Positions 1 to 64,000 of a stretch of DNA of 64,000 nt are shown one piece after another. Position 1 is the first letter of the stretch; every line of letters starts with the position of its first letter. Made by a program: the position numbers and the translations under genes. Origin of the DNA: Candidatus Poribacteria bacterium (lineage in GTDB: Bacteria > Poribacteria > WGA-4E > PCPOR2b); contig OZ244042.1 in NCBI GenBank assembly GCA_965215015.1, positions 416,001-480,000 on the forward strand, given 5' to 3'. The notes beneath the pieces are model-generated. The model was not told the DNA's origin and searched no databases. It saw nothing but the letters and a program-made list of their open reading frames with translations.

Positions 1-329
1 TCTCGTCAATCCACGGCAAACGTCCAGTCCGTTCAAATGCTTCGCTCACCCCGTGTGCGTCACGCCACACTTTCAAGCCGGTATGATAAATGTGGAAATT
101 CAGATCGAGCCAATCTTGAACAGCCTTCCCGAGATCATCCAACAACGCATCGTGCCAGTTTGGGATCCGCTCGTAGTCAATCGGCAGTACCCCTTTGTGG
201 ACGCAGATATTTCGGACGCTGTACTTGCGCGCTTTCTCATAGGTCGGGTAGGTTAAATCTTTGTCGTCCCCGCCACGGTTTGTCGAAGGTAGGTTCAGCA
301 CCTAGAACGTCGCCAATAGTGTAACCCTT
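1..329 (-). pseudogene. Amidohydrolase_2-family gene fragment (5'-truncated, frameshifted, runs off window start)
   Basis: Manual minus-strand translation: KGYTIGDVLGAEPTFDKPWR / frameshift near 268-271 / DDKDLTYPTYEKARKYSVRNICVHKGVLP...DDLGKAVQDWLDLNFHIYHTG. No start codon or N-terminal half upstream. Confidence 0.65.
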
Positions 330-365
330 ACGAATCTACAGAGAGGGTTTGATACTAAATCTAAA

Positions 366-454
366 GGTTCATGTTAAGAAATCGTGCAGCAGAAACCGAG
401 TTTTCAAAAAACTGGGTTTCTCTTCGCGCTTTGCACTTTCTTTTAACATGAGCC
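366..454. mobile_element. MITE-like element, GGYTCATGTTAA family
   Basis: Terminal inverted repeats GGTTCATGTTAAGAA / TTCTTTTAACATGAGCC, flanked by aatctaaa and aatctaga (7/8 target-site duplication). Confidence 0.75.
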
Positions 455-479
455 AATCTAGATATTCCTTAAAAAGTTC

Positions 480-1307
480 CTATCCATGAAAAAACTTTAT
501 CCGTTCAGCTGCTTTACCCGTTACTGTATCGGGAGAAAGCGCACCCTCCCCGAAAACTATTGGAAACGTATCGCCCGTGATCACCGAGCGAGTCCCTACA
601 TCCATATAGGTCACACTGAACGCTCGACGGGGGGCCGAGGTCGTGTTAACACCCGAACGGTGCAGTAAAAAATTGTGTAACAGAATCGCTTCTCCAGCCT
701 CCGTTTCTAAGTCAATTACATCTTCGTCGCGGGTATATTTCGCTTGGTCCTCCTCCGACGTAAAGTGCCTTTCGTTGAGAATCCCCAGATTATTGCTGCC
801 CGGCACAATCTGCATACAACCACTGCGAACAGTCGCCGCATCTAAGGCAGTCCACACCGTGATAATCGGATTGGTATCAATCTTCCAACCAACCCCGATG
901 TCTTGGTGCCAAACCAGTTCTGTCCCACGCTCAGCGGGTTTGTTCATAAACATGGAACGAAAAACAGAGACGTCTTCCCCGATGTAGCGGCGGGTGATTT
1001 GGCGGATGAGAGCTTTCTGAATGTAGGCAAGAAAGAGCGGATCCTGTTCCAGATCGTCAATGCGCCGGTAGTTCAGAGTCGCTTCTTTGTTCCCTACCGT
1101 ACGAGTCCTTGACCCTCCGGCATACCGAGGGTCAAGTTGAAAGCGCATGTTATCATAGCGGATTTTGCCCAACATAATATCGTCTATGCGCTGCTGGATT
1201 GTGGCAAGTTCGCCGGGAGACAGAAGTTTGCCCAAACGTAGGTAACCCTGCTCCATAAACTGTGCATGGTGTCGATCTTCAAACGAAGAAAGTGCTTCCA
1301 ATTGCAT
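480..1307 (-). CDS. Phytanoyl-CoA dioxygenase (PhyH) family 2OG/Fe(II) oxygenase
   Basis: WHQD (HxD) motif, WTALD, GCMQIVPGS, distal His in LHRSGVN, RRAF; AAGGAG RBS. Confidence 0.9.
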   Translation of the reverse strand: MQLEALSSFEDRHHAQFMEQGYLRLGKLLSPGELATIQQRIDDIMLGKIRYDNMRFQLDPRYAGGSRTRTVGNKEATLNYRRIDDLEQDPLFLAYIQKALIRQITRRYIGEDVSVFRSMFMNKPAERGTELVWHQDIGVGWKIDTNPIITVWTALDAATVRSGCMQIVPGSNNLGILNERHFTSEEDQAKYTRDEDVIDLETEAGEAILLHNFLLHRSGVNTTSAPRRAFSVTYMDVGTRSVITGDTFPIVFGEGALSPDTVTGKAAERIKFFHG

Positions 1308-1416
1308 AACCTTAATCTCCTTCTATGAATATAGCGCAATGTCCTGGGTATCTTCCATCATTGAGTAAGCATCAGAATGATGCAACAGAATCGGAACTTC
1401 CTCGCCCGACGGCACC

Positions 1417-1487
1417 AATGAACTAATGAACCTATGAACAAATGGTTTTCACATTTTTTGCATTTTGTACTTTCTTTGACATGAGCC
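1417..1487. repeat. Octamer AATGAACY repeats followed by a MITE right end
   Basis: aatgaact-aatgaacc-tatgaaca...ttctttgacatgagcc; near copy at 50241-50319, related octamers near 39590 and 58135-58190. Confidence 0.6.
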
Positions 1488-1494
1488 TTATTGA

Positions 1495-2520
1495 TTATAA
1501 CTGAATTTCTTGATAGATGTTTTGGCATGGATTTTCGTCCACGAACAACACCCGCCGGGGCTGTACCATCCCAATCATCGAATATTCCGTATGCGAGTCA
1601 TCAGGCCCACCGTGACGACAAATACTTGGGGAACCGTGATGACGCAAAATCCTTTTCATATCCACCAGACTGTAGTCGGACAACTCAGAGAGACTTTGTT
1701 CAAGAAAATGTTGTCTTGCTTTGGCGTTGCATTTGCCGCTTTCGGTGCGACGATCAGCATCTGCCAGAGTCGGAAGTTGGTAGTAGTTGACACAGTTCAT
1801 GTGACGTGCCTCCGGTGCTGGATGGCGTACCTGTATCATGGGACATGGTGCTTCGATGGAACACATCGCACCATTCGCGTCTACGCAGACATGGCTGTAA
1901 CCTTTGCCGCGTGTTGGGAGTTGGGACAGCCGACGAACAAATTCCGATGTCGTCCGGCTCTGCATCAGACACTCGTAAGCCCACAGGCGTATCGGGACGA
2001 AGTCATCGCTTTGTTGAAAAACACTTCCAACGGAGGAGTGTCCCACCGCTACACCTTCAGCGTTCATCCCATCGGTTGTCGCAACCATGCCGCAGAAGGT
2101 AAAGCTTATCATAGGAATCGCGTCGTTTCGGTGGATAACTCGCGCACACGCCGAACGTCGTGTGTCTTTGGCAAGCCCATCGTTGTTCTTGCCCCAGAGA
2201 GGCCCGTCCGACCCGTCGTTAAATACGATGTTCGTGCACCCCTCATCAACCACTAATTCATTGGCGTACATCGGGAGATTCAGTTGGAAAATAGCATCGA
2301 GGGAGATGTCTGCCCCGGATGCCGTTCCTTCAATTTCCGCGAGAACCGCTGGTAGATGGGTTTTCAATGTCTCCAAAAAACGTGGAAACCGCTGCCCCCA
2401 AACAGTACTGTCTATGTTTAGGGGAAAACGAGAAAGGTGCTCCCGGATTTCTTCACGCAACGCTTCGCCGGTGAGAGCACCAATTTCGCGGGGTGAGCCT
2501 GAGACTTCAATGACTTTCAT
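1495..2520 (-). CDS. C45-family autoproteolytic acyltransferase/peptidase (Ntn hydrolase)
   Basis: EGCTNI nucleophile-Cys site, GKNND, DGMNAEGVAVG; N-terminal GSPREIG motif. Confidence 0.8.
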   Translation of the reverse strand: MKVIEVSGSPREIGALTGEALREEIREHLSRFPLNIDSTVWGQRFPRFLETLKTHLPAVLAEIEGTASGADISLDAIFQLNLPMYANELVVDEGCTNIVFNDGSDGPLWGKNNDGLAKDTRRSACARVIHRNDAIPMISFTFCGMVATTDGMNAEGVAVGHSSVGSVFQQSDDFVPIRLWAYECLMQSRTTSEFVRRLSQLPTRGKGYSHVCVDANGAMCSIEAPCPMIQVRHPAPEARHMNCVNYYQLPTLADADRRTESGKCNAKARQHFLEQSLSELSDYSLVDMKRILRHHGSPSICRHGGPDDSHTEYSMIGMVQPRRVLFVDENPCQNIYQEIQL

Positions 2521-2738
2521 GATATATCCTTAAGATGAAGCATTGGACTAAAAAACCTCGCTCTTTCTGCTGTGATGTACTAGTACGGAGACGGATGCTG
2601 CAGCGCAGAGAGGTATGGACCGTATTCCACGATAAGTTCTACCTCCTCCACTTTAAGTGGGCTTACCAATCCTTCGCGTCAGTCTCTTTTCCTTTGGAGA
2701 TGCTGCTTTATCATTACGGATTTTTTAAAATGAACACC

Positions 2739-2767
2739 ATCGTAGCAAAATTTCCCCTCAATGTCAA
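2739..2767 (-). promoter_or_regulatory. Putative sigma-70 promoter for the C45/PhyH genes
   Basis: Minus strand TTGACA-17 nt-TACGAT with an extended -10 TG. Confidence 0.55.
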
Positions 2768-2853
2768 CGGTAAAGCGAGAAGTATGAGACGAGCAGGAGA
2801 TGCTTAAACCCCTTCCCTCTCAAGTGCGTCAAATAGCTGAAGCCGCTCGGTTT

Positions 2854-2891
2854 AATATACCTATTTGGTTCAAATATACCTATTTGGTTCA
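2854..2891. repeat. Perfect 19-bp tandem duplication
   Basis: aatatacctatttggttca twice; the second copy overlaps the left end of the MITE at 2886. Confidence 0.85.
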
Positions 2892-3047
2892 TGTGAAAAG
2901 AAGGTGTAGAGCAAAGATACCCGGAACATAGCGCAACACACTTGGTATTTTCAATTCACCAAACACCAGAGTCCAACACGATTGGTATTTGTCCCCGAGT
3001 TTTTTCGGAAAAACTCGGGGGCTTTGCACCATTTCTTAACATGAGCT
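2886..3047. mobile_element. MITE-like element, long form of GGYTCATGTTAA family
   Basis: GGTTCATGTGAAAAG / TTTCTTAACATGAGCT ends; flanks acctattt and ccctattt; interior is the reverse complement of copies at 48328 and 50054. Confidence 0.75.
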
Positions 3048-3310
3048 CCCTATTTTTTTGCAATAAGTAGATAGGGGCTTTTCTCTGAGCTCAACGCAAA
3101 ATCGCAAAGACCCAAGGCAAGACAAATGAAAGTGTGGAAGCAGGGAAGATTGGGGGTTTTTGATAGCCTTCCTGTCTTGCCTTTGCTCTCAAGCGTTTTA
3201 TTAAGAGCCAGTAACTACTTATTCCCTTTTTTACTAAAACAGCACTCACAAAAATGTCCAAGAATCGGCAAACGATTAGGCTATACCCGTCGGGAAGGGA
3301 CTTTGTTTAT

Positions 3311-4114
3311 ATGAATAGAAATCAAACCCCAACATCCACCTCGAATCTTTCGATCTTACACATTCTGGTGGTCTTATTTTCCTTTTTCATCGTTCAACTT
3401 CCACTATTTGCGGAAAGCCATGCCACGGATATTGATGTTAAAGCCATCGTCAAACGAATGGACGAGCTCTATCGTAGCGAAACAAGCCAGACCAACATGG
3501 AGATGCAAATTGTTACGCCACACTGGGAAAGAACCTTGGCTTTGGAGGTCTGGACAAAGGGGATGGACAGGACCTTCATCTTGATAACATCGCCCAAAAA
3601 AGAGAAAGGTGTTGCGACCTTGCGGATTGGGAACGAAATGTGGAACTATCTCCCCAAAACCAACAAGGTGATGAAGGTGCCACCGTCAATGATGATGGGA
3701 TCTTGGATGGGCTCTGATTTTACGAATGACGACCTCGTCAAAGAGTCATCAATGCTCGACGATTATACCTACGAACTAATCACACCGGCGGAGGCCCTAC
3801 CTGACCATCTCTACATTCAGTTGCTACCAAAGGAGGATTCACCGATTGTCTGGGGCAAACTTATTGTTGCTATCCGAGTAAGTGATCAGCTTCCGGTTTG
3901 GCAGCATTTCTACGACGAAACGGGGCGTCTCACGCGAGTCATGAACTTCAAAGAGATTAAATCGTTTGACGGAAAGATTATACCCTCGATGATGGAGATG
4001 ATACCCCAAAACAAAGAAGGACACAAAACCGTTGTACGGTTTGTGGATGCCGAATTTGACAAAGATATTGACGAAAAAGTCTTCACGCGCCGAAACCTTC
4101 AGAAGCGAAGATGA
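3311..4114 (+). CDS. Outer-membrane lipoprotein-sorting (LolA-like) periplasmic protein
   Basis: Signal-peptide-like N-terminus; SPKKEKGVATL, WNYLP, SWMGSDFTNDDL motifs; first gene of the ABC cassette. Start moved from 3254 to ATG 3311. Confidence 0.8.
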   Translation: MNRNQTPTSTSNLSILHILVVLFSFFIVQLPLFAESHATDIDVKAIVKRMDELYRSETSQTNMEMQIVTPHWERTLALEVWTKGMDRTFILITSPKKEKGVATLRIGNEMWNYLPKTNKVMKVPPSMMMGSWMGSDFTNDDLVKESSMLDDYTYELITPAEALPDHLYIQLLPKEDSPIVWGKLIVAIRVSDQLPVWQHFYDETGRLTRVMNFKEIKSFDGKIIPSMMEMIPQNKEGHKTVVRFVDAEFDKDIDEKVFTRRNLQKRR

Positions 4115-4214
4115 GTCAAAGGCAAGGACGCGTGGATATAAGTGAGGTTGATGGAGATTCACTGTTTCAGTGGCTTATAGGCTTATTTACGTCTCACGCA
4201 TTACGTTTTACGCT

Positions 4215-5432
4215 ATGATGACACTTAAAATTGCATTCCGCAACATCTTCCGTCAGAAACGACGCACAATACTAACCGCACTCGCAATGATTGTCGGATT
4301 TACACTCTCGTCCGTATTCATCGGCTGGTCCGACGGTGCCTATTCCGACATTATCGAGATGTTTACGCAGAACCGCATCGGGCATATTCAGGTGCATCGC
4401 GGAGGCTATCTTGATAAACCGTCGCTCTACAAAACGATGGCTGATTACGAGTCTATCGGGGAAACCATCGGGAGCATAAAAGGGGTAGAGGCGTGGACAC
4501 CGCGAGTATACTCGGCGGGACTTGGCTCGGTCGACGAAAAGAGCACCACCCTACAAATCATCGGTGTCGAGGTCGGACGTGAAGTCAAAGCGACTCGATT
4601 TGATAAGAAAATCATTGATGGAAGGGAGCTCTCAGCGCAACCGGCGCGTGAAGCCGTTTTAGGCAAGGGACTCGCGAGAATCTTTGCTGCAACGGTCGGC
4701 GACGAAATTGTGATTGTCTCACAGGGTGCCGATGGCTCGATTGCTAACGAATTGTATGAGATTGTTGGCATCGCAGAAAGCGGTGACGACACCACAGATC
4801 GGATGGCGTGTTATCTCCATATCAGAGACGCGCAGGAGTTGCTTGTCCTTGAAGGGCGCGCCCACGAAATTGTTGTAATTGTCTCAAACATCAATCACGT
4901 CCACAAAATCACGAAGGCAATTGAAACCGCTCTTGATGATTCAACGCTTGATGTTGCCCCTTGGCAGGTGGTCGCCAAGGCTTTCTATCGAGCAATGCAG
5001 GCGGACAAGCAGGGCGATGCTATTGGACGAATTATCATCATGCTCATCGTCGCTATCGGTGTATTGAATACGGTCCTGATGTCGGTGCTGGAGAGAACGG
5101 GCGAATACGGTGTATTGAAGGCAGTCGGAACGAAACCGGGGCAAATCTTCTGGTTGGTGATTTGCGAAGTACTCATCATCGCCCTTGGCAGCATTGTCGT
5201 CGGTGCTATATTTGGTGTTTCGATCAACTATCTGCTGTCGATATATGGCATCACCATGCCACAGGAATTTACTTACGGCGGCATCAAATTTCAAACCATG
5301 TACGCCGAAGTCAACACACGAAGTCTCATTGTTCCCGCGATTACCGTCATACTGTCGGCAGCGATAGTCAGTCTATTTCCCGCGCTAAAGGCGGCACGAA
5401 TTCTGCCAGCTAGGGCAATGCGAACCCATTGA
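4215..5432 (+). CDS. ABC transporter permease, MacB/FtsX (LolC/E-like)
   Basis: AFRNIFRQKRRTILT, SVLERTGEYGVLKAVG, C-terminal PALKAARILPARAMR. Confidence 0.9.
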   Translation: MMTLKIAFRNIFRQKRRTILTALAMIVGFTLSSVFIGWSDGAYSDIIEMFTQNRIGHIQVHRGGYLDKPSLYKTMADYESIGETIGSIKGVEAWTPRVYSAGLGSVDEKSTTLQIIGVEVGREVKATRFDKKIIDGRELSAQPAREAVLGKGLARIFAATVGDEIVIVSQGADGSIANELYEIVGIAESGDDTTDRMACYLHIRDAQELLVLEGRAHEIVVIVSNINHVHKITKAIETALDDSTLDVAPWQVVAKAFYRAMQADKQGDAIGRIIIMLIVAIGVLNTVLMSVLERTGEYGVLKAVGTKPGQIFWLVICEVLIIALGSIVVGAIFGVSINYLLSIYGITMPQEFTYGGIKFQTMYAEVNTRSLIVPAITVILSAAIVSLFPALKAARILPARAMRTH

Positions 5433-5464
5433 AATTAGTAATCAGGGGACAAAATAAATAATCT

Positions 5465-5537
5465 GGCTCATATTAAGAAATGGTGCAACAAAAACTCGAT
5501 TTCTCTTAGCATTTTGCACTTTCTTTTTACATAAGCT
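5465..5537. mobile_element. MITE-like element with perfect 8-bp target-site duplication
   Basis: aataatct-GGCTCATATTAAGAAA...TTTCTTTTTACATAAGCT-aataatct, inserted between the two permease genes. Confidence 0.8.
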
Positions 5538-5576
5538 AATAATCTTATCACGCAGCACGTTTCACGGTTCAAAACC

Positions 5577-6806
5577 ATGGGGCTAATCTTCATTAAACTG
5601 GCTTGGAGAAATCTGTTTCGGAATAAACGACGTACAATCATTGCTTCGATAGCGATTGGGATCGGCTTAGCTGCACTGATTTTCGCCGATGCACTGTGGG
5701 TTGGGATAGAACAAAACATGGTCAAAACTGCCACCGCTTCGTTTCTCGGCGATGGGCAGATTCACCGAGCAGACTTCCGCGACACGCAGGCAGTCGAAAT
5801 GACAATCAATCAACTTGATGAAGTGGTCGAGGGGCTCTCTCAGGAAGTGATTGTTCAACAGTTCACACCCCGGACATTCGCTTTTGGGATGATTACTTCG
5901 TCGGCAAATGTCAGCGCAATTAGCCTCGTGGGGGTCCAACCATCAACAGAACAGTTCCTATCCCAAATCGATGACGCAATCACGGAAGGGGCGTACTTTG
6001 AAGGGGATAACGACCGCGATATTGTGATTGGCGCAAAACTGGCGGAACTCCTTGAGGTTACACTTGGCAATCGGGTCGTCGTCACCGTCGCTCAAGCAGA
6101 GAGCGGTGACCTATCCCAAGAAATGTTTCGGATTTCAGGGATCTATCATCTCGGCGATGACGCAATGAGCGGAGGCATGGCGTTTGTGCGGTTGGAAAAA
6201 GCCCAAGAGATGCTTGCCATCGGTTCCGGCGTCCATGAGATTGCCATCAAATTTACCGACACAAAATACGGACAGGATAAAGATCTTCCATTCTGGGAGC
6301 GATATTCTCAACGCGACAACGAAGCGTTAGGCTGGCCGGAAATCCTACCTCAATTACAAGCCGCATTCGAGATGTCCAAGTATAGCAAATACATCATGGG
6401 GGTTATCCTCTTTGGTGTTGTTATATTCGGAATTATCAATACGCTTTTCATGTCGTTGTATGAGCGGATGTTCGAGTTTGGTGTTCTGCGTGCCGTGGGG
6501 ACGCGCCCTTTTGGGATGGCGCGACTAATCTTATTTGAAGCCGGGGCGTTGGCGATTGTGAGTATCGTCCTTGGTGCCATCCTCGGTTTCGCCTTGACGT
6601 GGATATTTACGAAGATCGGTATTGATTACACCGGCATTGAAATGATGGGCGTGACAATACAGGAACTCATCTACCCCGTCATGACAATCAAACCGTTCAT
6701 CTTGTATCCTATTTGGGTGTTTATTTTTACTATTATTACCGGACTGTATCCGGCTCGATATGCAGCGAAGATAGTCCCGGTGATCGCAATGCGTAAGAGT
6801 TTTTAA
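5577..6806 (+). CDS. ABC transporter permease, MacB/FtsX (LolC/E-like)
   Basis: AWRNLFRNKRRT, SLYERMFEFGVLRAVG, YPARYAAK. Confidence 0.9.
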   Translation: MGLIFIKLAWRNLFRNKRRTIIASIAIGIGLAALIFADALWVGIEQNMVKTATASFLGDGQIHRADFRDTQAVEMTINQLDEVVEGLSQEVIVQQFTPRTFAFGMITSSANVSAISLVGVQPSTEQFLSQIDDAITEGAYFEGDNDRDIVIGAKLAELLEVTLGNRVVVTVAQAESGDLSQEMFRISGIYHLGDDAMSGGMAFVRLEKAQEMLAIGSGVHEIAIKFTDTKYGQDKDLPFWERYSQRDNEALGWPEILPQLQAAFEMSKYSKYIMGVILFGVVIFGIINTLFMSLYERMFEFGVLRAVGTRPFGMARLILFEAGALAIVSIVLGAILGFALTWIFTKIGIDYTGIEMMGVTIQELIYPVMTIKPFILYPIWVFIFTIITGLYPARYAAKIVPVIAMRKSF

Positions 6807-6865
6807 GACAGCAAGAGCGGCGGAGTCAAAGAAAGAGGGATCTGTTTTACACGAGGAGCTTAACG

Positions 6866-7561
6866 TTGACAAATACTGATGTGATTGTTACAGAAAACAT
6901 TACGAAGGTGTATGCGGGAAATGGCGTGCCCGTCAAAGCCCTTCGGGGAGTTGATTTGACGATTCAATCAGGGGAATTTACGGCGTTGGTGGGACCGTCT
7001 GGGTCAGGGAAAACCACACTCCTCAACATCATTTCTGGGTTGGATGCACCGACAGAAGGGAAAGTCTGGTTGTCAGGCAAGCTGCTGTCGGGCATGAGCG
7101 GTAACGAGCTGTCCGATTTTCGCCGAGACAACATCGGCTTTATCTTTCAGGCATACAATCTCATTCCCGTGCTGACAGTGGAAGAGAACGTGGAATACAT
7201 TATGCTCTTGCAACATGTGTCTAAAGCGGAACGGCATAGACGCGTCGCCGCAATGCTTGAGGAGGTTGGGCTAGCGGGATTTGCAGACCGGAACCCGCCG
7301 CAGCTCTCAGGTGGACAGCAACAGCGCGTCGCCATTGCACGGGCGATGGTCTCTGAACCTGCGATTATCCTCGCGGATGAACCAACTGCGAACCTTGACT
7401 CGAGCACAGGTGCAGACCTGCTTGATATGATGAGTCACCTCAATGTACAGACAAACATGACGTTCGTATTTTCAACCCATGACCCAATGGTAATGGAGAG
7501 AGCAAAACGCTTGATAACTCTGAAGGACGGTCAAGTTGAGAGTGACAAAATTAAAGGGTAG
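6866..7561 (+). CDS. ABC transporter ATP-binding protein (LolD-like)
   Basis: Walker A GPSGSGKT, signature LSGGQQQR, Walker [13 protein letters not shown]-loop STHD. Confidence 0.95.
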
Positions 7562-8786
7562 CGTGGGCATCATCTGCCGAAGGTATCTGGGGTGGGTGAT
7601 GATCATGCTCTCAACTATCGCCTTAGCCAACCATGATCTTCAAATCAGTGGATATTATAAAAACTTTTCCACAGGTTTGGATTCCCCCTTGCCGGACGCA
7701 CCAATTATCGGTGCGGTGAACAACCGACTGCGACTGAATTGTACTTACGTGCCCATCGATCCGCTCTCGTTTGACCTCTCTTACGATTTTGCCCCTCGTA
7801 TTCAAGATCCCTCGCTGTTTTCTGAGCCGCCAATCATGGGGGCCGCTGAGTCACTCCGCTATCGCCTTGTGGATTTTGATTCTGCTATCTATCCGCACAA
7901 GAATGACCCGGTTGGTAGTTTCAGTCTCCTCCAGAACCTCGATCGTGCAGCCATTGCCTACGGTGCCGATTTTGGAGACATCACAATTGGTCGCCAAGCC
8001 ATCGCATGGGGAAGTGCGCGGGTCGTGAACCCAACGGACGTTATTGCGCCCTACGCCTACAATCAACTGGACACGGAGGACCGAATCGGTGTGGATGCGA
8101 TTCGAGTTCAGATCCCGATTGGCGTGTTGGGAGAATTTGATGCTGGCTATGTTTCCGGCGAGAATTTGGCTTTTGAAAAGAGTGCCTTCTTCCTTCAGAG
8201 CCGACTGAATGCGGTAGAAACCGACTTCTCAATTATGCTGTTGGGATTTCGCGAACACCTGATGACAGGTTTTGATATGGCTCGAGGGATCGGCGGTGCC
8301 GGGTTTTGGCTTGAAGCCGCTTACGTTTACACCAACGCATTCAACAATGAAAACGGGGATGCAGAAAACTATCTCCGTGCGTCAACAGGTCTGGACTACA
8401 GTTTTGCAGGTACGGCTTACGGGTTCATCGAATATCACTTTAGCAGTGCAGGTGCAAGGAAGCCGGAAAATTATCTTGTCAATCTGACCCAACCGGCGTA
8501 CACCGATGGAGCGGTTTACCTCATGGGCAGACACTACTTTGTCCCCGGACTTACCCTCCAAATCACGCCGCTTATCTCGTTGAGTGGCGTCGTGCTATCC
8601 AACATCTCCGATCCTTCCATGTTCCCCTCTCTGCAAATTGAATATTATTTCGCACAAGACATTTATCTCTCCGCCGGTGGGTTCATCGGAATCGGCAAAG
8701 GTCCTGAAATCGAAGAAACACAATTCAGATCGGAGTTTGGTGGATATCCCAACCTCTTTTTTTTATCGTTCCGAATCTATTTCTGA
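7536..8786 (+). CDS. Putative outer-membrane beta-barrel protein
   Basis: Signal-like N-terminus, ITIGRQAIAWG and NPTD motifs, alternating beta-strand pattern, C-terminal aromatic FRIYF. True start probably slightly downstream. Confidence 0.65.
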   Translation: MRVTKLKGSVGIICRRYLGWVMIMLSTIALANHDLQISGYYKNFSTGLDSPLPDAPIIGAVNNRLRLNCTYVPIDPLSFDLSYDFAPRIQDPSLFSEPPIMGAAESLRYRLVDFDSAIYPHKNDPVGSFSLLQNLDRAAIAYGADFGDITIGRQAIAWGSARVVNPTDVIAPYAYNQLDTEDRIGVDAIRVQIPIGVLGEFDAGYVSGENLAFEKSAFFLQSRLNAVETDFSIMLLGFREHLMTGFDMARGIGGAGFWLEAAYVYTNAFNNENGDAENYLRASTGLDYSFAGTAYGFIEYHFSSAGARKPENYLVNLTQPAYTDGAVYLMGRHYFVPGLTLQITPLISLSGVVLSNISDPSMFPSLQIEYYFAQDIYLSAGGFIGIGKGPEIEETQFRSEFGGYPNLFFLSFRIYF

Positions 8787-8864
8787 ACGAACAGAGGAGG
8801 CAATCTTAAACACATTAAGGCACTCTGTTTCAACTTACAGAGATAAATCTCCCACCTTACGTTT

Positions 8865-10331
8865 TTAGGATTCCCCCTGCCGACGGACGTTCTTGTAGGG
8901 GGAAACTAGGGGAGGCTTCGGCGGCGGGGAAACTAGCTCCCCATCTACTACCCAGCCACAATTCCTCGCTGCCAGTTCCGCGATCAAATATCCCTTCCAT
9001 TTGGCGATTTCAGTCTGATATTCCGGATGGTTAATCCGGTTATGGCATTCACCCGAATCCTCTTCAAGATTGAAAAACTGCATATCATTGATTCGTGGCA
9101 ACCAAATCAACTTCCGTTTTCCATCGGTGACGTACTGCATCTCCTGTTCATGAGAATAACAGGTGCAATGTTCGCCGTGGATGTAAGGACGCCAATTCAG
9201 GTCGGCGCACTGTGTCAGCGGGACAACGCTCTGCCCATCAACGATTCTCGGAATATCAACGCCTGCCACATCTAGAATAGTCGGCATAATATCACGCAGT
9301 TCGACTACCTCATCAGCTACTCTACGGAAGACCGTAGAACCACGAGGCGGTGGGGTGACGATGAAGGGAATGCGAGCACTGCCTTCGTAGGCGTAGGTCT
9401 TACGCCACAGGTTGTGGTCACCAAGCATCTCACCGTGGTCGGAGGTAAAGATAAACCATGTATCCGCAAAAGTATCCTGCTGATGCCGCCTAAACCAGTT
9501 CATCAATCGACCAATCTGGGTATCAATAAAGGAGATTTCACCATAGTAGCCAGATCGGGCGCGATGAATGCGTCGAGCCGAGTGTTTTCCGCGCCATGCG
9601 TTGGGGTCAACTGCGTCTTCGGGTTTGTCGTGACAGGCAGCCCAGTCGCCGACAGACGGGGACGGCGTCGTGTCGTTATAATACATATCGAAATAAGGTG
9701 CGGGAGGCACAAAGGGGGAGTGTGGTCGAGCGAAGGAGATATTTAGGAAAAAGGGACGCTCCCGGTCACGTTGAGCAAGGAAATGAATCGCACGGTTCAT
9801 CGTCCATGCCGTTGGATGCAGATACTCTTCAGTGTGCCAAGGGCGAGAGACCCAAGAGTTCCAATCGACACCATGGTCATCGGGCGTGATGTCGCGCCGT
9901 TTTTCCGCCTCGAACCATGTGCGGTATTCGTCCTTCAGACCATGCCGCAACATCCGTCCGGATTCGTCGAACTCTTGGCTTTCAAAACCCATTTTGACGC
10001 GTTGGGGGGTGAAGTGCCCCTTCCCGACGAGATGTGTCCGATAGCCGACGTAGGTCAATTCACCCGCCAATGTGTGTGGGAAGTCGTTGGGAATTGGTCC
10101 CTGGCCTCTACCCATACCGAGGATACCGGTATGCCACTGGTTCATCCCCGTCATAAGCGTTGCCCGCGCCGGAATGCAGGAAGGGGAGGCGGTGTAAGCA
10201 TGTTGAAACCGGGTGCCGCGGGCGGCAAGATAATCAAGGTTTGGCGTTTCGATACAGGTGTTGCCATCAGCACCTAGGCAATCACCGCGCATCTGGTCTA
10301 CCATGATGAGAATGACATTGGGGCGGTTCAT
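8865..10331 (-). CDS. Arylsulfatase (Cys-type formylglycine sulfatase)
   Basis: RPNVILIMVDQ, CIPARATLMTG (CxPxR), GKGH, FTSDHGEMLGDH, YEGSARIP. Confidence 0.95.
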   Translation of the reverse strand: MNRPNVILIMVDQMRGDCLGADGNTCIETPNLDYLAARGTRFQHAYTASPSCIPARATLMTGMNQWHTGILGMGRGQGPIPNDFPHTLAGELTYVGYRTHLVGKGHFTPQRVKMGFESQEFDESGRMLRHGLKDEYRTWFEAEKRRDITPDDHGVDWNSWVSRPWHTEEYLHPTAWTMNRAIHFLAQRDRERPFFLNISFARPHSPFVPPAPYFDMYYNDTTPSPSVGDWAACHDKPEDAVDPNAWRGKHSARRIHRARSGYYGEISFIDTQIGRLMNWFRRHQQDTFADTWFIFTSDHGEMLGDHNLWRKTYAYEGSARIPFIVTPPPRGSTVFRRVADEVVELRDIMPTILDVAGVDIPRIVDGQSVVPLTQCADLNWRPYIHGEHCTCYSHEQEMQYVTDGKRKLIWLPRINDMQFFNLEEDSGECHNRINHPEYQTEIAKWKGYLIAELAARNCGWVVDGELVSPPPKPPLVSPYKNVRRQGES

Positions 10332-10597
10332 CGAAAAACTCCTTTTATTTTAATTTATCTCTTGTCAAGCGGAGGGTTAAATTAGTAGAAAAGTGCAGAT
10401 TGGCACAGTCCCGTCGGGAAATTCGACGACTATCTCTTCAGATTGGATTGGCTACTCCAATATAATCAACTCATTCGTGGAGGATGTCAAGAAGATTTTC
10501 CATTGTCGGAGGCGATTTTGAGCACATTCCATCACCGGGACACAGAGCAACAGTTTAGCGGATTAGCATGGAATGTGTAATAACAAAATGATACAAT

Positions 10598-10840
10598 AAC
10601 CTAAGTTGCTAGGTTCTGTTGACATTTGAGAAATTGAACCTATCTAATGCGCCTTGAGGCAATTTTGGATTCTGTAGGGGCAAGCCTTACAATTACCCTG
10701 CTATCGGTCAATTTTCCGAAATCGAAAATACCTAGAACATTGCGCTTAGGTATCTTGTGCAGCGAATTTGTCTATCCATTGCGAGTAGTAATTGACCTCT
10801 CTTCCCTGCTTGCAATGTTCTCTATCACTAGCAATTTGCC
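10598..10840. repeat. Composite intergenic repeat (AACCYAAGTTGCTA / CTAGGT family)
   Basis: 10599-10627 matches the reverse complement of 17899-17927 at 28/29; same end motif at 22071-22084 and 27279-27292; 10747-10777 resembles 21978-22008. Confidence 0.65.
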
Positions 10841-10946
10841 TTACAATAATCGAAGTTGCCACGTTTTTAATAAATAATAGATAAAACATAACCTCAACCA
10901 AGGGTTCGCACGAAATTAGGGGCTATCAGAAGTAAGGAGGGATTGT

Positions 10947-12404
10947 ATGACAGACAAGGGAACCGCCTATCTGTTTATTGATGATGAACACATAGAAAGC
11001 CTTGATGGTACTGCAAAAGGCGTCGTTCCGGCGCAAAAAGTGTCCGATCAACCACTGATTGAAAGAGATAAGCCCTGGGAGGATGAGTGGAGCATCGGCA
11101 GCTACATCAATATCATCTACGATGACGAAGAAGGCATTTTCAAGATGTGGTATGGCGTGGGACGAAAATTAAGTGACGCGCGAGGCGAACAGGCGGACGG
11201 ACTCGCCTATGCTGTCTCACAAGACGGCTACCATTGGGAAAAACCCATCCTCAACCTCGTCGAGGACAATGGGAGCAAAGCGAATAACCTCGTCTTTCCA
11301 ATGTTCAGATGGGGGGCAGGGACTGGAGTCATGAAAGACCCCATTGAATTAGACCCCGCCAAGCGATACAAAATGCTTTTTATGTTTCAGAGCGCGGCAA
11401 TGAGATTTGCAGGGATTGTCCAGCCGGTCTGTGTCGCGTATGCGGCCGACGGAATTCATTGGAATGTGCCCCAAAGATGGCTTAACCCGGTCATTCCAGA
11501 GGGATCGGACACACACTTGGCCGCGTATTGGGATCCAAAGCTCCATAAATATGCTGTCTACCTTCGCGGTCGACCGAACGTCCGGATTATCTGTATGTCT
11601 GAGAGCGATGATTTTGAGAGCTGGACACCACGGAAAATCATCGTCCAACCTGACGCACAAGATCCCCCGCAGGACCACGAGTTTTACGGTATGAGCTCGA
11701 TGGCGTATCGCGATTTTCGGGTCGGGTTTCTGTCTGTGTTCCACACACTCAACGAGGGTTGGATTGCCCAGAATCAGATTGAACCGTGGATGCCCGAATG
11801 GATGAACCAGATGGACGTTCAACTCACGTACTCGAAGGACGGTCGGACCTGGCATCGAGCGGGGGCGCGTGAGCGGATTCTGGTCTGCGGGCCCCGCGGC
11901 AGTTTTGACTCCGGCTGTGTTTACCCGCCACATACCCCCTTTGTGCATGGTAAAGAAATCTGGGTCTATTATGGTGGTTCAAATGACTTACACGGTGAGC
12001 CACCTCGCTATGGCGAGCCAACCCACCGAGGGATAAGTCTGGCAAAGATCCAGAAAGACAGGTTGGTCTGTCTAAGAGCGGAGAAAGAAGGGCTTGTAAC
12101 CACAACGCCTCTCAGTATCAAGCCGGGTTCGTTGTGGATAAATGCTGATGCTACAAGAGGCTCATTGCAGGTGGAGTTGGTAGATCCCTTTGACCGGGTA
12201 ATCGCTGGCTTTTCCAAAGAGGACTGCGTGCCTTTTACTGGCAATGAAACGGAGCATCGAGTGAGATGGAAAGGCAATCAAAAGACAGCAGTGGGTACCG
12301 GCGGCCTTGAGGATAAGATGGTTTCCCAGTCAACAGGACTCTTCAAAGTTAAGGTCCACCTCAATAACGCTAAGCTCTTCGCGCTTTATTCGGGTATTGC
12401 CTGA
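10947..12404 (+). CDS. Hypothetical five-bladed beta-propeller glycosidase-like protein (GH32/43/130-like fold)
   Basis: Repeated S/AxDGxxW Asp-box-like motifs (SQDGYHWEKP, AADGIHW, SKDGRTW), FKMWY, IWVYYGG; AAGGAGG RBS. Confidence 0.6.
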   Translation: MTDKGTAYLFIDDEHIESLDGTAKGVVPAQKVSDQPLIERDKPWEDEWSIGSYINIIYDDEEGIFKMWYGVGRKLSDARGEQADGLAYAVSQDGYHWEKPILNLVEDNGSKANNLVFPMFRWGAGTGVMKDPIELDPAKRYKMLFMFQSAAMRFAGIVQPVCVAYAADGIHWNVPQRWLNPVIPEGSDTHLAAYWDPKLHKYAVYLRGRPNVRIICMSESDDFESWTPRKIIVQPDAQDPPQDHEFYGMSSMAYRDFRVGFLSVFHTLNEGWIAQNQIEPWMPEWMNQMDVQLTYSKDGRTWHRAGARERILVCGPRGSFDSGCVYPPHTPFVHGKEIWVYYGGSNDLHGEPPRYGEPTHRGISLAKIQKDRLVCLRAEKEGLVTTTPLSIKPGSLWINADATRGSLQVELVDPFDRVIAGFSKEDCVPFTGNETEHRVRWKGNQKTAVGTGGLEDKMVSQSTGLFKVKVHLNNAKLFALYSGIA

Positions 12405-12418
12405 ATTGTTCCTATAGG

Positions 12419-12526
12419 TCAGTCAGTGATAGCGAGGATCTCTGCTTCGGGAATCTCCGCGTAGCTCCGGCCGTGACTGCGTCCATGCGCCCCATCGCCA
12501 ATTATACAGATCTTGAGTCGGTTCAT
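12419..12526 (-). pseudogene. Truncated Gfo/Idh/MocA oxidoreductase N-terminus (35 codons)
   Basis: Manual translation MNRLKICIIGDGAHGRSHGRSYAEIPEAEILAITD*, a Rossmann GxGxxG start with an RBS, then an immediate stop. Confidence 0.65.
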
Positions 12527-12589
12527 ATCCTACCTTCCAAAAACGAGCTTCGGCAATAGGCAGCTTAAGTCTATCAACGCGCAGACGGG

Positions 12590-13426
12590 TCAGAGGGTCC
12601 GACGGAGTTTCTCAGCGTCACTGAACAGAATCTCACGAACAGCATTAGTCGCCCTCTCGTGAAACTGAATTGCAGCAGGGTCTAAGTCCTTGGCTGGACG
12701 CGGGGCTTCCTTAAAGTGACCGAACCGATCTGTGCCACGAACCAATGCTGCACTGTCCCATTCGCCGATGGTCTGCTTGGTGCGAGTGGGCATGTAGTGC
12801 ATCGAAAGACCAATACGCCGATCCGCTGACCGGTTGGGACCCGACGCGTGCGCCAACCGTACATTATGAAGCGAAATTTCACCCGGCTGTAGCGGCATTG
12901 CCACAGCCTTGGCTTCATCAACCTCCACTGAAATTTCCTGTCCACGGGTCAAGAGGTTGTGCTGCTTATACTCATCCTTGTGAGGCAGGAGATCGCCCTT
13001 ATGACTGCCCGGTAGAACCCGCATACAACCGGTTTCAAATGTCGCCGGTGAGAGTGCCAACCATACACTGACTAAGTTATCGGTATCAAGTCCCCAGTAA
13101 CGCAGATCCTGATGCCACGAAACGAAACTCTTGCTGAGCGGCTCCTTGATCCAGAAAAACGTGTTCCAGCAGAGAATATCGGGACCGATTAGATCCTCAA
13201 CAGCATCAAGAATCTTCGTATAGCGCATGAGATCATCAACCCATGTAAAGAGCAAATGAGACTTGCTCCGCTGTGCTCCCGCAATAGGGCTGCCTTGATT
13301 GGCTTCAAATTGCTCAAGGCGGGCTCGATTGGCTGCTACCTGCTCGTCGTCTAGTACCCTGACCGGAAAATAATATCCATCCCGGTTATATTGTGCGATG
13401 GCATTTTCATTCAGAAGTTTCGACAT
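12590..13426 (-). CDS. PhyH-family dioxygenase
   Basis: WHQD, WLALS, GCMRVLPGSH, AHASGPN, RRIG; start at ATG 13426 after GAGGAGG. Confidence 0.9.
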   Translation of the reverse strand: MSKLLNENAIAQYNRDGYYFPVRVLDDEQVAANRARLEQFEANQGSPIAGAQRSKSHLLFTWVDDLMRYTKILDAVEDLIGPDILCWNTFFWIKEPLSKSFVSWHQDLRYWGLDTDNLVSVWLALSPATFETGCMRVLPGSHKGDLLPHKDEYKQHNLLTRGQEISVEVDEAKAVAMPLQPGEISLHNVRLAHASGPNRSADRRIGLSMHYMPTRTKQTIGEWDSAALVRGTDRFGHFKEAPRPAKDLDPAAIQFHERATNAVREILFSDAEKLRRTL

Positions 13427-13550
13427 TTGAACCTCCTCTAGAGTCACTGGCTGTTTCGACTCTTAATCTAATCAACTAGAGTCCACAGTGCAGCGCGGTT
13501 AGAGTATTTCGCCTTTGTCTGTAATGCCCCAAACCTTCTCAACTGCTGCT

Positions 13551-14654
13551 TTATGAATCCTTGCCTGCGTGCACAGGGCCGATGAAAAATTCCTCAGGCA
13601 GAAAACTCGTTGTCTCAGTGGCGTGCCTGTATTCAAAGCCCTCCGTTGTAACGACCCCCATCGCAGTAAAGTACTTGGACTCACCACTCGTTCCGCTCTT
13701 GTTTCCCCCGCTGTGCCCCCGTAACCAATCGGGATCGATGACCTGTTCACCCTTCCAGATGCCACCCGTTGCGTTCAGATGACCAAACCGAGCGAGGTCC
13801 GACGCACTGATGACAACCCATCCGGGACCGCTGCGAATAGGAATTCCACGAATCTCATAGGGAGGGTCAAGATAGGTATACGAATTTGGAATCGCGGGAT
13901 ACAAATATTTTTGGTCTTTGACATCGCTGCCGGTGAGCCAGTTCCATCGCTCTGCCGGAATACCTATCAGGTCAAAGAGACGTTCCTGAAGGATATTCTT
14001 GAGGTCATCGCCCCACACGTAGGTAAGGGCTTGGCTCAAACGCCAGAACCCAGCACTGCTATAGAGACCAACTGTGCCCGGCTCGACGTGGGAGTAGAGG
14101 TCATAGAAAGGATCACCGCTCCATTTAGACCATTCAGGAACGCCCGGTATAACATTCGCCGCTTCAAGCCCGGTAACCTTTTCTCTCCAACGAATCCCCA
14201 GCTCTATCGGGAATCCGCCGTAGTGAAGGGACTCATGCTTTGATCCGACTAGATGCCTCCAAGTTAGTTTCTTGTGATGCCCCTCGGTCAAATATTTGTG
14301 AGGGTGGGAAAGTTCACCCTCGCCGGTCCAGTATTGGTTGATTGGTTCGTCCGGATCAATTCGTCCGTCGGCAACTGCGAAACCGAAAATCGCCCACATA
14401 AAAGCCTTTCCGACAGAGGCGGTTTGATGTCGATAATACCGATCTCCCCAAGCGTGGACCAAGTAGCCACCACGGGTAATCACAGCACCGTATTTATTGC
14501 CGGAGTGATCCTCTCCGCCGAAAGACGCCCCCTTGCACTTAATACCTGCTATGAAGGCTCCAAATTTTTCAGGATCGAGCCCCGCTTCCTCTGCCGTGAT
14601 TTGAACCCAGTCATCTTCAGGAAACGTTACCCAATCGGGAAGTTCTATAGTCAT
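13551..14654 (-). CDS. Serine hydrolase, beta-lactamase/class-C-like fold
   Basis: SxxK (ASVGK), YSS, SASDLARFGHL, GHSGG motifs. Confidence 0.75.
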   Translation of the reverse strand: MTIELPDWVTFPEDDWVQITAEEAGLDPEKFGAFIAGIKCKGASFGGEDHSGNKYGAVITRGGYLVHAWGDRYYRHQTASVGKAFMWAIFGFAVADGRIDPDEPINQYWTGEGELSHPHKYLTEGHHKKLTWRHLVGSKHESLHYGGFPIELGIRWREKVTGLEAANVIPGVPEWSKWSGDPFYDLYSHVEPGTVGLYSSAGFWRLSQALTYVWGDDLKNILQERLFDLIGIPAERWNWLTGSDVKDQKYLYPAIPNSYTYLDPPYEIRGIPIRSGPGWVVISASDLARFGHLNATGGIWKGEQVIDPDWLRGHSGGNKSGTSGESKYFTAMGVVTTEGFEYRHATETTSFLPEEFFIGPVHAGKDS

Positions 14655-14719
14655 CCAATGCCTCCTTTCTCAATTCACGCCTCACCTTTCACTCATTGGC
14701 ACCATCATTTAGTTATTTC

Positions 14720-14748
14720 TTGACACCCATTTCGTCTTAGTATATCCT
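14720..14748 (+). promoter_or_regulatory. Putative sigma-70 promoter
   Basis: TTGACA-17 nt-TATCCT upstream of the dehydrogenase at 14834. Confidence 0.45.
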
Positions 14749-14833
14749 TTTGGTATTCACAACTCAATCGAAAAAGGAGAAAAGCGGCTGAGTCCTGAAA
14801 TCTGAACTTTGAGGCTTCCGCCGCGCAATTTCC

Positions 14834-15784
14834 ATGAAATTACTTATCGCTATGCCATGGTCCCAACAGCAAATCGAAGGTGCACAGAGAACCTTTCCCC
14901 AAGTACAGTTCACCACTGCCGCTGACCAAGATGACATTCTGCGCGAAATTGTTGATGCTGAGATTATTTTTGGCGGAATCAGTCGGGAAGCATTTCTGGC
15001 AGCCAAACAGTTGAAATGGATCCAGAACCCGGGGGCTGGGGTGGAAAGGTTAGCACGAATTCCTGAAATAGCAGAGAGCGATGTCACTGTTACTAACACC
15101 CGTGGTGCTCACGCTGCCACTATCGCTGAGCACACTTTCGGGTTGTTGATTAGCCTCACGCGCCAATTACCACGCCTTTTGCAGGCACAACGTGAACATG
15201 ACTGGCTGCGTCAATTCGATGGGCCTCAAGTCGGATTGACGGGCTTGACGCTAGGGGTGGTCGGCATGGGCAACATCGGTCGTGCCATTGCCAAGCGCGG
15301 GCACGCCTTTGATATGAACGTCATTGGGGTTGACGTCAACGAAGTGCCCAAGCCCGATTTTGTGGCTGAACTGAGGTTGTTGGAGGGCCTGGATGACCTC
15401 ATGCGGCGTTCAGATGTCGTGGCAGTTGCAGCACCTATCACACCGGAAACCGCAGGGATGCTCGGTCCTGAACAGCTTAGGCTCTTAAAACCGACAGCCT
15501 ACCTCTTGGTTGTGTCGCGGGGTGGTATTATAGACGAAGATACACTCATACAGATGTTGAACGACGGGCAACTTGCCGGTGCTGGACTGGATGTGATGGC
15601 TACAGAGCCGCTCCCCCAAGATAGTCCGCTCTGGGATACGCCGAACCTGTTGCTGACTCCACACTGCTCCGGACGTTCCTCCTATACCTCTGCCGCGGGC
15701 AGAGCCATTTTTTATGAAAATTTACGGCGATACCTTGCCAAAGAACCTCTCACAAATCTGGTAGACATGGAACGGGGATACTAA
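14834..15784 (+). CDS. D-2-hydroxyacid dehydrogenase
   Basis: GVVGMGNIG, VSRGGIIDE, AGLDVMATEPLP, TPHCSG. Confidence 0.92.
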   Translation: MKLLIAMPWSQQQIEGAQRTFPQVQFTTAADQDDILREIVDAEIIFGGISREAFLAAKQLKWIQNPGAGVERLARIPEIAESDVTVTNTRGAHAATIAEHTFGLLISLTRQLPRLLQAQREHDWLRQFDGPQVGLTGLTLGVVGMGNIGRAIAKRGHAFDMNVIGVDVNEVPKPDFVAELRLLEGLDDLMRRSDVVAVAAPITPETAGMLGPEQLRLLKPTAYLLVVSRGGIIDEDTLIQMLNDGQLAGAGLDVMATEPLPQDSPLWDTPNLLLTPHCSGRSSYTSAAGRAIFYENLRRYLAKEPLTNLVDMERGY

Positions 15785-15794
15785 TCCGACTTTG

Positions 15795-16646
15795 TTACAT
15801 TAAAGCCGCACCGGGAAATGTGCCCCAAGGAACAGGTTCTGCCGCGCCTTCATAGGTTGGCAGGAATGGCGCCGTGATGTGTCGCGTCTGTTCAACCCAG
15901 TCAGCCCAGTCAGATCTGCCGGTGATATGGTCGAGGATTAACGCCTTGACTTCGTCCGGCAGATCATCATAGGCGGGCCAATACCAGATCGTGAGCACTG
16001 TCCGGTGCTGGTCGGTTTGGTTGGCATGGGCGGAGTGCAACAGACGCGAATCGCCGACGACGACATCGCCAGCGTAAACCGGCACATTAACCTCACCCTT
16101 AACCGGCTGGAAGGCGAGATGCTCCATGTCGGTTGCGCGGGTTACACTGTCGTTGTCCCTCGGTCGTATATCGTGCAGCGTGTGGCGTTTTAAGTGAGAA
16201 CCGGGGATCAACCGCAAACAGCCGTTTTGTATATTCGTGTCAACTAGGTAGTACATCAGGAAATACTGCTGTGGTTGATTGGTATAGCTGATGGGATGCT
16301 CCCACAACACGCCATCTTGATGCCAGTATAACGGTGGACTATGCGGCGGCTTGCTGATCACAAAGCCGCTCCAAAATTTAGGGGAATCAAATCCCAATTT
16401 GGCGAAAACAGCCATCGCGCTGGGATCAACGAGGAGTTTGGTAAAGGTTGGATGGGGGCAAGTCCAGTAGGGGATGATGCACCCCTGTGAACGATGCTGC
16501 TCAAAGTGATCCTCATCCTGTTGTGCGATTATCCAGTCACTCATGGCATTTAGCTTTGCTACCATCTTCAGTGTCAGCACATTTTCAAAGATACAGAAGC
16601 CATCGCGTATGAGTTGATTTCGTTTCTCCTTAGCAACAATTGGCAT
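15795..16646 (-). CDS. PhyH-family dioxygenase
   Basis: WHQD, NGCLRLIPGSH, LLHSAHAN; start ATG 16646 after AAGGAGAGG. Confidence 0.9.
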   Translation of the reverse strand: MPIVAKEKRNQLIRDGFCIFENVLTLKMVAKLNAMSDWIIAQQDEDHFEQHRSQGCIIPYWTCPHPTFTKLLVDPSAMAVFAKLGFDSPKFWSGFVISKPPHSPPLYWHQDGVLWEHPISYTNQPQQYFLMYYLVDTNIQNGCLRLIPGSHLKRHTLHDIRPRDNDSVTRATDMEHLAFQPVKGEVNVPVYAGDVVVGDSRLLHSAHANQTDQHRTVLTIWYWPAYDDLPDEVKALILDHITGRSDWADWVEQTRHITAPFLPTYEGAAEPVPWGTFPGAALM

Positions 16647-16688
16647 GGCTGCCTCTCCTTTCGTGTTAGTGGATTCCACCCGAATCTA

Positions 16689-17429
16689 CTAGGGTTTCAC
16701 AACAGCTTTCCTAGCAGTTGCCTCGTTCGTATGGTAGTTCCAGCCGCGCAACACCAAATTCTCACTAAACTGATAGATATCCTCCTTCCGATCCTTGCCG
16801 GAAAACATCCTCGCAATCACCACCTTCCTTAGCTTCTCAGAGCGGTTGGACATCGAGCCATGTACGATAAAGTAATCGAAGAAGGTAACATCACCGGGCT
16901 CCGCTTCAATAGGTGTCGCGCCTTCAAATGGAAACTTTTCGTGAAATTCAGGGTCAACCGCCTTTGAACTCTCCATTCGCCCCCGTTTGTGCGATCCAGG
17001 ATAGACCCTTAGACAACCTATTTTTTTTGTCGCCTCGCTGACGTGAATCATTCCGGCAATCATGGTGTTTTTTTCGGTCGGTAAGTAACTCCAGTCCTGG
17101 TGCATCTTGAAGGGGGTGTCTCCAGTTGTCTTTCGCTTCTCAAAGAGTGTCGAATGGTTGAGGACGATATCAGGACCAATGAACTGTTCGACAATGTCAA
17201 GAAACCCCTTGTGAAGCAGGGCCGCCAGCCACAGACCTGAATATTGCTGTACATTACGCGTGGAGATGAGGCCGTTATAGTTTGAATCGTCTTCATTAGG
17301 TTTTTCGAGTTGTTGCACAATTCGATCAAACTCATTTTCAAGTGCACTTATCTCATCGGTTGAGAAGACACCTTTTGCCAAATAGTAACCGTTCTCATCG
17401 AAAAATGCTTGGATTTTGCTCATGGTCAA
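16689..17429 (-). CDS. PhyH-family dioxygenase
   Basis: MHQDW, GCLRVYPGSH, VHGSMSN, LRK. Confidence 0.9.
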   Translation of the reverse strand: MTMSKIQAFFDENGYYLAKGVFSTDEISALENEFDRIVQQLEKPNEDDSNYNGLISTRNVQQYSGLWLAALLHKGFLDIVEQFIGPDIVLNHSTLFEKRKTTGDTPFKMHQDWSYLPTEKNTMIAGMIHVSEATKKIGCLRVYPGSHKRGRMESSKAVDPEFHEKFPFEGATPIEAEPGDVTFFDYFIVHGSMSNRSEKLRKVVIARMFSGKDRKEDIYQFSENLVLRGWNYHTNEATARKAVVKP

Positions 17430-17622
17430 AATCTCCTCGTGGACAAAATCTGAGTGCCTAAATGCTTTCCAAGTGAATAGACCTTGCGTCTGCCTTGGAA
17501 GAGTGATAACATATCTCTGCTGAGGGCGGACAGCTGGGACCAGATAGAATGCGCCTGAGTCGAAGACGCAGCACTGACGTGTGATGACACGGTTAGTTAC
17601 AAATTCTCTGGTTCAAGACGCA

Positions 17623-17651
17623 ATTATACATAGGGTAGGGCACACGGTCAA
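17623..17651 (-). promoter_or_regulatory. Near-consensus sigma-70 promoter for the tandem phyH genes
   Basis: Minus strand TTGACC-17 nt-TATAAT. Confidence 0.6.
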
Positions 17652-17715
17652 GCGAAAACGAAAAAGCGATTCGGGCATCAACCGGGCAAAACAGGCTTAT
17701 CTCCACCCATCCCAA

Positions 17716-17746
17716 ATGGCTTGGATATGTCTATCCAAGCCGAGCG
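17716..17746. repeat. 31-bp palindromic repeat, copy 1
   Basis: atGGCTTGGATAtgtcTATCCAAGCCgagcg; exact reverse-complement copy at 21920-21950. Confidence 0.85.
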
Positions 17747-17954
17747 TGATTAATAAATAGAACACAAACCAAAACAGCAAAAAGAACATTCACAATTCCC
17801 CAATTTCCAATTGGTACGGTGTGTTGACATAGGTCGAGTTTCCATACCTCGCTCCTACGATTAGGTATTTATTGACGAATTGTGGACACATCTCACATAA
17901 ATGTCAACAGAACCTAGCAACTTGGGTGAAGTGAAATCCCTGAAAGGAAAACTA

Positions 17955-18935
17955 ATGAAAGGAATTATTAGAACTGGCGACGGGGGCCCGGAGGTCTTGA
18001 AATTAGCGGAAGTTCCTATCCCCACCCCTGGGCCCACACAGTTATTGATTGACGTAAAGGCAACCGCACTCAATCGAGCAGACACTATACAGCGGCAAGG
18101 GGGATACCCACCTCCACCCGGTGAATCAGAACTCCTCGGCCTAGAGCTTGCCGGGGTTGTTGCGTCGTGGGGGGAGGAAGTGGAAGGTTTCGGTCGAGGC
18201 GATCGTATATTCGGTCTGGTCGGTGGCGGTGCTTACGCGGAGCAGGCGGTCATCGACTATCGTATGGCGATGCCAATTCCTGATGATTGGAGTTTTGAGA
18301 AAGCGGCGGCGGTTACGGAGGTCTTTTTTACTGCCAATGAAACGCTTTTTACCATCGGCGGCTTGTGTGCCGGGGAATCAGTGCTCATTCACGCCGGCGG
18401 CAGTGGTGTGGGAACAGCGGGAACGCAGATGGCCCATCAGGCGGGTGCTCGCGTCTTTATTACAGCTGGATCGGCAGAGAAAATCGAGAGAAGCAAGCAG
18501 CTCGGTTGTACCGAGGGAATCAATTATAAGGAACAGGACTTCGCGGCGGAGATTATGCGCCTGACAGATGGGGAAGGCCTGGAGTTGGTTCAGGACTTTA
18601 TTGGTGCGCCATACCTGGAACGCAATCTCTCGATTCTCAAGACGCGAGGCCGCTTGGTTATGGTTGGACTGATGGGCGGTGCCGCTGCAGAACTTAATAT
18701 GGGTCAAATCATGCGGAAACGGTTACAGGTCTTCGGATCGGTGATGCGTCCACAGTTGATTGAAGAAAAGATTGGTATTACACAGCGTTTTGTCGATCGA
18801 TGGCTGCCTCTACTTAAAGAAGGAAAGATTCAACCAATTATTGATTGTGTAATGCCCCTATCACAAGCCTGCGAAGCACACGAATATATGGAGGCGAATC
18901 GGAACTTTGGAAAGATTATTCTGAAGGTAGGGTAA
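17955..18935 (+). CDS. NAD(P)H-quinone oxidoreductase, PIG3/zeta-crystallin family
   Basis: LNRADTIQRQGGYPPPPG, GLELAG, VLIHAGGSGVG, NFGKIIL; ATG 17955 after AAGGA. Confidence 0.92.
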   Translation: MKGIIRTGDGGPEVLKLAEVPIPTPGPTQLLIDVKATALNRADTIQRQGGYPPPPGESELLGLELAGVVASWGEEVEGFGRGDRIFGLVGGGAYAEQAVIDYRMAMPIPDDWSFEKAAAVTEVFFTANETLFTIGGLCAGESVLIHAGGSGVGTAGTQMAHQAGARVFITAGSAEKIERSKQLGCTEGINYKEQDFAAEIMRLTDGEGLELVQDFIGAPYLERNLSILKTRGRLVMVGLMGGAAAELNMGQIMRKRLQVFGSVMRPQLIEEKIGITQRFVDRWLPLLKEGKIQPIIDCVMPLSQACEAHEYMEANRNFGKIILKVG

Positions 18936-19007
18936 TACGACAGCTTATAGAATTGCAACTTTTGGCTTCTCTCTGTGTAGTTAGCCAGCTGTGCCAATTT
19001 TCATCAA

Positions 19008-19035
19008 GTAGGGAACAACAATTTCTGTTCCCTAC
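19008..19035. repeat. GTAG-type REP-like hairpin between convergent genes
   Basis: GTAGGGAACA-acaatttc-TGTTCCCTAC perfect 10-bp stem; same-length relative at 59419-59446. Confidence 0.7.
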
Positions 19036-19062
19036 TAAGGACCTTACGAACCAAGCAAATTC

Positions 19063-20097
19063 CTATTCAGGGCGCAGCATCAACTTCAATCCCTCCCGTT
19101 TTTCAAAGAGATTAAACGCCTCCTGCCATTCAGAAATGGGCATCTCGTGGGTAATCAACGCCTTTGTGGAGACCATGCCGTGCTCTATCAGTTTGAGTGC
19201 ACGCTCCCATGCAGTTTTCTTCTGCGAGATGAAGCCAGTCACCTGAAGTTCCTTAAAGGCAATCTGTTCAAAATCAATGTTGATTAGATTGCCGAACAAG
19301 CCCATCTGCGTATACTTCCCACGCTTGCGAGCGAGTTCAATGCCTAGCTGTGCTGCCTGCCCTGCTCCTGAGCATTCCAAGACAACGTCGGCACCGTAGC
19401 CGTCGGTATGTGCCTTGATGGTTTCCAACGCATCTTCCTTTTCAACGTCGATCGTTAGGTCTGCACCGAGCTCAGCCGCACGTTCGAGCCGATTTGCGTC
19501 AACGGATGTGCCGCACACAGCGACAATGCCTCCTTCTGCCTTTGCTAGTTGCAAACTGAGCAGTCCAATTGTTCCTGGTCCGGTGATTGCGACAAAGTCC
19601 CCGGCAGAAACCTTTGTCTGCTCGATCACACCGTGAACACAGCAGGCGACCGGCTCCGTCAATGATCCCGAGGTCAAGTCTACGTTTTCGGGAAGTTTGT
19701 GTAAGCCGTGTTCAGGAGTGGTGCAATATCTTGCGAACGCACCGTTATGCCAATAACCGATAATTTCCCGCTGGTTGCACAGGTTATAAAATCCTGAGCG
19801 GCAATAGTCGCACCGTCCACAGATCGAAAAAGTGGGTTCAACGGTCACCCGATCTCCGACCTTGACCCGGCGAATTGCCGAACCACACTCGATAATCGTA
19901 CCGCTGAATTCGTGACCGATGACAACCGGCGGACGCATCGGGAGGTTGATATGATCGTGATGGATGTGCAGATCCGACCCACAAATTCCCGCGCTGTGCA
20001 CCTCAATGAGAACTTCGTCGGCGTTAGGCTCCCGAACATCAACATCACGGAGCTCGGTGAACCCGTCACCACGCTGATATTTGACGACGCCTTTCAT
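19063..20097 (-). CDS. Zinc-dependent alcohol/polyol dehydrogenase (MDR)
   Basis: GICGSDLH, GHEFSG, CGRCDYCRSGFYNLC structural Zn site, GPGTIG. Confidence 0.93.
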   Translation of the reverse strand: MKGVVKYQRGDGFTELRDVDVREPNADEVLIEVHSAGICGSDLHIHHDHINLPMRPPVVIGHEFSGTIIECGSAIRRVKVGDRVTVEPTFSICGRCDYCRSGFYNLCNQREIIGYWHNGAFARYCTTPEHGLHKLPENVDLTSGSLTEPVACCVHGVIEQTKVSAGDFVAITGPGTIGLLSLQLAKAEGGIVAVCGTSVDANRLERAAELGADLTIDVEKEDALETIKAHTDGYGADVVLECSGAGQAAQLGIELARKRGKYTQMGLFGNLINIDFEQIAFKELQVTGFISQKKTAWERALKLIEHGMVSTKALITHEMPISEWQEAFNLFEKREGLKLMLRPE

Positions 20098-20111
20098 TAG
20101 AAAAACTCCTT

Positions 20112-20915
20112 TTATGTCTTCCTATAGATCACCGGACAATGTGTAGGCGTATCGATGAATGCCGTTAATCCTTGTCGGAGGTTGCCAACCGGTCTGGACT
20201 TTTCCGTGCACAAATGGACCGCGAAACTCCGTCGTGGTTCCCCCGAGAGGTTGGGACCGCTGCTATGATAAGTAAGATTGTCATGGAAACTGATACCACC
20301 GGGGTGAAGAATGGCGGGGACCTCCTCCCAGTCGTCACCGTCAGGCACCTCAATTTCCTCGCGCTGTGCTTCGTGGTCTTGTCCATAAAAGTCACTGTGG
20401 TCGAGCAATCCCCACTTGTGCGAACCGCGAACAAATTTCATGGGACCGGCTGCCGGGGTGACATCGCTGAGCGCAACCCATGCCGTTAAGAGCTCACTAC
20501 CTTCCTCCCACGCCTGCCAATAGTGACGGTCTTGATGCCAGCCAATGTTCGTGGGCACAATCCCGTCTGGGTCCGTAGGGGGCTTGTAGAGGAGTTGTAC
20601 CCACCACACCTGTACCATCTGAGCACCTGTAATCTCCGCTGCCAGTTTTCCAATTGACGGGTGACTGACCAACTCCATGATCGCACGGTTCGCAATCTGA
20701 GACATCTCTATCTTGCATAACTTCTTTGGATCGTCTCCGGGGCTCCAAGCCGACGGACGCGGGGGTGTGCCCGTTTCGTATTCTCCCGCTCGGACTGCAT
20801 CCATGCCTTCAATGGCACGTTGAATCATCGCTTTATCAATAATCGACTCCGGGAAAAGATAGAACCCATCTACCTCATATTTCGTGCGTGCCTGAGAGGA
20901 TTGTGGCGTTTGCAT
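20112..20915 (-). CDS. PhyH-family dioxygenase
   Basis: WHQDRHYW, WVALSD, GPMKFVRGSH, YHSSGPN, RRSF. Confidence 0.9.
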   Translation of the reverse strand: MQTPQSSQARTKYEVDGFYLFPESIIDKAMIQRAIEGMDAVRAGEYETGTPPRPSAWSPGDDPKKLCKIEMSQIANRAIMELVSHPSIGKLAAEITGAQMVQVWWVQLLYKPPTDPDGIVPTNIGWHQDRHYWQAWEEGSELLTAWVALSDVTPAAGPMKFVRGSHKWGLLDHSDFYGQDHEAQREEIEVPDGDDWEEVPAILHPGGISFHDNLTYHSSGPNLSGEPRRSFAVHLCTEKSRPVGNLRQGLTAFIDTPTHCPVIYRKT

Positions 20916-20932
20916 CAACATCTCCTTCTAAC

Positions 20933-21763
20933 TCACGACAAATGAATTGACTTGAACGACTCAATTTGAGCGGTAATGGCACGCTCCGTTGGCAGACGCT
21001 CGGCACTTGACGCACCGTAGAATCCGACAACCCCACTCGTATTGTCAAGGATATACTGGGCATCTTCCGGCTCGGCGATAGGACCACCGTGACAAATAAC
21101 CAGGATTTCGGGGTTGACCGACTTCGCTACATCGTGGATGGCTTGCACCCGTTTGGCGGATTCTTCAAGCGTCAATGCAGTCTTTGCACCAATACTTCCC
21201 TTCGTTGTCAGTCCCATGTGAGCAACAAGAATGTCTGCGCCGGCATCCGCCATCTGTTCCGCCTCCGATTCGTTAAAGGCGTAGGGTGTCGTCAACATGC
21301 CGAGATTATGAGCGGTGCGAATCATCTCCACCTCTGGTCCGTATCCCATCCCTGTCTCTTCCAGATTTTGTCGAAATGTGCTATCAATTAAACCTACAGT
21401 CGGAAAATTCTGCACCCCAGAAAAGCCGATGGCGTCGATCTGTTTCAGGAATACATCCATCAAGCGAAACGGATCCGTCCCACAGACGCCTGCGAGCACG
21501 GGTATATTCTGAACAACCGGCAGCACTTCGCTCGCCATTTCAACCACAATTTGGTTGGCATCACCGTAGGGCATCATCCCTGCAAGTGACCCTCGACCCG
21601 CCATTCGGAAGCGTCCTGAGTTATAAATCACGATGAGATCTACACCGCCGGCCTCCTCACACTTGGCAGAGATGCCGGTTCCTGCGCCTGCACCGATAAT
21701 CGGTTTACCCGCCTCAACGTTTGTCCGCAATCGGCTTAAAATGTCCTCACGTTTGAATTTCAC
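20933..21763 (-). CDS. Phosphoenolpyruvate-hydrolase-like TIM-barrel protein (TIM-barrel signal transduction family)
   Basis: [52 protein letters not shown]. Confidence 0.88.
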
Positions 21764-21853
21764 TTTGCACCTCCAAATCCATTTGGATTTGCTACCCCGA
21801 TAGTTGGTAGGGCGGGCGTCCTAGCCCCGACCCACTCGCCCAATTCAATACCC

Positions 21854-21877
21854 GTAGGTCGAGATTCATATCTCGAC
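21854..21877. repeat. GTAG-type REP-like hairpin
   Basis: GTAG-GTCGAGA-ttcata-TCTCGAC. Confidence 0.6.
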
Positions 21878-21919
21878 ATTCTCAGTTTGTCTCTCCGTTG
21901 TGTTCTGATGTATCAACCC

Positions 21920-21950
21920 CGCTCGGCTTGGATAGACATATCCAAGCCAT
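21920..21950. repeat. 31-bp palindromic repeat, copy 2
   Basis: Exact reverse complement of 17716-17746. Confidence 0.85.
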
Positions 21951-22130
21951 AAACACCCGGACTCTCGCGCAATGTGCTAGGTATCTTGTACAGTGGATTT
22001 GTCAATCTGCTGCGAGCGGTGGTTGACTCGATTTAACTTCCTTTTCCCCGTTATCAACGTTTCCTAATAGTAGCAACTTAGGTTCAATTAAGCCGTGCGA
22101 CAGTTTCAAACTTTCGCACGGCTCGATAAA

Positions 22131-23126
22131 CTACACCGGAAAAACCAGTTTCTGATCAAAGAAGACCTGACTGACAGAACGTCGCTGGTGAATCCTCAGA
22201 ATCGCCTCGGCAAGCAGTGGGGCAATGGACAGGACCTTGACTTTGCTGCCAATCTGTTTCTCAGCAGGGACGGGAATGGTATTGGTGACAACAACTTCCT
22301 GAATCGAAGGACGATTTAGACGTTCTAGAGCAGGACCAACAAGCACCGGATGCGTAATGCTAAGATACGCAGGCTTGGCACCCGCTTCGACGATAGCATC
22401 CGCCTGCTGATAGATACTCCCACTCGTTACGAGGTCATCAATAATAATTGGGGTTTTGTCCACAACGTCACCGATGATTTCGGTGACGACCTTCACTTCT
22501 CTACCGCCAGTCCCACTTCGCCGTTTGTGCATGATTGCCAGCGGCATGCCGAGCATATCAACATACTTATCCGCCAGTTTCGCCCGACCGACATCGGGAG
22601 ACACAATTACGCCATCTTCAATCTGCTTCTCCTTAAAATAATCTGCCAGTGTCGGCAGCCCCGTCAGATGGTCTACGGGGATATCGAAGAAACCTTGGAT
22701 CTGCGCGGCGTGCAAATCAACGGCGACGACCCGATTCGCACCGGCGGTTGTGAGCAGGTTTGCTACCAGTTTCGCGCTAATCGGCTCTCGTCCTGTCGAC
22801 TTGTGGTCCTGTCGTGCATAGCCGAAATAGGGGATGACAGCGGTGATTTGCTGGGCAGAAGCGCGTTTCACCGCATCAATTATGACCAACAACTCCATCA
22901 GATTATCGTTTGTCGGTGGACACGTTGGCTGTACTATATAGATGTCAGCCCCCCGGATGCTTTCTTCAATTTGGGAATGGGTTTCATATCCGGGAAATGT
23001 GCTGACTGAAATTCTTCCCAATTCAACCCCTAAAATCGTAGCAATCTCCTTCGCTAATCCCGGATTGGCACGCCCGGCAAAAAGCCGGAAATCGCCTCGA
23101 ACTTCCCCGTTGGTTATTGTGGACAT
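22131..23126 (-). CDS. prs: Ribose-phosphate pyrophosphokinase
   Basis: NDNLMELL, IPYFGYARQD, DLHAAQIQGFFDIPVD, VSPDVG, VVTNTIP; ATG 23126 after GGAGG. Confidence 0.9.
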   Translation of the reverse strand: MSTITNGEVRGDFRLFAGRANPGLAKEIATILGVELGRISVSTFPGYETHSQIEESIRGADIYIVQPTCPPTNDNLMELLVIIDAVKRASAQQITAVIPYFGYARQDHKSTGREPISAKLVANLLTTAGANRVVAVDLHAAQIQGFFDIPVDHLTGLPTLADYFKEKQIEDGVIVSPDVGRAKLADKYVDMLGMPLAIMHKRRSGTGGREVKVVTEIIGDVVDKTPIIIDDLVTSGSIYQQADAIVEAGAKPAYLSITHPVLVGPALERLNRPSIQEVVVTNTIPVPAEKQIGSKVKVLSIAPLLAEAILRIHQRRSVSQVFFDQKLVFPV

Positions 23127-23230
23127 AGCTAAGACCTCCATAGAACGTAATGCGTGAAGCCCCGCTAGATAAATCACTGCACGACTTACCTGGCGAACTC
23201 CAAAATGTAAGGTGAATTGCTGCTCTCCCA

Positions 23231-23719
23231 TCACCAGCGATTTGTAATCTCCGGTGGGAAAGCACCGGATTCAATCTCAGCAATCAAATCTTGAAGTGCG
23301 TTCCTCGCCTGATTTGCCAAATCGGACTGTATCCAATTCCGCGCTATAGCTGATTCAAATTCAGCTTCATCTTCGACCTGATAGCTACCGTCCGGTGAAA
23401 CCCACAGATCTAAAAATAAATCAGTTATTTCAAAATGGGTGTCCGTCCGTTTCATCGGCAAGATGATGTCGCAGTAGTACCCTGTGAAGTGTTCGTCGAG
23501 ATTATAGATCTTCCCAATGTCATACCAGCGGTTGGCGAAGACAAACCAAACCGCCCTGTAGTTATCCCCAAGGACGGTCACACCATCAATAACGATTGGA
23601 CTGGAAGGCTTGATACGTTGCGTGGTGACAATGACATCGTCGTCTTGGTAAAGCAGATTTTGTGGAAAGTGATTTACGCGATCCGGCAGGCGTTTATAAA
23701 TCAGTTCAATTGTTTCCAT
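23231..23719 (-). CDS. DUF402-domain protein
   Basis: GYYCDIILP, TDLFLDLWVSPDG, EDEAEF motifs; overlaps the trpF end. Confidence 0.8.
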   Translation of the reverse strand: METIELIYKRLPDRVNHFPQNLLYQDDDVIVTTQRIKPSSPIVIDGVTVLGDNYRAVWFVFANRWYDIGKIYNLDEHFTGYYCDIILPMKRTDTHFEITDLFLDLWVSPDGSYQVEDEAEFESAIARNWIQSDLANQARNALQDLIAEIESGAFPPEITNRW

Positions 23720-24339
23720 TTGCGATCCATCTCTTTCACAGTCTGAATAAATGCTTGCACTTTGACCGGATCTTTCCGCCCGGGTCTCACCTCGACTCCA
23801 CTACTGACATCAACGCCATAAGGTCGCACTTGTTGGACAGCGGACCCAACGTTATCGGGATCGAGTCCACCCGCGAGGATGATCCGACCGTACTGTTTCG
23901 CCTTTACGGCAAGATGCCAGTCAAACGCCACCCCTGTACCGCCCAGGGCTCCTTTGACATAAGTATCCAGCAGATACCCACTGACACGGTAATCGGACAG
24001 ATGAGCAAAACTCGATTCGTCTTTGACTCGCGCCGCTTTGATGATCCTGCGATTGAGCACCCGGCAGAACTGAGGGGACTCATCGCCGTGCAACTGTAGC
24101 ATATCCAGATGACACTCATCAGCAGTTGTCCGAATCACCTCCGGAGCCGCGTTGACAAACAGTCCAACCGTCGTGATGAAAGGGGGAAGTTGTTCAATAA
24201 TCTTGGCCGCAGCTTTTGTATCTTTAAGGTAGCGCGGGGTATCAGGAACAAATGCGAAGCCGAGGGCATCTGCACCCGCATCAGTTGCCATCAGTGCATC
24301 GTCAATGTTGGTGATCCCACAAATCTTAATTCGCGTCAA
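23701..24339 (-). CDS. trpF: Phosphoribosylanthranilate isomerase
   Basis: IKICGIT, QLHGDE, LLDT, GGTG, LAGGL, GVDVSSGVE. Confidence 0.96.
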   Translation of the reverse strand: MTRIKICGITNIDDALMATDAGADALGFAFVPDTPRYLKDTKAAAKIIEQLPPFITTVGLFVNAAPEVIRTTADECHLDMLQLHGDESPQFCRVLNRRIIKAARVKDESSFAHLSDYRVSGYLLDTYVKGALGGTGVAFDWHLAVKAKQYGRIILAGGLDPDNVGSAVQQVRPYGVDVSSGVEVRPGRKDPVKVQAFIQTVKEMDRKWKQLN

Positions 24340-24366
24340 CTCGTCCCTCCTTCTCCCGTATCCTTC

Positions 24367-26202
24367 CTACCGAATAACAATTTCAAACGGTATCACTGCT
24401 GCAACAGACTCATTGCCGAACAGATGCAGCCAGTAAAAATTGGACAAAGTGCGCTCAATCGGCATTGGCATGGGGAGGTGAGACGTCATCGGAATCCGTA
24501 TGTCCATCTCTATATCCTCTATCAGTGTCTCGAAGAAGGTCTTCGGCTTTGGCAGGGTGATGATATCAATCTCATCGGTGGGCTCCATTCCAATCTGTTT
24601 TTTGGCAATTGCGATGGCTGTGTCAAGCCCGCCAAGTTCATCAACAAGTCCAATCTCCTTTGCTTGTTTTCCAGTCCAGATTCGTCCCTGTGCGAGTTCG
24701 TGAATCTCCCCTTCAGTTTTATTCCGTCCTTCAGCAGCCTTTCGGACAAAATTCTGATAGATCGTCTCTAGCAACTTCCGCAATCGTTCACGCTCTGTCT
24801 GCGTAAAATCGCCGTAATCTGAATAGAGATTCGCATTCTTCCCGCGCGTGATAACCGCTTTCGTCAACCCAATCTTGTTGTAGAGTCCTTTGAGGTTGAG
24901 TTTGCCGCCAAGTACCCCAATCGAGCCGGTAATTGTCCCCGGTTCGGCGACAATAGTCCCCGCAGCCATGGCGATATAATACCCACCCGACCCCGCAACA
25001 TCCGACATCGATACAACAAGCGGTTTTTCCCGTTGAGTCAGCAGCACTTCCCGCCAAATGGCGTCTGATGCAACCGCAGACCCACCGGGGCTATCAACCC
25101 GCATTACGACTGCCTGAATGGCATTGTCCTCGCGGGCTTCACGTAACGCCTTGGCCACTACGCCGGGGGTAATAACCTGCCCGGTTGTGAACAGACTAGT
25201 AGGGGCGTCAGACATGATGGGGCCGGTAGCGTAAATTAACGCAACCTTCGGTTTTCCCTCCCCGGAGGTTGGCTTTTTCGACGATGCAAGCATCGAAAAA
25301 AGTCTCATAAATCCCGCAAAGCCGGTGAGCTCAGGTGCCCCCGTCGTTTTTTTGCCGTAGTCCGAAACAACTTCGATTTTTTCCTTCGCACGTCCTTCAA
25401 TTGATTGCACCAATTCGTCATAGTATTGGAGTTCATCAACCAGCTTCGCCTGATATGCTTCCTCGGCAGTAAAGGGTCCCTGATCAATGAGATCAACAAT
25501 CGACGCCGCATCAATTTCACCCCGTCCGTTGGCGAGCATTTCAACCTGCTGGGCATACAGGTCATCGAGGATTGCATTCAGTGCTTCCCTCTGGGCCTCC
25601 GACATACTATCTCGCATGAACGGCTCAATCGCTGATTTATACTTGCCGACGGTGTACATATCCGCTTTGATGTCTAGTTTATCTAGAAGCCCTCGGTAGA
25701 ACATCACTTCAGCCCGTAGCCCTGTCAAACCGACCATCCCCGCCGGCATCAATACAATTCGATCCGCGGCACAGGCGAGCAGATATTCCGTATTGCCGCC
25801 GCTTTCGAGATAACTGATGACTTCGATCCCGTCGCCTCGGAGTTGAATAATCTTGTCACGGAGTTCCTGTAGCTTCGCCCAACCGATCCCGAGTCCTTCG
25901 ATCTTCAGTAAGACGCCGGCAACTTCGTCGTCCTTGCGAATTTTGTCAATCTGTTTTGTTATGCTTCGGAGGGTTTTGACTTGTGTCGAAAATACAAATG
26001 CGGGTCTGACCTCTGCAAGTGGGCCCCTGATTGATAGCTCGACATACTTACGCGAAGGTATCTGCTGTGCAGTTGTAGTTTCGTGTGGGGCACCGGGGGA
26101 TCCCTCCGGTTCAACCGCTTCCTCTTGAGCGAAAGCAGGGTGCCAAATTAGAAGGAAACTGATGACGGTCGGCAGCCAGAATAGCTTTGTCAGTTTCAGC
26201 AT
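24367..26202 (-). CDS. sppA: Signal peptide peptidase SppA (67K type, S49)
   Basis: Two S49 domains; GKYKSAIEPF, RVDSPGGS, GSGGYYIA, TGSIGV, AQGRIWTG. Confidence 0.93.
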   Translation of the reverse strand: MLKLTKLFWLPTVISFLLIWHPAFAQEEAVEPEGSPGAPHETTTAQQIPSRKYVELSIRGPLAEVRPAFVFSTQVKTLRSITKQIDKIRKDDEVAGVLLKIEGLGIGWAKLQELRDKIIQLRGDGIEVISYLESGGNTEYLLACAADRIVLMPAGMVGLTGLRAEVMFYRGLLDKLDIKADMYTVGKYKSAIEPFMRDSMSEAQREALNAILDDLYAQQVEMLANGRGEIDAASIVDLIDQGPFTAEEAYQAKLVDELQYYDELVQSIEGRAKEKIEVVSDYGKKTTGAPELTGFAGFMRLFSMLASSKKPTSGEGKPKVALIYATGPIMSDAPTSLFTTGQVITPGVVAKALREAREDNAIQAVVMRVDSPGGSAVASDAIWREVLLTQREKPLVVSMSDVAGSGGYYIAMAAGTIVAEPGTITGSIGVLGGKLNLKGLYNKIGLTKAVITRGKNANLYSDYGDFTQTERERLRKLLETIYQNFVRKAAEGRNKTEGEIHELAQGRIWTGKQAKEIGLVDELGGLDTAIAIAKKQIGMEPTDEIDIITLPKPKTFFETLIEDIEMDIRIPMTSHLPMPMPIERTLSNFYWLHLFGNESVAAVIPFEIVIR

Positions 26203-26345
26203 GGTGCTATCCTTTCTTAATATGATTTGTGAGATCCGAACGGGCTTATTTTAACAAATCATACGGTATGTTTCAACCCCAAACGGTGTATTTCCGAGGA
26301 CAATCGCATATAAAAGATATTGAAACAACAACCGTTTGCGCCATT

Positions 26346-26407
26346 GTAGGGGCAGTCCTTGTGGCTGCCCTTCGTACTTGTAGGAAACGCAGCTCTGCCT
26401 TCCCTAC
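26346..26407. repeat. Two GTAG-type REP-like hairpins
   Basis: GTAG-GGGCAGTC-cttgt-GGCTGCCC (26346-26371) and GTAGGAAACGCAG...TTCCCTAC (26380-26407); the second contains the stop codon of the next CDS. Confidence 0.6.
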
Positions 26408-27258
26408 AGCGGACGGAACTCCACCAACCGGATGTTGGCGTCAAACCCAGGAGCCCCTACATACTGAACAGCATTTAGATTGATGCTATCTGCATGTGCA
26501 AAATGGATGTGACCGCAAAACACGGCGACAAGATTCTCCGCCCTCGCAAGGATACGCACAAATTCTAAGGTTGAGGGTAGATTGTCTCCCGTGTCCCATC
26601 GATCTCGACTCTCAGGCCCCCATTCTGGATCGGCGATTAAAATTGGGGCATCAAAGTGCTCTAATGTCGGTTCCCGTAGCGTTGGAAGACTCAAAGGGAT
26701 ATGGGTAAGCAACACCGTTGGCATTCCGTTTGCCAAATGTGTATCCACAAATGCTGTCTGTTCTTCGTCCACCTGGTAGATGGAATCATCGACCATCAAA
26801 AATTGGATGCCCCCGATTTCATGTCGGGCATACGCCGCCTGCCCGTGATGAAGCGGTGCCAGTGCACCCCACCATGCCTCCCGTAATTCTCGACGTCCCT
26901 CTAAGCCGGGGTAATGCCAATCGTGGTTTCCAGAGGTATACAGTGTGGGCACCCCCACTTTATCAATCGACGTTACAAGGCTTTCTACACCCGCCTGAGA
27001 GGGGAAATGAACCATATCACCGGTCAACGCCATCAGATCCAAAGAACTTCCCTTGGCTTCTTCCATGAGTCTGTCAAAGGTTAGATTTCTCGATTCAAAA
27101 CGCTCGCACGCTGCTTGACAAGCCTCTATATGTTCAGCGTCCCGGTCATCAATGAGGGCAATGTGTGAATCAGTGACGTGGAGCATCCGCACCGTTTGAT
27201 GTAATCCCTCGACGCAAATTGTTGCTGTGTTATCACTCCATTTGTGTGTCGTTCGCAT
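26404..27258 (-). CDS. Calcineurin-like metallophosphoesterase
   Basis: TDSH, TGD, GNHD, THIP, GHIH motifs; start reassigned to ATG 27258 because the upstream extension lies in repeat DNA. Confidence 0.88.
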   Translation of the reverse strand: MRTTHKWSDNTATICVEGLHQTVRMLHVTDSHIALIDDRDAEHIEACQAACERFESRNLTFDRLMEEAKGSSLDLMALTGDMVHFPSQAGVESLVTSIDKVGVPTLYTSGNHDWHYPGLEGRRELREAWWGALAPLHHGQAAYARHEIGGIQFLMVDDSIYQVDEEQTAFVDTHLANGMPTVLLTHIPLSLPTLREPTLEHFDAPILIADPEWGPESRDRWDTGDNLPSTLEFVRILARAENLVAVFCGHIHFAHADSINLNAVQYVGAPGFDANIRLVEFRPL

Positions 27259-27433
27259 GTTTGTTTTCCTTGTATAATAACCCAAGTTGCTAGCTAGGTA
27301 TTGAAAATCCATCGGATTGTTGTTAAAATTGATGTGTTCAATCTTTCGGTCCAGAGGAGCAATATGTCTATAGAATAGCGATGTGTCCAATCTCCGCGCT
27401 CCAGGGGAGCGCAATGCGTATAGTAAAGCGTGT

Positions 27434-28963
27434 CTAACTGCCGGTAGTATGAAGGTGCTTCATAAATTGCTTAGTTACCCGATTAATGGTTTCTCTCACA
27501 TCAAACAATGCGTCTTCCGCGGGATATAACTCGTCCTTCTCAAGTTTCTCATACGGTAAAGCAATCGCATATTCAACCACTGCGACTTCATAGCAAACTT
27601 ATCGAAACTCTCGTGAATCGGTAGAATTGCCTCCAGTTTCAAATGCACTAGCGATTTGGGGATGGTCTAAGTTTATAAAAATGGTCTTTGTATCACCAAC
27701 GTACCTTGATCGATTTTGTTCAGCAGTGAAACGCTCAAATTCAATGGAGAAAACTGCTTTTCTCCGTTTTCCATTTCCTTCGCTTCGATTTTTTCTGGGC
27801 TTGGGTTTGTTTTCTGGGGGTGTAGTTGGTTTTGGTCTCGGGGTATTTCCCGGCAGGCTTCTATTCCTGGGATGCCTAACCCTTTGAGTCATTTCAAGTT
27901 CCATCTCCTGTTGCGCGAAGTCTTGGTTGAGGATATCCGAGATCCTATCAGCTTCTTTCGCCAGCTTTGTTTCCATTTCCGATTGACGTTTTTCACGAGC
28001 TTGTCTCACAAGCTCTGATCTTATTTCTTCAAGCTCGTTTGAGACCCAACCCAATAGTACTACAACCACGGGGTTTTGTCGATTCAGCGTGTTATTTCTC
28101 GTGTTATCAAAAGCTGGAATGGGCCATTCACCCTCCTCCAAGATTGGTACATCGATCTGTCCAAAAATTTGATTCGCATTCTCCTTCCGCTCAATTCCTC
28201 CAAGCGTCGTTTCATGCCAGATGCCGTGTGATAAAATGTCAATTCCCCGCATATCATCATTTAATGGTGCGGGAGATACCTTCACATCCAAACATACGTT
28301 ACCGATGTGTTTGGCAACTTCTATTGGCGGAAAACGCTCAAATTGTGCTACAAACGGTGGTTCTTTAAACTTGCACACATGCCCGTTTACAGTAACCCTG
28401 GCACGAGTACGGTAACGACTGAGATGGCGTTCAATGTATGAAATTACCTTGTCAACATTCGGACGTTTTATATTGAAATCGCGGAGGACTACAATTGTCC
28501 CAGCGTCTTCATCCGTTGGCTGATTTACCTCAATGTCTCGAACAGAAAAAGGTTCGCCGCTTTGTGCTTGTTCAATGTCTCTCCTGTGTAATTCAACAAT
28601 GTTCCGCGAACCTGCCTGAATCGTATCAATGCAAAGCAAGTTTGCCAAGCCAAAGGCGGCACATTTGCCTGTGCCAAATCGCCCTCGGACTCTCCGTCCC
28701 TGTTGTCTGAGGATATTCTTCCCATGCATCTGAAAGAAACCGTCTAACTCTTTTCTGGACATGCCACGACTATTGTCAGATATGCTAATTTCGTGACTTG
28801 TTATCTCAACCGCAATGACTGTTAAGATGTCATTTTTGACAGCATCCAAAGAGTTCGCGACGTATTCCCAAACTACCTTGGGCATGGTATTAAAATATGC
28901 AGCATTCTGAAGGAAATCCCTAGCCACATGCGAAGTTACCTTGATAGAGCTTTCTATCGCCAT
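27434..28963 (-). pseudogene. MORC/MutL-like GHKL ATPase with an in-frame TAA at 27599-27601 (454 aa to the TAA; 509 codons if read through)
   Basis: GHKL motifs EYVANSLDA, SDNSRGM, GRFGTGK, AGT; coiled coil and Pro/Lys linker. After EFR* the frame stays open for 54 codons (VCYEVAVVEYAIALPYEKLE...DALFDVRETINRVTKQF...) to TAG at 27434. ATG overlaps the upstream TAA (TAATG). Confidence 0.75.
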
Positions 28964-29544
28964 TACTGTACCTCCTTTGAAAATTTCGTTTGAAGCAAAT
29001 CCCACAGTTTCGATAAGGTACCATCATCGCTTACCGCGTTCGCTATGATTGCGTATCGCCGCTGTCTGGTTTTGATCTGAAAATACTCATTTACTCGTGC
29101 AAACTCGTAGAAATCTTGCACATCGATCTCTTTAGATTTGCCTTCAACGAATAGGTTATACGCTTTTGTATTGAACAAACGGTTGCGCTCTAGCTCCTGA
29201 TTTGCAAAAATAGAAGCTTTCCTGTGTTTAACCGGCAGGTCATTGTGAATGGCACCGAGGTCTACAGTTTTTATCCACTTCAAGCCTGCGGGACTTAGCA
29301 TCCAACCTTTCGTATTGTTTCCGACCACCAATTCTCCATATTGGGTTTTCTTCGCGTCTTGGAGCGCGAAATTAACAGCCACTATATCAATGTGCTCAGG
29401 ATATTTTCGCCAATTAAAACGCCCGGGGGCAATATTATTCACCTTGAGGGCGATATCCTCTCGATCAACATACACTGTATCTCCGTCTAAGAGTGCTACC
29501 GCTATCGTCACGAGTTGTGGTTTTGTGAATTCAACCCTTTGCAT
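28963..29544 (-). CDS. Hypothetical protein with winged-helix-like N-terminal domain
   Basis: 193-aa ORF overlapping both neighbours; EDIALKV...GRFNWRKYP...ALQDAKK...GWMLSPAGLKW resembles a wHTH with its wing. Confidence 0.6.
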   Translation of the reverse strand: MQRVEFTKPQLVTIAVALLDGDTVYVDREDIALKVNNIAPGRFNWRKYPEHIDIVAVNFALQDAKKTQYGELVVGNNTKGWMLSPAGLKWIKTVDLGAIHNDLPVKHRKASIFANQELERNRLFNTKAYNLFVEGKSKEIDVQDFYEFARVNEYFQIKTRQRRYAIIANAVSDDGTLSKLWDLLQTKFSKEVQ

Positions 29545-31945
29545 TTCTCCCGTCCTTTTCTATTATAACTGTTCTTTGCCATGTGTTGAATATAAACTTC
29601 ACGCGCTCTCCCGGCTGGCAGTTCAGCAGTTCAAAGTTTTTTTTCAAACGTCGAAACTCATTTTTAACTGCATATAGTTCACCTGCCTCCTCACCAGCCA
29701 CATAGCAGGGCCAGTTACCGCTTAAATGCCTAAACTCTTCGCAAGAAATTGTGCCTGAGCCCACAGCAATTGCGCTAAGGGTGACACTCACTATAATGTT
29801 TCCGTTCGTGTCGTACTCAATCTCCGGACAAAGGGACTGTCGTTCTCCAGCAGTTTTGGCACGTTCTATATCCTGGTAGGTTATTTCTCCTCCACGCAGC
29901 TTATATAAACCTGACTGTACTTTATCAAACAAGGGAGAAGAATTTAGGGTTTTGTGTAAGGTAGGCAAAGATAGTTCACTTTCTATAAAGGCGTGAACTA
30001 ATTCGGAATGATGCAGCACCGGTCCAATTTGCTCTAAACAATTCATTATGATGGTTTCGCCTTGATTTAGATTCTCATCGTAGTCACCAGCCCAATAGTA
30101 TAATTCATCGTCAGACTGGTAGCCTCCAATCCTAAGTATCTCAGCCATCACATCGGGAGGAGGCACAGGAAACACCGATCCATCAGTACCCTTGCCTGCT
30201 AGGTATGCTGGTACAGAGGATCCTGACCTTGATATCCCGTATCTTATACCAGCACAGAGGTCATCAATACCCAATCGCCCACAGTACTGAAACATCTGGC
30301 GCAGACAACGATGGAAAACGTCGCTATATGAGATTTGGTGGGGAGCAAACCAATCTTTGGAAAGTACTCTGTATCCTAGCCCCTGCAATATGTCTTTCAT
30401 CTCTTCTAGCTTTCTGTCGCTTTCTTGTGAAAGCCATTTAACGTGTACGCCGCCGGAAAACTTTGTATGCCGGTTAATGAGTCTGTTGACTTCATCAGGT
30501 AGAATATCACGTGCATATAGGATTCTCGCAGGGATATTTGGTGTGCCTGAAGCTGCAAGTTGTACGGCATACTGTAAATTCTCAGGCATTTGCAGCCAAT
30601 GAATTTTACAGTCACCCAGCAGCTTGCAGATTGCAATCATAGTTTCAACTGCATCCATACCAACAAAATCTCGTGATGTCCAATCACCAACAAGGCCTGA
30701 TGACAGAATACGCTGTGCCCATTGCTCATAGGTAATATCGAGACCCAAATCTCCCGCGATGAGGAGAGCGGATTGCATTCTATGCAAAGCGGGTTTAGCT
30801 TTCAGGTTCCCGATGGAGGTAGCCTTGTTCTTAAGTTCACCACGTACTTGCCTCACTCTTTCACGTGAAATACCTAGCTCCTCTCCAGTCTGTCTTAGGT
30901 TTTTAGGTTTCAAGCCATACGTGGAAAGCAAAACAGTCGTACGATACTGTCCAGGAATCTGGTTGAGTAAAAATTCAATCTCTTCACAGATGTTCAATGA
31001 GGAACCCAAAATGGTTGCTAAAACCTCATATACATGGTTGTTCTCTATCGTTTCAGCCTCTACAAGCCAGTCTTTTATGAGTTTTTCTGCAACAATCGCC
31101 TCCTTGTGGAGCAATCCCCTTGATAGCTGCTTCTTGATTAATTCTGATGGCCATCTGACAGCTACCCATGGGATTACATCTGTATTCACTTCAACTTCAG
31201 AATCATTGAGGAATTTCGCTTGATTCAACTTCTCTTTTATTTCTAAGATAGATTTTCTGCCAAGCCCACGGATAGTTTTGAGCCTATCTGATTTAATTCG
31301 CTGTATAACTTCTCCAACCGTTTGGATACCCTCGCGTGTAAGAGCATTGAAAGAACGATTCCTCAATTGTAATTGCTCAATGGAATCTTCCTGTGAAAGA
31401 TAGATGTCACTTTGATCTAGCATTGTGTCTATATTCGCGTCCCCCTCAGAGCTAGTTGGAGGCTCACCCGATTCGACATGTTGCTCAATCTCTTTAACCG
31501 TCTGATTCTCTGTGTGTAGCTTGGGAGGTGTGAAATCTTCTCGTGGAAAGGGAACATCATTCTGGTCTGGTATCGCGTTTGTATTTGCTTCAATCTCAGA
31601 ATTATCAACGATTTCCAATTGAGCCAACTTAACTTTTATTTCTAAGATAGATGCACTTCTAAGACCGTGAATAGCTCGAAGCTCGCCCGATTCAACTAGT
31701 TTTAATACTCCTCCAATTGTCTGAACACCTATGCCTGTGAGTGAGTTAAAAGAATATTTCGTTAAGTTTAGTTTCTCAATGGAATCTCGCTGTGAGAGAT
31801 AGGGGGTGATCTGCTGTTTGGTTGTTACCAGTTGTTCCGGCATGTCAACCGTTATCTGATTCGACATCTTGTCCGAATCTGCCACTTCATCCAATGCAGC
31901 CACATTGGTCTTAAAGATGGTGGATATACGCTTAAAAAATCCCAT
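29531..31945 (-). CDS. Multidomain protein: PspA-like N-terminus, two RNAP alpha-CTD repeats, sigma-70 region-4 HTH, C-terminal wHTH-like region
   Basis: SIEKLNLTKYSFNSL...SILEIK and SIEQLQLRNRSFNALTREGIQTVGE...IRGLGRKSILEIKEKL (alpha-CTD); NLRQTGEELGISRERVRQV (sigma-4); MGFFKRISTIFKTNV (PspA-like); AGGAGG RBS. Confidence 0.8.
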   Translation of the reverse strand: MGFFKRISTIFKTNVAALDEVADSDKMSNQITVDMPEQLVTTKQQITPYLSQRDSIEKLNLTKYSFNSLTGIGVQTIGGVLKLVESGELRAIHGLRSASILEIKVKLAQLEIVDNSEIEANTNAIPDQNDVPFPREDFTPPKLHTENQTVKEIEQHVESGEPPTSSEGDANIDTMLDQSDIYLSQEDSIEQLQLRNRSFNALTREGIQTVGEVIQRIKSDRLKTIRGLGRKSILEIKEKLNQAKFLNDSEVEVNTDVIPWVAVRWPSELIKKQLSRGLLHKEAIVAEKLIKDWLVEAETIENNHVYEVLATILGSSLNICEEIEFLLNQIPGQYRTTVLLSTYGLKPKNLRQTGEELGISRERVRQVRGELKNKATSIGNLKAKPALHRMQSALLIAGDLGLDITYEQWAQRILSSGLVGDWTSRDFVGMDAVETMIAICKLLGDCKIHWLQMPENLQYAVQLAASGTPNIPARILYARDILPDEVNRLINRHTKFSGGVHVKWLSQESDRKLEEMKDILQGLGYRVLSKDWFAPHQISYSDVFHRCLRQMFQYCGRLGIDDLCAGIRYGISRSGSSVPAYLAGKGTDGSVFPVPPPDVMAEILRIGGYQSDDELYYWAGDYDENLNQGETIIMNCLEQIGPVLHHSELVHAFIESELSLPTLHKTLNSSPLFDKVQSGLYKLRGGEITYQDIERAKTAGERQSLCPEIEYDTNGNIIVSVTLSAIAVGSGTISCEEFRHLSGNWPCYVAGEEAGELYAVKNEFRRLKKNFELLNCQPGERVKFIFNTWQRTVIIEKDGRNAKG

Positions 31946-32070
31946 ACTACGCCTCCTGTAACAGTGAACGTTTTATCGAATTTGATACACTTTTTGATGT
32001 GAATGTATCGACTAAGTTCAATTTCCTCAAACTCAAGTTTTTTAATTCCACTATATCTTGAAGATATATG

Positions 32071-32265
32071 TCATAGGTTCGTGAGATACTCTACCTCTTT
32101 CTTCAATATAAGGTTTCAGGCGCGGTTTAACAGACTTAGCTGTTCCGTTCACGTGCGATCCGAACAGTCCAATCTGCTTGAACCCTATTTCCTCAGTGTC
32201 TCCCGGTTGTCCGCAAGTGTCTGTTTGACACAGTGCCTGCTGAGAACTGCTTGGTTTTCCGACGT
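32071..32265 (-). pseudogene. Decayed minimal nucleotidyltransferase (MNT antitoxin) gene
   Basis: After GGAGG: (ACG)SENQAVLSRHCVKQTLADNRETLRK*G / KQIGLFGSHVNGTA / KSVKPRLKPYIE / KEVEYLTNL*. GLFGS motif kept; DxD core deleted; mutated start, internal stop and frameshifts. Confidence 0.7.
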
Positions 32266-32325
32266 AAAACCCTCCGAGCTTTTGCACAAATGATGTTTTT
32301 CCCGGTGTAGGTGACAACTTGCGTT

Positions 32326-32354
32326 ATTATACATCTTTTTATGTCGTTTATCAA
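32326..32354 (-). promoter_or_regulatory. Putative sigma-70 promoter facing the MNT remnant and alpha-CTD operon
   Basis: Minus strand TTGATA-17 nt-TATAAT; a divergent TATAAT on + at 32368-32373. Confidence 0.55.
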
Positions 32355-32450
32355 ACCCATGCTGTAGTATAATTACGCCACGGTTAAATAGGAAAATTCG
32401 CAAACAACAAATTGTCCTAGAAAATCCATAGAGGAAAAAGGAGGATAACC

Positions 32451-33245
32451 ATGCGCGTTGAACTTCTAGCCATTGATTGCCAAAATGACTTCTGCGATCC
32501 GGGTGGCGCACTGTACGTGCCGGGCGCAGAAAACGATATGACCCGCTTGGCAGCGTTTATTGCTCGGATCAGTAGTCATCTACACAATATGCACTTCACG
32601 CTTGACACTCACCACACGGTTGATGTCGGGCATCCGATATTTTGGAAAAATAGTGCCGGTGAGTCGCCGGAACCATTTACCACCATCACGCATGAGGATA
32701 TCAAAGCTGGAAACTGGCTACCGTTCGATCCAGCGTTTACCCAACGGATGCTGGATTACACGCGGCTGTTGGAAGAAAATAATCGGTATCAACTGACGAT
32801 CTGGCCCATACACTGCCGGATCGCAACGTGGGGGAGCGCGCTCTATCCTTCTGTAGATCAGGCGGTACGGGATTGGGAGGCAACCCAATTAGGGGTTGTT
32901 GATTTCGTAACGAAGGGATCAAATATCTTCACCGAACACTACAGCGCGGTGAAGGCAGATGTCCCGGATCCGGAAGACCCCACCACGCAGCTCAATACCG
33001 ACCTAATCCAGACACTGGAACAGTGCGATCAGGTGATTATCGTCGGTGAAGCGTTATCCCACTGCGTTGCAAGCACGGTGCGTGATGTTGCTTCCGAATT
33101 TGGGGATGAGGGGGCAAAGAAGTTAGTTATCCTTGAGGATTGTTCGTCGAATGTTCCCGGCTTTGAATCACTCGGCGATGCGTTCCTGCACGATATATCA
33201 CAACTCGGGGTGACGATTACCAACAGTGTAGACTTCATGCGGTGA
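32451..33245 (+). CDS. Nicotinamidase/isochorismatase-family cysteine hydrolase
   Basis: IDCQNDFC, TLDTH, IWPIHC, KGSN, GEALSHCV (Asp-Lys-Cys triad); AGGAGG RBS. Confidence 0.88.
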   Translation: MRVELLAIDCQNDFCDPGGALYVPGAENDMTRLAAFIARISSHLHNMHFTLDTHHTVDVGHPIFWKNSAGESPEPFTTITHEDIKAGNWLPFDPAFTQRMLDYTRLLEENNRYQLTIWPIHCRIATWGSALYPSVDQAVRDWEATQLGVVDFVTKGSNIFTEHYSAVKADVPDPEDPTTQLNTDLIQTLEQCDQVIIVGEALSHCVASTVRDVASEFGDEGAKKLVILEDCSSNVPGFESLGDAFLHDISQLGVTITNSVDFMR

Positions 33246-33313
33246 ATCGTAGGGAAGATTGGCGAAACCCCCTTGCGAAAAAAACGTTTCTAAAGAGCGG
33301 GAGGGTATTGATA

Positions 33314-33436
33314 ATGAAACCGAAACGCAAACCCAAGACGTTAGCAGGAACTGTCGTCCAAAACCTGACGCGGAAAAAGCAAATTGAAGCAATGCGGAAG
33401 CAGCTGTTAAAGGGTGCGCGAAAGAGTCAAAATTAA
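33314..33436 (+). CDS. Possible small basic protein (40 aa)
   Basis: GGGAGG RBS then MKPKRKPKTLAGTVVQNLTRKKQIEAMRKQLLKGARKSQN*. Confidence 0.35.
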   Translation: MKPKRKPKTLAGTVVQNLTRKKQIEAMRKQLLKGARKSQN

Positions 33437-33461
33437 AAAAAAGGGCACCTGATTACTTCCA

Positions 33462-34865
33462 TCACGCTCTGACAGCGTCACAATACTGCCGCAGATTCTC
33501 CTTGCCAAGTTTCTCATAAACCGCTTCTCGCAGCCGGTGTTGTTCCAACCCTAAATCTTCCTTCAGTAACCGCTCGACCTCTTCCGCCTTTCGGGGTTGA
33601 AGTGGCAACGATGCCGCATTCAACTGGCGCAGAACGAGCCGTGCACCGAGTGCCGCTGCCTCTCGGATAGACATCGCATTGGTCTTATCCACCGTGTCAA
33701 ATGCCGTATGTCCAAATCCTCTGCCGGGCGGGCGCCCAACCGTTGTCATGCTGCCAGTCGGAATACCCTTGAGAAAATAGGGATAGTGATCCGAGTAGCA
33801 ACTGATACCCTGTCCAACGGAGATGTCCTGCCCCATCTCTTCGGCTGCGTTTTCAATGAAAGACTCAAAATCAGGCAACCGGTGAAGCTGAATCCCTTTT
33901 CGCCCACCGGGGTTACCCGCAGAGTCCAAGTTCCAAACAAAGCGGACGGGCGTGGGATTATCGCCTAACTGCTGGGCATGATGATATGCGCCAAATAACC
34001 CCACTTCCTCATTGCTCCAAGCAATAAATTGCACACTACGAGCCAATCCGTCTCCCGCATAAGCCGACAGCACACGCGCCATCTCGGGGACGACCACCAA
34101 CCCACTGAGTGGGTCATTGGCACCCTGCGTGATGTCGTGTCCATCGTAGTGACACCCAACAATAATGACCTCGTCGGGTTGCGTTTTGCCTCGGAGTTCC
34201 CCTACGATGTTCCACGCCGTTGTCCGGCGGTACGCATCGGTGGTCTTAATTCTTACACGCACCACCCCGTTTTGCCGAGACAGGCGGTGAAGAAACTCGC
34301 CGGTTTCATAGGAGATCCCGATACCGGGGATAACCGCTTCGTGGTTCCAGCCAATGGTGCCGGTGACCTCGCCATAGCCGGGGTAGTGATTCTGAAAGAT
34401 GAATCCCTTAGAGTCGTATAGGATGGCGCGGTCATACTTCTCCATACGATGGATGCCACCGCTCCGAGAAATGACAATATTGTCTGCAAGATGGTTTCCC
34501 TCTTTTTCAAAATCTTTCTCTACCCCTTCATCAACGAAAACGAGGACCCCCTCCACCTCTGCAGCCGGACAGTAAGGCAGCGAGATGCACGACACTTCGC
34601 GTACTATGGGGCTGAGAACCTCCAAGGTCGCTGCCCCACGATACCACCCATCGTAGTCGTAAGCGTCTTTATGAACATTAGCCAGCCCATACGCAGCAAA
34701 TTTCTCTTCTATCAGATCCGCGGCGAGGGAGGCACCCTCCGTTCCACCGAATCGCGATCCAAAATCGTCACAGAGTGTTGTCAGCAACGCCATCGGTTCA
34801 GTTGAGGTGTATATATCCCCGACGATTTTCTGATCTAGTTGAAGATAAGGATTGATCGTTGGCAT
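33462..34865 (-). CDS. M28-family metallopeptidase with PA domain
   Basis: GCHYDGHD, GANDPLSG, NEEVGLFG, NLD, SDHYPY, HTAFDT. Confidence 0.88.
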   Translation of the reverse strand: MPTINPYLQLDQKIVGDIYTSTEPMALLTTLCDDFGSRFGGTEGASLAADLIEEKFAAYGLANVHKDAYDYDGWYRGAATLEVLSPIVREVSCISLPYCPAAEVEGVLVFVDEGVEKDFEKEGNHLADNIVISRSGGIHRMEKYDRAILYDSKGFIFQNHYPGYGEVTGTIGWNHEAVIPGIGISYETGEFLHRLSRQNGVVRVRIKTTDAYRRTTAWNIVGELRGKTQPDEVIIVGCHYDGHDITQGANDPLSGLVVVPEMARVLSAYAGDGLARSVQFIAWSNEEVGLFGAYHHAQQLGDNPTPVRFVWNLDSAGNPGGRKGIQLHRLPDFESFIENAAEEMGQDISVGQGISCYSDHYPYFLKGIPTGSMTTVGRPPGRGFGHTAFDTVDKTNAMSIREAAALGARLVLRQLNAASLPLQPRKAEEVERLLKEDLGLEQHRLREAVYEKLGKENLRQYCDAVRA

Positions 34866-34976
34866 GTTGTCTTTTCTCCTTCCAACCTCACTGGATTTTG
34901 GGAGGTTACCAAGAGATGAGTTTTCTGCTCACGCCTTTGCGCCCTTGCGTTAAATTCCGCCCGTTCTCTCAGTTTA

Positions 34977-35744
34977 TCAATTCACCTCTGGCATTCCTTC
35001 TACCTCGTGGGACGTATCCCGCTGCATCGTCGGTCTGATGACCACCGAAGGGAGATTAGTCCGTTGTGGTAGACTAGCCATGAGACAGATCGTTGCCGAA
35101 GTTTCGTCGACATCTACCATCTCAGGGCGTGTCTCATCGGGAGGGGGAATGGGACGCTTATCGAGAATAGGTGTGTCAACCTCGCCGGGAATGATGACGC
35201 TTGCCCGAATGCCGGTGTTCCGAAGATCGACATTGAGAAATTCGGTGAAATTGATGACAGCTGCCTTGGCAGGACCATACGCTAACCCGCTAAAAGGTCC
35301 GGGGGTTACGCCAGCTAGGGATGAAACGTTGATAATAGTGCCCTGCTTTGCCTCTAGCATGGCGGGAACTACCGCCTGTGCACAGTAAATTGTACCAATC
35401 AGGTTAGAATCGAAGACGCTGCGAATCTCCTCCGGCGTGATGGTTAGCAGCCTCCGATTTTTAGAACTATGACCAGCGTTATTCACCAGCACATCAATGC
35501 GGCCAAATGTGTCGAGCACAGCCTTTGCCATCTGACGAACGGCATCGCGATCAGCGACATCCAATGAGATGGCTACGGCTGTGCCGCCGTCGGCGATAAT
35601 CTCGTCTCTGACCGTCTCGACCTTGGCCGCTGTCCTACCGACCAGCACGACCTTGGCGCCTTGCTGTGCCATCATTATCCCCGCGCCGCGCCCGATGCCG
35701 CTACCGCCGCCGGTGATGATACAAACTTTATCTTGTAAACTCAT
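34977..35744 (-). CDS. Short-chain dehydrogenase/reductase
   Basis: TGGGSGIG, NNAG, VSS, YGPAK (YxxxK), PGEVDT. Confidence 0.92.
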   Translation of the reverse strand: MSLQDKVCIITGGGSGIGRGAGIMMAQQGAKVVLVGRTAAKVETVRDEIIADGGTAVAISLDVADRDAVRQMAKAVLDTFGRIDVLVNNAGHSSKNRRLLTITPEEIRSVFDSNLIGTIYCAQAVVPAMLEAKQGTIINVSSLAGVTPGPFSGLAYGPAKAAVINFTEFLNVDLRNTGIRASVIIPGEVDTPILDKRPIPPPDETRPEMVDVDETSATICLMASLPQRTNLPSVVIRPTMQRDTSHEVEGMPEVN

Positions 35745-35915
35745 CTGTCCCCCCATGAGTGATTAAATAGTTAGAAGTATTGGCTGTTCAATCATGTCCC
35801 TATCAATCTAATGAAACGTAAAATATAAAACGTGGACTTATGTTAAAAAATCGTGCGAAGAGAGACCGAGTTTTCAAAAAACCCCGGTTTATCTTCGCAA
35901 CAGAAGGGTTGCCTC

Positions 35916-38003
35916 TTACTTGTCTATCCCTAACAAATCGAAGATAAACGCATACTCAAAAGCGATCTCCCTTAGGTAGTCATACCGTCCCGAAGGGCCC
36001 CCATGGCCCGCACCCATCTCAGTTTTGAGAAGCAGCCGATTACCCCCCGTTTTCAAGGCACGTAGCTTTGCTGTCCATTTGGCAGGCTCCCAATAATGTA
36101 CCCGCGGGTCGTTAAGTCCCGCTGTCACCAATATATGTGGGTATTCTTTCGCATCAATATTGTCGTAGGGGGAGTACGATTTGATGTAATCGTAAAACAC
36201 TTTCTCGTTGGGGTTGCCCCATTCGTCATATTCGATGACCGTCAGGGGGATAGATGCGTCGAGCATAGTGTTGACCACATCAACGAAAGGCACCTTTGCG
36301 ATGACAATCTCAAAAAGTTCCGGACGCATATTTGTGACTGCGCCCATAAGCAGTCCGCCCGCGCTGCCGCCTTGAATAACTAGTTTGTTGCTTGCAGTAT
36401 ATTTTTCAGTGATTAAGTGCTCGGCACAGGCAATGAAATCAGTGAAGGTGTTCCTTTTGTGGAGGAGTTTGCCATTCTCATACCACGCTCGTCCCATCTC
36501 TTCGCCGCCCCGAATGTGGGCGATGGCGTATCTGAACCCTCGATCTAACAAACTCAATCGGTTTGATGAAAAATAGGCTTCGCTGTTGATGCCGTAGGAG
36601 CCGTATCCGTATAAAAGCAGCGGATTTTTCCCGTCTTTGACCAGCCCTTTTTTATATACTAGCGAGATTGGAATGGTGGTGCCATCAGTCGCTTTGGCAA
36701 AAATTCGTTCCGATTCGTAAAGGGAGGAGTTATATCCACCGAGAACTTCGTCCTGCTTTTTCAATTCGCGGGTTCTAGTATCCATTTCGTAGTCAAAGAC
36801 CGACATCGGGGTAACGAGTGAGGCGTAGTTGAAACGAAGGATATTCGTGTTGAACTCCGGATTCCTTCCCGGCCGAACCGTATAGACCGGTTCAGGAAAA
36901 TCCACCGGATGCGTTTTGCCTGTGGTGAGGTTCCGAACATGAATTTTTTGGAGTCCATCTTCCCGTTCAGAAATAACCAACTGATTCTGAAAGGCACTGA
37001 CGCCATCCAGCTTTACCGCTTCCCGATGGGGTATCATTTCCTCCCAATTCGCCCTCGACGGATTATTGGTGGACGCGCGCATCAACTTGAAATTCACTGC
37101 ATCCGCGTTAGTAACAATGAAGAACTGATCGCCGTGATGCTCAACGGAATATTCCAACTCCGGCTGGCGTGGCGAAATGACTTTGAAATCGCCTGTAGGT
37201 TGATCTGCTTCCAAATAGTGAACTTCAGAAGTATTGATATTCTCCAACTCCATCAGCAGGTAAGCCTCGCTTCTCGTCTTGGAAACGTCTAGGAAAAACG
37301 ACTCATCCGGCTCATGATAGATAAGAACATCCACTGTCGGATCGCTGCCGAGTTGGTGCCTGTAAAGTTTATGGGGACGTTTTGCCGCATCCAGTGTGGT
37401 GTAAAAGAGGGTCTGATTATCGTTCGCCCACTCAACACTGTAGTAGGTGTTTGGAATTTGATCTGATAACAGTTGACCGGTATTCAGATCTTTGATATGC
37501 AGGGTATAACTTTCTCCGCCAGTCGTATCGATAGAATACGCCAAAAGTTGATGGTTTGGACTGATTTTATAGACGCCTATCTCCAGATATTCATGCCCTT
37601 CGGCAAGGACATTCTGATTTAGAAGTATCTCCTCCTCCCCCTCCAAATTTCCCTTTTTTCGGCAATGGATTGGATACTGTTTCCCCTCCTCGGTGCGGGT
37701 ATAATAATAGTAATCACCCATCTTTTCGGGAACGGAGAGGTCGGTTTCTTTAATTCTTCCCAAAAGCTCTTGATACAGCTGTTCTTGAAAGTCTTCAGTA
37801 TGCTGCATCATTGCTTCGGTATATCTATTCTCCGCTTCAAGGTATTCGATGACTTCCGGGTCCGATTTTTCTCTAAGCCAAAAATAGTTATCAACACGTT
37901 CTTCACCGTGCACTGTGTCTACTTTTGGGGCGGGTTTTGCAACGGGGGGGGTTCGCGATGCAATTGGGGCAGCAGTGGCTAACCAATAAATAATCGGTAA
38001 CAT
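35916..38003 (-). CDS. ptrB: Oligopeptidase B (protease II, S9A)
   Basis: DNYFWLR, YGYGSYG, HIRGGEEMGRAWY, GGSAGGLLMG, NDPRVHYWEPAKW, AGHGG. Confidence 0.93.
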   Translation of the reverse strand: MLPIIYWLATAAPIASRTPPVAKPAPKVDTVHGEERVDNYFWLREKSDPEVIEYLEAENRYTEAMMQHTEDFQEQLYQELLGRIKETDLSVPEKMGDYYYYTRTEEGKQYPIHCRKKGNLEGEEEILLNQNVLAEGHEYLEIGVYKISPNHQLLAYSIDTTGGESYTLHIKDLNTGQLLSDQIPNTYYSVEWANDNQTLFYTTLDAAKRPHKLYRHQLGSDPTVDVLIYHEPDESFFLDVSKTRSEAYLLMELENINTSEVHYLEADQPTGDFKVISPRQPELEYSVEHHGDQFFIVTNADAVNFKLMRASTNNPSRANWEEMIPHREAVKLDGVSAFQNQLVISEREDGLQKIHVRNLTTGKTHPVDFPEPVYTVRPGRNPEFNTNILRFNYASLVTPMSVFDYEMDTRTRELKKQDEVLGGYNSSLYESERIFAKATDGTTIPISLVYKKGLVKDGKNPLLLYGYGSYGINSEAYFSSNRLSLLDRGFRYAIAHIRGGEEMGRAWYENGKLLHKRNTFTDFIACAEHLITEKYTASNKLVIQGGSAGGLLMGAVTNMRPELFEIVIAKVPFVDVVNTMLDASIPLTVIEYDEWGNPNEKVFYDYIKSYSPYDNIDAKEYPHILVTAGLNDPRVHYWEPAKWTAKLRALKTGGNRLLLKTEMGAGHGGPSGRYDYLREIAFEYAFIFDLLGIDK

Positions 38004-38038
38004 CTGACGCGTATCTCCTTGTGTTCATTGGATGGGGT

Positions 38039-39505
38039 TCAATCCAAATAGTCCATCTCCGGACGGCGTTCCCAACGAAATTGGTCTTTCGGGTTGGTGT
38101 ATTCTGCCCAAGCCCTGATAATCTCTAAGTCTGTCCGTTTTTGTTCCATCTTTTCGGCAACGACTTTGGGATCCCAGTCTTCCAGAACCTCGGCGATTAA
38201 TTGCTCTCGTATCTCCCGACAACTCGCGTCCTGCGCTCGATCCGATAGTTCGTTGGGGTCATCAGCGAGATTAAAAAGCTGCGGTTCTTGACCGTGGTAG
38301 TAATTCAACTTCCATTCGTCGCGCCGAATCATTCGATGCAAGTTGCTTTGAATCCCGATCTTATCGGGGCACCCCTCGTAGGTGCAGTATTCGGAGAAGG
38401 CGAGGTCTTCCCACTCTGTATTGGGTTGACGCACTATTTCAAGTACACTTCTGCCGCGAGCGTTAGGCAAGGGCGGTGCGCCGAGTGCTTCCAACATTGT
38501 CGCGTTTAAATCGAGCGAACTTAGAACACGGTCACACTGGATACCTTCCGGCAAGGTGCCGGGCCACGAGAGAATCGCCGGCACTTTAACTGAACCCTCG
38601 TAGAACGTGCGCTTCATCCACAAACCGTGTTCTCCCACCTGATCCCCGTGATCGGAACTGTAGATGATAAGTGTGTTCTCCGCTAGGTCATTCTTTCGGA
38701 GTGCGGCAAGAATCTCACCAATCATTATGTCCATCCGCGTCACCAATGCCCAGTATGCTGTCAGCGCGCTAAGGATCTCCGCTTCAGGAACATCTATGAG
38801 ATTACCCCACTCTCTCCACCACTTGAAGTAGGGATGGAGTGCGTCGGAGAACGGTTCGGGGTGTTTGGGGAGAGTCATCACATCTCGGTAGAGTTCGTAG
38901 TCCTCCCGACGCGCCACATAGGGTGAGTGAGGGAGCATAAATCCTACTGAGAGGCAGAAAGGTTCCGTTGGCAAGCCAGCCCGCTTTTGCACGCCGAGCC
39001 GGTCTAGATAATTTACGGTTGCAGCAGTCACCTCCTCGTCGTGAACTTGATAGCTGCTTTGACCGTACCCCGATTTTTGCAAGCTGGCGCGTAAGTTTTT
39101 CGGGGCTGCTCCGCTGCCGGGATAATTGCCGCCGTGATCACCGACTAGACGCTCTGCATAGCCGTGCAGTTGGTCGGGTCCCAGTCCGTGCATCCGGCCG
39201 ATTAGCACCGGATGATATCCCGCTGCCCCCATCGCATGTGCAAGCGTTGGAATACCGGAATCCAAGATGTGGTTGTTCGTCCAGACCTTAATCTCAGAGG
39301 GATACCGTCCTGCTAACATTGACATCCGTGATGGCACACAAACCGGCGAGGGACAGTAGACGTTTTTAAAGAATACTCCCTTTGCTGCCAAACTATTGAG
39401 GTTAGGTGTCTGCACCAGCGGGTCGCCGTAGCAACCGATGACTGCGGGGTTGTGCTGATCGGAATGGATGTACAAAAGGTTCGGACGTTCTGTATTTGTT
39501 CCCAT
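38039..39505 (-). CDS. Sulfatase (choline-sulfatase-like)
   Basis: RPNLLYIHSDQH, CVPSRMSMLAG, GRMH, SSDHGD, FYEGSVKVP. Confidence 0.93.
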   Translation of the reverse strand: MGTNTERPNLLYIHSDQHNPAVIGCYGDPLVQTPNLNSLAAKGVFFKNVYCPSPVCVPSRMSMLAGRYPSEIKVWTNNHILDSGIPTLAHAMGAAGYHPVLIGRMHGLGPDQLHGYAERLVGDHGGNYPGSGAAPKNLRASLQKSGYGQSSYQVHDEEVTAATVNYLDRLGVQKRAGLPTEPFCLSVGFMLPHSPYVARREDYELYRDVMTLPKHPEPFSDALHPYFKWWREWGNLIDVPEAEILSALTAYWALVTRMDIMIGEILAALRKNDLAENTLIIYSSDHGDQVGEHGLWMKRTFYEGSVKVPAILSWPGTLPEGIQCDRVLSSLDLNATMLEALGAPPLPNARGRSVLEIVRQPNTEWEDLAFSEYCTYEGCPDKIGIQSNLHRMIRRDEWKLNYYHGQEPQLFNLADDPNELSDRAQDASCREIREQLIAEVLEDWDPKVVAEKMEQKRTDLEIIRAWAEYTNPKDQFRWERRPEMDYLD

Positions 39506-39678
39506 CGTTTTTATAATCTAATCTGTGGTGTGAGTTGGTGAGGATATTGAGTTCATGGGTTCAAAAGTTTATTCATCTACGAGTAGACTAATGCACCAAT
39601 GAACAAATTGTTTTCATGTTTCATTCTCTCCCTTTCACCGGGGCACTGCCAAATTTTACATAACTAATACAAATAGTT

Positions 39679-41133
39679 TCACCCAAGGTATACCTGTACC
39701 ATTGAAATCGAATGCGGCGGGATTGTGACTGTGAACGGATTGGAGGGGACCTCTAATTTCTGTTTCACCAGTTTTACATTTTCTTCGCCGAAGTCGTTCA
39801 TCACTATTGGATCTTCGCCCCTAATCTCAAACAGGACACCGTCGCTCTTGAGATTCCCATGTTGATTTTCGATTGTGACCGGCAGTGCATCCGTCCGATG
39901 CCTGTTAATCAGGTTAATCGAAATACGTCTGAGTTCTGGTTGGTAGCTCGCAGAGGCATCAAGGTATGGAACTTTGCCGCAGTTTTCCGTTTCAAAACAG
40001 TCCGAATCCCAGTGGGCATCGAGGGCAATCGTTCCATTTTCAAGGGTGTGCAGTTGCAGGGGCCAAAAGATGGTCTGCAAAAACAGACCTTCTGCGTTTG
40101 TGTGAATCGGTGCAATGACGTTGACCAACTGCGCCATATTCGCTAGCTTGATTACGTCCGCATGACGGAGAAAGGCATTGAGGAACATCCCGACCGCCAA
40201 GGCATCCTGCAATGTGTATCGCTCATACTGTGGATGCTCAGAATCGTGGCTATACATCACATTCCATTCATCGAAAGCGATTTTTAGTTTCTTCCCATTC
40301 TCCGAATAATATACCCCAACATCGATAATCCCACGAGCCGCACGGATAAATTTCTCAATATGTTCAGATGCAGCCATGTACTCGTAATAACCGCCATACC
40401 AATCGCCAACGTACATGTGGATAGCGAGGTAATCGGCAATGTCTGCTAATTTTTCGACCACCACCTGATTCCACTTCATATCGGAGGCTTTCTGCTCGAA
40501 TGAACCGCAGGCAGCCAGTTCAATATTTTTGTCAACCAGTTTCATCACTTTTGCGTATTCGTACGCAAGGGCGGCATATTCCTCCGCTGGCTTGTGTCCA
40601 ATTTTCCAGTGCCCTGAAACCTCGTTGCCCAATGCCCAGTATTTCACACAATGCGGCTCGTCGTGCCCATTTTTCCGACGGAGGTTGGCATAGTAGGTGT
40701 CCTCCACCCCGTTGCAGTATTCTACCCAATGCTGTGCCTCGTCCATCGTGCCGTTTCCCATGTTGACACAGATATAGGGTTCTGTCCCAACTTCGCGGCA
40801 AAATTGGATAAACTCATCTGTTCCAAAGTGGTTCGATTCGACTGTATTCCACGCCAACTCCATCCTACGTGGACGTCCCTCCTTGGGACCAATGCCATCC
40901 ATCCAGTGATACGCTGAGACAAAGTTCCCGCCGGGCCAACGGATATTCGGCACCTTTAACGACTTGATGGCTGCAAGCACATCCCGTCGAAAACCCCTCT
41001 CATCCGACAACAGTGAACCTTCTTCGTAGATACCACCATAGATACAACGTCGCAGATGTTCGATGAAATTGCCATAGATGTTGGGATGGATTACGTCGAT
41101 CCGTCGACGTGGATCCACCAAAATTGACCCCAT
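39679..41133 (-). CDS. Alpha-L-arabinofuranosidase, GH51
   Basis: YGNFIEHL, RWPGGNF, WALGNE (acid/base), FDEWNV (nucleophile), AQLVNVIAP; ATG 41133 after AAAGGAGG. Confidence 0.93.
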   Translation of the reverse strand: MGSILVDPRRRIDVIHPNIYGNFIEHLRRCIYGGIYEEGSLLSDERGFRRDVLAAIKSLKVPNIRWPGGNFVSAYHWMDGIGPKEGRPRRMELAWNTVESNHFGTDEFIQFCREVGTEPYICVNMGNGTMDEAQHWVEYCNGVEDTYYANLRRKNGHDEPHCVKYWALGNEVSGHWKIGHKPAEEYAALAYEYAKVMKLVDKNIELAACGSFEQKASDMKWNQVVVEKLADIADYLAIHMYVGDWYGGYYEYMAASEHIEKFIRAARGIIDVGVYYSENGKKLKIAFDEWNVMYSHDSEHPQYERYTLQDALAVGMFLNAFLRHADVIKLANMAQLVNVIAPIHTNAEGLFLQTIFWPLQLHTLENGTIALDAHWDSDCFETENCGKVPYLDASASYQPELRRISINLINRHRTDALPVTIENQHGNLKSDGVLFEIRGEDPIVMNDFGEENVKLVKQKLEVPSNPFTVTIPPHSISMVQVYLG

Positions 41134-41147
41134 GTTTCCTCCTTTTT

Positions 41148-43097
41148 CTACCAGAACCATACCACATACAACGGTGTCTCAATAATCACGCTCAAAATTG
41201 ACCAATAGCACCCACTTGCAACATCTCCCAAAATAAGTCCCAGGAAGAAGGGCAGGAAACGCCGGTATAAACGCGCTCCGCCAACCTTGAAGACGATGAA
41301 CTTAATAATTCCACACAGAATTAGGACGAACCAGTAGTGATCCATTGTGCCCCCGTTGATGCCCATCGCATATCCGACCGGGTGCAGAGGCCACCAGATA
41401 AATTTGAGCCGCAGGAGGCCTAGAAGCGTGGTAAATGCAAACCCCAGGCCGATTGCAAAGGTACCAAAAACGTCTGTCTCACGAGGAAATTGGAACCAGC
41501 CGGAGAGCTGGTTATAGACAGACTGCCCCGGGCCCAACACCTGTCCAGGGGCGTCTACAGCAATTGAGGCACCGAAGTCATACAGACAGTAGAGATAAAC
41601 AAGAAAAGCGATGAAAACACTGGGGGCAATTGCAAGGAGCATAACCACCATCAACCGACGATAGTTGAGCCCAGTGCGCTGGGCAAGCTTGAATCCCTCC
41701 AGCTGATGGGGCATCGGGTGGCTCCGGTTTGAGCCATTGAACCACGAAAACAGTGAAAACAGCGTCAAATCGCTTTTGCCGAATGCTGTTACGCCAGCCA
41801 CCGACGTCAGGATTGTCTGTGGATTGACGCCGCCCATGTTATGCACCGGTGGACCCAGCTCAGCACGAATGCGTGTGACTGCTGCTGCAATCACCATGTA
41901 TAAACCAAAAAAGAGTGGAAATACCCAGAAAGACATTCCCGCCTGACTAGAAATCACATAAAGTAGGAGCAGACAAACCACGATACCGATGACGGCGGAT
42001 CGATAGCGCACCGGTTCTTCCGAATCGTCGAGGGGTGTGTTCATGCCGACTACCCGCTTCAAAATTTCCCGGAAGTGTTTCCGCCCCGCCCAAATTGCCA
42101 TCACAATAATCGCGAGGAAAGCACCGACAGCTTGGTTTGGCAGGAAAGGGTAGTAAGGGATTGTATACAAACCAGCAGCCCGTCCACCAATGAATTGGGC
42201 TTTTCGGACCCAATAGAAGAACGCCATTGAAAGGCTTAAATCAATTGGGAGTAAAAAACACAATCCGATCATGAATAATCGCAGATGAAAATAGGTCGTT
42301 CCAATCGCATCCCACGGTTCGTTATTCAGCCACAAGGCGAGGTCAGCAGTTGGCTCGCGGATCGGTATCAGGGGGACAGATGGATAAAGAAAGTTGAGTC
42401 CGTTGATAATTTCGATTGTCGCTGCAATCCCAAATCCCCACCACATGGCACGATTCTGAAAGAAACTCATCCCTGGTGCAGTCATATCGAGCGGCAATTG
42501 AGCAATCGGATACGGCATCCTTTCATGTTCAATCCATTGACGTCGTATTAGAACATTCAGGAAGGCAACTAAAAAAAAGATCAGCGTAGCGATTGCTGTC
42601 CAACTCAGGATAGGAGCTATCCAGTAGCGCAAATAGCCATCGGTGACGAAATTCGCGCCGCCTTCGTAGAATGGGCGCGCCATCTCAGTGTGTTCCATGA
42701 CAAGCCATTTTGGAAGGTGAGGATGAATCAGCTGTTTCCATTCGTTCTCAGGTGAGGCGAACCAGAATGCGTGGGTGAGCGGCCCCATAAGGCTCACCAT
42801 GTTATCGTGAGCGATCACCGATGTTGTCGTCGCCATCATAACATAGATGACGAGTAGTTCGGCTTGAGTCAGCGCATAGGATGGAAAGAAACGGTAGACA
42901 CTAGCGTTCACAAGGGCGAGGATAAAGACGATGAAGATCACATTCATCGGGATGGAAGTCGCGGAGAAGTGGAAGCCGTGCCAGACCATTTCGACCATGG
43001 CAATCCAATAGGCGTTCACCGGCATGAGGATAAACCCTAATAGCACGGCGCGTAAGGTAATCCGCGACTCGGAACGCGTGGTTGGAGATGTGTTCAT
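41148..43097 (-). CDS. Polytopic membrane protein, DUF6785/DUF6784-like (putative transporter)
   Basis: Many hydrophobic segments; RRQWIEHERMPYPIAQLP, RIRAELG, WWPLHPVGY, PFFLGLILGD. Confidence 0.6.
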   Translation of the reverse strand: MNTSPTTRSESRITLRAVLLGFILMPVNAYWIAMVEMVWHGFHFSATSIPMNVIFIVFILALVNASVYRFFPSYALTQAELLVIYVMMATTTSVIAHDNMVSLMGPLTHAFWFASPENEWKQLIHPHLPKWLVMEHTEMARPFYEGGANFVTDGYLRYWIAPILSWTAIATLIFFLVAFLNVLIRRQWIEHERMPYPIAQLPLDMTAPGMSFFQNRAMWWGFGIAATIEIINGLNFLYPSVPLIPIREPTADLALWLNNEPWDAIGTTYFHLRLFMIGLCFLLPIDLSLSMAFFYWVRKAQFIGGRAAGLYTIPYYPFLPNQAVGAFLAIIVMAIWAGRKHFREILKRVVGMNTPLDDSEEPVRYRSAVIGIVVCLLLLYVISSQAGMSFWVFPLFFGLYMVIAAAVTRIRAELGPPVHNMGGVNPQTILTSVAGVTAFGKSDLTLFSLFSWFNGSNRSHPMPHQLEGFKLAQRTGLNYRRLMVVMLLAIAPSVFIAFLVYLYCLYDFGASIAVDAPGQVLGPGQSVYNQLSGWFQFPRETDVFGTFAIGLGFAFTTLLGLLRLKFIWWPLHPVGYAMGINGGTMDHYWFVLILCGIIKFIVFKVGGARLYRRFLPFFLGLILGDVASGCYWSILSVIIETPLYVVWFW

Positions 43098-43241
43098 TAG
43101 TCCTCCGGACTGAGGGGCAATCGCATGAAAACCAGAAAACGGGAAGCCGAGACAAGTGCTTGCCTCCCAATCTATTGAGGATGCTCAGCCCGTTTTCACG
43201 TTTTACGCTTCACGTTTCAGGTATGTTGTTGAGCGACGGAT

Positions 43242-43739
43242 CTAACCGTGGGATCGCCGCCCTGGATCTCGATAAATAACGCGTCCACGCGTTAAATCGT
43301 AAGGCGAAAGTTCGACAAGGACTTTGTCTCCCGGCAGAATTCTGATGAAATTCTTCCGCATTCTGCCAGAGATGTGCGCCAGAATCTCATGTTTGTTATC
43401 CAATTCAACCCGAAACATGGCATTGGGCAGGGTTTCAATCACCGTTCCTTGGACCTCAATTTTGTCTTCCTTTGCTCGAACTCGAGATTGGACACCATCT
43501 CGGGTCTCCTGAGTCTCCTGCTCTGCGCGAACCTCGACCTTATCCTTACGAAAATCACGCTTGTTTTTCTTTTTATTTCTGCTTTTTCCTGCTACTGCTT
43601 TACCTTGTGCAGGGGCTCTGCTCTGTGCAGGCCCTCTACTCTGTGCAGGCCCTCTACCTCGTGCAGGCCCTCTACTTTGTGTGGGTCTATTTCTACTGGA
43701 CGACGTACTTCTTCCTTGTGTCGGTCTTTTACCTCTCAC
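43242..43739 (-). CDS. infA: Translation initiation factor IF-1 with ~88-aa N-terminal extension
   Basis: [69 protein letters not shown] is canonical IF-1. No start codon directly before AKED; GTG at 43739 has an AGGAG RBS. Confidence 0.92.
43603..43692. repeat. 18-bp tandem repeat (about 5 units) inside the infA extension
   Basis: ctctgtgcaggccctcta twice exactly (43621-43656) plus variants; encodes [12 protein letters not shown] hexapeptides. Confidence 0.9.
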
Positions 43740-43867
43740 TTGTAGGCATCTCCTCTATATGGTTAAGGGGTTAAAACGTGAACCACAAATGATGATTTTC
43801 CAAATCGGGTCCAAGCGTGACTCAGACTGAAACGCTAAGTCGTAACCTCATAAATACAACTGATTGT

Positions 43868-44677
43868 TTATTCATCTTCAAGACTGAAGATCTTTTCTTT
43901 TTCAATGACAAGTGTGCGAAGATACTCCGCTTCTGCCTGGAGTTGAGATTGGGCGTCGTTTTCGTCACTACCTGTCGAAACCAAATCAACAGGCATATAC
44001 TGATTGTCATTGCGTCGCAAGGCGACATAGGCTTTCAAGTAGACATTTAGGTGTTTGCCCATTACCTGTTGCAAAAGTGGTGAAACTTCCGCCTCAAACA
44101 TATTTACATAAACGCGCAATGTTGTAATCTTCGCGCTCGCGCTATAGCGTTCGGAAATCAATGGTCCAATGTAGGTTTCAAAGATGGACTTCATCTCCCG
44201 CGGTGGACCGGGCATCAGCATAATCGAAGATGAATCTTTTGTAACACGAATGCACGGTGCCCAACCGACCAGATTTTGAAAAACTTCAGCGGTTTCGGGA
44301 ACCGTTGCCATATTAACCATCGCATCAGTAACATCGGCACGGTTCGTTAAATTCTGCCTCTCTATAAAGGCGGCTAATGTTGCCTCATGTACAACAGGCT
44401 GTACTCCGAGGGTTTTTGCGACGATCTGCACAGTCATATCATCGGGAGTTGGCCCGAGTCCCCCGGTTGTCAGGATCAGATCTGTTTTTCTGTCAATTGC
44501 ATCCTCAATGGCTTCAAATATCTCGTCAAACTCATCGCGAAGCATTGTTACGCGACGCAGCTGTCCACCTAACTGAAGAATCTGCTGTGCAATCCAGTGG
44601 GCATTGGTATCTTGGATCTGCCCAAGAATTAACTCGGTTCCAATTGAAAATAACTCGATAACGGGCGTGCGTTTCAA
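43868..44677 (-). CDS. CinA-like protein (molybdopterin-binding N-terminal domain, no PncC domain)
   Basis: IGTELILGQIQDTNA, TGGLGPTPDDMT, MPGPPREM. Confidence 0.85.
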   Translation of the reverse strand: MKRTPVIELFSIGTELILGQIQDTNAHWIAQQILQLGGQLRRVTMLRDEFDEIFEAIEDAIDRKTDLILTTGGLGPTPDDMTVQIVAKTLGVQPVVHEATLAAFIERQNLTNRADVTDAMVNMATVPETAEVFQNLVGWAPCIRVTKDSSSIMLMPGPPREMKSIFETYIGPLISERYSASAKITTLRVYVNMFEAEVSPLLQQVMGKHLNVYLKAYVALRRNDNQYMPVDLVSTGSDENDAQSQLQAEAEYLRTLVIEKEKIFSLEDE

Positions 44678-44711
44678 CCTAACCTCCTCGCATCATCTAT
44701 TAGTCTATTCA

Positions 44712-45743
44712 TCATAGCTTTTGATCAAGGAATTGAAATGCCCTAACCCCGTGAAAGCTATGAGCAGCTTCAAAAACTTCGAGCTCCAACTGATCCTCGG
44801 CACCAAAGACGCGAAAGATTTCCTGTGCTTGGTCAAACGCAAATCGGGTGGCATCAATTGGGAAGATAGTATCTTCCGTGCCGGACTCGACAAACATCGC
44901 GCGCGGGGCAATCAAGCCAGCGATGTCGTACATCTCCGCATACTTGAGGACACCGGGAATATAGTTATCAATACAGTGACTGATACTCAAGATGCTGTCA
45001 CGGAATGTATTGAAATAGCCGCTGACAACAGCAACCTTGAACCGCTCATCTATTGCCGCCGAGTAAAAGGTCGTCGTGCCGCCGCCGGAGATTCCCATGA
45101 CACCGATACGGTTTATGTCAATTTCAGGGCGTGTTGAAAGGTAGTCAAGAGAGCGCATCGCGTCGTAAACTCGCCAGCCAATCATCGTTTGGCCAAGCAG
45201 AAATGCTGCCCCGGAAGCAGGCAGACACGATGAATTGCCCCCTCCCCGTTGACATGCCGCATCATCTCGGCGATGTCCGAAGCCAAATTGCTCAATTGCC
45301 AACGCAGCATACCCTCGATCTACACACTGAAGGGCAAAGTCGTTTTGGTACTCGCCGTATTCAGTTCGCATCGTGCCATCTTCCTGAATCCCAACGATGT
45401 CATCAACACCGCGTCCGTGTCCATGCAGACAAAGGATGGTGGGCCCCGGCGTCTCAAAATCTTTGGGTAGCAGCAGATAGCCGAAAACGGTCATATTTGG
45501 ACGGCTTTGAAACAACACAGTTTCACGGGTGTAGGTCGAAAAATCCTTCGTTTCCACGACTCTGGGGAGCAATTCGCACGTCTCAGCTGGAAAATCGCCG
45601 AGCAGTTCAACAATCTTGGCTCTCAAATTGCGCTGCCACCTCTCCGCTTCCATGCCTGTTGAAGCCTGAAACGCCATCGCATGAGAAATTTGATCGTACA
45701 TTTCATGTGAAAAGGCTAATGTGTCTAAATGGTTCTGAGACAT
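44712..45743 (-). CDS. Alpha/beta hydrolase (dienelactone hydrolase/acetyl-esterase-like)
   Basis: LHGHG, GVMGISGGG nucleophile elbow, IAPR, DTIFP, HSF. Confidence 0.85.
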   Translation of the reverse strand: MSQNHLDTLAFSHEMYDQISHAMAFQASTGMEAERWQRNLRAKIVELLGDFPAETCELLPRVVETKDFSTYTRETVLFQSRPNMTVFGYLLLPKDFETPGPTILCLHGHGRGVDDIVGIQEDGTMRTEYGEYQNDFALQCVDRGYAALAIEQFGFGHRRDDAACQRGGGNSSCLPASGAAFLLGQTMIGWRVYDAMRSLDYLSTRPEIDINRIGVMGISGGGTTTFYSAAIDERFKVAVVSGYFNTFRDSILSISHCIDNYIPGVLKYAEMYDIAGLIAPRAMFVESGTEDTIFPIDATRFAFDQAQEIFRVFGAEDQLELEVFEAAHSFHGVRAFQFLDQKL

Positions 45744-45758
45744 CTGAAAATCTCCATT

Positions 45759-46688
45759 CTAATCCCACAGTCTGGTGCTGAAATATCGCTCACCGAGATC
45801 ATTAAAGACCGTGACAATAACTCCTTCTTTAATTTCTTTAGCGACTTCATAAGCACCTTGCAGGTATCCCCCGGAAGACTGTCCAACGAACCAACCCTGT
45901 TTTGCTAGATGGTTGCACATATCATACGCTTGATCGATCGTAACAGAGATCTTTTTGTCAATGATACTCTCGTCGAGAATCTCCGGAACGATGTCTTCGG
46001 GGCTGCCCATTGGTTTGAGGCCCTCAATGCCCGGGAATTCGTCGGGAGTGATACCGCAAATTTGAATATCTAGATTGTGCTCTTTGAGACGTCGTCCAAC
46101 GCCGGTAATCGTTCCTCCCGTGCCCACGCCCGCGACAAAATGGGTGACCTGTCCCGCTGTTTGTTTCAGAATTTCTACCCCTGTTGTGTCATAATGTGCT
46201 CGCCAGTTGTTATCGTTCTTGTACTGATCGGCAAAGTAATATTTATCGGGTGCTGTTTCGTGTCGGCGATGGACTTCGCGTAGTGCTTCGTCATAGCCAA
46301 GGATTGCGTCCGTGTAGATGATGTTTGCACCGTGCGCTTGAATCCGCTTTTTTCGCTCTTCACTGGCGTTGCTGGGAATGACCAATTCAACTTGGTAGCC
46401 TAAGACAGCACCGATCATAGCGTAAGCGATTGCAGCGTTTCCAGAACTGGAATCAAGGATAAACTTGTCACGCGTTAACTCGCCGGATCGGATGGCTTCG
46501 GTCAACATACGCAGCACAGGCCGATCCTTAATAGAGCCACCCGGATTATACATCTCTGCTTTTGCATAGATTTCTACGTTAGGCAATTCATCGGCAAATA
46601 GATCTATTTTGACCAGCGGTGTATTTCCAATCTGTTGAAGCAACGGATAGTTTGAGAGAGAAACGGAGCCGGTCGATTTTTTGCTCAT
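45759..46688 (-). CDS. Cysteine synthase (PLP-dependent, CysM/CysK family)
   Basis: IGNTPLV, NPGGSIKDR, SSSGNAA, GVGTGGT, IEGL, DLGERYFS. Confidence 0.92.
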   Translation of the reverse strand: MSKKSTGSVSLSNYPLLQQIGNTPLVKIDLFADELPNVEIYAKAEMYNPGGSIKDRPVLRMLTEAIRSGELTRDKFILDSSSGNAAIAYAMIGAVLGYQVELVIPSNASEERKKRIQAHGANIIYTDAILGYDEALREVHRRHETAPDKYYFADQYKNDNNWRAHYDTTGVEILKQTAGQVTHFVAGVGTGGTITGVGRRLKEHNLDIQICGITPDEFPGIEGLKPMGSPEDIVPEILDESIIDKKISVTIDQAYDMCNHLAKQGWFVGQSSGGYLQGAYEVAKEIKEGVIVTVFNDLGERYFSTRLWD

Positions 46689-46768
46689 TTAGGATGTTAC
46701 TTCCTTTTTCTAACGGAGTTTTATAAGAGATTGCTGTTGAGCAGTTTTGAAAAATGACTCGTAATACA

Positions 46769-47392
46769 CTACATAACTGACCCCGCTTGAGTCAGTCGCT
46801 GCTCAATTAACGAGCGAATATAGTCTTTAGCGGCGTCTCCAATCAGTTCGCCACTGAGAATGTCAGTAACTTCAAATTCCGCTAAACGCAAGGTTGGTTT
46901 CAGGCCATGCAACGGCGGTAACCAGTCTCGGAATGTATCGAAAAAGGCGCGCTGTGCAGCCCGACCGTTCAGAAACGGAAAATCTGCTGTCTTTCGTCGA
47001 AATCGATCTGTGCCTTTCTGAATCGCTATCTCTTGATGTTTGACACACAATTGGAGATACGCGTGGCGATCAAATCCCAGAGCTAAGTCTTCCGAATAGA
47101 AACCCAAAGTTGTCTGACGAAACGCGGTAAAGTGTTGTAATTCGTCAAATTCAAAGATAAAATTGTAGGGCGCAGGGAAATAGGCATCAGGGGTTAAGTA
47201 TCCAGCCGCTTTTGCGGATAAGCCATCCCAATCACCGCCCATCTTCTCAAAGAGATCGGTAATTTTTGGATAGTATTCACCGAAATGTGCTGGGAACGGT
47301 TTGTTAATCAGCCAACCGAATTGAGCACGGCGTTCAGCAGAAACTCCTAACACCTCTTCAACGAGCGCGATGATGCCGATTTCAAGACGCAT
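46769..47392 (-). CDS. Hypothetical protein, PD-(D/E)xK-like (Vsr/DUF559-type) nuclease fold
   Basis: LTPDAYF...IFEFDELQHF...RAAQRAFFDTFRD pattern; ATG 47392 after GGAGGAG. Confidence 0.5.
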   Translation of the reverse strand: MRLEIGIIALVEEVLGVSAERRAQFGWLINKPFPAHFGEYYPKITDLFEKMGGDWDGLSAKAAGYLTPDAYFPAPYNFIFEFDELQHFTAFRQTTLGFYSEDLALGFDRHAYLQLCVKHQEIAIQKGTDRFRRKTADFPFLNGRAAQRAFFDTFRDWLPPLHGLKPTLRLAEFEVTDILSGELIGDAAKDYIRSLIEQRLTQAGSVM

Positions 47393-47692
47393 GTTAAACG
47401 ACGGCTCCTCCACCACTAATGTTTTGTGGGCCCTTTCCGCTAGTTTCTAGTCCCCTCTATGTGGTTCATTGGCAGTTACTCGAAAAGTTCACGCGACGTG
47501 ATTGTACACAATCCTAATTTTATTTTTATTCTAACTCCTAAATCAAGCAGGTTGTCCTAACCTTGCGAAAGTTTGAAATCTTACCAAGTCAAAAGCATAC
47601 CACAAATCGGATCATCTTTCAACTGTAAATTGCGTCAATCAGTAAGCCTCGCTTTCGATACCCAAATCGGTTATCAAAAATCCTTTAGGCGT

Positions 47693-47987
47693 TAGGATTT
47701 ACGCAGTTGAACGTTCAAAGGAACCCCCCGACACTGTTGTACTACAGTGTTGGTTCTATACGACTCACGACGCCCGATGAATCGGGCAACTCCAGTTAAT
47801 TCTACAACGGTTCTCTTCCCCCTGCTTGCGGGGGGCTGAGGGGGTCTTAGGGAGGAAACCCACCGGGTTGCGTCCCCGATCGCGGGGGGTGGGGGTTCTT
47901 AGCGGGGGAAGGGGGAACAGCATAGGTCATTACTACCTTAAAGACGCGGGTTGAATGGCACTACTACAAACTCAAGTGCGTAATCCT
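47693..47987. mobile_element. MITE-like element, TAGGACTTACGCA family
   Basis: TAGGATTTACGCAG...TGCGTAATCCT ends; internal GCCCGATGAATCGGGCAACT hairpin shared with 59373-59392; G/C-run palindromes inside. Confidence 0.7.
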
Positions 47988-48044
47988 CATACGCTTTAGC
48001 GTTTTTTTAAAGAAAAGCGTTTGAGGTTTCAACATATTTAGATA

Positions 48045-48272
48045 GAGACGGTGGCACCACTGAAAACGGTTAGCAAGGGTAAAATCCGCAACGGTTCTCC
48101 CATACTCCGACAGGAGCGTGTTGCAGTGGCTTTCGTCTCACCACGGTTGGCGTACCGGGTCAATGGGCAGGGCATTGTCCAACCGTCTGTTAGGTGATAC
48201 CTAGCAGACAACCTAACAAGCGTTAGGAATCGGTGAGAATCCCAATCCTTTTTAGGGGTGGGAGTAGGTTAA
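48045..48272 (+). mobile_element. IS200/IS605-like end preceded by a four-hairpin non-coding region
   Basis: GAATCCCAATCCTTTTTAGGGGTGGGAGTAGGTTAA resembles the tnpB right end at 56110-56140; upstream stems at 48045-48139, 48144-48185, 48185-48209 and 48212-48227. Confidence 0.55.
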
Positions 48273-48327
48273 CAATCCTCTCCCAACCGGGGATAACCCC
48301 CGTTGCACAGCGACTGCACCATAAAAT

Positions 48328-48481
48328 CGCTCATGTTAAGAAATCGTGCAACAGCCCCGAGTTTTTTCGGAAAAACGCGGGGGCAAATACCAATCGTGTT
48401 TTACTCTGGTGTTTGGCAAATTGAGCCAAGACTATTGCGCGATGTCCCGGGTATCTTTGCGCTCTCTTTTTATTATGAGCC
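48328..48481. mobile_element. MITE-like element, long GGYTCATGTTAA form
   Basis: Close copy of 50054-50210 and reverse complement of 2886-3047. Confidence 0.75.
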
Positions 48482-48589
48482 ACTAAATATGATGGGGAAA
48501 GCAGAGAATCGCTGTCAGTCGAACGTAGCTTCAGCCCGATTCATCGGGACGCTTCAATACCCCTCAGACAATCCGCGGAAGGAAACAAA

Positions 48590-50026
48590 ATGACAGATCT
48601 CCTCGATGATACCCAAATGCAACAATTTATCACCGACGGCTATATCACTGTCCGAGCCGACTACCCTCCCGAATTTCACCAAGACCTCTACCAACAAATT
48701 GAGGCGATGTTTGAAAGTGAGGGTAATACCGGCAACAATATTCTACCTCGCATCCCCCAAATCCAGAAAGTTTTCGATCATCCGGCGTTAAAGGGTGCCT
48801 TGACCAGTCTGCTAGGGGAAGGCTACATCATGAATCCACACCGGCACTGCCATCTCAATCCCCCTGAAAGTCAAGGGCAGCACTGGCATAAGGATTGTTA
48901 TGTGTTCGATCACAATATGCGTCATCCACGTTTTCAGTGGGTGCTTGCACTCTATTACCCTCAAGATACGACCGAAGCCATGGGACCAACAGGGCTGCTG
49001 CCCGGCAAGCAATTTTACAAAAAAGTTAGCCATGCTAACCCGCAATTGGCGAGTGAGCCTGCAGCACCCTTATGTGGCGAAGCCGGCACCGTTTCACTCG
49101 TTCACTTCGATGCGTGGCACCGAGCAATGCCGAATCGTAGTACAAAGAAGCGATACATGCTCAAGTTTCAATTTGCGCGTATGCAGTCACCTCAAGCACC
49201 TTCATGGAATCACAGGGATCGTGAGTGGAAAGGCGATGTAAACGATAAAAGTCGAGCCGCATCGGTAGATGTCTGGAACTGGCTATGTGGGAACCATTCG
49301 GCTTCGGAGTCAGATACGTCGGAGAATGGGGCACCAGCGTTGGTGGCAGCTCTGGGTGATAAATCAGAAACCGTTCGTCTGAACGCCGCTTATACGCTAG
49401 GAAAAATGGGGCAGTCTGTCGTGCCAGTGTTAATTGACGCTATGCGAAAGGAAACCCTTGCATCAATTGAGGAAACAACCGCCAAACCCCCTGACAATTT
49501 GCATGGCACCAATCCAACCGCCGGCTACGCAGCGCAAGCGTTGGCCGCGATTGGTTCACAAGCAGTTCCGGGACTAATCAAAGCATTGGACGATGAAGAT
49601 TGGTGGGTACGCGCGATGACTGTGGATGTCCTGACAAAGATTGGGCAATTTGCGGGAGATGCAGTGCCGGTATTGATAGAACGTGCGAATGATAAACACT
49701 GGTGGGTGCGCCGTAATGCGATTGAGGCATTGGGAACCATTGAATCTTGCAGCTCAGACACAACATCGCTGCTGGTCGCCGCGTTGCGGGACGAAGATTA
49801 CCGGGTTCGGCGTAACGCCGCCCTCACTTTGGCAAAGCTAGGACAACCCGCGGATGAAGCTATACCTGCGTTGGTGGAGATGTTAGATGACGAGAATCGG
49901 TACAATCGCTTTTATGCAGCAAATGCGTTGCGACGAATTGATACATCTGCCGCACGAGAGGCATTGGTAAACGCCCTTTTCACTGCCCGATGGTGTCCTA
50001 TCACCACGAGGGAAAACCAATACTAG
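48590..50026 (+). CDS. PhyH-family dioxygenase fused to HEAT/PBS-lyase repeats
   Basis: N-terminal WHKD...WHRAMPN...KRYMLKF; C-terminal repeats VRLNAAYTLG, WVRRNAIEALG, RVRRNAALTLA, NRFYAANALRRI. Confidence 0.88.
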   Translation: MTDLLDDTQMQQFITDGYITVRADYPPEFHQDLYQQIEAMFESEGNTGNNILPRIPQIQKVFDHPALKGALTSLLGEGYIMNPHRHCHLNPPESQGQHWHKDCYVFDHNMRHPRFQWVLALYYPQDTTEAMGPTGLLPGKQFYKKVSHANPQLASEPAAPLCGEAGTVSLVHFDAWHRAMPNRSTKKRYMLKFQFARMQSPQAPSWNHRDREWKGDVNDKSRAASVDVWNWLCGNHSASESDTSENGAPALVAALGDKSETVRLNAAYTLGKMGQSVVPVLIDAMRKETLASIEETTAKPPDNLHGTNPTAGYAAQALAAIGSQAVPGLIKALDDEDWWVRAMTVDVLTKIGQFAGDAVPVLIERANDKHWWVRRNAIEALGTIESCSSDTTSLLVAALRDEDYRVRRNAALTLAKLGQPADEAIPALVEMLDDENRYNRFYAANALRRIDTSAAREALVNALFTARWCPITTRENQY

Positions 50027-50053
50027 AAAGGGACACCTTCCCATAAAATCCGA

Positions 50054-50319
50054 GGCTCATGTTAAGAAATTGTGCAACAGCCCCCGAGTTTTTTTCGGAA
50101 AAATGCGGGGGCAAACACCAACCGTGTTGGACTCTGGTGTTTGGTGAATTGAGCCAAGACGTTTGCGCGATGTTTCGGGTATCTTTGCACTCTCTTTTTT
50201 TAGAAGCCCCATAGATCGGGTTTCCTAGCTAGACTGCATCAATGAACTAATGAACCCATGAACAAATGGTTTTCACGTTTCATGCTCTTCGCGTTTTGCA
50301 CTTTCTTTTTACGTCAGTC
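50054..50319. mobile_element. MITE-like element (long form plus octamer-repeat module)
   Basis: GGCTCATGTTAAGAAA left end; 50054-50210 matches 48328-48481; 50241-50319 matches 1417-1487. Confidence 0.7.
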
Positions 50320-50324
50320 TAATT

Positions 50325-51671
50325 CTAATATCCCAAGCGTTTTGAGACCGCATCAATCGTTTCCTTCAGCACCTCAACAGTCTGGAGCACCTGTGATTCG
50401 TTGATTGTGAATGGAGGACTGATGGCGATGTGATCGCCAGCCACGCCATCAATCAGTCCGGGGGCACCGGGCATTATCAGAATCCCTTTGTCAAAAGCCA
50501 AATCCACAACGGTGGAGGTCACGCCTTTTGAAACATCGAACGGCGTTCCTTTCTCTTTGTCGGCAACAAATTCGATACCAATCAGCAACCCTTTCCCACG
50601 AATATTCCCGACAATTGGCGATGCTTGAAGGGGTTTCAGTTTTTCAAGCATCAAATCCCCCATCCGTGCACACTGTGTAACGAGATCATGCTTTTCGATA
50701 TAATTCTGCACGGCGAGTGCGGTGGCGCATGATAGGGGATTCCCGCCATAGGTATGTCCATGCGTAAAGTTAGTTGATTTTTTATAAATGGCGTCGTAGA
50801 CTCTTTCGTGGGCAATCGTTGCAGCGATAGGCGTATAACCGCTGCTCAATCCCTTTCCTGTGGTCATAATGTCGGGTACGACATCCCAATGCTCGATGGC
50901 AAAGTTGACGCCGGTGCGCCCGAATCCGGTTACCACCTCATCGGTAATCATCAGAATGTTGTGACGATTGCAAACCTCCCGAATGGTAGGGTAATAGTCC
51001 GGTGGAGGGACCACCCCCGCTGCCGACGTGCCGAGAATCGGTTCAGCAATAAACGCTGAGATATACTCACTGCCTTCCTGATAAATCACGCGCTCAAGTT
51101 CGTCTGCACAGGTGAGATGACAATCAGGATATTCCTGTCCGTAAGGACATCGATAGCAATAAGGAGCTGGAATGTGCGGAAAATCGAGTAGATAGGGAAC
51201 ATAGTCGTCCCGCCATGAGGTCCGGCCGGACATCGATAGTGCACCGATTGTATTGCCGTGCCAGCTTTGCCACCGCGAAATCACCTTGTACTTTTTCGGA
51301 TTACCGGTTTCGAGATGATATTTTCTCGCCATTTTCATCGCGGACTCTGTCGCCTCCGAACCGCCGGAGACGAAAAACACTTTCGAGAGTCCCTCCGGTG
51401 CCATGTCGTCAATTTTTTGTGCGAGATCGATTTGCGCTTGTGTCAGGAAGCGGCTGTATGTGAAACAGACTTGACTCGCTTGTTTGCCCATGACATCGGC
51501 AATCTCTTTGATACCGTGACCGATGCTTACCACATGCACCCCGGCGCACGCATCGAGATAGCGTTTGCCTTCTGTATCAAATAGATAGACCCCCTCGCCG
51601 TGAGAAATCTGTTGCCATTGCTGCTTAAACGTTCTATGAAAAATATGATCGTCGCTCTGGACTTCAGCCAT
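50325..51671 (-). CDS. Class-III PLP aminotransferase
   Basis: SGGSEATE, SWHGNT, FIAEPI, DEVVTGFGRTG, PDIMTTGKGL, HGHTY. Confidence 0.93.
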   Translation of the reverse strand: MAEVQSDDHIFHRTFKQQWQQISHGEGVYLFDTEGKRYLDACAGVHVVSIGHGIKEIADVMGKQASQVCFTYSRFLTQAQIDLAQKIDDMAPEGLSKVFFVSGGSEATESAMKMARKYHLETGNPKKYKVISRWQSWHGNTIGALSMSGRTSWRDDYVPYLLDFPHIPAPYCYRCPYGQEYPDCHLTCADELERVIYQEGSEYISAFIAEPILGTSAAGVVPPPDYYPTIREVCNRHNILMITDEVVTGFGRTGVNFAIEHWDVVPDIMTTGKGLSSGYTPIAATIAHERVYDAIYKKSTNFTHGHTYGGNPLSCATALAVQNYIEKHDLVTQCARMGDLMLEKLKPLQASPIVGNIRGKGLLIGIEFVADKEKGTPFDVSKGVTSTVVDLAFDKGILIMPGAPGLIDGVAGDHIAISPPFTINESQVLQTVEVLKETIDAVSKRLGY

Positions 51672-51727
51672 TCATTTATCTCCTTATGTTATGTTAGTTA
51701 ATTCTCCAAGACCGACCGGCAGCGGAG

Positions 51728-52570
51728 CTATTTATCGTCCGTCCTCTGGCGTTTCGGTGGAGTTGCGGAGACACCTTCCATACCGCCACTAACCCTGAGT
51801 ACTTCGCCCGTAATCCAAGACGCTTGAGAGCTACATAGAAAGGCAACACCACGAGCGATGTCGGTTGGCTCACCCCATCGCCCCAACGGGATGGCACTAC
51901 GGATGCGCTCAATCATCTCGCCCTCAGTGAGGTTAAGGGTTTGGCAGCGTTGCGCCATGTTTCTCCTGTTAAACTCAGTGTAAACTGGGCCCGGACTCAC
52001 GGCATTTACTCGCACACCATAAGCTGCTAACTCCAGTGCCAATGTTTTGGTCAAGCTAATTATGCCTGCTTTTGCTACGTTGTACGCTGCAACCAGAGCC
52101 GCCGGATTTTGGCCATTGATTGAGGCGACATTAACAATGCAGCCGTATTCCTGACGCTCCATAATCCCACCGGCAGTGCGGCAGCAATAAAATGCCCCGG
52201 TCAAGGTGGCGTTTAACACACGCTCCCATTCTTCATCGCTTAGCTCAACAATGGGGGTGACCTTCTGACCAACGCCGGCGTTATTGACCAAGATGTCCAA
52301 CCGTCCATGTTCATTGACTACCCTTTCAAAAAGGGCCGTTACCTCAGTGCTATCAGTGATATCCAAGTGAGCCGCATGTACCTTCAAACCGTCAGTTCGC
52401 AAGTTGTCGGCTTCCGTCTCAGCCTTCTCCAGTTGCAAATCAGCGATGATTGTCGTTGCGCCCTCGCGGGCAAGTTGCTCGGCAATACCTAGCCCCAAAC
52501 CCTGCGCCGCGCCGGTTACCACTGCAATTGAGCCATTGAGGCTTTGTAAAGCAATTCCATCATTGTTCAT
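51728..52570 (-). CDS. Short-chain dehydrogenase/reductase (FabG-like)
   Basis: TGAAQGLG, NNAGV, YNVAK, VNAVSPG, IPLGRWG, ITGEVLRVSGG. Confidence 0.92.
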   Translation of the reverse strand: MNNDGIALQSLNGSIAVVTGAAQGLGLGIAEQLAREGATTIIADLQLEKAETEADNLRTDGLKVHAAHLDITDSTEVTALFERVVNEHGRLDILVNNAGVGQKVTPIVELSDEEWERVLNATLTGAFYCCRTAGGIMERQEYGCIVNVASINGQNPAALVAAYNVAKAGIISLTKTLALELAAYGVRVNAVSPGPVYTEFNRRNMAQRCQTLNLTEGEMIERIRSAIPLGRWGEPTDIARGVAFLCSSQASWITGEVLRVSGGMEGVSATPPKRQRTDDK

Positions 52571-52757
52571 ACGTATACCTCACTTCTTCAAAAATAAAGA
52601 AACCGTCCTAATCTCCGAGGGTTGCCAATCCCACGGTGCGGGTTGTGGTATCTTCAATGTAAGTGTTGAGGACAACCTCCAGTCCCCTGGTGAGACAGGC
52701 TAACGATCGCTCGGCAAATCACTCGTCCTTCAGTGGAGACGACCATCTTTTCCTCTG

Positions 52758-54746
52758 TCAAATTTCATTTTCACTGCTCTTTCGTTGAGCAAATTCATTG
52801 CTATATTTGTACATGTACCACGATGCAATACTCCGGAATGGCTTCCATTGATTAGCAATCTCCTGCATCTCTTCAATATTATTAATAGCAATGTCATACA
52901 CCTGACTGATGGTCCTTCTAAGAGCTAGGTCCTGTATGGGAAATACATCTTGCCTGGCTAGACTAAATATCAAAAACATATTTACAGTCCAATCGCCTAT
53001 TCCTTTGACAGTTTTAAGCACGGATCGAATTTGATCCTCGGTCATAGAAGACATTTTGTCAAGATCTATATCCCCTCGTACAATCCTTTCAGACAGATCA
53101 GAAATGTATGAGTATTTACGTCGCGAAACTCCTGTTGCTAAAATCTTGTCTGGTGGTTGCTTTATGAAACGATGGGGAGTAACAGGCGATGAATTAAACA
53201 AAGACCGGAATCTATGAAATATTGTGTCTGCTGCCTGTCGAGATAACTGCTGGTTAATTATCGAACCTACTAAAAATTCAAAATGAAGCGTTTGGGACTG
53301 AAGATTGCACGGTCCAACCTTGTTTATAATTTTTCCCAAGTGCTTGTCTCGCTTATGAAGGTGATAACAAATACCACTGAAGTTAGAAGATTCATTAATC
53401 TGTTGAGTTGGTATATAAGCATTCTTAAGTAAGCCTGATGTCTGAAGCCAATCATTAACTATCTTCTGAACTTCAACCTTCTTGTTTTTTGTCGCTGAAA
53501 TGGAAAAATCGACAATTGAGTTATGAGGTGGATTACTTGCGCTTGAGGCTTTCTGAGTATCAAAAAACAGAGAGTCAAAAAGCGTTGGTTGATTGGCTGA
53601 ATCCTCCTCTTTTTTGCCCCCTTTTACATAATCACCCATGGGCTTGAGCCCGTGAGAGAAACGACCTAGGATTGTTGTAATCGCTTCAACGCTGTTATCA
53701 ATCCCTATCCAGTTTCGTTGTAGTTCATCAGCTACAGCCAGGGTCGTTCCAGATCCTGCAAAACAATCTAAAACTAAATCTCCAGGATGAGACGACGCTT
53801 GGATTATTCTTCGGAGTAAATCTGGATTCTTCTCTGTGGGGTAGCCGGTGATTTTAATGTTCTGGTTGTGTGCATCTTTGAAGTCTAGCCAAATATCCTG
53901 CACACCGGCTCCTGGATGCTGATCGAGATAAACCTTGCGACGAGGGTTCCCGTTCTTAGACCAAAAAATTTCACCACCTGCATCCATTTTATCAAGTGTT
54001 GCTGGTGGATACTGCCAGTGTTTGCCCGGTGGGGGCATCATTCCTCGCCAAGGTTTTCCCGTTTCTCCATTTCTAGTCCCTGGTGCATGAATGGGAACCT
54101 TCATGAAACGGCGACCAGTTTCAGGCTCAACATAATGATATTCTTTTGCACCGTCTTCGGATAAAGGTTCAACTGGGCGATTCCAGATGTACTTGTCAGA
54201 CTTTGTGTAAAACAAGATCAAGTCAGCAATATTACCGTATGCCTTGCGTGTATAATTTTTTGGATTACACTTCTTTCGAACAATCAAATTGCGGTAATTT
54301 GAAGAACCAAATATTTCATCCATTGTCAATTTCATCTCGAAAATCATCTTATCGTCAAGATGAAGGTAGATCGATCCTTGTGGTGATAGTAGCTCGTGTA
54401 GAAGTATTAGCCTCTCCCGGAGGAATTCGATGAAATCACTGCCTGTCAATGAGTCGGAATATGCTTTTTTTTGTTTCCTAGAAACGAAAGTACTCTGCGT
54501 TGCGAAAGGCGGATCTATGTAAATGAGTGAAACCCTACCTTTCAATTTCTTTTTTTTCAATAGATGTTGAAGTAGGAGTAGGTTGTCACCGAAATAGAGC
54601 TCATTCCTAGATGGAGCAGTATGCAGCGTGCAGACTGCGGGAGATGGCGTTTCCAAAATTGAGGATATGGGCTTCTTTTTTTCGTATTCAAGACGTACGG
54701 AAGTAGTTTTTTCGTTTTTTGACATCTTTGGGATACCTATAGCCAT
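52758..54746 (-). CDS. Beta-class N6/N4 DNA methyltransferase fused to AlkA-like DNA-3-methyladenine glycosylase
   Basis: YIDPPF (motif IV) precedes YPTEK and VLDCFAGSGTT (motif I). C-terminal ~200 aa: SIINQQLSRQAA, HhH LKTVKGIGDWT, VFPIQDLAL, WKPFRS. Confidence 0.88.
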   Translation of the reverse strand: MAIGIPKMSKNEKTTSVRLEYEKKKPISSILETPSPAVCTLHTAPSRNELYFGDNLLLLQHLLKKKKLKGRVSLIYIDPPFATQSTFVSRKQKKAYSDSLTGSDFIEFLRERLILLHELLSPQGSIYLHLDDKMIFEMKLTMDEIFGSSNYRNLIVRKKCNPKNYTRKAYGNIADLILFYTKSDKYIWNRPVEPLSEDGAKEYHYVEPETGRRFMKVPIHAPGTRNGETGKPWRGMMPPPGKHWQYPPATLDKMDAGGEIFWSKNGNPRRKVYLDQHPGAGVQDIWLDFKDAHNQNIKITGYPTEKNPDLLRRIIQASSHPGDLVLDCFAGSGTTLAVADELQRNWIGIDNSVEAITTILGRFSHGLKPMGDYVKGGKKEEDSANQPTLFDSLFFDTQKASSASNPPHNSIVDFSISATKNKKVEVQKIVNDWLQTSGLLKNAYIPTQQINESSNFSGICYHLHKRDKHLGKIINKVGPCNLQSQTLHFEFLVGSIINQQLSRQAADTIFHRFRSLFNSSPVTPHRFIKQPPDKILATGVSRRKYSYISDLSERIVRGDIDLDKMSSMTEDQIRSVLKTVKGIGDWTVNMFLIFSLARQDVFPIQDLALRRTISQVYDIAINNIEEMQEIANQWKPFRSIASWYMYKYSNEFAQRKSSENEI

Positions 54747-54755
54747 AATTCACCC

Positions 54756-55175
54756 TTACGATAATAACCAGTCAAGTGTGATTCTTTCTGTGATCATTCG
54801 TAAAGTAACAACCTTTACAAGGCCAGGCCATGAATCTTCTATGTATGCATAGTCTGTCCACATTGACCCGAGTAAAAGACCGGGACCATCATTTAAAAAA
54901 ATAACTTTAATTGCTAAACTTTGCTGGTGTGCATAGCCTAGCACTTCATTAGCACAATCTCGGTATTGACCTGCTCGATCGTCCTCTTGAGCTCCCCCAC
55001 GGTCGGAATCGTATCGAGCCAACCCGACTGCTACGGGTATTTCATTCTGATATAGAACAAAGTCTACTGGGCGATCTGGCTTGGGATAATCTTCAAATAT
55101 TTCGCCCAAGATTACATCTTTACCGGCTCGTTCAGGGCCAATAATATGCAAATCCCTCCCTCTGAAGTTTTTCAT
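54756..55175 (-). pseudogene. Probable type II restriction endonuclease, C-terminal part only
   Basis: RPVDFVL...ARYDSDRGGAQEDDR...FLNDGPGL; only 139 aa, in-frame TAG shortly upstream; lies 9 bp before the MTase. Confidence 0.55.
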
Positions 55176-55253
55176 TGTTATATTTTGCCCCTTTTGCTAC
55201 AATCGATCTGTTTTGAGAGGATACCATAAATAGCGATCAAAGGAGGGAATCCA

Positions 55254-55547
55254 ATGGCTACTTACATCGCGTTGGGACGCTATACACAACAAGGCATAGA
55301 GAATATTAAGGAAGGACCCGCCCGCACTAGTGCTGCTAAAAAAAACATTCAAGCCTTGGGCGGAGAATTTAAGGCGTTTTATATAGTGATGGGTCAGTAC
55401 GACTTTGTCACTATCATTGAAGCCCCAGACGATGAAACCGCAGCCAAGTTCGCGCTTGCTACCGCTTCGGAGGGCAACGTCCGCATTGAGACACTGCGTG
55501 CCTTCACGGAAGATGAATACCGGGAGATTGCTGCTTCTCTGCCTTGA
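55254..55547 (+). CDS. GYD-domain protein
   Basis: YTQQG, MGQYDFVTIIEAPDD, GNVRIETLRAF; AGGAGG RBS. Confidence 0.9.
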   Translation: MATYIALGRYTQQGIENIKEGPARTSAAKKNIQALGGEFKAFYIVMGQYDFVTIIEAPDDETAAKFALATASEGNVRIETLRAFTEDEYREIAASLP

Positions 55548-55579
55548 ACCGTTTTTAGCGCGCCTACCATATCGCACAA

Positions 55580-56140
55580 AAAATGAAACTGTATCGGATT
55601 GGTATAAACTCAAAGATGAGATAGCCAAGTTACATTATCGCATCACCTCTATCAGACGAGACACACCACAAAGCGAGTGCAGCGATTGTAAATAGTACCA
55701 AGCGAATCGGCATAGAATCTCTGAACGTAGCCGGTATGCTCAAGAATCATAAACTTGCCAAAGCATTGTCCAACGCTTCCGTGTCCTCATTTTTAGAGGT
55801 GCTCACGTATAAAGCCGAACCGATTGGCGTAAAGCTTATCGAAGTGGATACCTCTACCCCTCTAGTAATAGTAAAACTTGTTCGGCATGTGGTGGGGTAG
55901 ATAGCGACTTATCCTTGTCCGATAGGACATACCATTGCGGCACTTGCAGGCACACCTAGGACAGAGACCTCAATCTGAGAACCCTCGCCGTGGAACACAC
56001 GGAGCGGCTAAACGCTTGTGGAGATTCCGTAAGACCTCAACCGTTGAGGCACGAATCGTCGAACCAAGAAGATAGCACAGGGCAACGGCTACTGGTCAGT
56101 CTATCATAAGAATCCCAATTTAGCTTTGGGAGTACGTCAA
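55580..56140 (+). mobile_element. tnpB: IS200/IS605-family remnant: tnpB 3' pseudogene and right end
   Basis: Broken frames WYKLKDEIAKLHYRITSIRRD / HHKASAAIV...IGIESLNVAGMLKNHKLAKALS...LTYKAE / YPSS-SKTCSACG...LSDRTYHCGTC..*DRD; 3' AACGCTTGTGGAGA..GTAAGAC and GAATCCC...GGGAGTACGTCAA. Confidence 0.85.
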
Positions 56141-56167
56141 AATTCCGCCCCATACCCCATAATAGTG

Positions 56168-57100
56168 TCAATCTTCTTCTAACCGATATAACTCCTTCAG
56201 GCGGCGTATGTACTCCCTATCCCTTTTTTCAACTGCCTCATCGAACTTATTCGGATCGACAAACCACGGTTTTCCTTCCGCCATACGCTCGTTAATCTTC
56301 TCAGCGGCTTCGTCAAGCGATTCGGATCCTCTCCGTCTCCTAGTTCGTATATCTGCCGGCCATTTCCAGATACCCGCTAGGTCATAGTGAAGAAACGGAC
56401 CTTCATGGGGCATGCGAAAACCGAAGGTCGCCTGGATGCCGAGTTCAATCTCTTCAGCAGTCGCCACGTCCTCTGCCCACAATCGCGTTGCTTCACGCCC
56501 CATAGCACCCTGTATCCGGTTCAGCAGATAGCCCGGCAACTCTTTAAGCACCCGGATTGGTACTTTCTTAACCTTTTTCATCAGGTCGTAGATGATGCTG
56601 TATGTTTCATCACTCGTTCCGGGCCCCTTAGCTACCTCAACCCCAGGCACGATATGCGGCGGCGCAAAGTAGTGTGTTAAACCGATCTTGTCCTGCCGCT
56701 TGACACCTGCGCCGATATCGGTCATCACAAATCCGGAGGTGTTGCTGACGATAATGCTATGCGGTGGACACAGTTGATCCAGTGTCTTAAAGAGAACCTG
56801 CTTGTCTTTTAACCGTTCGATAATTACTTCGGTAATGAAATCACTCTGGGCCACTTCCCCCAAATCGGTGGTGGTTGTGATCCGGCTGAGCGTGTTATCG
56901 GCTTCCGCTTGGGTTATCAATTCCTCCTCGACAAAGAGATCCATAGCAGACCTGATATTTTTCATGGACTGCCGTAGAAGTACATCACTGAGATCCCTGA
57001 TAATGGTGGGGTATCCGCCTAGTGCAAAGTTTATGGCGATGCCGAACCCCATGGTCCCACCCCCAACAACTCCTACCTTTTTAATGTCCGCTAACTCCAT
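56168..57100 (-). CDS. 3-hydroxyacyl-CoA dehydrogenase family protein
   Basis: GVVGGGTMGFGIA, EVIIERL, SNTS, THYFAPP, PGYLLNRIQ. Confidence 0.9.
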   Translation of the reverse strand: MELADIKKVGVVGGGTMGFGIAINFALGGYPTIIRDLSDVLLRQSMKNIRSAMDLFVEEELITQAEADNTLSRITTTTDLGEVAQSDFITEVIIERLKDKQVLFKTLDQLCPPHSIIVSNTSGFVMTDIGAGVKRQDKIGLTHYFAPPHIVPGVEVAKGPGTSDETYSIIYDLMKKVKKVPIRVLKELPGYLLNRIQGAMGREATRLWAEDVATAEEIELGIQATFGFRMPHEGPFLHYDLAGIWKWPADIRTRRRRGSESLDEAAEKINERMAEGKPWFVDPNKFDEAVEKRDREYIRRLKELYRLEED

Positions 57101-57263
57101 ATTTGCCTCCTGTATTTACTACCGCTGGCCCCTTATTTTTCGGCTGACCGAGGTCATTACCACCTTTTTGGTCTGATAGATAAGATGCCGAGGTATTAGC
57201 CAAGAACGCACCTCCGGCTAGCACCTTGATTTTATAGATAGCAGCCATCACTAGACGAACCAA

Positions 57264-58061
57264 TTAGAGAAGGTCTACAATTTTCCGAAGCCCTTCGCCA
57301 AGCTGGATTAAGTTGCTTTGATATATAAACCGGTCCCAACCCATGCAGAAGTGGCGGACACCCAGATCAATATAACGTTTTGCTTCTTCAGGCTTACCAA
57401 TTTCAATCCGTGGCGCGACATCATATTCTATTGATTTCTTGATGACAAGTTCTTCAAACGGTTGTATCTCCGGTGTGCTCATTAAGTTCGGTTCACCTCT
57501 GGAGAAACCAAAATCTGCAGGGCCCCATTGGGTCATATCAACCCCTTTTTCTTTTGCAACCGTCAGGATTTCGTCGATATTATCAACCGCTAGGTCTTTC
57601 TCGATCATAATCAAAAACACCACCGAATTCAAATCTTCGATGTAGCCATCTGCACTATAACCCGATAATGCTGAACGACGTAGTTTGACCCCCATGTGCC
57701 CACCGACATCGGGGAGGTCCGGTCTTATTGCTTGATGGCATCGCTCAATATCCTCTACGGTACGCACATCCGTAAAAAGCACTGCCTTAAAGCCCGCCCC
57801 AAGCGCAGCTTGCGCCCAAAAGCTTTCGCTTTTCTGGTCTAGCTTTGTCATCAGCGGTAAGTTACCACACTGACCCGAACGCGCCATGTGGTAGAGCAGC
57901 TGCATATCAAAAGTACTATACTCCGCACAGAACTCGCCGTAGTCAAACAAACCGGTATCTCCAATGATTTCTGGAAGATCTGGGTCGGCAGAAAGGTAAT
58001 GTGTACCAATAGTTGGTTTCCCTTGATTGAGTTTTTCGCGAAACGTATTAGCCATTATCAT
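57264..58061 (-). CDS. HpcH/HpaI aldolase family protein
   Basis: AEYSTFD, LGAG, IMIEK, WGPADF; GGAGGAGG RBS. Confidence 0.8.
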   Translation of the reverse strand: MIMANTFREKLNQGKPTIGTHYLSADPDLPEIIGDTGLFDYGEFCAEYSTFDMQLLYHMARSGQCGNLPLMTKLDQKSESFWAQAALGAGFKAVLFTDVRTVEDIERCHQAIRPDLPDVGGHMGVKLRRSALSGYSADGYIEDLNSVVFLIMIEKDLAVDNIDEILTVAKEKGVDMTQWGPADFGFSRGEPNLMSTPEIQPFEELVIKKSIEYDVAPRIEIGKPEEAKRYIDLGVRHFCMGWDRFIYQSNLIQLGEGLRKIVDLL

Positions 58062-58207
58062 ATAACCAATTCCTCCTCCTCGATAAATCGAAATTTTCAA
58101 CTTGTGATTCTGCTGACAGCTAGTAACTTGCGATGGTTAGTTCATTGGTTCATTTAATGAACCAATGAACTCATCGGCCAATGAACCAGAATGTGGGTTG
58201 GTGATGG

Positions 58208-58915
58208 CTAGAGGAACATCGTGATGCCCATATCAATGTATCTATCACGATCGTTTGGTGCAATACCCCGGAGACAGACCGCAACGCCAGTGCCTTGCAA
58301 CTGCTCTGCCACATGACGCGCACAATCATCAAGGGTCTTGAGCGAATGGTGTGGATAGCTTTCTAGGCTGAAGCTCAGATCTGCTGGTCCAAAAGAAAGA
58401 CAGTCAACACCCGGCTTCGCCAGTTTTCTCGCATTGGTGACCGCATTCACTGACTCTATCTGCATCCAGAGGACACCATTTTCACTCCACCATTTTGCAT
58501 ACTCGACCCGTCCACTATGTTCCGGTGCAACCTCCCGGGAGGGACCGCCCCAACTGCGTTTGCCAATCTGCGGATAGTAAAAGAAATCAATGGCTTCATC
58601 GACCGTAGATTCAAGTTCTACCTGCGGCACCTCAATGCCCGTCGGCCCCAAATCCAGGTAGTTGCCGATAAGGTAGGCATTACGGGTGTGCTTAATCCGG
58701 AATTGAACGGGCATATTAAATTCGTCTGCAACTTGGCAAAAGGTTTGCAGCCGTTCCTCGTTGAACGCGGAGTGCTGACTGTCAGTATTGATGAAATCGA
58801 AATCTGCCCCATCAAGGATGGTTCTGAGATCATCCGGATCTGATGCAACGGGGGCTCCCCGCCCGATAAGCACCTCTCCATCATGTATACGTTGTTTCAA
58901 ACTTTTTTCTGCCAT
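58208..58915 (-). CDS. HpcH/HpaI aldolase family protein
   Basis: DSQHS, LDLGPTGIEVPQVE, YPQIGKRSWG, QIES, FGPADL. Confidence 0.85.
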   Translation of the reverse strand: MAEKSLKQRIHDGEVLIGRGAPVASDPDDLRTILDGADFDFINTDSQHSAFNEERLQTFCQVADEFNMPVQFRIKHTRNAYLIGNYLDLGPTGIEVPQVELESTVDEAIDFFYYPQIGKRSWGGPSREVAPEHSGRVEYAKWWSENGVLWMQIESVNAVTNARKLAKPGVDCLSFGPADLSFSLESYPHHSLKTLDDCARHVAEQLQGTGVAVCLRGIAPNDRDRYIDMGITMFL

Positions 58916-59046
58916 CTGGACCTTCCTTTCAAACTTGATTTTGTTAGATAAAAACTTCCAATCTAATCTTTACAATGTTGTGATGCTCACAGCAGATGAA
59001 CAACATCAAGGCTTTCACCCCAGACTTTGGAAAGCCTTCATAAGTC

Positions 59047-59075
59047 ATTGTACCCGTTTTTCACTTTCCGATCAA
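59047..59075 (-). promoter_or_regulatory. Putative sigma-70 promoter for the aldolase genes
   Basis: Minus strand TTGATC-17 nt-TACAAT, followed by inverted repeat AAGGCTTTC...GAAAGCCTT near 59008-59038. Confidence 0.5.
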
Positions 59076-59300
59076 CAAAAATCAGAGGAGCTTACTATGA
59101 TTCCACCCGGTAGCGATACCTCTGGTACGAACGACAACGCGAAACTACGCTCCAATGGGTTACTCGAGCAAGTGCAAAGCCTAAAAAATCACACCAAGCC
59201 CAGTCTCTAGCAATCAATTTCCCATGTCTTCAGCAGATTTTTAACGGTTTTTCGCCCGAAAGTCCTTTTGAAATGATATAATTATTCAAGTTGTCACCTA

Positions 59301-59464
59301 TAGGACTTACGCAGCTGAACGTTCAATATCTTGTAGCTCGGCGATTCCGTGTCGGCGTACACAACCTCTGAGGCCCGATGAATCGGGCAACTACAACAAG
59401 GGTTCCATTAAGGAGCTCGTAGTGAACAACGATTGGTGTTCCCTACTGAACCGCGTAAGTCCTA
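59301..59464. mobile_element. MITE-like element, TAGGACTTACGCA family
   Basis: TAGGACTTACGC / GCGTAAGTCCTA perfect 12-bp terminal inverted repeat enclosing GTAG-type REP hairpins. Confidence 0.8.
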
Positions 59465-59534
59465 AATATAATGAAAATCTTAGATATTCCATCGTCTTCT
59501 AAGCCAAAGTTGATTTTGGTAAAGGAATCAAACA

Positions 59535-62500
59535 ATGACAGACTACCAACAGCTATATCAAGAGTTCAAACGCTCCGTCAGCCGCTTAATGCAACTTTAC
59601 AGTGAAAAAACGCATTTTGTTGATGAACTGGTTCAGAATGCCGAGGACAGCAGGAGTCTCTGCATGGAATTGCGGTTGGGTGAGAAGGAGTTGTTTGTTT
59701 GGAACGACGGGAACCAGTTTAGCGAAGAGGATGTGTCCAACATCTGTTCGATAGGTTTAAGTAATAAAGACCTGACCCAAATAGGCACTTTTGGCATCGG
59801 CTTCATAGCTGTTCATAACTACACGGATCTCCCGGAAATCTACTCTGGTAATAAACGTTTCCGTATCCGAGATTACAGAAAGCGAGAGGATATTGACGAT
59901 GTCGATTCAAAGGTTGCGAAGCAAATAGATAAAGGCAGAACAGTCTTTCGCCTACCTTTCAAAGATCGCCTACGTCAGAAAGACATTGCATATCTAAAAA
60001 AAGGGCTTTGCAATTTAGAAAAACGATCCCTGCTATTCTTCCGTCATCTTGAAACGATTCAATGGCATGATGAACACAACGGACAAACGGGTTCTTATTC
60101 CTGTCGCCGTTGTCCTCATGATAAAATTCAGAATGCACTCCAAGTTGAGTTGATAGGATCTATTAACGGTGAAAATCAACTGTCGGAAACATTCTTAGTT
60201 TTTTGCAGAGAGGTTCGACCGCCACAAGAAGTGATTGATGAACTTTTGCAGCAAGCAGAAGACGACGAAGAACGAAACCGTATTCAACGATCAGCGAATA
60301 AACAACAGCCGGTTGAAGTCGCATTCAAGCTATGTAACGGTCAAATCACCGGGTTGGACGGTTGTGTCTTGTTTGCTTACCTTCCTACGCAAAGAGAAAC
60401 ACACCTGCGATTTCTCATTCAGGGACGTTATCAGACTACACCCGCGCGTGATAATATTCCAATTGATAATCCATGGAATAAATGGTTGGTACGGGAAACC
60501 ACCAACTTTCTGCCTGAAGTATTGGAACAGTTGAAAGCGGGTGGATTGCTTGAACCGATGTTCTTTGATATATTACCTCTGGAAGGCGACGGTGTGCCGT
60601 CGGCGTTCCTTCCCATCGCCGAGGCTCTGAGAACGGCTATGAAGGAAAGACCGTTTATCCCAACTCAGGACGGAGGGTATGCGAAAGCGGAGAACGTGCA
60701 CGATCCCCATGCCGAATCTCTGAGAAAATTGGTTAAAAGCAGTTGGCTGAATCCGGGCAGCAGTTGGTTGCATCCCGACATACGAGATACGGAAAGGTTT
60801 CGCCGGTGCTTAAAGGTGATGCGCGAAGCAGGTGTAAGAGAAGTAAGCGTCAGTCAAGTGTTGGGTTGGCTTGAAAATCAAACTCCCGGCTGGTTCGAGG
60901 ATAAGCCGAAAGAATGGCTACTTTCGCTGTATGCGTATTTGAAGGAACAACGGTCCGAGCGGGAACGGATAAAAAAACTCCCATTGGTTCGACTTGAAAA
61001 TGGAAGGCATGTAGTATGTGTGGATGATCAACCAGTGTTCCTTCCACCAGATACAGACGAAGACCGTGAAGAAATCGTACCCTTCATCAAGGAGTTACCT
61101 ATCCTGATGTCAGCCCTACTCGAAGGAGATGAACACAACAACATCGAACACTTCTTGAAAACTCTGGGGGTTAGGGAGTTGCGCCCGGAAGAGCTGATTC
61201 GCGAATGGATTATCCCTCAATATTCTCGATCTGACACCCCCAAACCTGCTGTGGAGGAAAACCGCCTGCATCTGCGTTATTTGTGCAAGGTTTGGCATAG
61301 GGGTGGTTGGCGCACAACAGTAGAAATCAGCAAAACTCCGATTCTGTGGGCTTATGATGGCGTTCAACGAGAAGATTATGGCTTTGTAGCCCCCTGCAAG
61401 GCCTATCTGCCACAAGCCTATACAAGCAATACCGATCTGGAAACTTACTTTTCTGTGTGTGATAATGTTTGGTCCGCATGGTTCGTAGACGATGGTTATC
61501 TGGAGACCAATTCCGATTCGGAAGACTGGCTCCAGTTTTTGAAAAGGCTTGGTGCTAAGGATGCACCGCGATTTCTCAAGCAATACCCCGACACCTACGA
61601 CGAAGAATTTGAGGGGCGGAATATTGAAAGGGAACGTAGCACGGGAGAGGAAACTATTGAAGAATATTATTTTGATGGTGTGTACTATTTTTTCGATCAC
61701 CAGGAATCGCATCTTTCACAAGTCCTCTGGCGTTTGTTAGTCAAAGCTCTGCCATCAGAACAAGGAAATCGAGATGTTCTCTTTCAAGGTATCTATCGTT
61801 GGTTCTATTATAGATACAATCAAAAACGCTTTGATGCTCGTTTTTATCTTCTTCTGAAGGCCTATGAGGACTGGCTCCCTGACGATCAAGGCAGCCTTCG
61901 TTCTCCTTCCAAGTGTTTCGCGCCAACTTCTGAAAACCGTAGGGTGTTAGGGGATAGCGTGGCCTACCTGCACCCTGACCTCGATATCAGCGAGGACAAT
62001 GAACCCGCGCGATGGTTAGCTAAGAAGTTGGGGATACACCTGAATGCAAATACGGAAAGTGTACTCAACTACCTGCAAAGATTAAGCAATACAACAGTAA
62101 GTGTTCAGGACATTGAACCCCTCTATCGATTCCTTGCACAACAGGATGCACGGCCACGCGAAAAATTTGAGGAAGAGCCCCTTATCTTTACTCCTTGCCC
62201 AGAACCGCGCTGGTGGCGAACAGATCAGGTGTTTTGGGAGGATGAGAGCGCGGTTTTCGGCAATAGTCGTGGCTATCTCAAAGCACGTTATGCGGAAACG
62301 CTAAAACCATTTTTCATCGCTTTGGGAGTATCGGAACGAGCTTCTTCCTTAGATTATGTCCGTGGTATCCGAGAGGTTACATCTGCAGCACAAGCGAGCG
62401 ATGCGGAGGTTCATAAGCGTGTTAAAGTTCTTTACAGTCGTTTATGGAGCGCGCTGCAAGAAGACGACAGCTTGCTAGAAGACGAAAATTGGCGGAAAGA

Positions 62501-63719
62501 GTGGGAACAAACACGCGAAAGCAGATGTTGGCTTGGAAAGAAGGGAAGTGAATGGGATTTTTTCTACCGAGGTGAATTGGTTTGGAGTGATCACGGTTAT
62601 CGCGCTAAGTTTTTTAAGGACAAAATTCCATTTTGGGAGTTTGATGATTTATTGGAACTGGCTACTAAGTATCTGGCGGTAGAGGGTTGCTCTCAGATCA
62701 AAGTCGAATTTCACCCTAGCGGTGAGAGTAAAAAAGATGAGCGTTGGTCAGAGAAGGTACGAAACCTGCTTCCGCACATTCATGACTTCCTCAAATCACC
62801 GGAGCTGTATGATCGAAAATATGAGGAAACTGGATTTACCCAAGTTTTAGATCGGTTGTCGGTTCGGTTGGTTGAAGAACTAAGGACGACATATACATTA
62901 AAAGGAATTTCCGTTTCTGACCCGGATCCACGTCCGAGTTTTTTGGACGCGACTAATCGGGAAGCGACGCTCTGGTTGGGGTTAAAGGCGGACGAAGATG
63001 AATACGCCGAGCTTATCAGCGATGCCTTAGCGGATTATTTTCGTAGCGAGAGGTTAAGCCAATTCGCCGAGAACTTATTAAACAACAAAGATCAAAAGAA
63101 GGTACTTGCCCGCTGGGAACGGAAGGGGCTCCGAATAGAGGTATCACCACCAGAGGAGGCTTCCAAAGAAGATGAAGTAAAACCAATAGAAACTTTTGAT
63201 GAGAATACTATAAGCGGAACCGATGATTCAGTGGGGGATGAATGTGAACGTTATCCAACTCCCCCACAGTCTGAAGGGATTATAGATACACGTGGAGGCC
63301 ATTGGGGTGGTACGTCCGAAGGGAGAGCAGGAGGCGGGCATGGCAGGGGCGGTGGAGGCGGAGAGGGGCAACCACATTGGAAGTTGAAGGAATGCCTTGC
63401 AAATAATCCCTCTCAACTTGGTGTAGGTTTGACATTGATTGAGCCTGAGTATCAGTTCGAGTCACGGGATAGGGTGGATATCTTACTAGAGGATAGTGCT
63501 GGAAAGCCCGTCACTGTCGAGGTAGAAACACATATTCCATCCGGAAACTACGTTGGGGTCTGGCAAGCCGTGAAGTATAAGCATCTTGCTGCGGTTGAAT
63601 ATCAACTACCGTGTGAGCAAGTGCACAGCATACTTGCAGCACCAGAAATTCCTGATGATGTTAAAGCGAAATGTAGAGAATTAGGAATCGAAGCTAGAGA
63701 GGTGACTATGCCTCCATAG
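59535..63719 (+). CDS. Sacsin/NO-VEIN-type GHKL ATPase with C-terminal NucS-like PD-(D/E)xK nuclease
   Basis: ELVQNAED, WNDG, IGTFGIGF, TVFRLP, FAYLPT, TTPARDNI...WNKWL; after a Gly-rich linker EYQFESRDRVDILLED...VEVE...QAVKY. Confidence 0.82.
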   Translation: MTDYQQLYQEFKRSVSRLMQLYSEKTHFVDELVQNAEDSRSLCMELRLGEKELFVWNDGNQFSEEDVSNICSIGLSNKDLTQIGTFGIGFIAVHNYTDLPEIYSGNKRFRIRDYRKREDIDDVDSKVAKQIDKGRTVFRLPFKDRLRQKDIAYLKKGLCNLEKRSLLFFRHLETIQWHDEHNGQTGSYSCRRCPHDKIQNALQVELIGSINGENQLSETFLVFCREVRPPQEVIDELLQQAEDDEERNRIQRSANKQQPVEVAFKLCNGQITGLDGCVLFAYLPTQRETHLRFLIQGRYQTTPARDNIPIDNPWNKWLVRETTNFLPEVLEQLKAGGLLEPMFFDILPLEGDGVPSAFLPIAEALRTAMKERPFIPTQDGGYAKAENVHDPHAESLRKLVKSSWLNPGSSWLHPDIRDTERFRRCLKVMREAGVREVSVSQVLGWLENQTPGWFEDKPKEWLLSLYAYLKEQRSERERIKKLPLVRLENGRHVVCVDDQPVFLPPDTDEDREEIVPFIKELPILMSALLEGDEHNNIEHFLKTLGVRELRPEELIREWIIPQYSRSDTPKPAVEENRLHLRYLCKVWHRGGWRTTVEISKTPILWAYDGVQREDYGFVAPCKAYLPQAYTSNTDLETYFSVCDNVWSAWFVDDGYLETNSDSEDWLQFLKRLGAKDAPRFLKQYPDTYDEEFEGRNIERERSTGEETIEEYYFDGVYYFFDHQESHLSQVLWRLLVKALPSEQGNRDVLFQGIYRWFYYRYNQKRFDARFYLLLKAYEDWLPDDQGSLRSPSKCFAPTSENRRVLGDSVAYLHPDLDISEDNEPARWLAKKLGIHLNANTESVLNYLQRLSNTTVSVQDIEPLYRFLAQQDARPREKFEEEPLIFTPCPEPRWWRTDQVFWEDESAVFGNSRGYLKARYAETLKPFFIALGVSERASSLDYVRGIREVTSAAQASDAEVHKRVKVLYSRLWSALQEDDSLLEDENWRKEWEQTRESRCWLGKKGSEWDFFYRGELVWSDHGYRAKFFKDKIPFWEFDDLLELATKYLAVEGCSQIKVEFHPSGESKKDERWSEKVRNLLPHIHDFLKSPELYDRKYEETGFTQVLDRLSVRLVEELRTTYTLKGISVSDPDPRPSFLDATNREATLWLGLKADEDEYAELISDALADYFRSERLSQFAENLLNNKDQKKVLARWERKGLRIEVSPPEEASKEDEVKPIETFDENTISGTDDSVGDECERYPTPPQSEGIIDTRGGHWGGTSEGRAGGGHGRGGGGGEGQPHWKLKECLANNPSQLGVGLTLIEPEYQFESRDRVDILLEDSAGKPVTVEVETHIPSGNYVGVWQAVKYKHLAAVEYQLPCEQVHSILAAPEIPDDVKAKCRELGIEAREVTMPP

Positions 63720-63944
63720 GACTTACGCAGCTGAACGTTCAAAACCTTGTCGTTCAGCGATTCAACACTGTAGAAAACAATTGCTGGTGCGATAAGAACC
63801 GACCAACAGCAGTCAATCCGTAGGCTCATAGTTGGACGATTCATCGAATACCCGTTGTCTCGTGCGGTAGTGTATGGCGAATTGAGCCAGAATACTTTAG
63901 CGCGATGTTGTTGGTATCCGACGCGCAATAAATTGCGCTACTAC
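63717..63944. repeat. TAGGACTTACGCA-family repeat left end and REP-like hairpin
   Basis: taggacttacgcagctgaacgttcaa identical to 59301-59326; GCGCAATAAATTGCGC-TACTAC at 63923-63944; right end not seen in the window. Confidence 0.75.
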
Positions 63945-64000
63945 AAACTGTTTTGAATCCGGATCTCATTGAGGAGGGGCGTAATGTATATAACAAAAGC

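Follow-up and report, generated by a model that had tools for sequence, protein, structure and literature searches.

In a 64,000-nucleotide stretch of Candidatus Poribacteria DNA (the window), one minus-strand gene encodes a 662-amino-acid protein in which a beta-class DNA methyltransferase is followed by a DNA glycosylase of the short Mag type. Its sequence identifies this gene as the modification subunit within a Type II restriction-modification (R-M) cassette of the BstEII/EcaI type. In our best reading, the glycosylase is a tethered alkylpurine repair module serving the R-M methylase, which we consider probable with some reserve. We infer both the substrate of the glycosylase and the reason for its coupling to the methylase.

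Gene, reading frame and domain architecture

The features of the locus are as follows (R, endonuclease; M, methylase).

52596-55157, minus strand: low-GC R-M cassette between an SDR gene (51728-52570) and a GYD gene (55254-55547), delimited by empty-site comparison and GC
52758-54746, minus strand: methyltransferase-glycosylase fusion gene, 662 aa; one ORF with both Pfam domains above cut-off
53652-54746, minus strand: beta-class N6_N4 DNA methyltransferase core, residues 1-365 (Pfam, motifs, Foldseek)
54504-54515, minus strand: DPPF motif of the methylase, residues 78-81
53742-53762, minus strand: FAGSGTT motif of the methylase, residues 329-335
53382-53651, minus strand: connector, residues 366-455 (pLDDT profile and DSSP; alignment of unfused relatives)
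52761-53381, minus strand: Mag/AlkA-type HhH-GPD DNA glycosylase domain, residues 456-662 (PDB sequence and fold matches)
53241-53252, minus strand: QQLS of the glycosylase domain
52986-53003, minus strand: HhH motif GIGDWT of the glycosylase domain, residues 582-587
52929-52943, minus strand: FPIQD with the catalytic Asp D606
54756-55175, minus strand: BstEII-type endonuclease remnant, C-terminal 139 codons, aligning to residues 139-289 of the 289-aa protein of the syntenic locus L001
55154-55160: junction of a 612-bp deletion (blastn against L001)

The single 662-aa frame described in the original prediction is real. The ORF is uninterrupted, and both Pfam domains exceed their cut-offs: N6_N4_Mtase over residues 72-358 (E 8e-48; 163.7 bits, cut-off 26.7) and HhH-GPD over residues 493-634 (E 5e-12; 46.4 bits, cut-off 26.2). 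A stop or frameshift in the connector, which had been named as a possible refutation, is absent from the contigs that span the frame or connector. One contig from run X2, possibly the source sample itself, is identical to the window over 52500-55700 (0 differences), and so are contigs of a second study (X7) over 53202-53579, which lies within the connector, and over 54522-55454. These identical contigs exclude an assembly artefact as the origin of the frame. Contigs from RNA libraries (X19, X20) match much of 52803-55154 at 90-95% identity; they come from relatives, may be DNA carry-over and, as contigs, are no evidence of transcription. No sigma-70-like site was found on the minus strand of 52500-55700; the four sites found there are all on the plus strand (shuffle mean 6.5), a result that is uninformative for this phylum.

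The methyltransferase half is a full beta-class amino-methyltransferase, as predicted: motif IV (DPPF) precedes the SAM-binding motif I (FAGSGTT), which is the beta-class order. The PADLOC profile MTase_II (PDLC03354) matches residues 8-398 (E 3e-140), and Foldseek matches of the methylase model are beta-class and type III Mod methylases (6k0w, 4zcf, 7dsu, 1g60, 6pbd). No variation was seen across 23 sequences in DPPF, GSGT, the HhH motif or D606; in an alignment of 118 sequences, P79, P80, G331-T334 and D606 are invariant, and D78, F81, I583 and G584 are conserved in at least 90%. The Asp of DPPF marks adenine-type methylases, and the source name includes "adenine-specific"; the target is probably N6-adenine, with GGTNACC as the expected site.

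The segment between the two domains had been described as a linker of about 90 aa. A connector is indeed present, but most of it prolongs the methylase, as a C-terminal segment conserved across that family, because unfused relatives align up to about residue 434 and residues 415-437 are structured. By pLDDT and DSSP, the model contains a disordered loop (368-406), a conserved strand-helix element (415-437) that belongs to the methylase family, and a short disordered tether (about 441-453). Both domains are modeled confidently (overall pTM 0.49), and no fixed inter-domain interface is present in the predicted structure. Against L001 and L002, dN/dS is 0.06-0.07 for the methylase, 0.54-0.62 for the connector and 0.31-0.33 for the glycosylase. 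The glycosylase value is thus five times that of the methylase.

The glycosylase domain is not the "complete AlkA" that was originally proposed. It is of the short Mag type, about 200 aa, without the N-terminal domain of AlkA, and it scores 31 bits against the NCBIfam AlkA equivalog (PRK10308; cut-off 229 bits), with the match confined to residues 523-652. The PDB sequence matches are 2h56 (E 9e-26), Mag2 (4b21), Mag1 (3s6i) and D. radiodurans AlkA2 (2yg8), and the model, with a pLDDT of about 90 over 456-655, superimposes on Mag2 (TM 0.86, rmsd 2.1 Å) and Mag1 (TM 0.83, 2.4 Å). The HhH motif and the catalytic Asp of FPIQD are kept, as had been noted; D606 aligns with the Asp of Mag1, Mag2, 2h56 and DrAlkA2. 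The 26 fused sequences compared retain every residue that is universal among standalone Mag proteins, and the domain is apparently catalytically intact. Substitutions specific to the fused clade are E452, Y461, F491, R514, F517, R543, Y545, R574, G595 and Y646.

S. pombe Mag2 is not known to have glycosylase activity. Like Mag2, the domain could be a non-catalytic binder of lesions or abasic sites, adding only DNA affinity to the methylase; Mag2 is among its best structural and sequence matches, and the Ser of QQLS is shared with Mag2, 2h56 and DrAlkA2, where Mag1 has His. The same Ser, however, aligns in D. radiodurans AlkA2, which is an active enzyme, and the catalytic Asp is invariant in the 118 sequences; we consider a binder of this kind very improbable.

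The glycosylase domain shares 42-49% identity with its closest standalone relatives in bacteria. Fusions of the domain to an Ogt alkyltransferase account for 5 of the 15 longer proteins checked among the 150 best representatives. In a tree of the C-terminal domain, built by a quick method and with long branches, standalone descendants or relatives nest within the fused clade, away from R-M genes. Judging from these standalone copies, the glycosylase domain works without the methylase.

The cassette, its truncation and the distribution of the fusion

The gene lies in an AT-rich block, in agreement with the original description: the GC content of the cassette is 0.419, whereas the window averages 0.485 and the genome 0.493. 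Several members of the genus (e.g. G002, G004, G014, G016) have an empty site, at which the flanking sequences abut and positions ~2297-4858 of the query (window 50300-57100) are missing. Of 20 genomes of this genus, 4 contain the R-M cassette, as a low-GC insertion, and 16 have no glycosylase domain of this kind. A Tiamat TmtA lies 5 kb away.

The "restriction-enzyme-like gene" upstream is a BstEII homolog, as its name implied, but only the C-terminal half (139 aa) is present and it is not a complete gene. In the blastn alignment, L001 4568-4980 corresponds to window 55583-55160 and L001 5593-6100 to window 55154-54647; by this comparison, the 612-bp deletion took the 5' edge of the cassette, the presumed promoter and R codons 1-157. 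The X7 contig 54522-55454 bridges the junction, and by eye a related strain in X20 continues at 55154 into sequence matching intact R. The 289-aa L001 protein matches BstEII (PDB 9ibq) with an E of 9e-87 over residues 5-287. Since the 5' half of R is deleted, the methylase-glycosylase is an orphan in this genome.

In relatives the order is R then M, about 10 bp apart. Of 80 loci, 74 have a homolog of the upstream ORF, usually 289-300 aa, immediately before M, and an endonuclease ORF of at least 280 aa is kept in 18 of 29 fused loci. The glycosylase as a substitute for the endonuclease was rejected, since R is retained in most fused loci. BstEII recognizes GGTNACC. This site occurs 890 times in the genome against 1109 expected (O/E 0.80), the second lowest O/E of 64 XXXNYYY palindromes (median 1.00), an avoidance that is consistent with the assigned specificity but is not proof of it.

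A one-off fusion, the other refutation that had been foreseen, does not agree with the distribution: 118 of 120 top-ranking database clusters contain both domains, and of 80 genome loci 28, which span 12 phylum labels, have the glycosylase together with the methylase. Given this recurrence and the independent contigs, we rejected a one-off or artefactual fusion. The fused proteins are kept at 48-92% identity under the 12 labels. The remaining 52 loci lack the glycosylase, and their methylases stop near residues 434-470. On the tree, methylases with and without the glycosylase are interspersed (15 parsimony changes, at least 10 of which well-supported branches require), and the AU test rejects a single fused clade (p 2.7e-5). 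The glycosylase is therefore an accessory, probably lost repeatedly; the tree is unrooted, and either fusion followed by loss or repeated fusion may fit it. One locus (L067) encodes Mag as its own 220-aa ORF, overlapping but distinct, beside R and M; this Mag belongs to another clade, and the locus is possibly an independent second association of Mag with the methylase.

No recurrent case of a separate glycosylase or repair gene downstream of the unfused methylase was found in the 52 unfused loci. L052 alone among them has a Mag-like gene, on the opposite strand and about 2.6 kb away, and L042 has a 38-aa remnant. The downstream neighbours of unfused loci are unrelated (53 singletons of 73), and Pfam searches on 60 of the 73 revealed no recurring repair family. 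Another 3mA glycosylase (Tag, AAG, AlkC/D, standalone Mag/AlkA) was detected in 21 of 27 fused-form and 17-18 of 22 unfused-form genomes, counts that come from MAGs of uncertain completeness and from related genomes that are not independent. By these counts, replacement of a missing housekeeping 3mA glycosylase was rejected as a general rule; as most fused-form genomes have other such enzymes, the fused domain is an extra and not a housekeeping activity. In the window's own genome, no Tag, AAG, AlkC/D or other AlkA/Mag was recognizable.

Possible roles of the fused glycosylase

The evidence leans towards a repair-type alkylpurine glycosylase over a weapon against modified foreign DNA, because the family-universal residues are kept, its closest kin are Mag repair enzymes that stand alone, and other relatives are fused to Ogt. 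In the tethered repair module that we favour, the methylase would scan DNA and methylate its own sites, and the glycosylase would excise alkylated purines in the DNA on which the methylase rides. Its substrates would be of the 3-methyladenine/7-methylguanine type, possibly 1-methyladenine or hypoxanthine. The lesions removed may be those made by the methylase or SAM, or those that block protective methylation and would leave the site exposed to the cell's own endonuclease. The domain would thus be a base-excision accessory linked to R-M, dispensable and often lost. Because loss is frequent and no replacement repair gene was found in the unfused loci checked, any coupling is not essential.

A more specific form of this proposal is that the Mag domain guards the methylase's own work in cis, either against alkylation at the wrong atom (1mA/3mA) by the methylase or by SAM in its active site, or against alkylated bases within GGTNACC that prevent protective methylation and lead to self-restriction; the protein would then be a putative "self-proofreading" methyltransferase, as was originally suggested. 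We hold this version only tentatively and think it rather unlikely as it stands. According to one preprint, alkylation damage by DNA methyltransferases selects for linked repair, as with DNMT, 3mC and ALKB2 and with M.SssI in E. coli, and off-target alkylation is documented there solely for C5-cytosine methylases and AlkB-type repair (10.64898/2026.01.24.701492). Against the repair-module reading, the precedent for off-target alkylation lacks N6-adenine methylases and glycosylases. Also against it are the frequent loss of the domain, the lack of a fixed interface in the predicted structure, the standalone relatives away from R-M genes, the 16 of 20 genomes of the genus without the domain, and the fivefold higher dN/dS of the glycosylase.

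Alternatively, the Mag domain may be a general repair function hitch-hiking on a mobile R-M cassette without mechanistic coupling, its benefit to the host aiding the persistence of the cassette or orphan. This is consistent with the flexible tether and the lack of an interface in the predicted structure, with the frequent loss of the domain and with the standalone copies nested in the fused clade away from R-M genes. The window's own genome, with no other recognizable 3mA glycosylase, also agrees, and this could explain why the gene is intact after the deletion in R. However, 21 of the 27 fused-form genomes already have another 3mA glycosylase, the covalent fusion is kept under 12 phylum labels at 48-92% identity, and in L067 this methylase family occurs with a Mag from another clade. 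In a weak, word-based search, all 10 of 10 longer proteins with the domain also shared this methylase family. Taken together, we regard hitch-hiking without coupling as possible, though on the unlikely side.

The glycosylase could also be a second arm of defence, excising or sensing modified bases in phage DNA that escapes BstEII-type cleavage, like Brig1-type glycosylases or END nucleases. The R-M/defence setting, with Tiamat TmtA nearby, agrees with such a role. END nucleases use domains derived from HhH glycosylases to sense hypermodified phage DNA (PMC12191111), and an EcoSal review cites DNA glycosylases in restriction (PMC12707154). The END domains, however, are described as having lost their catalytic residues (PMC12191111), whereas the Asp and all pocket residues are kept here, as in repair Mag enzymes. 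The proteins most closely related to the domain are ordinary repair enzymes, either standalone Mag or Ogt-Mag, and the endonuclease, kept as an ORF of 280 aa or more at 18 of the 29 fused loci, was not replaced by the glycosylase. We therefore consider a defence arm improbable.

The statement that the fusion is not a described R-M architecture held in full-text literature searches, which found no description of it; the proteins themselves are deposited in public databases, where their names are generic (for example, "Modification methylase EcaI (modular protein)"). R-M methylases are usually seen as harmless writers of a protective mark. The recurrent fusion, within BstEII-type cassettes that are in other respects ordinary, suggests that DNA damage accompanies the writing or upkeep of this mark and is worth repairing where it arises. 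If the cis-guarding version is true, the fusion would be a covalent prokaryotic counterpart of DNMT-ALKB2 and a first sign that amino-methylases carry an alkylation cost; if the domain merely hitch-hikes, it still documents a mobile R-M cassette that carries, sheds and donates a repair domain. The fusion is a natural example of a sequence-targeted glycosylase, and it offers a simple testable system with one gene, two separable domains and natural unfused controls. A commercial isoschizomer of the endonuclease exists.

Comparison with known systems

The closest R-M systems are BstEII/EcaI (R.BstEII PDB 9ibq/9ic8), which share the homologous partner endonuclease, the R-then-M order and the Type II MTase profile; here, in contrast, the methylase carries an extra glycosylase of about 205 aa and R is truncated. 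The name M.EcaI comes from database annotation. The short Mag glycosylases (Mag1 3s6i, Mag2 4b21/4hsb, B. halodurans 2h56, DrAlkA2 2yg8) resemble the C-terminal domain with TM 0.75-0.86, rmsd 2.1-3.4 Å and 26-31% identity, but here the domain sits behind a methyltransferase and has clade-specific substitutions.

Repair genes tied to DNA methylases, presumably to counter damage that methylation brings, include Vsr with Dcm and Mig.MthI with M.MthTI. DNMT and ALKB2 form a comparable genetic partnership of methyltransferase and repair enzyme (10.64898/2026.01.24.701492). These three systems involve C5-cytosine methylases, deamination mismatches or 3mC, and separate genes, whereas the present fusion joins an amino-methylase covalently to a glycosylase of the alkylpurine type. 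R.PabI, a glycosylase with a different fold, takes the place of the endonuclease. It differs from the present protein, in which the glycosylase is fused to M and a conventional endonuclease is kept in most cassettes. R.PabI, Brig1 and END nevertheless show base-excision chemistry or HhH-derived domains in restriction and defence (PMC12707154, PMC12191111). END domains are described as catalytically dead sensors on nucleases (PMC12191111), while the glycosylase here looks active and repair-like.

In the Ogt-Mag fusions (P0286, P0290, P0306, P0319, P0325), a Mag-type domain is likewise C-terminal on a protein acting on methylated DNA. Ada-AlkA fusions also exist. The partner in Ogt-Mag is a suicide alkyltransferase that removes methyl groups, whereas the partner here writes them.

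The fused gene and its two halves

The fusion protein is encoded in a restriction-modification (R-M) cassette with the following features:

52758..54746, minus strand: methyltransferase-glycosylase fusion gene, a single open frame of 662 codons
54756..55175: remnant ORF (139 aa) of the restriction endonuclease gene (R), upstream of the methylase (M)
about 52596-55157: R-M cassette, a variable low-GC insertion between SDR and GYD flanks

The original prediction of one uninterrupted 662-aa frame with both domains was confirmed by the ORF, by Pfam and by contigs from sequencing runs X2 and X7. Two Pfam families scored above their curated cut-offs: N6_N4_Mtase, with E 8e-48, over residues 72-358, and HhH-GPD, with E 5e-12, over residues 493-634. 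The motifs that had been claimed were all located: DPPF (78-81) precedes FAGSGTT (329-335), which is the beta-class order, and the glycosylase half bears the HhH motif GIGDWT (582-587) and D606, the Asp of FPIQD. This half also has QQLS (499-502). The X2 contig, which may come from the source sample, covers 52500-55700, and X7 contigs from another study cover 53202-53579, within the connector, and 54522-55454; all show 0 differences.

The N half also matched the PADLOC Type II methylase profile (residues 8-398, E 3e-140), and in an AlphaFold model built from a 118-sequence alignment (mean pLDDT 74, pTM 0.49) it is similar to beta-class and type III Mod methylases. Both domains are confident in this model, with pLDDT about 90 across 456-655, and no fixed arrangement between them is predicted. 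The model shows disorder over 368-406 and again over 441-453, with a small structured strand-helix between these stretches, at 415-437. Since this element is structured and unfused relatives can be aligned to about residue 434, most of the proposed linker of about 90 aa is methylase-family sequence, and the true tether is short.

For the C half, the sequence matches among solved structures began with 2h56 (E 9e-26), followed by Mag2 and Mag1 from S. pombe and AlkA2 from D. radiodurans; by fold, Mag2 (TM 0.86, rmsd 2.1 Å) and Mag1 (TM 0.83, rmsd 2.4 Å) were similar. By sequence and modelled fold, the C half matches a short Mag-type 3-methyladenine glycosylase. An E. coli-type AlkA is excluded by the NCBIfam equivalog for that enzyme, which matched only residues 523-652 and, at 31 bits, fell short of its cut-off of 229; the predicted complete AlkA-type glycosylase therefore holds for the HhH-GPD domain and its motifs, but not for the type.

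The C half could alternatively be a non-catalytic binder like Mag2. All residues universal in 47 outer standalone Mag proteins (D467, Q499, Q500, K544, G582, G584, W586, T587, M590, R598, D606, R610, W634, P636 and Y644) are retained in 26 fused sequences, and changes specific to the fused clade are found at E452, Y461, F491, R514, F517, F527, R543, Y545, R574, G595 and Y646. In comparison with the loci L001 and L002, the methylase has a dN/dS of 0.06-0.07, the connector 0.54-0.62 and the glycosylase 0.31-0.33. A search of 1.84 billion representatives gave 168 relatives of the glycosylase domain with E values no higher than 1e-30, and the best 150 of these include only P0092 and the truncated P0193 as methylase fusions. 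Five of the 15 longer proteins checked (P0286, P0290, P0306, P0319 and P0325) combine the glycosylase domain with the DNA-binding domain of O6-alkylguanine alkyltransferase (PF01035). In P0259, a kinase-like region is joined to the Mag-type domain. In a word-based search, all 10 longer proteins with the domain have the same methylase family, which is weak evidence that other partners are absent. The retained universal Mag residues and the alkyltransferase fusions thus point to an alkylation-repair lineage, with no sign of inactivation in the sequences.

Recurrence and history of the fusion

A one-off fusion was rejected: both Pfam domains are present in 118 of the 120 best clusters from a search of 5.8 billion proteins (51-92% identity, 640-690 aa), and the glycosylase lies right behind the methylase in 28 of the best 80 loci analysed, out of 529 relatives confirmed by a one-genome-per-species scan. 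Among the glycosylase-bearing loci, L027 is truncated at the N-terminus, and in L067 the glycosylase has an ORF of its own that overlaps M. The clusters carry unspecific database names ("adenine-specific DNA-methyltransferase", "Modification methylase EcaI (modular protein)"). The fused loci span 12 phylum labels (Poribacteria, Nitrospirota, Myxococcota, Acidobacteriota, Kiritimatiellota, Lentisphaerota, Pseudomonadota, Thermodesulfobacteriota, Tectimicrobiota, Planctomycetota, Armatimonadota and Aerophobota); these labels come from MAGs, and binning errors may be among them. DPPF, GSGT, GIGxWT and D606 are invariant across 23 sequences; across 118 sequences P79, P80, G331-T334, G582, W586, D606, W634 and P636 are invariant, and D78, F81, I583, G584, T587, W643 and Y644 are conserved at 90% or more. 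A Kiritimatiellae MAG (G045) carries two fused genes, L005 and L055, each with R upstream, which fall on the two deep branches of the methylase tree. In Entotheonella (G058), a standalone 215-aa Mag-like gene (L018 32-595), 37-38% identical to the window's domain, lies about 5-7 kb from the fused gene.

In the methylase-part tree (80 rows, 28 fused; L027 omitted as too short), fused and unfused rows are mixed, with 15 changes by parsimony, at least 10 of them forced by well-supported branches. A single fused clade was rejected by the AU test (lnL difference 938, p 2.7e-5). The glycosylase-part tree (98 rows, 29 fused), made by a quick method with long branches flagged, has one supported clade of 48 rows, comprising 26 fused and 22 standalone; L051 and L062 were not placed, and L067 joins another standalone clade. 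In the window's order, other families carry standalone genes (206-247 aa) with 36-45% identity to the window's domain. Five standalone Mag genes (L090-L094, in G023, G032, G038, G035 and G029; 206-243 aa) are nested in the fused-domain clade among unrelated neighbours, and no R-M remnant was found within about 1.5 kb of L090-L095 (6 of 6 checked). L090-L094 may be domains released from the fusion, or the source lineage. There are signs of loss: the unfused L042 retains a 38-aa remnant of the glycosylase domain (E 5e-7), and two metagenome contigs, judging by their matching lengths alone, seem to bear split or degraded fusion forms.

In the locus L067 (5261-7978, a Proteobacteria MAG), R has 241 aa and M 489 aa; a distinct Mag-like ORF of 220 aa lies in a different frame, overlapping the last 35 nt of M, and its domain belongs to another Mag clade. 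Either a frameshift has split a fusion here or the domain was recruited independently. The history is most simply read as an old fusion that was lost many times and in some cases set free as a gene of its own, with L067 perhaps one independent association; the tree is unrooted, and gains are also possible.

The cassette and its endonuclease gene

The AT-rich block that had been described corresponds to the cassette, whose GC (52596-55157) is 0.419; the window as a whole has 0.485, and the genome (a single 5.94-Mb contig, 98% complete) has 0.493. In a DNA comparison with 20 genomes of the genus, several (e.g., G002, G004, G014 and G016) have the SDR flank joined directly to the GYD flank, and the cassette is present in G000 (the window's own genome), G008 and G012 and partial in G001; G003 keeps only the last ~95 nt of the gene. 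The cassette is therefore a variable, low-GC insertion. A dispersed repeat of roughly 540 bp (55600-56142) lies between the GYD gene and a hydroxyacyl-CoA dehydrogenase gene, with well over 100 matches (64-76% identity) across genus genomes and 3 partial copies (78-91%) elsewhere in its own genome. About 5 kb from the cassette, at 59535-63719 (+), a 1394-aa ORF matches PADLOC PDLC03972, the defence protein TmtA of Tiamat (E 2e-98), and is thus a second defence gene; its N-terminus is Sacsin-like and its C-terminal nuclease domain NucS-like.

The 139-aa ORF upstream of M had no family match in Pfam, NCBIfam or PADLOC. In 74 of 80 loci the gene immediately preceding the methylase is a homolog of it, mostly of 289-300 aa; the 289-aa version of the syntenic Poribacteria locus L001 matches BstEII (PDB 9ibq/9ic8) with E 9e-87, residues 5-287 against 3-285. 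The restriction-enzyme-like gene of the original prediction is thus a BstEII homolog, but a remnant without codons 1-157. Compared with L001, 612 bp (L001 4981-5592) are missing, comprising about 141 bp of upstream DNA and these codons, and homology picks up at window 55160 and 55154. The junction lies within the X7 contig 54522-55454, which has 0 differences. A related strain in run X20 diverges at 55154, and its loose end, in reverse complement, resembles L001 R just 5' of the deletion by eye. Judged from sequence, because of this deletion the genome carries an orphan methylase-glycosylase next to a dead endonuclease gene. Counting the window, 18 of 29 fused genes have an upstream ORF of at least 280 aa by hand count, as do 39 of 52 unfused ones; contig ends cut 1 fused and 2 unfused loci, and short MAG ORFs may be sequencing errors.

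BstEII recognises GGTNACC, the predicted specificity of the fused methylase. In the whole genome this site was observed 890 times where 1109 were expected; its O/E of 0.80 ranks second lowest among 64 XXXNYYY palindromes (median 1.00), which fits past BstEII-type restriction. The most under-represented is CCTNAGG (424 against 680, O/E 0.62), which hints at another restriction system of that specificity, past or present.

Proposed role of the tethered glycosylase and comparison with known systems

The window's genome has four other HhH-GPD genes, read from motifs and weak BLAST matches as MutY-like, EndoIII-like (two) and Ogg-like. The Tag, AAG and AlkC/D families had no match in it, which leaves the fused domain as its sole recognisable 3-methyladenine glycosylase. 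As a general rule, replacement of a lacking housekeeping enzyme was rejected: by hand tally, another such glycosylase occurs in 21 of 27 fused-form and 17-18 of 22 unfused-form genomes, where kin are not independent and genome completeness is not established. These genomes lie behind 50 loci, of which L005 and L055 share one MAG. Since a Mag-type gene is also absent from 16 of 20 genomes of the window's genus, the domain is an accessory tied to the cassette, not a standard enzyme. No substitute gene was seen downstream of unfused cassettes, where 53 of 73 neighbours are singletons; Pfam on 60 of the 73 gave no recurring repair family, only housekeeping genes and some defence genes (Mrr, HsdR, GmrSD, AbiEii-like, PIN).

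These analyses showed a BstEII-type cassette whose methylase bears a tethered, conserved Mag-type glycosylase and is an orphan here. The methylase would protect GGTNACC, and the glycosylase would remove alkylated purines from whatever DNA the methylase is scanning. Such a link could serve to repair damage from the methylase or its bound SAM; alternatively, site lesions could block methylation and invite self-restriction. Two other rival explanations, besides a non-catalytic binder, are that the Mag domain is a hitch-hiking general repair module, or that it is a defence arm against modified phage DNA. Precedents for the latter are END nucleases, which use dead HhH domains as sensors (PMC12191111), and the restriction glycosylases cited in PMC12707154.

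The system files as an ordinary Type II R-M cassette with a repair-domain fusion that is widespread yet unreported as far as full-text search goes: as the original prediction had supposed, no paper describing this architecture was found (subscription journals, REBASE and InterPro aside). In the literature consulted, the best precedent for a methylase-repair link is DNMT-ALKB2, which concerns C5-cytosine methylases; according to a preprint (10.64898/2026.01.24.701492), these enzymes make 3mC and co-occur with ALKB2, and M.SssI makes E. coli sensitive to MMS.
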